A stretch of DNA of 32,000 bases from Nitrospinales bacterium. GTDB taxonomy: Bacteria > Nitrospinota > Nitrospinia > Nitrospinales > VA-1. Made by a program: the position numbers and the translations under genes. Positions 1 to 32,000 of the stretch are shown piece by piece; positions within the stretch are counted from its first letter, which is position 1, and the number at the start of each line of letters is the position of its first letter. A model generated the notes under the pieces. It was not told the origin of the DNA, ran no database searches, and saw nothing but the letters and a program-made list of their open reading frames with translations. The stretch is taken from the NCBI GenBank assembly GCA_965262115.1, contig OZ253496.1, positions 1,315,175 to 1,347,174 on the forward strand. The letters are read 5' to 3'.

Positions 1-7
1 CGTCCTA

Positions 8-37
8 TTGCCCTCGGCGGCTCGCCGATGGTACAAT
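8..37 (+). promoter_or_regulatory. candidate sigma70-type promoter upstream of crcB
   Basis: TTGCCC (8-13), 18-nt spacer, TACAAT (32-37). GGAG at 56-59 and the crcB ATG at 72 follow. Hexamer match only. Confidence 0.3.
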
Positions 38-71
38 TTCGGCGGGGAAAACAGTGGAGACATTTTAGAGC

Positions 72-452
72 ATGTCACTTTGGTTAATCGTGGGTTTTGG
101 CGGGTTTATCGGGGCGATTTTACGCTACTGGGTCAGTGGGTGGATTCAGAGTGGATTCGTCACCTTCCCTTTTGGTACTATCGGGGTGAACTTTATTGGC
201 AGTTTGCTGCTGGCGCTGGTCATGTACGCCTCCGAATACCGAGGCCTTTTTGGCGAAGAAACACGGGTGTTCCTGACCATCGGTGTTCTCGGCTCGTTCA
301 CCACCATGTCGACCCTCAGCTATGAGTCAATGAAACTTTTGGAACAAGACCAGCATATGCTGTTTGGACTTAACCTGGTGGGAACCGTCACGCTCTGCCT
401 GCTGGCCGTTTACATGGGAAAAGTTTTGATCACCGTTATAGGACTTAAATAA
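72..452 (+). CDS. crcB: fluoride ion channel CrcB/FluC
   Basis: 126 aa with four hydrophobic segments. LIVGFGGFIGAILRYWVSG at the N-terminus and LTIGVLGSFTTMSTLSYE in segment 3 match the two signature regions of the CrcB family. Confidence 0.9.
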   Translation: MSLWLIVGFGGFIGAILRYWVSGWIQSGFVTFPFGTIGVNFIGSLLLALVMYASEYRGLFGEETRVFLTIGVLGSFTTMSTLSYESMKLLEQDQHMLFGLNLVGTVTLCLLAVYMGKVLITVIGLK

Positions 453-453
453 A

Positions 454-810
454 ATGAAAAAAGAATCCGATGCCATTCTTCTGAGAATTTTTATCGGCGA
501 GTCCGACAAATATGAGGGCGTGCCGCTTTCCAAATATCTGGTGGAATTTTTCAAGAATGAGGGGTTGGCTGGAGCCACTGTTTTGAGGGGGATCAGCGGA
601 TTCGAGAAATCCAGCAAACTGCACACGACATCCATACTAAGATTATCCGATGACCTGCCGATCGTGGTGGAAGTGGTGGACCGGAAAGAAAATATCGAAC
701 GTGTCAAACCGAAACTGGACGACGTGATCGAAGAAGGATTGATCACCGAAGAAGAAGTTAAAATCATCCTCTACGAAGGAACCAGGCGCGGAGCCGAGGG
801 TGAAAAGTAA
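454..810 (+). CDS. DUF190 (PII-like) protein, the usual crcB partner
   Basis: 118 aa, with ATG one nt after the crcB stop. LRIFIGESDKYEGVPL...GLAGATVLRGISGF is the DUF190 signature as I recall it. Adjacency to crcB is typical. Confidence 0.8.
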   Translation: MKKESDAILLRIFIGESDKYEGVPLSKYLVEFFKNEGLAGATVLRGISGFEKSSKLHTTSILRLSDDLPIVVEVVDRKENIERVKPKLDDVIEEGLITEEEVKIILYEGTRRGAEGEK

Positions 811-848
811 TAGGTCTGTCTGGATAGCAATCTAATTTCAAATAGTAT

Positions 849-925
<77 letters not shown>

Positions 926-1188
926 TTTAAAACAAAGGTTTATGGGTTTCCTCCCGTAGACCTTTTTCTTTTAGTCGGCACATAGTAGGCGGTAGGGAAA
1001 AGTAAGGGGATAAAACTTCATACAGGGGAAAGCGGACAGGCTTCTTACTCCCGCTACTCCCGCTACTTTTCAGCAATTTCCCCGATTTCCCGCCTGTTAA
1101 TTTTCTCATTTGTGGCTGAAGGTGCGTGGATTCGGGCAAGGCATATATTATTAGATAAAGACTGACATATTTTTTAGGAGGACAGACA

Positions 1189-1479
1189 ATGGCCAGTTAT
1201 CTAATGCTAGGCAATTTCACAGACCAGGGAATTAGAAACGTTGAAGAAACCATCAAACGTGGGGAGCGCTTCAAAGAGATGGCTAAAGAATGTGGAGTGG
1301 AGATCGAGGAACTCATGTGGTTGTTGGGAGATCACGATGTATTCTGCATTGCTGACGCTGAAAATGACCTTGCGATCACTACCTTGCTCCTGAAGGCGGG
1401 ATCAAAAGGATTCATCAAGACCAGCACCTCTCGGGCCTTTAGCAAGGACGAGATGGGCGCCATCGTCCAAAAAATGTAA
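1189..1479 (+). CDS. GYD domain-containing protein
   Basis: 96 aa. LGNFTDQGIRNVEETIKRGERFKE...LLGDHDVFCIADAENDLAITTLLLKAGSKGFIKTSTSRAF follows the GYD-family layout (GDHD in place of GxYD). AGGAGG lies at 1176-1181, 7 nt before the ATG. Confidence 0.8.
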   Translation: MASYLMLGNFTDQGIRNVEETIKRGERFKEMAKECGVEIEELMWLLGDHDVFCIADAENDLAITTLLLKAGSKGFIKTSTSRAFSKDEMGAIVQKM

Positions 1480-1547
1480 TAGAGGAATTGTTCAGTAACA
1501 AGAAGGGGGGTAACCTCAATGGGTATACCCGGGTGCCAGGGGGTCCG

Positions 1548-1609
1548 CGATAAACCCCTACCAAGAGTCCGCCAAGCTTATGGTTTATTCTCTTGGTAGG
1601 GGTTTATCG
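1548..1609. repeat. perfect 20-bp inverted repeat (stem-loop), possible terminator or repeat-element relic
   Basis: CGATAAACCCCTACCAAGAG (1548-1567) and its exact reverse complement CTCTTGGTAGGGGTTTATCG (1590-1609) flank a 22-nt loop. TTTT follows. It sits ~70 nt downstream of the GYD gene. Confidence 0.6.
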
Positions 1610-1733
1610 TTTTGGGATAGTTATTCCCCCTGATCTAATTCCATCTTATAAAACACCCCCGCCTCTCAAAAAAGCCATTGATCACACGTTTTATATTTAC
1701 ATTACCTCATTGATTGATTTAGTGATTCGGAAA

Positions 1734-1748
1734 TGGCAAAATCTTAGC
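1734..1748 (+). promoter_or_regulatory. candidate sigma54-type -24/-12 element
   Basis: TGGCAAAATCTTAGC has GG and GC at the canonical spacing of TGGCAC-N5-TTGC, but the -12 box is TAGC. It lies 65 nt upstream of the ATG at 1813. Weak. Confidence 0.2.
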
Positions 1749-1812
1749 CTAGTCCAAGGTAAAATATTTTTTGAATAAGAAATCCTGATCAACTTTTAAT
1801 TGAGGTGATTCC

Positions 1813-2658
1813 ATGAAGCGCATGATTGGCATAGGCGGTGGATTACTGGTTTTAGTCGCTATCGCGGTATTTTTCTTATACTCATCGCTGGATACGATTA
1901 TCACAAGCGCTGTTGAAAAGTTCGGTTCGGAAATCACGCAAACCCGGGTCACCCTGAAGGAAACAAAAATTTCGCCCACCGATGGCAAGGGGACTCTGCG
2001 CGGATTCAGAATGACCAATCCGGCAAACTTTAAAACCGAAAGCGCTGTCGAGTTTGATGAAATCAGCATGACGTTGAACATCAAAACGATTACTGAAGAC
2101 ACAATAGTCGTCAAAGATATAACCATTTCCGGCCCCAGGATCACTTACGAACATAGTTCCAGTGGCAGCAACATTGATGTGATTAAGAGAAATGTGGACT
2201 CTTATCTGGGAACGGGATCCAAAGAGAAAACTGGCAGCAAAAAGCTCATCATCGAAAAACTATCCATCCTCAACGGCAAAGCCAATGTCAGCGCCGCGAT
2301 TCTGCAAGGCAAAACCATATCGGTAAATATTCCCGATATTGTTTTGAAATACATTGGCAAAAGCAAAGGTGGCGCAACACCGGGAGAGGTGGTCAACAAA
2401 GTAATGGCCGCCCTGCAAAAAAATATCAATGGAGCGGTCACACCCCTGAATCTGGATCAGGTTAAAGAGGTGGTGGGCTCAGTCGTTTCCGGAGCCAAGG
2501 ATATGCTGGAGAAAGGTACCTCCGGAGTTAAAGACATGCTGGAAAAAGGCGCGACCAAAGATATGATTGAAAGCGGTAAGAGCATGATTGAAAACAGCAA
2601 AGACCTGATTGAAAAAAACCCGGTCGGTGATGCCATGAAAGGACTCTTTGGAAATTGA
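1813..2658 (+). CDS. membrane-anchored hypothetical protein with C-terminal KDM(L/I)E repeats
   Basis: 281 aa. GAGGTG precedes the ATG and there is an N-terminal hydrophobic helix IGIGGGLLVLVAIAVFFLY. The C-terminus is a degenerate repeat GAKDMLEKG/GVKDMLEKG/TKDMIESG/KSMIENS/KDLIEKN. No confident family assignment. Confidence 0.6.
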   Translation: MKRMIGIGGGLLVLVAIAVFFLYSSLDTIITSAVEKFGSEITQTRVTLKETKISPTDGKGTLRGFRMTNPANFKTESAVEFDEISMTLNIKTITEDTIVVKDITISGPRITYEHSSSGSNIDVIKRNVDSYLGTGSKEKTGSKKLIIEKLSILNGKANVSAAILQGKTISVNIPDIVLKYIGKSKGGATPGEVVNKVMAALQKNINGAVTPLNLDQVKEVVGSVVSGAKDMLEKGTSGVKDMLEKGATKDMIESGKSMIENSKDLIEKNPVGDAMKGLFGN

Positions 2659-2737
2659 GCGGAGAACCGCCAGAAATAGACTGATCCCAATTCGCATAAG
2701 GTTTACCGCCTTTACTAAAACTCATCCGACACACGGA

Positions 2738-4273
2738 TCATGATCGCTTTTTATAGATGAGAAGATAATGGTTGGATCGGGGAAGATAACCCCTCGCCTG
2801 CTCACCCCATTTATAAAGCGTCTCCTCGCGGGAAAGGATATCTACCACTCCGGAAATCTCATACCCTCTGGCCACAAAACCCTGAGCCCAGTCTATCAAC
2901 AGGGTTTGTGAATTTGAATCGAACAACCAGGATGTGTGAATATTCGCCAGCACGATGAATTCAGGCCGGGAAACTTGTATTTCCAGAATCATCTCTGTCT
3001 GCATATGGCGGGCGTAGGAATGTTGTTCCCCCAGGTGATACATATAAAGATGCCGCGTCGCGGATTTCCTTTTTGAATAAAATAAGATCTGCGGTTCCGA
3101 CCCAAAAATGGCAACTCTGTCATCTTTTTGTGAATGGTCGCGAATGTATTTAGCGATCTCAAGAGACTCCGGAAAAGGATTCGGATAGTATATCGATCGG
3201 GTCGCTTCGGTGACCGGGAGGGTGAAGAAAAAATCCGTCTTGCTCAATACAGGAAACCCCAGAATCACAGTCAGGATTCCCACAGGGATTGCAGTTTTAA
3301 TTCCGCGAAACCTCAAGCTCTCGAAACCTGCGCCCACAAGCAGAGAAACGGCGGGCATCCATAACAAAAAATAATGTGGCCTGAAATAGAGCCCGGGAGT
3401 CACCGCTAAAAATGAACACACAAAGAATCCGATCAAGAATTTGTATTCCCGCCTGACATCCTTTCTCCAGCCTACCGATACCAGTCCCAACAAAGCTAAC
3501 AACAGGATCGGAAAATTGGACTCTAAAATTTGTTCGAAAACCCATTTGAAGTTTTCAAAACCCTGATCCAGCGGAACCATGGAAACGTATTCCAAAGGGT
3601 ATAGAAATGTGCAGAACCAGAAATCAGAAGAATTTCCGGTAACCTGGTAGAGTAAGGCTGAAAGAATCACCGGTGCCAACCCGCCTGCCGCAAACAACCC
3701 TAAAGTCAGACGGGGTTTTTTGAGAGGTTGGGTGATAACTCTGTAACTCAGATAAACCGCGCCAAAAAGGCAAAAAAAGACAGCATGCTGCTTTATCAGC
3801 AGAGCAAACCCCAACAGAAGTCCGCTTAAGAAAAACCGTGCGGGTTGATCCTGAGCTATCCGCAATAGCCAAATCCCGCCGATGGCAAAAAGCAGGACAA
3901 AGTGTTCTGAATTTGCCCAAAAACCCTGAAGGAATGGAGTCAAGGTTAAAACACAAAAGCTAACCCCTGCTACAATACCCGCGGACAGGCTCAATAAATT
4001 TCTCCCCAGTAAAAACAGAAGAAACGCCGTGGCAAGGTTTACAAATAACAAGGACAAATGAATGGCAACAGGGGTCTGGCCAAAAACTGCCAGAACTGCG
4101 GCATACACTAAAAAGATGCCGGGAAATTTCATGCTGTGGGCTTCGGTATAAGGCAGGACCCCCTGAAGCAACTGCTGGGCCACATAGGCATACTCACCTT
4201 CATCACGTTCAAGGGGAACTCCCAAAAGTCGGAGCCGGACCAAAACGATGCTTACCAGGAAAATCGCGGCCAT
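2738..4273 (-). CDS. ArnT/PMT-like glycosyltransferase (GT39/GT83 type), polytopic membrane protein
   Basis: 511 aa with more than 10 hydrophobic segments in the N-terminal two thirds. The first loop carries ERDEGEYAYVAQQLL (the D-E motif of the ArnT/PMT_2 superfamily). The frame stays open upstream, so the start may lie further 5'. Confidence 0.8.
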   Translation of the reverse strand: MAAIFLVSIVLVRLRLLGVPLERDEGEYAYVAQQLLQGVLPYTEAHSMKFPGIFLVYAAVLAVFGQTPVAIHLSLLFVNLATAFLLFLLGRNLLSLSAGIVAGVSFCVLTLTPFLQGFWANSEHFVLLFAIGGIWLLRIAQDQPARFFLSGLLLGFALLIKQHAVFFCLFGAVYLSYRVITQPLKKPRLTLGLFAAGGLAPVILSALLYQVTGNSSDFWFCTFLYPLEYVSMVPLDQGFENFKWVFEQILESNFPILLLALLGLVSVGWRKDVRREYKFLIGFFVCSFLAVTPGLYFRPHYFLLWMPAVSLLVGAGFESLRFRGIKTAIPVGILTVILGFPVLSKTDFFFTLPVTEATRSIYYPNPFPESLEIAKYIRDHSQKDDRVAIFGSEPQILFYSKRKSATRHLYMYHLGEQHSYARHMQTEMILEIQVSRPEFIVLANIHTSWLFDSNSQTLLIDWAQGFVARGYEISGVVDILSREETLYKWGEQARGYLPRSNHYLLIYKKRS

Positions 4274-5252
4274 CCATAACAGATATGTACTTTGGGGACT
4301 TCTAGTGGATTGCGTGGACTGTATTTTTGTGCTCCTGAAAAAAATGGTGGGTCAACCGGTAATATCAATGGGAAGAATCTGCAAAGCCAGCCTTCCTCAC
4401 CACAGAGGGTAAAATAGGTTCAAGAACATGTAAACAGATAAAAGCTATCCAGGCATTCCTGCTTCAAGCTAAACTCCTCTTTGACCTGCTTGACAAAAGG
4501 ATCCAGTGGATTCGGAGTACGCGAAAGATAAAACCAGGCGAGGGGTTACGGCGTCAGGCTCCCCTTCTCTCGCTCGAAAAGTCTCTTCGCATTTCTGACC
4601 GGCGGGAAGCCTCGCGTTTATCGAGGGCAATGGTCAATAATGATTGTCTCCGGTCTTCATTCCTTCGACCAGGAAAGTCTCTTCTTTCCTCCTGGCGCTG
4701 ATCCCCTTCTTCAGTATCCAGAAACAAAATTTCGCCCAGTAGGGACTCTTGAGTAGAATACTTGCAGGACGCATATATTCCCACTTTTTCCTCACTATTA
4801 AAACCCCATTTTTTTAGGAATTTAGATTTTTTTCTAGTCTCCTATCCGTATCAAGCAGAACTCCTCATCTGCCAGGACCAAGTATCCACTAAAAATACAA
4901 ACAGTTATATAAATTTCAGGGGGATAGACCCTGCAAAAACCAATATCCCGCGTCCCCGACGGGCAAACAGGAACTATATATTTCAGCAAATAGGTTGGGT
5001 TCAGACACACTTTATGATACAATCCCCGAGCAAATGGGTTGACGTTAGTTGATGACTGTTTTTTAGGAAAACTATCAGGATAAATCGGAGCGCAAATTGA
5101 TGGGCTTTATTTCCCAAACCGTCCAAGCACAACCATGTATGGTTTTTTTTGCTCCACAAAAGGCAAAATGCCAACCTAAATTCAAATTTGGGAAACCCTG
5201 ATTTCCGGATCAGGAAAAAAGTTCCCGCTTATTTTGCAGGAGAGCATTTAGC

Positions 5253-5453
5253 ATGGATCAAGGAAAAGTAAAATGGTTCAACGAAAGCAAAGGTTATGGT
5301 TTTATCGAGTCCGATGATGGTGAAGATTGTTTTGTTCATTTTTCAGAAATTCAAGGTGATGGCTTCAAAACCCTCCATGAAGGACAGGCCGTGGAATTCG
5401 AAAAGACCATGGGTCAAAAAGGACCGCAAGCCTCAAAAGTTGTCCCCAAATAA
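5253..5453 (+). CDS. csp: cold-shock protein (CspA family)
   Basis: 66 aa. [14 protein letters not shown] (RNP1) and CFVHFSEI (RNP2). AGGAGAG lies upstream. Confidence 0.95.
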
Positions 5454-5474
5454 AGCAGTTTCAAGTGTCTTTCC

Positions 5475-5498
5475 CCGGCAGAGTTTTTACTCTGCCGG
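5475..5498 (+). terminator. candidate intrinsic terminator after csp
   Basis: CCGGCAGAG-TTTTTA-CTCTGCCGG is a 9-bp perfect stem, 22 nt after the csp stop. It is followed by TTAAGTTT, a weak U-tract. Confidence 0.5.
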
Positions 5499-5555
5499 TT
5501 AAGTTTCGGCCACTAACCCAATTGCGTACAAGACATATTAGAAAGAGGAAAGACT

Positions 5556-5738
5556 ATGCATGAAGTAAAAGTTTATGACAGTTCTGGTAACTTGAAAAAA
5601 ATCATTTCCGTTAAAACCCTTACACAAAGGTCTGACCAGCAAATCAAGTCGCCTTCCCTGTACAATAAGAAATGGCGCAAGGCAAAGCCGATGGTCAAAG
5701 TTGAGAAAAAGGATCCCAAGGCCGCTTCAACAAGGTAA
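5556..5738 (+). CDS. small basic hypothetical protein (60 aa)
   Basis: AGAGGA lies 6 nt before the ATG. The C-terminus is lysine-rich (KKWRKAKPMVKVEKKDPKAASTR). No recognisable family. An antisense ORF (5573..5767) lacks an SD. Confidence 0.4.
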   Translation: MHEVKVYDSSGNLKKIISVKTLTQRSDQQIKSPSLYNKKWRKAKPMVKVEKKDPKAASTR

Positions 5739-5959
5739 CCCCAGAGCTTTGGGGCTCCTTTCCGCATTCATTTTCTACACTGTAAAAGTTCCAGTCACCG
5801 CCCCCCCCCAGATTTATACTGAGCCTCAGTTCAATCCCCGCTAGGGGGTAAAGCCCCCCCCTTATCTAATTAGCAGACAAGCCAGGCCTGGGAAGCTGTG
5901 GAGCTTCCTGATTCGCTTTTTATGGTGGAACGCCACCTTGTTATTGATACAATACCGTC

Positions 5960-7801
5960 ATGCCTTTGAAAATAGCATTGATCAACATGCCCTTCGGGTT
6001 CCATATCTATCCATCCATCCAGTTGGGGACTCTCTCGACCTTACTGAAAACCCACGGTTGCGAGGTAAAGAGCCATTACCTGAACCTTCATTTTGCGCAT
6101 CAGCTCGGCCTGCCGGTCTACAACCAACTCTGTGAAAAACGCTTCCTGATTGGCGAGTGGCTGTTCTCCCACCCCCTTTTCGGGGACAATGCCAGGAACC
6201 AGGATTACATGAACCATTTTGACCCGCATATTGAAGATGTCTGCCAATCCATTGAGCGTCCAAGGGAGTTTTTAGTCGATGTAAAGACCAAAATGGTCCC
6301 CGAATTTCTTCAGTGGGCCCGGGACTCCTGCGACTGGGGAGCCTTTGATGTCGTAGGCTTTTCTTCGACCTTCAATCAAAACATCGCCAGTCTGACTCTG
6401 GCTAAATGGATCAAGGAAAAATATCCCCATGTAAAAATCCTGTTTGGCGGGTCCAATTTTGAATCCGATATGGGATTGGAATATTTCCGGGTCTTTCCAT
6501 GGATCGATTATGTAGTACCCGGAGAAGCTGAAGATGTATTGCCACAACTGGTCAAATATCTCGAACAGGGCGGGCCGGTTCCCCGCAGCGTGGTTCACCG
6601 CTGTGAAGGGGAAGTGCTTTATCAGGAGCCCGAGGCTATGTTCGGCAACTTTCAGGATTACCCGGCTCCCGATTACGACGATTTTTTTGATCAGTTGCGG
6701 GAGATAGATCCGAATTCTTCTCTGCTGGAAAACCCGGTTATTCTTTATGAAACCGCGCGGGGTTGCTGGTGGGGGGAGAAACATCACTGCACTTTTTGTG
6801 GTTTGAACGCCAGTACCATGAAGTTCCGGTCCAAGCCTATCGAGCAGGTTCACGCCGATCTTTCCCAGCTTTCAAAAAAATACGACACCTTTCGCTTCCG
6901 ACTGGTCGACAACATCCTGGAAATGAAATATATCGACGGAGTTTTTGGTGCCCTGGCTGAAAACAACTATGACCTGCATTTTTTTATTGAAGTCAAAAGT
7001 AACCTGACTAAAAAGCAAATCAAGACTCTGGCTCAGGGTGGGGCAAAAGCAATTCAGCCAGGCATTGAGAGTTTCAGCAGTAATCAATTGCAGGAAATGG
7101 ATAAGGGCGTCCGGCCCCTGCAAAACATTCTCTGTATGAAATGGGCGATGTATTATGGCATTGAGATCAACTGGAATATCCTGATCGGGTTTCCTGGCGA
7201 AACAGATGACGATTACCGGCAGCAGATTGACCTGATTAAACTACTGTTCCATCTGCCTCCGCCCGAGTGCGTCGGCAGCCTATGGCTCGAAAGGTTCAGC
7301 CCCTATTTCCAGCGGCCGGAAGAATATGGAATAAAAATCACGGCACCGGGGGAAGCCTATCCCTTTGTTTATGATCATCCCGATGTCGACCATTTAAAAA
7401 TCGCTTATGATTTTGAATTTGAAACGAGTAACCGGATTGACCCGCAACTGAAGCAGGAGTTATTTCAAACTGCGGAAGAATGGAAACAAAGACACCAGTC
7501 AGAACAATTGCCTTACCTGATTTTTACCAAGGCCATGGATTTTGTGACCGTTTATGACCAAAGGTCACTGGAATCCATCAAAACCAGATTGGAAGGACCA
7601 CATGCCTGGGCATTCATCTGCTGCAACGAAGCACCAAAATCCGTGGAACAAATTCGCCAATATTTCCGGGAAAAAATGGAGCAAGAGCCTGAAGACAATC
7701 TGGCCGAAAATGCCATTGCCTATCTTGAAGAAAAAGGCTTCCTTTATGGAGAGCGGGGCAAATACCTGAATCTGGCCCTGCCGCATAATTCCAACCTTTA
7801 A
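5960..7801 (+). CDS. B12-binding-domain radical SAM enzyme, RiPP-maturation (C-methyltransferase-like, TIGR03975-type) family
   Basis: 613 aa. The N-terminus is cobalamin-binding-like (KIALINMPFG..., DVVGFSSTFNQNIASL..., KILFGGSN). The core motif ETARGCWWGEKHHCTFCGLN (C-x7-C-x2-C) I recall as diagnostic of the bacteriocin/RiPP maturation radical SAM protein 1 family. A long C-terminal extension follows. The subfamily call is from memory, not searched. Confidence 0.75.
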   Translation: MPLKIALINMPFGFHIYPSIQLGTLSTLLKTHGCEVKSHYLNLHFAHQLGLPVYNQLCEKRFLIGEWLFSHPLFGDNARNQDYMNHFDPHIEDVCQSIERPREFLVDVKTKMVPEFLQWARDSCDWGAFDVVGFSSTFNQNIASLTLAKWIKEKYPHVKILFGGSNFESDMGLEYFRVFPWIDYVVPGEAEDVLPQLVKYLEQGGPVPRSVVHRCEGEVLYQEPEAMFGNFQDYPAPDYDDFFDQLREIDPNSSLLENPVILYETARGCWWGEKHHCTFCGLNASTMKFRSKPIEQVHADLSQLSKKYDTFRFRLVDNILEMKYIDGVFGALAENNYDLHFFIEVKSNLTKKQIKTLAQGGAKAIQPGIESFSSNQLQEMDKGVRPLQNILCMKWAMYYGIEINWNILIGFPGETDDDYRQQIDLIKLLFHLPPPECVGSLWLERFSPYFQRPEEYGIKITAPGEAYPFVYDHPDVDHLKIAYDFEFETSNRIDPQLKQELFQTAEEWKQRHQSEQLPYLIFTKAMDFVTVYDQRSLESIKTRLEGPHAWAFICCNEAPKSVEQIRQYFREKMEQEPEDNLAENAIAYLEEKGFLYGERGKYLNLALPHNSNL

Positions 7802-7812
7802 ACTCTTACGTT

Positions 7813-8430
7813 ATGAAAAAACCCGGATCAAAGGGCGAGCATAATCTGCAAAAAAAATTTGAAGCTGAGAAACGCGCGTCAGCCTTTTATAATTCCCAAT
7901 TGCTCAACCAGCTTAATCCTGAAATGTGCCGGTTTATTGTTGAGCAGGAAATGGTTTTCATTTCCACCTCTGACTCAAAAGGTGAGTGTGACGCCTCCTT
8001 CCGTGCTGGCCATGCCGGTTTCGTGGAAGTCCTGGACGAAAAAACCCTGCTCTTTCCCGAATACCGAGGCAATGGAGTTCTGGCCAGCATGGGGAACATT
8101 GCGGAAAATCCGCATATAGGAATGGTCTTTGTTGATTTCTACCGAAGCTCTATAGGACTGCATGTCAATGGAAATGCAGAAATCCTTTCCAACGAGGAAC
8201 TGGAGGCCAGTCACGATTTGTCTGAAAAAATAAAACAGGCACTTACAAATTCGGGTTCACGGAAACCCATAGCATGGATCAAGGTCGAAGTAGAAGAAGC
8301 CTATATCCACTGCTCCAAACATATCCCTCTCATGAAAAAAAGAGATAAAACCATTCATTGGGGAACCGATGACGAAAAACTAAAAGGCGGTGATTTTTTT
8401 AATGCCAAAGGCCGCAACTCATCAACATGA
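7813..8430 (+). CDS. pyridoxamine 5'-phosphate oxidase-like (split-barrel FMN-binding) family protein
   Basis: 205 aa, 11 nt after the radical SAM stop. GEHNLQKKFEAEKRA..., MVFISTSDSKGECDASFRAG..., FPEYRGNGVLASMGNIAENPHIGMVFVDF resemble the PNPOx-like family (COG3576 type), recalled. Confidence 0.7.
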   Translation: MKKPGSKGEHNLQKKFEAEKRASAFYNSQLLNQLNPEMCRFIVEQEMVFISTSDSKGECDASFRAGHAGFVEVLDEKTLLFPEYRGNGVLASMGNIAENPHIGMVFVDFYRSSIGLHVNGNAEILSNEELEASHDLSEKIKQALTNSGSRKPIAWIKVEVEEAYIHCSKHIPLMKKRDKTIHWGTDDEKLKGGDFFNAKGRNSST

Positions 8431-8674
8431 TTGCGCAGAATGGCAATGCTCCTGATTAATGAAGGCATGAGTGTCTTTAGGGCCAAAAGAATACTTAATG
8501 TCTAGGGTTCTGAAGAACGATACCTTTTTCAAAGTGTTTACATGATGTTTGAGGGACGGTTTGACAAGCTCTGGGGGGGGGCAGACTCTCCCCTTAACAA
8601 AATGGTGTTCATCGGGCCAGAACCTGAATCCCCAAAGACTGGAAGAAAGCCTGAAGAGCTATACCGTCACCTGA
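8431..8674 (+). pseudogene. CobW/COG0523 GTPase C-terminal-domain fragment (in-frame TAG, frameshift, no N-terminal GTPase domain)
   Basis: Translation gives ...EGMSVFRAKRILNV-TAG(8503-8505)-GSEERYLFQSVYMMFEGRFDKLWGGADSPLNKMVFIG. After a +1 shift near 8614-8618 it continues QNLNPQRLEESLKSYTVT*. This matches the CobW_C pattern (RaKGil...vfQgV...lVFIGrnLd...L). No Walker-A region lies upstream. Confidence 0.55.
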
Positions 8675-8725
8675 TGGTTGGGTTTGGCGGAAAACCCTGT
8701 AACTTTTAATTTTGCAAAATTACTC

Positions 8726-9429
8726 ATGGCAGAAGAAGACCGAGAAAAGCCTGGCGGGTCTCAGGAAATTGAACTCAGTGAATCGGAGATCAAAGAACTT
8801 AAACGCCTGGAAGCCAAGAAACAAGCCGAGCAACAAAAGGTGCTTGGCTCTAAAGACAATCTATTTGGGGCGATCCTGACCGATCTGGACCTGGAAGGAC
8901 TAGATTTGCATGACGCCAAAATGGCAAAAGCAAACCTCAACAACACCAATCTGAGTGGGGCCAATTTGAGCAATGCTAATTTCATTGAAGCAGATTTGAC
9001 AGAAGCCAATTTGTCAAAGGCCGACCTGCATGATGCCTATTTTGCCGATGCCCAATTGATTGCGGCAGATTTTTCCGAGGCCGACCTGCGCTGAGCAGAT
9101 TTCAGTTGGGCTGTTTTAAGCGAAGTCCGATTCAATGAAGCAAATCTGCTGGAAGTTGATTTTACCGAAGCGACTCCGGTCGCCTCCGACTTCACCTGGC
9201 CAATGTGACCGGAGCAAATTTCGACCAGACAAACCTGATTGATGTACGTTTGAAGGAGATTGATCTGTCTCAAGCGCTGAACCTTACGCCGGAACAAATC
9301 GAATCCGCCGAAATCGACAAGGCCACCCAACTCCCTCCTTACCTCGAAGTAATATGGGAAGATAGGGATAACTTCAAAGTACAAAAGGTGACTGAGAAAA
9401 AATCCAGGCGGGAAAAAGCAAAAAAATAA
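8726..9429 (+). pseudogene. pentapeptide-repeat protein interrupted by in-frame TGA and a 1-nt frameshift
   Basis: A(D/N)LxX repeats run through ORF 8678..9094 (ATG at 8726 is the likely start). They continue in the same frame after TGA 9092-9094 (ADFSWAVLSEVRFNEANLLEVDFTEA...) to TGA 9206-9208. They resume in another frame (ANVTGANFDQTNLIDVRLKEIDLSQA..., ORF 9205..9429). The shift maps to CTGGCCA at ~9197-9203. Confidence 0.7.
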
Positions 9430-9480
9430 ATCGTCTTTGCTTAATCAATATTTTGTTCTAAAGAAACCAGAACCCTTCTA

Positions 9481-9663
9481 TCAACCCCGGCCTTCCTCAA
9501 ACTGAATCTCGCCATCCGCACCCACTGCATATCTTATTTCTATCGGACGGCAACAGACTTCACAATCTTCTATATATTCCTGATGCGGCACCGACAAATC
9601 CAAGAGGACGGAAATGGACTGACCACAATGCGGGCAGTTAAAAAATTGTTCGACCTGCTCCAT
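9481..9663 (-). CDS. CPXCG-motif cysteine-rich (zinc-ribbon) protein
   Basis: 60 aa. FNCPHCGQSISVLLDLS...QEYIEDCEVCCRPIEI matches the CPXCG small-protein family pattern. Confidence 0.7.
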   Translation of the reverse strand: MEQVEQFFNCPHCGQSISVLLDLSVPHQEYIEDCEVCCRPIEIRYAVGADGEIQFEEGRG

Positions 9664-9674
9664 GCTCGATTCAG

Positions 9675-10067
9675 TTATTCCTGCATACGAAAATCTTTGG
9701 AGAAATAGGATACCAGGTCTTTCACCGAAAGGATGCCCACTATTTTATCCTCTTCCGTAACCCCCAAATGCCGAATCTTATTTTTATGCATAAATCGGTT
9801 CGCCTCTTCAATAGGCAAATAACAATCCAACGAAAGCACAGGGCTTGTCATGATTTCCGAAATCGGAGTGGCGTCCGGGTTCAAACCTTTACCCAATACT
9901 TTTCGGGTCAGGTCCGTTTCGGTCACAATACCCACATACTCGTCAAATTTTTTCACCAGCAAAGACCCGATATTATTTGCCGTCATAAACAAGGCGGCTT
10001 CCTGAACAGTAGACTCTATGTCTATACTCAATACGGGGGATACCATATAATCGCCGATTTCATCCAT
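9675..10067 (-). CDS. CBS domain pair protein
   Basis: 130 aa with two CBS motifs (VLSIDIESTVQEAALFMTANNIGSLLV...GIVTETDL and VLSLDCYLPIEEANRFMHKNKIRHLGV...GILSVKDL). Confidence 0.85.
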   Translation of the reverse strand: MDEIGDYMVSPVLSIDIESTVQEAALFMTANNIGSLLVKKFDEYVGIVTETDLTRKVLGKGLNPDATPISEIMTSPVLSLDCYLPIEEANRFMHKNKIRHLGVTEEDKIVGILSVKDLVSYFSKDFRMQE

Positions 10068-10287
10068 GTTCCTCCTCCTTATTTAAAAGGTGCCATGATG
10101 CCCATAATTCTTGGATGCCGGACAAAGGCCGGGGATTCGCTCTTTTTAAGACCCTTAAAATACCTCAAGACAGGGGCTGAAAACAATAGCAAAAGGCGGA
10201 CCATAACTTCTCGAATTTTAAGGAGTTATTGATTTATACCGTTTTTATTATAAAATCTGCAATTCAACAGGAAACATCCATAGCCCT

Positions 10288-10752
10288 ATGCCTCACGAAA
10301 TAAATGTCGTTTTAGTCGAACCGGAAATTCCCATGAATACGGGAACGATTGGGAGGTTGTGCCTTGCGACAGGGAGCACCCTGCACCTGATAGAACCGCT
10401 GGGATTCGAAATCAGCAACAGCCAGCTTAAACGAGCGGGTCTGGATTATTGGAAACACGTAAATGTCAAAACCTACCCCGGCCTTGAAATGTTTCTTCGA
10501 AGCATTCTCCCTTCTGCCCAAAAGGTATTTTTCTCCACCAAGGGGAAGAAGGATTTTTTCCAACATGCATTTCAACCAGGCGCCTATCTGTTCTTTGGCA
10601 GTGAAACTCAGGGGCTACCAAAAAGTTTACTGCAATCCAATCAGGATACCACTTATCGCATCCCACAATATGATGAACGGGTTCGGTCTATCAATATTGC
10701 AAATGCAGTTAGCATAGCTGTTTACGAAGCCATCCGACAACTGGGAGTCTAA
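10288..10752 (+). CDS. trmL: tRNA (cytidine/uridine-2'-O-)-methyltransferase TrmL (SpoU family)
   Basis: 154 aa. VVLVEPEIPMNTGTIGRLC, LFFGSETQGLP and SINIANAVSIAVYEA are the three SPOUT motifs in TrmL order and size. Confidence 0.85.
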   Translation: MPHEINVVLVEPEIPMNTGTIGRLCLATGSTLHLIEPLGFEISNSQLKRAGLDYWKHVNVKTYPGLEMFLRSILPSAQKVFFSTKGKKDFFQHAFQPGAYLFFGSETQGLPKSLLQSNQDTTYRIPQYDERVRSINIANAVSIAVYEAIRQLGV

Positions 10753-10795
10753 GCCTCAAAAAAATACCAGCCGAGTTGCTCCATAACAATCTGGC

Positions 10796-11176
10796 TCATA
10801 CACCCGGATCAACCTGAGAAAAATCTTCTGGCTTAACGTCGAATTTTCGGTAGTACTGCCGCAACAACCCTCTGGCCTCCACCTTATTCACCTGATCGTT
10901 TTTATTGCCAAAAAGGTTGCCGGCTTTAAGAATATGCAAAATGGCTTTTTCTCCGTTGCTCATGCTTTCATACAAAACCGCCAGGTTAAAATGCGCTTCC
11001 GCAGATTTTGGATTGCCCTTTAAAGTTTCTTCAAATTCGCGAACCGCTTCTTCCGCCCTGTCCGCCCTTTCATAGGCCGTGCCCAGGTTAAAATGCGCCG
11101 CCGGATCATCGGGCGTGGATTCCACCTGGGCTCTCAGTTCCTTTATTTCCTTGCTCTCAAAAAATTTTCCGAACAT
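10796..11176 (-). CDS. TPR-repeat protein
   Basis: 126 aa. It has repeated AHFNLGTAYERADRAEEAVREFEETLKGNP / AEAHFNLAVLYESMSNGEKAILHILKA units. Confidence 0.75.
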   Translation of the reverse strand: MFGKFFESKEIKELRAQVESTPDDPAAHFNLGTAYERADRAEEAVREFEETLKGNPKSAEAHFNLAVLYESMSNGEKAILHILKAGNLFGNKNDQVNKVEARGLLRQYYRKFDVKPEDFSQVDPGV

Positions 11177-11295
11177 TTTTTATGCTTGGTTCTTTAAATT
11201 CTTTGCGCTCAAAGAGATTTTTTTGAACACAATTTTTCACTCCAGACTCTCAGTTCTTCAGTACCATTACTTTTAAAACAATCTCAACATACAAC

Positions 11296-11652
11296 TCAAA
11301 GACCGGAATCGCCCAACTCGTCCTCTTCAAACAATTCCATCAGGGAGTTTCTGGAATCGTCTTGAAATTGTTCCTGGTCTTTACGGTCAATATATAAGTT
11401 CAACTGCTTCAAATGTTCCGCCGACAAATTGCACAATATCAACCGTTCCATAACAGTTTCTTTTTGGTAATCGTTCAGCAATTTACCGATACAATTGTGG
11501 AGAAACGGGGTCAAAATAGACTGCACCTCCTCAAAATCCAATTCCACCGGGTTGCCTTTCTGAAATTCTGGAGCAAGCATAGAGTACACCTTCTGCCCAT
11601 CATCGATGGACGCGCAATGAGCTCCCACATGTTCTGATAGTCTGATTTTCAT
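11296..11652 (-). CDS. STAS-like DUF4325 domain protein
   Basis: 118 aa. GNPVELDFEEVQSILTPFLHNCIGKLL resembles the DUF4325 core (xVxLDFxGVxxxsssFxxEliGxL), recalled. Confidence 0.55.
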   Translation of the reverse strand: MKIRLSEHVGAHCASIDDGQKVYSMLAPEFQKGNPVELDFEEVQSILTPFLHNCIGKLLNDYQKETVMERLILCNLSAEHLKQLNLYIDRKDQEQFQDDSRNSLMELFEEDELGDSGL

Positions 11653-12004
11653 CGTTTATTATTTCCTTCACATCGAGTCTGCATAAAAATATCTTGCTAT
11701 TTTACTCATGATACCTCTGCATACCCCATAAATTTCCGCAATAATTTCATATTTTCTGGTGTTTTTGCCATGAAACATGCCAGCCGAGGTCAAATTTGCC
11801 TTAATTTTACCGATAAGTTGTTATAATTAAACCTCTAACCTTATAGTTCCAGCAATGCGAAACACCTCTTTCACACGGGGCTCTGGCCGCTCGACTGTTT
11901 TTGGCGCAACAGCTCGAACCGTTTTCTTAGGATTCCTGCTTTTATTAGGTTTCCCCCTCCACACTTCTGCTGCTTGCTGATATACGCTATAATCCGCTTG
12001 ACCT

Positions 12005-13306
12005 ATGGAACCCAAAAACACGATTCACATAAACGCCCAGACCTCAAAACCAAAAGCCATATTGGTGGGGGTTAGCATGCCGGGCATCCGATCCCCGTCC
12101 ACTGAAATTTCACTTGAAGAACTGGAAGGTCTTGCAACCACTGCCAATTATGAGCCGGTGGCCACGTTGACCCAGCACTTAGCAGAGATTAACTGCAAAA
12201 CCTTTTTAGGCAGTGGAAAAGTGGAAGAGATCAGGCAAGCCGTCAAGTACCATTATCCGGAAGCAGTCATTTTTGACGAAGAACTGTCGCCCCGACAAAA
12301 CCGGGAACTGGAAAATATTCTGAAATGCAGGGTCATGGACCGACCCTGGGTCATCCTGGAAATTTTTAGCGACCACGCCCGAACCCGGGAGGCGAAAACC
12401 CAGGTTGAACTGGCAAGGATGAAATATGCCCTTCCCCGTCTTACCGGAATGTGGGGACACCTTTCCCGGCAACGAGGCGGAATTGGCATGAAGGATGTGG
12501 GAGAAACCCAGATCCAACTGGACCGCCGAATGATCCGCAATGAGATCCACAAACTGGAAAAAAAACTCGTTCAAATCGATAAGGAAAAAAAGACCCAGAG
12601 AAAAAACAGGCAGGGAACTTATAAAGTAGCGTTGGTCGGTTACACCAACGCAGGAAAATCCACACTGATGAATTGCCTGACGGGTGCTGACACGCTGGTC
12701 GAGGATAAATTCTTCGCGACCCTGGACGCGACCGTGCGCAAGATAAAGAAAAATTTTCCCTACCCGGTACTGCTCTCAGATACCGTTGGACTGATCAACA
12801 AATTGCCTCATGATCTGGTCGCCTCGTTTAAGAGCACCCTGGACGAAGTGCGTGATGCCGACTTACTGATTCATGTCGTGGACCTCAGTCATCACAAATA
12901 TGCCGAACAAATGCGCACCGCAGATGACCTTCTTCAGCAAATTGGAGTGGACAATATCGATATTCTCACCGTCTTCAATAAAGTTGATGCGTTGTCGAAC
13001 ACCGAAATTCTGGATCGGGTCCTTCATGCTTATCCTTCTGCAATCGGTATTTCCTGCAAAACGGGACAAGGCATCGATTCGCTCCGCCAACAAATGGCCT
13101 GCCATTATGAGAAAAATCTGGTACCGTACCGTCTCGAACTGGAGCACTCCCAGACCATGCTCATTCAGGAAATACGGAAACATGCCCTGGTGTTGAAGGA
13201 GGATTACAACCCCAACGGCATTGCATTAAGCTTACGGCTTTCTCCGGAGGCAAAAGCTAAACTGGAATCCATTTTGAAACGATCTATAAAACCCACACCG
13301 GGATGA
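12005..13306 (+). CDS. hflX: GTPase HflX
   Basis: 433 aa with an N-terminal HflX domain (AILVGV...LEELEGLATTANYEPV...FLGSGKVEEI). G1 is GYTNAGKSTLMN, G3 is DTVG, G4 is NKVD. The last 15 codons lie in the left 45-bp direct repeat. Confidence 0.92.
   Translation: MEPKNTIHINAQTSKPKAILVGVSMPGIRSPSTEISLEELEGLATTANYEPVATLTQHLAEINCKTFLGSGKVEEIRQAVKYHYPEAVIFDEELSPRQNRELENILKCRVMDRPWVILEIFSDHARTREAKTQVELARMKYALPRLTGMWGHLSRQRGGIGMKDVGETQIQLDRRMIRNEIHKLEKKLVQIDKEKKTQRKNRQGTYKVALVGYTNAGKSTLMNCLTGADTLVEDKFFATLDATVRKIKKNFPYPVLLSDTVGLINKLPHDLVASFKSTLDEVRDADLLIHVVDLSHHKYAEQMRTADDLLQQIGVDNIDILTVFNKVDALSNTEILDRVLHAYPSAIGISCKTGQGIDSLRQQMACHYEKNLVPYRLELEHSQTMLIQEIRKHALVLKEDYNPNGIALSLRLSPEAKAKLESILKRSIKPTPG
13250..13294 (+). 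repeat. left copy of perfect 45-bp direct repeat (attL-like), inside the hflX 3' end
   Basis: GCAAAAGCTAAACTGGAATCCATTTTGAAACGATCTATAAAACCC is identical to 14360-14404. Similarity extends ~10 nt leftward with 3 mismatches. Confidence 0.95.
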
Positions 13307-14359
13307 CGTGTTAACGCCAATACGATAAATGACAAAAATTAATTGGGCATATTGTCAAAAAAATTCTGATTCAATCCTTGCTTCCGGTCTAAATTTATTA
13401 CAAGAAGACACTATAGAAGACTTCGATAGCGAATTCTCAAAAGACTATGGTAATTATCTCATTTCCGATAAAAGTAAGGAATGGAATTATATTGGAGAAG
13501 CAAAAAACCTTTCTAAAAGATTAAAACAGCACTCCAAAGAAGAGACTTCTACATTCTATAAGAACTATAAAAAGCTTGAAAAAGACTTCTGCAATTATCC
13601 AAAAGGTCTTAAAATTAGTCAATTTGAAGTTAGAACTATTAACACTAAAATAGGACGGAAAGAACTTGAGGAATTTGGAATAGTAAACATTCCTGCTGTT
13701 TTAAATAAATTCCAAAAACGGAAAAGGAATAGATTTAAACAAAAAGTTGATACTGAAATTTGGAACGGAACTCAGAGCAATTTCCATTCAATTCTCGAAC
13801 AAGAAGAAAAGAAATTAATGGGTTTAAAAAGTTATAATTGGTTTCAACCACAAATACCTTCAACTGCTGGACTATATTGGGTTGAAAACAAATCGAAAGG
13901 ACTCATTTATATTGGAGAAAGTTCTAATATCTACGAAAGATATGGTACTCATTCTAGAGATACTTATTTTTCAGCATTAAGACGACATATTGGAGAAAAG
14001 ATTCTTGGTTTCAACTTGCAGACAATTAACAATCGTAAAAGATATTTCTCGAAATCAGAAAATGACGAAATAACTACTTTTTTAAAAGAATGTATTATTA
14101 AACCATTTTCAATCAATTATGGAAGGTATGAGCTTGAAGAATATTTAATACGAAAATACAACCCGTTATTGAATAGAAAAGGAAATAAGTAAAGGCGCTA
14201 ATTGAGTAAACAGCTCCACCAGTAGAAACTGGCGGAGGTCGTTAAGGCGAAGATTGCAGCCCAGCATCAGACCAGTTTGTTTTCTCCAGAGATGGTTGTT
14301 AAGCAGGTGATTGGAGCAAAAGAGGCGTCTGCATCCAGATCGTCCGATTTTCTCCAAGG
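13295..14359 (+). mobile_element. putative small mobile insertion (nuclease-only cargo) in the hflX 3' end
   Basis: The segment lies between the two 45-bp repeats. G+C drops sharply (single 60-nt lines hand-counted at 27-35% vs ~50% in hflX). It holds one gene (tandem GIY-YIG nuclease). The right ~60-90 bp are a diverged hflX 3' pseudo-copy. No recombinase gene. Confidence 0.5.
13329..14192 (+). CDS. tandem (double) GIY-YIG nuclease domain protein
   Basis: 287 aa. Domain 1 is GNYLISDKSKEWNYIGEAKNLSKRLKQH...ELEEFGIVNIPAVLN. Domain 2 is GLYWVENKSKGLIYIGESSNIYERYGTH...ELEEYLIRKYNPLLN. Both have GxY-N10-YIG, Arg 8 residues after the YIG glycine, then His and a distal E...N. A basic linker KFQKRKRNRFKQK joins them. 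Confidence 0.7.
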   Translation: MTKINWAYCQKNSDSILASGLNLLQEDTIEDFDSEFSKDYGNYLISDKSKEWNYIGEAKNLSKRLKQHSKEETSTFYKNYKKLEKDFCNYPKGLKISQFEVRTINTKIGRKELEEFGIVNIPAVLNKFQKRKRNRFKQKVDTEIWNGTQSNFHSILEQEEKKLMGLKSYNWFQPQIPSTAGLYWVENKSKGLIYIGESSNIYERYGTHSRDTYFSALRRHIGEKILGFNLQTINNRKRYFSKSENDEITTFLKECIIKPFSINYGRYELEEYLIRKYNPLLNRKGNK

Positions 14360-14410
14360 GCAAAAGCTAAACTGGAATCCATTTTGAAACGATCTATAAA
14401 ACCCGATTGA
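14303..14410 (+). pseudogene. displaced or duplicated hflX 3'-end remnant
   Basis: In the frame of the right repeat it reads AGDWSKRGVCIQIVRFSPRAKAKLESILKRSIKPD*. This parallels the HflX tail KEDYNPNGIALSLRLSPEAKAKLESILKRSIKPTPG*. The frame is closed upstream by stops at 14207, 14243 and 14300. Confidence 0.55.
14360..14404 (+). repeat. right copy of perfect 45-bp direct repeat (attR-like)
   Basis: Identical to 13250-13294. It is followed by GATTGA (D, stop) instead of ACACCGGGATGA (TPG, stop). Confidence 0.95.
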
Positions 14411-14448
14411 CATACATTCGCATCGCCCCGGGTTTATAAACCTGATCT

Positions 14449-16635
14449 CTAAAGAACAATCAGTTTGGCATGGCTGGCCGAAAGTTTCTTTTTCCCGTGA
14501 GGGGCTTTAAAAAACACTTCCAGATTCAAATTTTCTTCACTACCTGAAAGGTTGATCACAATTCCCGACCCAAACTTAGCGTGCAAAACCTTTGTCCCGA
14601 TAGAATAAGTACCGTCCTTTGTTCCAATCGAATAGGAACCCCCACTTTTTCCCTGATAAGGAAGAGCTCCGCCAAGTGTGCTGATAAATTGAGGTGCGGT
14701 TTCATTGCTGAACCTGCTGGATTCACGGATCATAACTTCATCGGGAATAGAAAGCAGAAAATCTGATGGAAGATAATTAAAAGTAGTGCCATAGATTCTC
14801 CTACGCCTGGCATAAGTGACGAACAGTTTTTTCCGGGCTCGGGTAAAACCTACATAGCACAGCCTTCTATCTTCTTCATATTGCTCAGAGTCCGACATGG
14901 AACTGGCATGCGGGAAGAGTCCATTTTCCATACCCACTACAAATACCGAAGAAAATTCCAACCCCTTACAGGTATGCAGGGTCATTAATGGAAGAACCCC
15001 ACGCTCGTCATCAAGGTTATCCAGATCCGCCACCAGAGAGGCCGAATCCAGAAACTCCTGCAGGGAACCTTCCCCATTCTCAATGGACTGCTCCACTGCG
15101 GAAAATAATTCCTCCAGATTTTCCATACGTCCTTTACTCTCGCGGGTATCCTCTTTTTTCAACATTTCCCCATAACCCGTTCGGTCTACCACCTCTTGCA
15201 GAAGTGCCAGCGGGTCATCCTTCATGGAATCCAGATGATCGATGATTTGCAAGAATTGGGCAATTCTCTTGCCTGCTGCAGGATCTGTCAATTTTTCCTG
15301 CTCGTTCCGGCGCAAACCCTCCTGGAGCGACAATCCCATTTCCCGGCAATACTGCTCAACCTTTTCCATCGAGGTCTTGCCAATTCCCCGGGCAGGAACA
15401 TTGATAATTCGTTTTAAAGAAACTGAATCACTCGGATTTAAAACAACCCGCATGTACGCCAGCACATCCTTGATCTATTTTCTTTCATCAAAACGCAGGC
15501 CTCCTATTACCTGATAGGGCAACCCGGTTCTCATCAACACATCTTCCAATACCCGGGACTGCGCATTGGTACGATAAAGAACGGCCATATCATTAAAGCT
15601 AAAGCCTTCGTCACGGTTCAAAGCCTGGATTTTTTCGCAAACAAATTCCGATTCATCCGTTTCATCTTCAGCCCTGTAGCACAACACTGGAGAACCCACT
15701 TCATTTTTCGTCCACAATGTTTTATCCTTCCGATTTCTGTTTTCTCTCACTACACTTCCTGCCGCATTTAAAATATTTTGTGTGGACCGGTAATTTTCCT
15801 CAAGCTTGATCACCGTTGTTCCGGGGAAATCTTTTTCAAACTTCAAAATATTTTCTATGTTTGCCCCCCCCCTCCAACGATAAATACTCTGGTCATCATC
15901 CACAACAACGCATATGTTATTGTGCGATTGCGACAGCAGACGTACCATCCTGTACTGAACCGCATTGGTATCCTGAAACTCATCAACCAGAATATACTGA
16001 AACCTGTCGTTGTAACGAGCCCTTAAAGAAGGAAACTCCTGAAACAATCTGCTTGTAAAAACCAGCAAATCGTCAAAATCTAAAGCATTATTTTTTTTCA
16101 GGGCAGACTGGTAAACAAGATAAAGACCCGCCGCCTTGAGTTGGTGACCATAAGGCATCGCATCCGGCTGCAAATCTTCGGGCATGAGAAAATCATTTTT
16201 GAATCCGCTGATGTGACCGAGAAGGGTTTTTGGAGGGAATGCGTCAGCACTGATTTCCGCTACCTTCATACACTGCTTGATCAAAGTCAACTGGTCCTGC
16301 GCGTCGTAGACAGCAAAATCATTGGAAAAACCCAGTTCCGAAATATTCATTCTTAGAATTCTCAGACAAAAAGAATGAAAGGTGCTGATCCAGGGGGAAG
16401 CTCCACGAAGGTCCAGCATTTTCCGGACACGTTCCTTCATTTCCCCTGCGGCTTTGTTGGTAAAGGTTATCGCTAGAATACTTTCTGGAGGAATCCCTTT
16501 CTCTTTAATTAAATTGGCAATGCGGCAGGTGATGACACGTGTTTTCCCGGAGCCTGCTCCCGCCACCACCATCAGCGGACCCTCATTATGGCGCACGGCC
16601 TGTAACTGCTGCGGATTCAAATTTTCAAGATCCAC
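14449..16635 (-). pseudogene. uvrD: UvrD/PcrA-type DNA helicase interrupted by a single in-frame TAG
   Basis: ORF 15475..16635 has a GTG start with GGAGG 6 nt upstream, plus AGAGSGKT, DEFQDT and DDDQSIYRWRGG. ORF 14449..15465 has NVPARGIGKTS, TLHTCKGLEF and VGFTRARKKL. They share one frame and are separated only by TAG at 15475-15477: GGLRFDERK-TAG-IKDVLAYMRVV. Homologues read RK-E-IKD there (recalled). Confidence 0.85.
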
Positions 16636-16672
16636 GGAGTGCCTCCGATGGCAAATTGCAAAGTCTTTATTT
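16635..16672 (+). repeat. dispersed repeat family copy U (hairpin + CAAATTGCAA + TCTTTA)
   Basis: CGGAGTGCCTCCGATGGCAAATTGCAAAGTCTTTATTT matches copy A (20599-20636) at about 30 of 38 positions. It overlaps the SD/GTG of uvrD on the opposite strand. Confidence 0.55.
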
Positions 16673-16757
16673 CATCCTTCGGGGCATGGCTATAACATGC
16701 GGTAAACGTTCTCTCGGCCCTATGAGCCATTGCTATCTGCCTCCACGGCTAGTGGGA

Positions 16758-17705
16758 TTAAACTAAATTTTCCCAGGTCACGGAAGCCAGCGCCTCAACA
16801 AATGTCGGGGAAAGGTTTAACGATTCGATGCGGTGCAAACTCAACTGGCGTTCACGGGCATATTTATTAAATTCTATATCAATATCGAACAAAATTTCTA
16901 CATGATCGCAAACAAAACCAACCGGAACCATTAAAACTGTTTTTGAGCCCCGCTTTGCGATCTTATCCAAAACCGATTCCACCGTGGGCCCCAACCAGGG
17001 AATCGGTATCATCCCCTGACTCTGGTAAGCTTTATACCAGTGCCACGGTTGGACCCGTTCCACGAGCTTTGCAACGGTTTTGTCAAACTCTTCAGGATAA
17101 GGATCGCCAAACTCTAAAGATTCGGAGGGGATACTGTGCGCTGTGAAAATCGTGTGAACCGATTCTTCTACATTCGGTCCCAGTTTTTCAAGAGCCGTGC
17201 GGTATTTTTCTTCAAACGCATCAATGAGAAGTGGATGGTCCACCCAACTACCAATGTAGCGCACATCCAAATTCTCTGCATCGCAGTTTTTCAACGCTTC
17301 CTTAAAAACATTGAAGTACAAACGCGTACTCCAAGTGCTGAATTGCGGGGCCAGGCAAAGTGCCACCACTTTTTTCACCCCGTCTTCCTTCATCCTTTTT
17401 ACCTCGTCACCGATATAAGGACTCCAGTTGCGCATTCCGCAATAGACTTTAAACTGCGATCCCTGCTGGTTGAGAAAAGACTCCAACCGGGCGCATAGTT
17501 CCTGGGTGATCTCCCGCAGGGGAGACTTTCCGCCGATCTGCTCATAACGGTCGCGGATGATCTGGATGGTTTCTGGAGTGGACTCCATTCCGCCGCGAAT
17601 ATTTCTCAAATATTCCGGGATATCATCAACGGACTCGGGAGCCCCATGCGCCATAAGGAAAACACCGATCAGCGGCTCGGCGGGATCATTCATGCTGGTA
17701 TTCAT
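16758..17705 (-). CDS. hemH: ferrochelatase
   Basis: MAHGAPESVDDIPEYLRNIRGG, FTAHSIP and VPVGFVCDHVEILFDIDIE are present. The start is ambiguous (ATG at 17732, 17705 or 17693). The 17693 ATG overlaps the hemE stop (ATGAATGA). Confidence 0.9.
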   Translation of the reverse strand: MNTSMNDPAEPLIGVFLMAHGAPESVDDIPEYLRNIRGGMESTPETIQIIRDRYEQIGGKSPLREITQELCARLESFLNQQGSQFKVYCGMRNWSPYIGDEVKRMKEDGVKKVVALCLAPQFSTWSTRLYFNVFKEALKNCDAENLDVRYIGSWVDHPLLIDAFEEKYRTALEKLGPNVEESVHTIFTAHSIPSESLEFGDPYPEEFDKTVAKLVERVQPWHWYKAYQSQGMIPIPWLGPTVESVLDKIAKRGSKTVLMVPVGFVCDHVEILFDIDIEFNKYARERQLSLHRIESLNLSPTFVEALASVTWENLV

Positions 17706-18717
17706 GGACCATGTCCACCACTGCCTTGACATGCTCTACCGGGGTGTGTTGCAAAATACCATGCCCTAAATTAAAGATATACCCTCTTCCTACAGCGCGC
17801 TTGAGGATGTCATGAACCCGTTCTCGAATCACCGGTAAGGGAGCAAAAAGCGTCACTGGGTCGAGATTACCCTGAACCGGCTGGTCTTTTCCCAGCAGGG
17901 CTCGTGCAGAATCCATCTGGATTCGCCAGTCAAAACTGAGCACATCTCCGCCAGCCTTTTGCACCAGATCCAGCATCGTAGAAGTTCCGGTACTGAAGTT
18001 GATGACAGGGACTCCGGTATCTTTGAGTCCTTCGTAAACACGGCGGGAATAAGGAAGAATATATTTTTCATAATCGCCGGGTCCAAGGCACCCTGCCCAA
18101 CTGTCGAATATCTGGAGAGCCTGGGCTCCTGCAGAAACCTGCATCTTTAAATAATCCACCAGCATGGTGCACACCTTGCCCATCAACTGTTCCCACACAT
18201 CGGTGGCCTCATACATCATCATTTTAGTGGTTGTGAAGTCCCGCGATTTTCCCCCTTCCACCATATAACTGCACAGGGTAAACGGAGCTCCGGCAAAACC
18301 TACCAATGGAATGTTGATCTCCTTTCTCACCAGACGAATCGCGTCGGCAACAAAACCCAACTGCTCTTCCACATTGACCGGCATAAGTTTTTCAACGGCT
18401 TTTCTGTCCTTGACCGGACGCGGAATCACAGGGCCATCTCCCGCTGAAAATTCCAAACCCGTCCCCATCGGTTCTAAAGGAAGAAGAATATCTGCAAAAA
18501 TTATGGCCGCATCCACCCCCAGCACATCCAGAGGTTGTAACGTGACCTCACACGCCAATTCCGGGTTCTTGCACAGTTCCAGGAAAGTGTATTTTTCCTT
18601 GAGGTCCCGGTAAACTTTCATATACCGACCCGCCTGGCGCATGAACCAGACCGGAGTTTTATCAACCGGTTCACCCCGGCAGGCTTTTATAAAACGGTAC
18701 TCGCTTGACTTGTCCAT
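17686..18717 (-). CDS. hemE: uroporphyrinogen decarboxylase
   Basis: The PVWFMRQAGRYM signature is present. The ATG at 18717 is preceded by GGAGG (5-nt spacer). The longer ORF to 18804 adds a non-conserved extension. Confidence 0.9.
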   Translation of the reverse strand: MDKSSEYRFIKACRGEPVDKTPVWFMRQAGRYMKVYRDLKEKYTFLELCKNPELACEVTLQPLDVLGVDAAIIFADILLPLEPMGTGLEFSAGDGPVIPRPVKDRKAVEKLMPVNVEEQLGFVADAIRLVRKEINIPLVGFAGAPFTLCSYMVEGGKSRDFTTTKMMMYEATDVWEQLMGKVCTMLVDYLKMQVSAGAQALQIFDSWAGCLGPGDYEKYILPYSRRVYEGLKDTGVPVINFSTGTSTMLDLVQKAGGDVLSFDWRIQMDSARALLGKDQPVQGNLDPVTLFAPLPVIRERVHDILKRAVGRGYIFNLGHGILQHTPVEHVKAVVDMVHEYQHE

Positions 18718-18836
18718 AAACCTCCACTCGGCGTGGGACCACCAGCATGCAATAACTCTCTCTGGCGAGCAAAGAGCTATCTCGGTTTTAGGACCCCTTG
18801 CCAATTGCCCCTGTGGCTAGCAGTTAAAATTTATTG

Positions 18837-18866
18837 ATTATAGGACGGGAACCCATGCGGGATCAA
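18837..18866 (-). promoter_or_regulatory. candidate sigma70 promoter for hemE-hemH
   Basis: The minus strand reads TTGATC-N18-TATAAT (perfect -10), ~115 nt upstream of the hemE ATG. Confidence 0.35.
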
Positions 18867-19002
18867 CGGTTTGTTTTGATTGCTGCGCTGGAATCCGCTT
18901 TATCAGCCCAATTCCACTTTCATATTCCGGTAGATTTTATAGAGGTGCCGATTTTGCTCCCCGGAGGAGACCTTTGCGTAAGTCTATAAAGCAGAAAAGC
19001 GA

Positions 19003-19075
19003 GATGCTTCGACAAGCTCAGCATGACAATAAAAGGCTATCTTGTCATTCTGAGGAACTATTGCAACGAAGAATC
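19003..19075. repeat. 73-bp imperfect palindromic element
   Basis: The outer arms are GATGCTTCG / CGAAGAATC. The inner arms are CTCAGCATGAC (19017-19027) / GTCATTCTGAG (19044-19054), with one mismatch each. Its six-frame translations (…LRQAQHDNK…, …PQNDK…HAELVEAS…) are of a kind I recall from short repeats in many environmental genomes. Confidence 0.4.
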
Positions 19076-19342
19076 TTGGGTTATGCAAAGCTCTCTCCCC
19101 GGAGAGGCCGAAAATCTGCTTTGGCAGGCTCCTCATCCTCATCCGTTGAGAATAAAATTGCAACCGCTCCTGAATCGAAAGATGTTTGCCCTCTTTGGCT
19201 GAGGTTTCCAAATACCGCGAATAGCCAAAGCGATCGGGAAAAGTCCCGAAAGAACTAATAAAGGTCGCGGCTGAGTTTGCTCCATAATTTCCTACTGTGG
19301 AATTAAAATTTGCTTAAAGATACCCGTTAATGTTTGCATCCT

Positions 19343-20476
19343 CTAGGCAAATCGGGCCACCACTCTCGCCAGTTCTTCGAGGACAATTTCTTCTTTTTCG
19401 TTATTCAATTTTTCACGAATAAGAGGAAGTACCTCGGACCCTGAAAGTTCACCCAGAGCCCAGACCACGTGCGCCCGAATCAACGGTTCTTCATCATCCA
19501 GAACTTTAATCAGGACAGGGATAGCTTGCGGGTTGCCGGAATTGCCCAAAGCAACGGCCACATTTCTGAGCAGACCTCTTCTCTTGATCCGTTTGATCGG
19601 ACTGCCTTTGAATCTTCGGCTGAACATTTCTCCGTTGATCTGAATCAGGTCCATCAGCTTGAGCGTGTCCTGCTTCTGCTGAAAGTCCGGGTCATCAGTT
19701 TTAACCGTATAGGAATTCCACGGGCAGACAATCTGGCAATCATCGCAACCGTAAATTCTGTTGCCGATTGCCTTCCTGTACTCAACGGGTATGACCCCTT
19801 TCAACTCAATAGTGAGATAAGAAATACATCGTTTCGAATCCAGAACGTAGGGAGCAATAATGGCATCTGTCGGGCAAATATCTATACAGCTTCTGCAGGT
19901 GCCGCAATGGTCTTCAGCTGGCTGGGATGAAGGAAGGGCAACATCCGTCAGGATTTCAGAAAGGAAATACCAGGACCCCATGCCCTCGGTGAGAAGATTA
20001 GTGTGCTTTCCGATCCACCCCAGGCCCGCTTGTTGGGCCAAAGGCTTCTCGAGAATGGGCCCTGTATCCACATAAATCCGGGTCCGGCATCCCTCAAACT
20101 CCTCTTTGATTTTTTCCTCCATCTGACGTAAACGCGGCGTAACAGTATCATGATAATCCTTGTTCAAAGCATAAATGGAAATATCCGCAACATCACGATG
20201 CTCGACATAACTCATATCCTTTTCCATTGCATAGTAGTTGGTGCGAAAGCATAGAATGCTTTGCACCCCTTCCAATACGAGATCAGGATTTTTTCGCTTT
20301 TCCTGGCCGCGCCGCATATAGGCCATTTCACCGTCGTAACCCGCGTCCATCCATTTTCCAAACCTCTCTCCAGCCGGGCCTAATTCGGGACTAGCAACTC
20401 CAAATCCGTCAAACCCCAAAATCTCGGAGAATGACTTAAGACCTGCTAACTTCTCTATTTTTTCTGCAGAATTCAT
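19343..20476 (-). CDS. queG: tRNA epoxyqueuosine(34) reductase
   Basis: 377 aa. CGTCRSCIDICPTDAI, CISYLTIELKG, GCDDCQIVCPWN and C-terminal HEAT-like repeats are present. Confidence 0.9.
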   Translation of the reverse strand: MNSAEKIEKLAGLKSFSEILGFDGFGVASPELGPAGERFGKWMDAGYDGEMAYMRRGQEKRKNPDLVLEGVQSILCFRTNYYAMEKDMSYVEHRDVADISIYALNKDYHDTVTPRLRQMEEKIKEEFEGCRTRIYVDTGPILEKPLAQQAGLGWIGKHTNLLTEGMGSWYFLSEILTDVALPSSQPAEDHCGTCRSCIDICPTDAIIAPYVLDSKRCISYLTIELKGVIPVEYRKAIGNRIYGCDDCQIVCPWNSYTVKTDDPDFQQKQDTLKLMDLIQINGEMFSRRFKGSPIKRIKRRGLLRNVAVALGNSGNPQAIPVLIKVLDDEEPLIRAHVVWALGELSGSEVLPLIREKLNNEKEEIVLEELARVVARFA

Positions 20477-20596
20477 AAGCTTTAAGGAAGTTGATCCAAT
20501 CTAGCGATTCTGATACTCTCAAGCTGCTCGCCGCAGTGGCAACAGGCAAGGACTCGTTGTACCCATGCAGGGCACGCCGAAATGGTACGCCTAGTG

Positions 20597-20635
20597 GGCG
20601 GAGCACCTCCGCCGACAAATTGCAATATCTTTAAC
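20597..20635 (+). repeat. dispersed repeat family copy A
   Basis: GGCGGAG-CAC-CTCCGCC hairpin is followed by GACAAATTGCAATATCTTTAAC. Further similarity to the sequence after copy R1 (…CTCGGCyCAAC…). It lies in the queG/HDAC divergent intergenic region. Confidence 0.5.
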
Positions 20636-20756
20636 TTGCCCTCAATCGACTACTCGGCCCAACGAGTTATTTACCCCTGCGGGGCACGAAATTTAAGGAA
20701 GAGGGCATCACGACTACTGGCCCCACGCCGAGTGGTTTTGAAACGGAAAAGTTCTT

Positions 20757-21710
20757 ATGATGAATAAAACCGGTTACGCATCAGATCCATTTTATCTTAG
20801 GCATGAAACTGAACCGCATCCCGAAAACCCCGGCCGGTTAACCGCCATCCAGAATCGGCTGGAGTCCTCTGAATTCTACAATAACCTCATTGCAATACAA
20901 CCCCGCAAGGCCACTCCGGAAGAAATTGCTCTGGTGCATGATGCAGGCTATGTGGCAAGCGTTGAGCAGAGTTGCGCTAACGGGGTACGCAATTTGGACG
21001 CGGACACAGTCATCTCCGCCGATTCCTACGATGCCGCGTTGTTGAGCGCCGGAGCGGGACTGAATGCCATTGACCAACTCATCGATGGCAGTATCCATAA
21101 TGCCTTTTGTGCTGTACGACCGCCAGGCCATCATGCCGAACAGGATCGTGCGATGGGTTTCTGCCTGTTCAACAATGTCGGCATTGCCGCCCGGTATGCG
21201 CAAAAGGCAAAAGGGTTAAATAGAATTTTCATTTTTGATTGGGATGTTCATCATGGCAATGGCACTCAACACTCGTTTTATAGTGATCCTTCTATCTATT
21301 ACAGCAGCACCCATCAATACCCGTTTTATCCAGGTACCGGAGCAAAAGAAGAAACCGGAACCGGCGACGGGTTGGGGACCACATTGAACCTGCCGATGGA
21401 CGCCTACTCAGAGGATGACGACTATCTATCCGTTGTTGAACACAAACTGATCCCGGAAATCCAACGCTACAAACCCGACCTGATTATTATTTCCGCCGGG
21501 TTTGACGCTCATCAGAATGATCCTCTGGCCCAGATTCAATTGACCACAGATTGCTTTGGCAAAATGACCGAGTTATTGATGGGGGTTGCCGGAGATGTTT
21601 GCGAGGGACGGTTACTCTCCATGTTGGAGGGCGGCTACGACTATGACGCGTTGAGCGACTCAGTCCGACTTCACATGCAAACCTTATTAACTCCCGACCA
21701 TGGAAAATGA
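20757..21710 (+). CDS. histone deacetylase-family (class II-like) deacetylase / acetoin-utilisation-type protein
   Basis: 317 aa. RPPGHHAE, FDWDVHHGNGTQ and MLEGGY are present. Confidence 0.88.
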   Translation: MMNKTGYASDPFYLRHETEPHPENPGRLTAIQNRLESSEFYNNLIAIQPRKATPEEIALVHDAGYVASVEQSCANGVRNLDADTVISADSYDAALLSAGAGLNAIDQLIDGSIHNAFCAVRPPGHHAEQDRAMGFCLFNNVGIAARYAQKAKGLNRIFIFDWDVHHGNGTQHSFYSDPSIYYSSTHQYPFYPGTGAKEETGTGDGLGTTLNLPMDAYSEDDDYLSVVEHKLIPEIQRYKPDLIIISAGFDAHQNDPLAQIQLTTDCFGKMTELLMGVAGDVCEGRLLSMLEGGYDYDALSDSVRLHMQTLLTPDHGK

Positions 21711-22252
21711 AACCTGGAATGTCTGATAGCATTGCGCCCAACAAGAGAATCGTCACCATGGCTTTAATGGTGGCCTTGGGGGTGATATTGCATCGCCTTG
21801 AAGCCCTGCTCCCCTTACCCACACCCTGGGTCAAACTGGGACTGGCCAACCTGATGACCTTGATGGCCCTGGTTTATTTAGGAACCCGCGAGGCTTTTAT
21901 AGTTACCCTGCTTCGGGTCATACTGGGCTCCATTCTTGCGGGAACATTCTTGGGACCGACCTTTTTTCTCAGTATGGCAGGAGGCCTGGCCGGCACCGCA
22001 GTCATGTGCGGAGTTTACAACAACGGAAAGGGGCCGTTCAGCCTTGTTGGCGTCAGTGTTTGCGGAGCCTACACCCATACCTTCATCACGGCAATCTGTG
22101 TCTATTTTTTTCTTATAAAACAGACTTCCTTTTTCGTCCTACTGCCCTTTTTCTTCTCACTGGCTCTGATTACCGGCATTTTGACCGGAATGGCCGGAAA
22201 TCTTTTATCCCGGGAAATGGAGTTTTCGTTTAAGCATTCCCAGGCTCATTAA
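21707..22252 (+). CDS. Gx transporter family membrane protein (heptaprenyl diphosphate synthase component I-like)
   Basis: 181 aa, with an ATGA overlap with the upstream gene. It is a polytopic protein. LHRLEALLPLPTPWVKLGLANL and GSILAGTFLGPTFFLSMAGGLAG resemble PF07456-type proteins (recalled). Confidence 0.65.
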   Translation: MKPGMSDSIAPNKRIVTMALMVALGVILHRLEALLPLPTPWVKLGLANLMTLMALVYLGTREAFIVTLLRVILGSILAGTFLGPTFFLSMAGGLAGTAVMCGVYNNGKGPFSLVGVSVCGAYTHTFITAICVYFFLIKQTSFFVLLPFFFSLALITGILTGMAGNLLSREMEFSFKHSQAH

Positions 22253-22284
22253 AGGTTTTACAGACAAATCCCGATAAAATTATT

Positions 22285-22314
22285 TTAGACTTTGGATTTT
22301 TCTTGTTCTAAAAT
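22285..22314 (+). promoter_or_regulatory. candidate sigma70 promoter for the small ORF and GT2 gene
   Basis: TTAGAC-N18-TAAAAT, 34 nt upstream of the GTG at 22348. Confidence 0.3.
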
Positions 22315-22347
22315 CTACAGAACATAAATGATAATTGGAGTCCTTAA

Positions 22348-22527
22348 GTGAATAACCCCTCTGATCCAGACAGCAAAATCGCCTTGTTAGCAGAATTTTG
22401 GGATTTTCTCAAAACCCGGAAAAAATGGTGGCTGGGACCTATTGTCTTCATCATGTTGCTAATGAGCCTGCTTATAGTTCTAACAGAAGGTAGCGCCGTT
22501 GCTCCCTTTATTTACACCCTATTCTAG
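22348..22527 (+). CDS. DUF5989-like small membrane protein (59 aa, absent from the ORF track)
   Basis: GTG start with GGAG 7 nt upstream. [59 protein letters not shown]. The KKWWL...TM...APFIYTLF ending is the family signature I recall next to polysaccharide genes. Confidence 0.65.
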
Positions 22528-22535
22528 ACCTTAAC

Positions 22536-23222
22536 TTGCTCACACTTTCCATAGTTATTCCAGTTTATAACGAACGCGATACGCTTCGTACCCTGGTTTC
22601 CAAAGTCGAAGCTGTCGACTACGAGAAGGAAATCATCCTGATCGATGATTTCTCCACAGACGGAACACGGGATGTCTTGAAAGAATATGAAGGACGGGAA
22701 AATTTTCAGGTGCTTTACCATGACCGCAATAAAGGCAAAGGCGCCGCATTGCGCACCGGTTTTTCCAAAACCCAGGGGGATATCATCATCATTCAAGATG
22801 CTGATCTTGAATACAATCCTACCGACTACGGAACATTGCTGGAACCCATTCTGGATGGGCGGGCCGATGTTGTGTATGGATCTTGATTTCTGGGAGGTCC
22901 TCACCGGGTATTGTTCTACTGGCATTACCTTGGTAACAAATTTCTCACCACCCTGTCGAACATATTCACCAACCTGAACCTGACCGACATGGAAACCGGC
23001 TACAAGGTCTTCACAAAAAAAGTGAACGATACCCTGGCCTTCAAGTGCGACCGTTTTGGCTTTGAACCTGAGTTCACCGCCAAGGTCGCAAAAAATAAAT
23101 TCCGGGTCTATGAAGTCCCCATCTCTTACAATGGCAGAGACTATTCAGAAGGAAAAAAAACCACCTGGAAAGACGGCTTCGCTGCCATCTGGTATATTTT
23201 CAGATTCAGGTTTTTGGATTGA
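22536..23222 (+). pseudogene. GT2-family glycosyltransferase (Dpm1/polyprenol-phosphate type) with in-frame TGA
   Basis: [20 protein letters not shown] and IIQDADLEY are present. Then VVYGS-TGA(22884-22886)[21 protein letters not shown] continues in the same frame to 23222. Homologues read GS-R-FLGG (recalled), so CGA to TGA is the simplest change. TTG start. Confidence 0.8.
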
Positions 23223-23232
23223 TCCTTTCCGT

Positions 23233-23631
23233 TTAACACTCCTCCAGCCGCTCCCCGCAATGCGGACAGACGACATCCTGTTCAGCCACCTGGGTTTCAC
23301 AGACGGAGCAAATCTGAACACTTTCACGTTCTTCCAGTAATTGACGGGCTTGCTCCGCATCTTCTCTCAATGTCCAAAGACGAACCTTCATGAGATCCGC
23401 GACCGGTGCAGGCTCTGCGTGAAAAGATATGTTTTCCAACTGGCAGGGAATGCCTTCGTTTTCCAGAAAGCCCCGCATGATATGAGCCTTGGCTTCGTTT
23501 AAAACCGTGCAGAGGATCACCAGGTCAGGAGCCTCCTTCTCCGCTACCTCCGACACAAGTTCTACATTACAATCAGGACAAAGGGAATGCGTGTCGGGAA
23601 AATTTTCCTCACATTTCGGGCAACTCCACAT
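23233..23631 (-). CDS. DUF2007-type domain protein flanked by zinc-ribbon motifs
   Basis: 132 aa. CPKC...CPDC lies at the N-terminus and CSVC...CPHC at the C-terminus. The centre, LVILCTVLNEAKAHIMRGFLENEGIPCQL...VRLWTLREDAEQARQLL, fits DUF2007. Confidence 0.6.
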   Translation of the reverse strand: MWSCPKCEENFPDTHSLCPDCNVELVSEVAEKEAPDLVILCTVLNEAKAHIMRGFLENEGIPCQLENISFHAEPAPVADLMKVRLWTLREDAEQARQLLEERESVQICSVCETQVAEQDVVCPHCGERLEEC

Positions 23632-23741
23632 ACTATTATTCTACAGCATTTCAAGAGGCTCACAAAACAAGTTTATTGTCACCGGGATTATCCCCGTTTG
23701 ATATAATTTTCAAAACGGATAAGAACTCTATCGACCTCGAC

Positions 23742-24131
23742 ATGACACCTCTGGCTCATATAACAGAAAATATATTTAAACTGAGAAAAAAAGACCGCGT
23801 CATCGGATTCTACCTCTATGACAAATTTGATGAATCTATTGCCCGAATTGATGCGGTATTGGTCGACAGCCAAATCTATCATAGCTACTACATGGTCATA
23901 AACCTGGGAGGCTTTCTGCAAGTAAGGGGAAAGGTTGTGGTTCTTCCTGTTGAAATCTGCGAGGTGAAGGATTTAGGAAAAGTAAAAACCGAGTGGCGGA
24001 AAGAGTCCATGCTGGGGGCGCCAACTCCCATCAATATCATGAGTATGACAACTGTGGAAGAAGAATTGATACGTGATTATTATGGCCTGCCACTGCAAAG
24101 ACCCATTCCCTCAAAAAATCAGGAAAAATGA
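23742..24131 (+). CDS. PRC-barrel-like domain protein
   Basis: KDRVIGFYLYDKFDESIARIDAVLVDSQIYHSYYMVINLGGFLQVRGKVVVLPVE fits the PRC-barrel pattern. ATG 23742 is preferred (TATAAT at 23702-23707 upstream). The ORF track starts at TTG 23676. Confidence 0.55.
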   Translation: MTPLAHITENIFKLRKKDRVIGFYLYDKFDESIARIDAVLVDSQIYHSYYMVINLGGFLQVRGKVVVLPVEICEVKDLGKVKTEWRKESMLGAPTPINIMSMTTVEEELIRDYYGLPLQRPIPSKNQEK

Positions 24132-24150
24132 TGGCAATTTAATTCGGGAA

Positions 24151-25236
24151 TCAATTCTCAAGCCGCTTCAGCAGTCGGTGCACTCCCTCATGGACATCTT
24201 TCACCGTAATATCTTCAAGACAATAAGGCTTGTAAAGGGGAGAAGGTTTACACTCTTTAAAAAATTTCTGTTTACAGGGGGAACAGGAAAAATTCCGTGT
24301 CACCATTTCCTGCTTTTCCACGGCCATATAAGGGCCAGTCGATTCCGGGCTTCCCGGCCCAAAAATTCCCAGGACCGGAACCCCGACCATTGCCGCAAGG
24401 TGCATCATTCCACTGTCATTGCCAATGAACAGCTGGCTTTTTCGTAACAGTCCTGTCAAAACCCTTAAATTAACCGGAGGAATGATCTTGATCGTTTCTG
24501 ATTGGCCAAAGTTTCTGATCCGATTCAGCAATTCCGATTCTTTTTCCGTACCCAAAAGAACCACCCGTTTGCCGTCCTCTTTAATCAGTTTCTGGCACAA
24601 GATACCGAATCTCTCGACATGCCAACTCCGCTCCACTTGCGACGTCCCCGGATGCAGGGTAAGAAAGTCCTCATCCTCATCCATACCCATACCCAGCAGT
24701 ACTTCCCGAGTTGTGATATCTCCTTCCTGTAAAATAAGCGGAGCAAAATCACGGTCGGGAGTATCCAGTTTCAGGGATGAAAGGATTTTAAAATAATATT
24801 CAACACGGTATTGTGCTTTTTTTAAATGCGCTGTTGTGGCAACAGGATGAGTGAGCAGAATATCCCTTCCCTCAGTGTTATAACCCAATCGGCATCTCGC
24901 TCCTGTCAGGCTTAAAAGAAACGCCGAACCAAAGGAATTGGGAAATACCGCTCCAACATCAAAATTATACTTTCTCAAGTCGCGGACAAAGCTAACTCTT
25001 TGCCAAAAACCAATTTCCGGTCCAGAAGGCAAAGTTAAAACCGTATCAATGGCAGGGTGTCCGAGAAGCAATTCGTTGGAAGGAGATTTTGCGACCACAG
25101 AAATGCGGGCCACGGGGTAAGCACGACGCAAGGATTGTATTACCGGTAGCGTCAACACCACATCGCCTATCCAGTTGGGCATCCACAACAAAAAACTTTG
25201 GATATCCTGACTGTGAAGGAGGCGTGTCATGTCCAT
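24151..25236 (-). CDS. GT9 ADP-heptose:LPS heptosyltransferase (WaaF/RfaF-like)
   Basis: 361 aa. MPNWIGDVVLTLPVIQSLRRAYP and GNDSGMMHLAAMVGVPVLGIFGP are present. Confidence 0.85.
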   Translation of the reverse strand: MDMTRLLHSQDIQSFLLWMPNWIGDVVLTLPVIQSLRRAYPVARISVVAKSPSNELLLGHPAIDTVLTLPSGPEIGFWQRVSFVRDLRKYNFDVGAVFPNSFGSAFLLSLTGARCRLGYNTEGRDILLTHPVATTAHLKKAQYRVEYYFKILSSLKLDTPDRDFAPLILQEGDITTREVLLGMGMDEDEDFLTLHPGTSQVERSWHVERFGILCQKLIKEDGKRVVLLGTEKESELLNRIRNFGQSETIKIIPPVNLRVLTGLLRKSQLFIGNDSGMMHLAAMVGVPVLGIFGPGSPESTGPYMAVEKQEMVTRNFSCSPCKQKFFKECKPSPLYKPYCLEDITVKDVHEGVHRLLKRLEN

Positions 25237-25260
25237 AACCCCGGCTATTAAGTGGGCGGT

Positions 25261-26514
25261 TTACTTAACTCTTTTTATTCGGGCACCCAGGTTAGAAAGC
25301 TTTTTTTCCATGCTCACATATCCGCGGTCAATATGGTAAACACGTGAAATGACAGACTGGCCTTTGGCCGCCAGAGCCGCCAGCACCAGTGAAGCACTGG
25401 CTCTAAGATCGGTAGCCATCAAAGGAGCACCCGAAAGGTTTTGCACCCCATTGATGATCGCTGTATGCCCATCCAGCGTAATATCAGCTCCCATCCTTTT
25501 TAATTCCGCAACATGCATAAACCGATTCTCGAATACGGTCTCCATGATAATACTCTGTCCGCGCGACAAAGTCATCAACGCCATGAACTGGGCCTGTATG
25601 TCAGTAGGGAATCCCGGAAAAGGATGAGTCCTGGCATTGACGGCAGTCAAGGGGCGACCACCCCGGACTCGAATCGAGGAGCCATCGACTTCCACATCAA
25701 CCTGAGCCTCCTGAAGTTTGAGGGTGATGGGTTCCACATGTTGTGGAATACAATTCTCAATCAATACTTCTCCCCGGGTGATAGCGGCCGCGATCATGTA
25801 AGTACCGGCCTCAATGCGATCAGGAAAAATTTGGCACTCGATCGGCTTTAACGATGAGACCCCTTGAATGGTGATCATATCGTTGCCTTGACCCTCAATT
25901 TTTGCTCCGGCCTGATTCAAAATATCCGCAAGGAATACAACCTCGGGCTCCTTGGCCGCATTTTCCAGAATGGTTTCCCCTCCCGCTAGAGATGCCGCCA
26001 TCATCAGGTTCGCGGTACCCGTTACCGAAACCGTATCAAAATAGAATTGAGTGCCCTTAAGACCATCGACGGCTCCGTGCACATAACCTTGTTCCAGCCA
26101 GACCTTCGCCCCCATTGCTTCCAATCCTTTAATATGGAGATCAATAGGTCGTGCTCCTATGGCACACCCGCCGGGCAGGGAAACCCGGGCCCGGCCTAAC
26201 TTGGCCAACAAGGGTCCCAGAACCAGACAGGAAGCGCGCATCGTAGAAACCAGATCATAGGGTGCTTCCGGGTTGTCTGCGGCAGACGTGTCCAAAACAA
26301 TTTTTTCACCGCGATTGCTTTCAACCTCTGCTCCCAAATCTTTAAGAAGCTGAATCATGGTGGCCACATCGCTAACTTTTGGAACCCCTTCAATAACATT
26401 CCGCCCGCGGGTCAGAAGCGTTGCCGCCAGTACAGGAAGAACCGCGTTCTTGGCTCCGCTGATCTTAACAGTGCCCTCTAAAGGCCGACCGCCCTCTATA
26501 ACAATCTTATCCAT
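25261..26514 (-). CDS. murA: UDP-N-acetylglucosamine 1-carboxyvinyltransferase
   Basis: 417 aa. KISGAKNAVLPVLAATLL, PGGCAIGARPIDLH and full-length collinearity with MurA. Confidence 0.95.
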   Translation of the reverse strand: MDKIVIEGGRPLEGTVKISGAKNAVLPVLAATLLTRGRNVIEGVPKVSDVATMIQLLKDLGAEVESNRGEKIVLDTSAADNPEAPYDLVSTMRASCLVLGPLLAKLGRARVSLPGGCAIGARPIDLHIKGLEAMGAKVWLEQGYVHGAVDGLKGTQFYFDTVSVTGTANLMMAASLAGGETILENAAKEPEVVFLADILNQAGAKIEGQGNDMITIQGVSSLKPIECQIFPDRIEAGTYMIAAAITRGEVLIENCIPQHVEPITLKLQEAQVDVEVDGSSIRVRGGRPLTAVNARTHPFPGFPTDIQAQFMALMTLSRGQSIIMETVFENRFMHVAELKRMGADITLDGHTAIINGVQNLSGAPLMATDLRASASLVLAALAAKGQSVISRVYHIDRGYVSMEKKLSNLGARIKRVK

Positions 26515-27349
26515 TCAGAGTCCTCGCCAACACCACTCTGTCATAACCGGAGTAATCCTGAACCACCTGAATGTCCTGATAGCTGCCTTCCATTAAAGCG
26601 ACCACGACTGCGGCTTGGGTGTGCCCGACCTCCAATGCCAGCAAACCATTTTCTTCCAGTTTTTCCCATGCCATCGGAACGATGAAGCGGTAATAGTCCA
26701 AACCATCTCTGCCTCCATCCAAAGCCTCGATCGGTTCAAATTGCCGAACCTCGGGCATACACTTTGACACGTTTTCCGATTCAATATAGGGAGGGTTGGA
26801 AACAATAAGGTGATACGGCCCTTGCCAGTCGACCTTCATAAGATCACCGGATACAAAGCGGACCTGATCTACCACAGCATGCCGCAAGGCATTTTTCCTG
26901 GCGACCTGTAAGTCCGACTTTTCAATCGCCGTGATTTGGCTTTGGGGAATTTCTTTTGCTAAAACAATCGCGAGAATTCCTGACCCGGTACCAAGATCCA
27001 AAATTTTAACCGGTGATGTTTTCGAAAATGCTTTCAAACATTGTTCAACCAGGATTTCTGTTTCCGGCCGGGGTGTCAGAACTTTTTCATTCACTGCAAA
27101 CTCGAGCGACCAGAATTCTTGAACTCCAGTAATGTGAGAAACCGGCTCGCGCAGAACTCTTCTCTCGATTCTTGAACAAAAATTTTTCGCCTCGATGCGG
27201 TTCAATATCCGTTCAGGATACGTCATCAATTCCGTTCGCGAGATATCAAGGCTCTGTGCCATCAAGACTTCGGCATCCAACCAGGGCGATGCCACCCCTG
27301 AAAGTTTGCGCTGAGCCCAAGCGAGAAAAGAGATGAGGGTTTGGTCCAT
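26507..27349 (-). CDS. prmC: release-factor glutamine N5-methyltransferase
   Basis: DLGTGSGILAI and VSNPPYI are present. ATG 27349 is preceded by GAGGAG (6-nt spacer). The ORF track's GTG 27373 is an alternative. The stop overlaps the murA ATG. Confidence 0.88.
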   Translation of the reverse strand: MDQTLISFLAWAQRKLSGVASPWLDAEVLMAQSLDISRTELMTYPERILNRIEAKNFCSRIERRVLREPVSHITGVQEFWSLEFAVNEKVLTPRPETEILVEQCLKAFSKTSPVKILDLGTGSGILAIVLAKEIPQSQITAIEKSDLQVARKNALRHAVVDQVRFVSGDLMKVDWQGPYHLIVSNPPYIESENVSKCMPEVRQFEPIEALDGGRDGLDYYRFIVPMAWEKLEENGLLALEVGHTQAAVVVALMEGSYQDIQVVQDYSGYDRVVLARTLNG

Positions 27350-27374
27350 TTTTATCTCCTCAAGAACCTCCACC

Positions 27375-28439
27375 TTATTCTCCTTTCAGAGCTTGCGTCT
27401 GGAAGTGAAGCGTTAACGCATCAAGAATCTCAACGAGGTCTCCCTCCATCACTAAAGACAGCTTATGCAGGGTTAGACCGATTCTATGGTCGGTCACTCG
27501 CTCCTGAGGGTAATTATAGGTGCGAATGCGTCCACTACGGTCACCGGTACCCACCTGCTGCTTGCGGTCACTGGCCATGGATTCCTGCTGCTTTCTTTGT
27601 TCCTCATCATATAACCGGGCTCTTAAAACTTTCATGGCTTTTTCCCGGTTCTTATGTTGTGATTTTTCATCCTGACAGGTCACTATCATTCCGGTAGGGA
27701 TGTAAGTCAAGCGGACCGCCGAATCTGTCGTGTTGACACTCTGTCCACCCGGCCCGGATGAACGGTAGACATCGATTTTTATATCCGCCGGATTAATTTT
27801 GATATCCACGTCCTCCACCTCTGGCAAAACCGCAACTGTCACCGCAGAGGTATGAATGCGTCCCTGACTTTCTGTATCCGGAACCCGTTGCACCCGATGA
27901 GTGCCTCCTTCATATTTCAGTTTGCTATAAACCCCTTTTCCCGAAATGCTGAAAATGATTTCTTTGAATCCGCCTTTGCCAGTCAGGCTGGAACTTAAAA
28001 TTTCCACCGGCCATTTTTTCTCCTCGGCGTATCTCGAATACATGCGGAACAAGTCGTTTGAAAAAAGTGCCGCCTCTTCGCCCCCTGTACCGGCACGAAT
28101 CTCCACGATAACGTTGCGTTCATCGCGGGGATCTTTAGGAAGCAAAAGAATTTTTAGATCCTCTACCGCTTTCTGCTTTTGAGTCTCCAGATCAGCCATG
28201 TCTTCCTGGGCCATTTCCATCAACTCCGGATCTTGCTCTTCATCCAGGATTTTTTTACTCTCTTCCAACTGTCGGCTGATCTTCTGCCACTCTTGAAACC
28301 GGTGGACGATGGGACTCAGTTCAGATTGCTCCCGGGCATACTTCTGGAACTCGGACTGCTGGGAAATGATTTTGGGATCACTGAGCAACTGGTTAAGATC
28401 GTTAGAACGTTTCTCAACCGATTTCAACTTATCAAACAT
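27375..28439 (-). CDS. prfA: peptide chain release factor 1
   Basis: 354 aa. [17 protein letters not shown] (RF1-type P-x-T) and [16 protein letters not shown] (GGQ) are present. Confidence 0.95.
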
Positions 28440-28498
28440 GGGTGGTTTCTAGAAAATCCCGGGAGGGATCCGGAGAAGGAAAAAGAAGACAAACGCGC

Positions 28499-28735
28499 TT
28501 ATTGGTGACTGGGTGATTCTTGGTTGCCGGCAGGCTTCGCCTTGGCGTATTTGCGTTTGAATTTTTCAATGCGACCAGCAGTATCCATGAGCTTCTGTTT
28601 TCCCGTGAAAAAGGGATGACATGTGGAACAAATCTCCACATGAAGGTCTTTCAGAGTTGTACGGGTCTGCACATCGCTTCCACATGCACACCGCACCAAG
28701 GTCTCATAATATTCAGGATGAATACTGTCTTTCAT
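28499..28735 (-). CDS. rpmE: 50S ribosomal protein L31
   Basis: MKDSIHPEY...CACG...[13 protein letters not shown], with a basic C-terminal extension. Confidence 0.93.
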
Positions 28736-28745
28736 TATCTCACCG

Positions 28746-30005
28746 TCAGGAGTTCATAGTCGCCATAAATTCGGCATTGGTTTTGGTTTCTTTAATCTTC
28801 TGTAAGAGAAGATCCATCGTATCATGGATGCCCATAGGGAGCAAAACTTTTCTCAATAACCAGACACGCTGGAGGTCTTCTTCGGGCAACAGAAGCTCTT
28901 CTTTTCGGGTTCCAGAGCGGTTGATATCGATCGAAGGAAAGGTTCTCTTGTCTGCCAGTTTGCGATCGAGAACAATTTCCAGGTTACCCGTTCCTTTAAA
29001 TTCTTCGAAAATAACGTCGTCCATGCGGCTTCCCGTGTCAATAAGCGCTGTAGCGATGATGGTCAGGCTTCCGCCTTCCTCCAGATTTCGGGCCGCACCA
29101 AAAAATCGCTTGGGCCTCTGCAGGGCATTGGAATCCACACCACCCGACAAGACCTTGCCGCTGGGAGGAACAATGGCGTTGTAAGCTCGTGCCAAACGGG
29201 TGATGCTGTCAAGCAGAATGACCACATCTCGCTTGTGCTCTACGAGCCGTTTGGCTTTTTCAATGACCATTTCAGCAACCTGCACATGCCTTTGCGCCGG
29301 CTCGTCAAAAGTGGAACTGATGACCTCGCCCTTAACGGAACGTTCCATATCAGTCACTTCTTCCGGACGCTCGTCAATGAGCAAAACAATCAATGCGATT
29401 TCCGGGAAATTGGTACTGATGCTGTTGGCAATGGACTGCAGCAACATGGTTTTTCCGGTTCTCGGAGGGGCCACGATCAACCCGCGCTGGCCCTTGCCGA
29501 TGGGGGTCATCAGGTCCATGACCCGGGCACTATAGTCTTTGCCACCTGGCGTCTCCAGCCGGATCCGCTCTTCGGGATACAACGGCGTCAGGTTGTCGAA
29601 TAAAATTTTGTCCTTGGTCCTATCCGGATTCTCAAAGTTGATCGCCTCCACCTTCAACAGGGCGAAATAACGCTCGCTGTCTTTGGGCGGACGAATCTGC
29701 CCGGAAATGGTATCACCGGTACGCATATCAAATTTGCGAATCTGCGAGGGCGACACATAAATATCATCAGGACCCGGAAGATAGTTGTAAGTCGGCGCCC
29801 GCAGGAAACCAAACCCATCGGGGAGAATTTCCAGCACCCCCTGTCCAAACATCAGACCATCCTTTTCAGTCTTGGCTTCCAGAATCCTGAAAATCAGGTC
29901 CTGTTTTCTAAGCCCGCTATGGCCCTGAATCTTCAGATCCTTGGCGATATTGGTGAGTTCGGATATGGTTTTAGACTTGAGTTCTTCTATGTTCATCTGG
30001 GTCAT
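28746..30005 (-). CDS. rho: transcription termination factor Rho
   Basis: 419 aa. N-terminal [19 protein letters not shown]-binding DGFGFLR, and Walker A APPRTGKT. Confidence 0.95.
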
Positions 30006-30515
30006 GGTTTGTGGCTTCGTTGAGGGAGATTAGGAATGCTTGTCTCGTAAATAGTTACGCCCTTGGAATGATGCTCAGGTTCAAAGACGGGGAAGATTCA
30101 ATAATAGTTGGGTGTTTTATAAGATTGCAGAGTTTGTTCTATGATTAACGGCGAAAGCACGAAAAAATTTAGCTGGATAATTAATTGGTTTTATCAGGGA
30201 TTTTGTCTTGGGAGCTTTCGGGGCTTATCCACTGTATCCAGTTCTCTACTTTTTGTCAACTTCTTTTATCCGCAAATTTCTATCCCCTCGGGGCGACCCA
30301 TATTGCGGACTTCCAGCCCTTCCAAAACGCAAGTCAGATATTAGCAAACCTGATCGAGGTGGCATGGGAGGTCCAAACAAAGCAGCTGACTGGGGTTTTT
30401 ACTACCCTATATTTTCGTTTTTTATTCGTCTTGCATGTCCGCTAACAATTATTCCTATATGGCTAGCGCCACCATGCCAGGCTCAGTGGGTAATAGCCTC
30501 TTAAAAAATTATCCA

Positions 30516-30876
30516 ATGCCTGAATCATCAAAATCATTGCTTATATCTTCAAAAGAGTTTGAACCGGCTTACATGAAATTGTTCCGTACCGGCGAGTTGT
30601 ACCGCCGGTCCCGGCAGGCTCTGCGCCATCTGGAAAACTGCAAGGTGTGTCCGAGAGATTGCGAAGTCAATCGCCTTGAAGATATCGATACGGGTGTCTG
30701 GGGAGATTTTCCGGGTCAGATAGGCCATGCTCCGTATCCTCCCTTTCCCCGAAATAGTGAGCGAGAAAAAATATGGCGAGATCAACCGTCGCCCCACTTC
30801 CAGCGAGATAGTCACTGCCAAGACCACCGCCTGCCAAAAAGGCCTGCACCGCTTCGACCAGCGCTCGCCAGCATGA
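30516..30876 (+). pseudogene. PflX-like (COG1313-type) radical SAM enzyme remnant lacking its catalytic core
   Basis: The N-terminal ~60 codons (frame of 30516), PAYMKLFRTGELYRRSRQALRHLENCKVCPRDCEVNRLEDIDTG, match the family N-terminus. From 30724 in another frame, EIVSEKKYGEINRRPTSSEIVTAKTTACQKGLHRFDQRSPA* matches the family C-terminus. The GSGTIFF...CxxxCxxC core in between is absent. ORF 30435..31013 in the track is a frame chimera. Confidence 0.5.
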
Positions 30877-31006
30877 CGCTGGCCGGGCCTCGCCGGGTGG
30901 AAGCCTTTAAACCGCTGCCAACCATTCATCTCGGCTTGATGAACCATTGCCTTGCCTCCCCTGCTAAGCGGTGTAGCCACCGCTTGGAAATTGCAATGGC
31001 CCTTTA
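30874..31006 (+). repeat. dispersed repeat, long copy R1
   Basis: It starts at the TGA of the PflX-like remnant. TGACGCTGGCCGGGCCTCGCCGGGTGGAAGCCTTT (30874-30908) is near-identical to 31605-31640. AGCCACCGCTTGGAAATTGCAATG (30974-30997) matches 31666-31689 at 19/24. Nested complementary pairs are GGTGG/CCACC, ACCGC/GCGGT and TTCATC/GATGAA. Confidence 0.7.
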
Positions 31007-31179
31007 CTGCTAGCAGCCCCGCGTTCTCGGCTCAACAGCCTATTGCTGTCTGCCCTCACGGCGAGTGATGGGTTGACTCTGCGGAGTCAACAAGGCAAAA
31101 TAGCCGTTGATAGAATCTCCCTGAAAACCGGATTCACTTCTCTCCAAAAATTTATTCTTAACCCAGTAAGGATGTATTC

Positions 31180-31599
31180 ATGGCAAACAAGACAAAGAGC
31201 AAACGAGACGACACCAGCCAGTGCGAAAAATGCCTTCCGGCTTATTGTTGTAATTATTTTGCGTTTGGAATTGATGAACCTGAGGACCGGCGTGAGTATG
31301 AAAGTTTATTGTGGAAGCTCGCGCACGAAAATGTTTCTATTTATATCTATCGAAAAGACTGGTACATCATGATCCACAACCGCTGCAATTTTTTAATGCC
31401 GGATAACAAGTGCGCTATCTACGAGCACCGGCCTTATATGTGCCGCGAACACAGTACGGAATCATGCGAATACACTGGCGACGATTACGGCTTCACCGAG
31501 CACTTCAAGAGTTATGACGACCTTTTGATTTATATCAAGGAAAATACCAACTTCAGGTTTAAGCAGGGACCCACAGGAGTGCCGCCAAACTGCTTGTAA
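31180..31599 (+). CDS. YkgJ-family cysteine-cluster protein (CxxCxxCC / UPF0153 type)
   Basis: 139 aa. CEKCLPAYCC and NRCNFLMPDNKCAIYEHRPYMCREH are present. AAGGA lies upstream. Confidence 0.8.
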   Translation: MANKTKSKRDDTSQCEKCLPAYCCNYFAFGIDEPEDRREYESLLWKLAHENVSIYIYRKDWYIMIHNRCNFLMPDNKCAIYEHRPYMCREHSTESCEYTGDDYGFTEHFKSYDDLLIYIKENTNFRFKQGPTGVPPNCL

Positions 31600-31604
31600 T
31601 CAGC

Positions 31605-31700
31605 TGACGTTGTCCGGGCCTCGCCCGGGGTGGAAGCCTTCTACTGCGGGCAATCGTGGGGGGTCAGCCACCGCGGGCAGGTTGCAATGTGTTGATCTTA
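31605..31700 (+). repeat. dispersed repeat, shorter copy R2
   Basis: It starts 6 nt after the ykgJ-family stop. TGACGTTGTCCGGGCCTCGCCCGGGGTGGAAGCCTT is followed by ...AGCCACCGCGGGCAGGTTGCAATG. The 2-nt indel relative to R1 lengthens the CCGGG/CCCGG hairpin. Confidence 0.7.
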
Positions 31701-31796
31701 CCCCTTCTACCCGTTCCGGGCATAAAGTCAGTGGAGAAATATCACAGGCTCATGAAATTTATGGAAGGGATATCACAGCCCGGCGCCAAGTGGGGA

Positions 31797-32000
31797 TTAC
31801 TTCTTTTCTTTGGGCTTGTCTTTTTTAGCGGTTGCTTTTTTGGCCGTTCCTTTTTTGGGTTCGGCTTTCTTTTTATCCGTCACTTTTGGTTGGGTGTCTT
31901 TCGCTGCTTTTTTCGGCGCGGCTTTGGCAGGAGGCTTTACCTCGCCTTCGCGGTCTACCAGCTCGATAAAGGCCATGGGCGCATCATCTCCCTTGCGGTG
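31797..32000 (-). CDS. 3' end of a gene truncated by the window edge; protein with a Lys/Ala/Pro-rich basic tail
   Basis: An open frame runs from the window edge: HRKGDDAPMAFIELVDREGEVKPPAKAAPKKAAKDTQPKVTDKKKAEPKKGTAKKATAKKDKPKEKK*, with stop TAA at 31797-31799. Family not identifiable from 67 aa. Confidence 0.55.
   Translation of the reverse strand, partial: HRKGDDAPMAFIELVDREGEVKPPAKAAPKKAAKDTQPKVTDKKKAEPKKGTAKKATAKKDKPKEKK

Follow-up and report, generated by a model that had tools for sequence, protein, structure and literature searches.

A double GIY-YIG nuclease gene behind a duplicated hflX end in Nitrospina and its likeness to an orphan integron cassette

A stretch of 32,000 nucleotides from a Nitrospinales bacterium (hereafter the window) carries, behind the gene hflX, a small insert that is bounded by two direct copies of the hflX 3' end and contains a single gene, encoding a nuclease with two GIY-YIG domains. 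This cargo is best read as an orphan integron cassette, i.e., a promoterless two-domain GIY-YIG ORF with attC remnants, located outside any integron, 4 nt past the hflX stop codon. It is proposed, with about even confidence, that the cassette was captured behind a foreign hflX end and that recombination of the host, acting on the repeat, later brought it in and removed it; how the duplication arose is reconstructed from the anatomy of the locus. A preliminary description of the same DNA had concluded that the combination could not be placed in any described class of element; this was too strong, since the cargo appears, from its sequence, to be of a known kind and the flanking duplication alone is unusual.

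The duplicated end of hflX

The gene hflX (12005..13306, + strand; ORF list and Pfam) is intact and encodes a GTPase HflX of 433 aa ending in ...AKAKLESILKRSIKPTPG*, with the full Pfam architecture (GTP-bdg_N, GTP-bdg_M, MMR_HSR1 and HflX_C) and 94% identity to Nitrospinales HflX. A 45-mer at its end is present exactly twice in the 32 kb of the window, the copies at 13250-13294 and 14360-14404 differing at 0 positions, and no 45-mer match was obtained in any of 100 shuffles, which confirms the perfect direct repeat previously described. Identity is in fact perfect over 46 nt (13249-13294 versus 14359-14404), and similarity reaches 56 nt at 95% identity (13239-13294 versus 14349-14404). The left copy (DR-L, 13239..13294, + strand) is composed of TTTCTCC, a variable purine patch with mismatches to the right copy at 13246-13248, and the 46-nt perfect core (13249-13294); it codes for the last conserved residues of HflX, and its core has the local haplotype of the empty relative L001. 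The right copy (DR-R, 14349..14404, + strand) has an identical core and is non-coding here; TTTCTCC and the purine patch of this copy are on the side of the insert.

The left copy closes HflX with ...SIKPTPG* by means of a 'long tail', ACACCGGGATGAC (TPG* plus 1 nt; 13295..13307, + strand), an hflX ending of a type native to other Nitrospina lineages. The long tail ACACCGGGATGA is identical at 10 of 12 positions to the tail of locus L013 (GCAGCGGGATGA) and also resembles that of L015 (ACATCCGGGTG), and HflX proteins ending in ...KTAPG, ...KTAAG and ...KTASG exist; the close empty relatives, all of the resident clade, have HflX proteins ending in KP(D/G) or similar. Judging from these alignments, the TPG tail appears to be an ending foreign to this clade and of a type native to another Nitrospina lineage, and a protein search with the HflX C-terminus returned only relatives of at most 91% identity, none with a TPG ending. 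The right copy reads ...SIKPD*, with stop codons upstream in that frame, and is thus a displaced gene end and no alternative terminus in use; the earlier suggestion that either copy can terminate HflX therefore stands for the left copy and is withdrawn for the right one. After DR-R, the sequence runs on (14405..14448, + strand) with GATTGA (D*), the 'short tail' of the resident gene, and with the hairpin native to the hflX-uvrD intergenic stretch, in the alignment exactly as in empty alleles. The attL/attR-like anatomy already noticed gains in detail, with a non-resident tail on the left copy and the resident tail kept by the right copy.

The G+C content is 0.27-0.34 over 13300-14200 and 0.44-0.57 in the flanks (about 30% versus about 50%), in line with the AT-richness previously reported. 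In the 156-nt spacer from the ORF to the right repeat (14193-14348), however, G+C amounts to about 49%, and the AT-rich part is thus essentially the ORF alone. As already described, the double GIY-YIG nuclease, with two Pfam matches, is encoded by the sole long ORF between the repeats, and the insert is free of recombinase genes: the ten larger ORFs tested across the window gave no Pfam match to an integrase or transposase. The genes in the window are housekeeping genes only.

Occupied and empty alleles

The same two copies, spacer and ORF are found in L002 (OZ242182.1), an independent complete Nitrospinales MAG chromosome about 93% identical to the window. Clean empty sites are present in four close relatives (L001, L024, L003 and L035), which read ...SIKP(D/G)* and then continue directly with the sequence of the window from 14405 onward, as had been predicted. 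The locus is thus a real insertion polymorphism and no assembly artefact, and the possibility, raised beforehand, that all relatives share the arrangement is contradicted by the four empty alleles. An origin of the duplicated 45-mer from misjoined reads could be suspected from the contig L062, a low-coverage (2x) long-read contig that agrees with the window at 100% of positions and possibly stems from the same population; its probability is negligible, as the presence of the same structure in L002, about 7% diverged, effectively refutes it. Independent occupied alleles are only two, the window and L002. The donor state, i.e., a long-tail hflX followed by the cassette without duplication, was absent from 49 genome loci and from both metagenome scans. 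These scans of metagenome contigs, by protein pattern and by exact spacer 26-mers, were also empty for further occupied alleles, and a scan of viral contigs for either gave no match.

In the 400 bp to the left of the insert, 10 of the 12 informative SNP sites group the window with L001 and L002 with L024, and not occupied against empty alleles; to the right, the grouping is mixed, and no signature of co-conversion of flanking markers with the insert was found in the SNPs beside it. The core polymorphism AAAACCC/AAAGCCC is alike in both copies of a genome and the same as in the empty sister of that genome, and zero differences separate the two 46-nt cores in both occupied genomes. Between the window and L002, the insert has diverged by about 0.08 (dS 0.077 and dN 0.092 for the GIY gene, 10/154 for the spacer), versus a dS of 0.167 for hflX and 0.259 for uvrD, i.e., two to three times less than the synonymous sites of the flanking genes, a difference that could partly reflect a lower mutation rate of AT-rich DNA. 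Furthermore, every empty-site word of up to 47 nt persists in the occupied allele.

The nuclease and its integron-cassette marks

The ORF (13329..14192, + strand; about 30% G+C) encodes a protein of 287 aa with two GIY-YIG nuclease domains, extending over residues ~40-126 and ~181-282. Its two Pfam matches are PF01541 (residues 40-87) and PF20815 (residues 185-287), and a confident AF2 model (pLDDT 91.6) consists of two GIY-YIG-like alpha/beta modules, for which Foldseek retrieved the GIY-YIG domain of UvrC and R.Eco29kI. At least 547 homologues exist, and an alignment of 59 family members, the window and L002 copies among them, has the catalytic Y, Y, G, R, E and N unchanged throughout in each of the two domains. 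The protein is made up of two catalytic folds only, and no I-TevI-, Seg- or NUMOD-type DNA-binding module was recognised in it. Searches of PADLOC, NCBIfam, PHROGs and PDB sequences returned generic GIY-YIG motif matches only (for PADLOC, weak local ones, to PDC-S14 at 1e-9) and assigned no functional family; CMoRE, from a paper in which two GIY-YIG domains are mentioned, was discarded on account of its different architecture, with one GIY-YIG domain and a sensor domain (PMC12923530). Between the window and L002, dN/dS is about 1.2 for the nuclease gene versus 0.22 for hflX, only the most conserved family columns are spared (5/73 versus 49/208 differences, p = 0.002) and all four indels are in-frame. 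From these patterns of substitution, the gene appears to drift in almost neutral evolution, and, with its in-frame indels and intact catalytic residues, it may still be functional.

The sequence preceding the ORF (13308..13328, + strand) has the 5' boundary of a cassette, GTG|TTAACGCC, with a crossover-type G|TT at 13310|13311, followed by a conserved leader, CCAATACGATAA, before the ATG; GTTAACGCC stands 19 nt 5' of this codon. In family members of unrelated contexts homology starts exactly at G|TT (GTTAGCACCAATAC, GTTGCCACCAATACG, GTTACCGCCAATAC), 17-21 nt before the ATG, and in L050-L061, L063 and L066 the upstream DNA is unrelated as far as this very point and shared from there on; the window copy likewise has a G|TTRRRY point at which homology starts. 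A cassette boundary is present in nine of the ten distinct non-Nitrospina contexts read for the nuclease relatives, the tenth (L064) being a restriction/transposase island without one. Relatives with enough flanking DNA possess attC sites of 130-200 nt ending in GTTRRRY, and in six of them (L052, L057, L054, L050, L051 and L066) a box directly following the stop codon is complementary to the start of the cassette at 9/9 positions. Moreover, attC-like repeats recur between successive genes in L054 and L051, and one cassette array, in L066, follows a tyrosine-recombinase gene. Unlike these relatives, the copy under study does not lie, within the window, in an array beside intI/attI.

On the 3' side, a candidate R''-type box, GGCGCTAAT (14195..14203, + strand), stands at +1 after the stop codon, at the same position as the 9/9 boxes of the six relatives. 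It is a near reverse complement of the cassette start, with a 7/9 match to the expected GGCGTTAAC and AAC changed to AAT. A candidate short degenerate attC-like hairpin (14195..14262, + strand; central stem 14213-14239) folds weakly, with z about -2, and holds a possible R' box, ATTGCAGCC, with A where the canonical base is G. In a duplex scan the best candidate for the R''/L'' partner was 14232-14262, at -6.6 kcal/mol versus -10.4 for the bona fide attC of L052, and with ATT in place of GTT; a complete attC, with L''/L' pairing and an R' GTTRRRY at the 3' boundary, was not recovered, no R''/L'' partner being found at the 3' end of the spacer. The following 86 nt (14263..14348, + strand; about 50% G+C) are 93% conserved in L002 and have no similarity to any other locus, metagenome contigs or Rfam; their right part forms with the start of DR-R an inverted repeat (14311-14357) that folds as a hairpin. 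Rfam recognised no RNA family in 13100-14600. The spacer (14193-14348) was also considered as a diverged remnant of an hflX 3' end, owing to an HflX-like frame-2 peptide seen by eye, and this was rejected, as the best blastx match against 50 Nitrospina HflX proteins had E = 2.6 on the wrong strand and Smith-Waterman alignment was no better than with shuffles (p = 0.16). Neither a canonical long attC over the whole spacer nor an attC formed across the permuted (circular) junction had a supporting fold.

Origin of the insert and comparison with known systems

According to the favoured explanation, the cassette would have been captured just 3' of a long-ending hflX (...TPG*) in a related lineage, GTG|TT at the left junction being the point at which the integrase of an integron is expected to make the joint; the sequence predicted for the donor is ...GGATGACGTG|TTAACGCC...CGTCCG|AT.... 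As the anatomy suggests, a small circle or fragment, consisting of the last ~56-69 bp of the foreign hflX, the cassette and ~150 nt of trailing DNA, would then have entered the resident hflX through the conserved 46-nt stretch, with a predicted circular junction ...CAGATCGTCCGAT-TTTCTCC-patch-core-ACACCGGGATGACGTGTTAACGCC. The entry would be a Campbell-type insertion-duplication by host recombination, with no element-encoded recombinase, which produces a direct repeat, an intact HflX with a foreign tail and a resident end displaced downstream. The two copies would still recombine, a process proposed from the observed pattern, being kept identical in each genome, and crossing-over between them would delete the insert precisely; such deletion, possibly together with re-insertion through the repeat, would leave occupied and empty alleles on both local haplotypes. 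The nuclease would be a near-neutral passenger, read through from hflX, to which no driving role could be traced. Against this explanation count the small number of independent occupied alleles, the donor state not being found in the loci and scans covered, the incomplete attC, the lack of an integron integrase within these 32 kb and the length of the shared stretch, as 46 bp is short for efficient RecA-mediated crossing-over.

An unlikely but credible alternative is that of one old illegitimate insertion, inherited vertically and never moved since, with L001 and L024 losing the insert later. A long-tail hflX end, the cassette and trailing DNA would have been joined into the ancestor of the species cluster, creating the duplication once, through homology-facilitated illegitimate recombination or end-joining at the T-run/TTTCTCC microhomology, and the losses would be due to precise deletion between the repeats or to allelic replacement by empty DNA. 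The nucleotide identity between the window and L002, uniform at 91-94% over hflX, ORF, spacer and uvrD, agrees with such a history, as do the T-run that the right junction ...CCGAT|TTTCTCC has in common with the native ...GGC|TTTCTCC, the tail of L001, which looks imported from an L003-like allele, and the four genomes themselves, which form a mosaic, recombining cluster. However, both flanking genes have a dS two to three times above the neutral divergence of the insert (~0.08), the insert must have been lost precisely on two independent occasions, and the identical 46-nt cores in both genomes, with their haplotype-matched polymorphism, call for added gene conversion.

The content of the insert had initially been equated with a free-standing homing endonuclease. 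In this form the explanation, which we regard as improbable, holds that the nuclease travels with a substitute for the 3' end of the gene that it targets, cuts the empty hflX and lets repair copy tail, gene and spacer, as a bacterial counterpart of the GIY-YIG/LAGLIDADG ORFs at the atp6 and cob C-terminal duplications of fungal mitochondria. The protein belongs to a superfamily of homing endonucleases and has both catalytic sets intact; the insert, with its in-frame indels, is present or absent among close relatives and younger than its flanks, and an in-frame foreign tail with the resident end displaced downstream is the anatomy of the fungal cases (PMC6279837). Its relatives argue otherwise, since they lie at an integron-cassette boundary in nine of ten contexts and in a restriction/transposase island in the tenth, i.e., in cassette arrays or defence islands, and none in the contexts read adjoins hflX or a duplicated target; the idea that the non-Nitrospina relatives might sit beside other duplicated gene ends thus found no case among those read. 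The window copy itself keeps the marks of a cassette boundary and has no module of the I-TevI, Seg or NUMOD type, adjacent markers show no co-conversion, dN/dS is 1.2, and no target of up to 47 nt is disrupted, so that insertion confers no immunity. No evidence was found for a self-propagating homing element. The insert does have the terminal direct repeats, the target 3' end restored by element sequence and the empty relatives of an integrative element, and could be a remnant of, or a non-autonomous partner to, an integrase-encoding element targeting the hflX 3' end, CIME-like, moved by an enzyme acting in trans and crossing over, as at att sites, in the 46-nt core. This is very improbable: although the layout is that of textbook attL/attR sites, in which an identical core has arms of imperfect similarity on either side, and the insert comes and goes independently of its flanks, the insert encodes a nuclease only, no integrase or other recombinase was matched by Pfam in the ten larger window ORFs, and none adjoins hflX in 49 related loci. 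In addition, the hflX-like segment lies within 3 nt of a canonical cassette boundary, which fits capture behind a chromosomal hflX and not an attP in a larger island.

There is, finally, a slight chance that the 1,110-bp unit is itself mobile, as a minimal element without recombinase, built from an hflX 3'-end mimic, the double GIY-YIG nuclease of a former cassette, and a spacer. It would circulate among Nitrospina strains via the 46-nt identity with the target and might be helped by its own nuclease breaking empty alleles. If this were true, an integron cassette would have turned into a gene-end-replacing homing/integrative element, linking integron cassettes, homing endonucleases and att-type integration, and bacteria would possess an equivalent of the 'HEG plus C-terminal duplication' units of fungal mitochondria.

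Cassettes outside integrons include SALINs, single attC sites without integrase, and attC x attG insertion takes place at 5'-GWT-3' (Loot et al., bioRxiv 10.1101/2022.09.11.507474). Like a SALIN, the insert is a single promoterless ORF of ~1 kb, from a family otherwise found in cassette arrays, with a G|TT 5' boundary and, after the stop codon, a putative R''-type box complementary to the cassette start at 7/9 positions; it lies downstream of a host gene in the same orientation, which makes read-through possible, and both junctions can formally be written as G|TT and G|AT (GTG|TT and CCG|AT). Unlike in integrase insertion, which occurs without target duplication, 56 bp of the target are duplicated here (46 nt perfectly); moreover, the 3' half of attC is unrecognisable, the conserved AAC/GTT triplets read AAT/ATT, and 13 nt of foreign hflX end accompany the cassette and separate it from resident sequence. 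In fungal mitochondria, GIY-YIG/LAGLIDADG ORFs accompany C-terminal duplications of atp6 and cob (PMC6279837). Such units have in common with the window a GIY-YIG ORF where a conserved gene ends, with a C-terminal segment of foreign origin fused in frame and a resident 3' end remaining downstream as an untranslated copy; they differ in that the window protein has integron cassettes and no site-specific invaders as relatives, its gene drifts, co-conversion is lacking, and the duplicated core has not diverged from the resident sequence, to which it is identical. Campbell-type insertion-duplication brings in a non-replicating circle by way of a short stretch of homology, and attL/attR border integrative elements that occupy the 3' ends of genes. 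As in these systems, the direct repeats on either side of the insert correspond to the shared segment, the target is intact and recombination between the repeats restores a perfect empty site; unlike in them, the circle is here postulated, no recombinase is encoded and the shared segment measures only 46-56 bp.

The dimeric GIY-YIG restriction enzymes R.Eco29kI and R.Hpy188I, as well as CMoRE/PD-T4-3 (PMC12923530), have the GIY-YIG catalytic fold and the small size of the window protein. As in the dimeric enzymes, two catalytic units would allow double-strand cleavage, and, like single-gene GIY-YIG defence nucleases, the family is often found among defence genes (L058, L064), as well as in integron arrays. 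Unlike in R.Eco29kI, R.Hpy188I and CMoRE, the two units are fused in one chain, with neither a methyltransferase partner nor a modification-sensing domain. None of the libraries searched names these nucleases, with two GIY-YIG domains in a single chain, as a family. The family is large (at least 547 members), occurs both as cassettes and in defence islands, and provides candidates for a restriction-like or anti-phage function.

On the favoured explanation, the locus would represent a natural, population-level case of an integron cassette that escaped its integron and settled downstream of a housekeeping gene. Nitrospina, the host, is a nitrite oxidiser of the sea that is of ecological importance and uncultivated. 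Integrase-mediated insertion does not give rise to such a gene-end duplication, and a short conserved coding stretch could act as a makeshift attachment site, letting an insert come and go cleanly without a recombinase of its own. Should the nuclease promote spread, a cassette would here have become a selfish element by a new route; otherwise, the locus would be an ordinary decaying horizontal acquisition.

As regards the right flank, the hflX-uvrD junction was considered as a general insertion hotspot and dismissed, as the 350-410-bp gaps of other Nitrospinota lineages correspond to a conserved small minus-strand gene and contain no insertions. The convergent uvrD/pcrA-type helicase gene of the window (14449..16635, - strand) is interrupted, with an in-frame TAG at 15475-15477.

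The duplicated hflX end and its empty alleles

Exactly two copies of the 45-mer GCAAAAGCTAAACTGGAATCCATTTTGAAACGATCTATAAAACCC are present in the window (13250-13294 and 14360-14404; 0 of 100 shuffles gave a match). The perfect identity amounts to 46 nt (the core) and, with three mismatches in a purine patch on its left, the similarity reaches 56 nt (13239-13294 and 14349-14404). Between the copies lies a single ORF (13329-14192, 287 aa) with two GIY-YIG matches in Pfam, in DNA with a G+C content of 0.27-0.34 vs. 0.44-0.57 in the flanks; the 156-nt spacer following the ORF (14193-14348) has a G+C content of about 49%. Repeat and insert are thus as the preliminary description had reported them. 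Its proposal that either copy can terminate HflX holds for the left one, which closes a complete hflX (12005-13306, 433 aa, full Pfam architecture) ending in ...SIKPTPG*, but not for the right one, which reads ...SIKPD* in a frame carrying upstream stop codons.

HflX places the window in Nitrospina/Nitrospinales, and a genome scan with this protein gave 49 related loci. The empty sites predicted earlier were found in the closest relatives, namely L001 and L024 (94% HflX identity), L035 and L003, where hflX ends in ...SIKP(G/D)* (or SINPN*, SIKSD*) and is directly followed by GATTGACATACATTCGCATCGCCCCGGGTTTATAAACC, corresponding to the window from 14405 onward. The complete MAG chromosome OZ242182.1 (L002) is occupied: ORF, spacer and the two copies of the repeat are all there, about 93% identical to the window at the nucleotide level. 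Since this independent chromosome has the same layout, the insertion is real and the duplication cannot be an assembly artefact. Another contig, L062, shows 100% identity to the window.

The left core is followed by 13 nt (ACACCGGGATGAC, coding for TPG*) that resemble an hflX tail native to a different Nitrospina lineage, matching that of L013 (GCAGCGGGATGA) at 10/12 and also that of L015 (ACATCCGGGTG), with proteins ending in ...KTAPG, ...KTAAG and ...KTASG; the endings in the window's own clade are KP(D/G)* or similar. On this likeness, hflX-derived DNA reaches as far as about 13307 and stops three bases short of the canonical cassette boundary (13310|13311). The unit distinguishing occupied from empty alleles thus consists of a foreign tail of hflX together with cassette and spacer, between resident copies of the core. 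Across Nitrospina the HflX C-terminus varies in length (428-437 aa; hflX 3' ends of L001-L015, proteins P0121-P0131), with two main tail types, short (...K[PS][DNG]*) and long (...KTA[ASP][GE]*), the latter being the apparent source of the tail in occupied alleles.

The 6-nt purine patch (13246-13251 and 14356-14361), which adjoins the left side of the 46-nt core and lies in the middle of the palindrome CTCCGGAG, is different in every allele compared (window, L001, L002, L003, L024, L035). This includes the non-coding right copy, which has AAGGGC in the window and GGGAGT in L002 though the preceding 40 nt are identical; the patch has the look of a local hotspot of mutation or conversion. At 14311-14357, where the insert ends and the right copy begins, the sequence forms an inverted repeat whose arms are 17 nt long (TTGGAGCAAAAGAGGCG ... 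CGTCCGATTTTCTCCAA).

The nuclease family and the nature of the cargo

The window nuclease has 547 detectable homologues, mostly of about 287 aa and, where the source is named, from marine Bacteroidota and Gammaproteobacteria. Ten distinct non-Nitrospina contexts (18 loci) were read. In nine of them the family-shared sequence starts precisely at a G|TT located 17-21 nt upstream of the ATG (GTTAGCACCAATAC..., GTTGCCACCAATACG..., GTTACCGCCAATAC...), and the DNA upstream of this point is unrelated among family members. Just 3' of the stop codon, an R'' box (part of attC, the integron cassette recombination site) is a 9/9 reverse complement of the cassette start (6 loci), and a 130-200-nt imperfect palindrome terminating in GTTRRRY follows the box. 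Moreover, attC-like repeats recur between consecutive genes in two loci (L054, L051), and in L066 the array is placed after a tyrosine-recombinase gene. Boundary, box, attC and arrays together identify these relatives as integron gene cassettes. The only exception, L064, has no cassette boundary and sits in a restriction/transposase island; there (L064:9691-10864) the family member stands beside a 92-aa upstream gene, among restriction-modification genes and IS110/IS4 transposases, a setting that hints that the family may serve in defence. Members of its P0007 branch (L058-L061, e.g. L058:4001-5924) have the same two genes, of 267 aa and 80 aa, downstream of the double GIY-YIG gene in three different upstream contexts, one adjoining FokI-like and Mrr-like genes; this trio may be a three-gene cassette or a defence module.

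The window copy retains the 5' end, GTG|TTAACGCC-CAATACGATAA-ATG, and directly 3' of its stop codon GGCGCTAAT matches the reverse complement of its own cassette start at 7/9. A full attC was not demonstrated in the spacer, which folds into two local hairpins instead of a single long imperfect palindrome; 14195-14262, the best of the short attC-like candidates, is weak, with AAT/ATT in place of the expected AAC/GTT, and 14263-14348 (86 nt) had no match in the hflX comparison, other loci, metagenome contigs or Rfam. The preliminary description had proposed an attL/attR-like layout carrying a free-standing homing endonuclease, a combination that it could not place in any described class. The layout and the empty sites were borne out; the cargo has to be reinterpreted, since the relatives have a cassette boundary in nine contexts out of ten and the window keeps its marks. 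The cargo is best read as an integron cassette outside an integron, SALIN-like (SALIN, a single attC without integrase) and of a known kind. It differs from SALINs and integron cassettes in two respects: no complete attC could be recognised, and the junction carries a target duplication. The layout works like attL/attR or insertion-duplication but without a recombinase, as already noted earlier: the only ORF in the insert is the nuclease, and the ten larger ORFs of the window have no integrase or transposase match in Pfam. The fungal mitochondrial units combining an endonuclease ORF with a C-terminal gene duplication (PMC6279837) are alike in anatomy only.

The AF2 model of the window protein (pLDDT 91.6) predicts two GIY-YIG-like modules, with Foldseek matches to the UvrC N-terminal domain and R.Eco29kI, and in both domains the catalytic residues are the same in all 59 aligned family members. 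No DNA-binding module like those of GIY-YIG homing enzymes was detected by Pfam, the AF2 model or Foldseek. Homing by this nuclease is possible but unsupported: in the contexts read, its relatives occur as cassettes or in defence islands, none of them at hflX or between duplicated target copies, and the flanking SNPs of the window, L001, L002 and L024 show no co-conversion signature with the insert. In addition, owing to the duplication all empty-site words of up to 47 nt remain in the occupied allele, and the insertion therefore gives no protection from a nuclease recognising the empty site. Between the window and L002 copies the dN/dS of the nuclease is 1.2 vs. 0.22 for hflX. All four indels are in-frame, and the most conserved family columns differ three times less often (5/73 vs. 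49/208, p = 0.002), which is evidence for some retained function. We conclude that the nuclease is probably passenger cargo under relaxed constraint.

Turnover of the insert and origin of the duplication

The window belongs with L001, L024 and L002 to one recombining cluster of 3-8% divergence, in which the closest pair switches from region to region. Of the 12 informative sites within 400 bp on the left side of the insert, 10 group the window with L001 against L002 with L024, not occupied against empty; on the right the picture is mixed. The sole core polymorphism (AAAACCC/AAAGCCC) takes the same form in the two copies of any occupied genome, and that form is also the one in its empty sister. 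Between the window and L002 the insert has diverged by about 0.08 (GIY dS 0.077, dN 0.092; spacer 10/154), as against a flanking dS of 0.167 in hflX and 0.259 in uvrD; part of this age difference may come from slower mutation of AT-rich DNA, yet the spacer, at 49% G+C, is equally little diverged. Unlinked SNPs, like copies and a young insert thus indicate at least two gains or losses without the neighbouring markers; they also indicate that something keeps the two copies alike, in other words that the repeat is itself a site of recombination. The data fit each of three candidate processes, namely gene conversion, precise loss of the DNA between the repeats and Campbell-type re-insertion of an excised circle.

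Integrase-mediated insertion by attC x attG (consensus GWT) produces no target duplication (Loot et al., bioRxiv 10.1101/2022.09.11.507474); the window junctions can formally be written GTG|TT and CCG|AT, and a direct integrase origin would thus require an earlier tandem duplication. The left junction fits a presumed integrase-type capture of the cassette directly after the hflX stop codon in a long-tail lineage. In the most economical model, a small circle or fragment, excised or copied from such a cassette-bearing locus and with its junction ...CCGAT|TTTCTCC... in a T-run microhomology, would have recombined into the resident gene through the conserved core. This would account for all features, both the resident patch with the foreign tail on the left and the element patch with the resident tail on the right. 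The main rival, in which one homology-facilitated illegitimate insertion was inherited vertically with later losses, requires extra gene conversion and leaves unexplained an insert younger than its flanks.

The hflX-uvrD neighbourhood

The uvrD/pcrA gene (14449-16635, minus strand) is split by an in-frame TAG at 15475-15477 (ERK*IK), the same codon being GAG (ERKEIK) in L001, L024, L002 and L003; the TAG may be a genuine nonsense mutation or else stem from an error in low-coverage long-read assembly. The hflX-uvrD gap, in other Nitrospinota lineages (L017-L022, L026, L028, L030-L034; e.g. L017:5273-5629), holds a conserved minus-strand gene of about 110-120 aa, missing in the window's clade, L025, L027 and L038. 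Its product has a hydrophobic N-terminus and the motif ...FSGxVKKV...KNKV..KDP.TKKRFT.IV...
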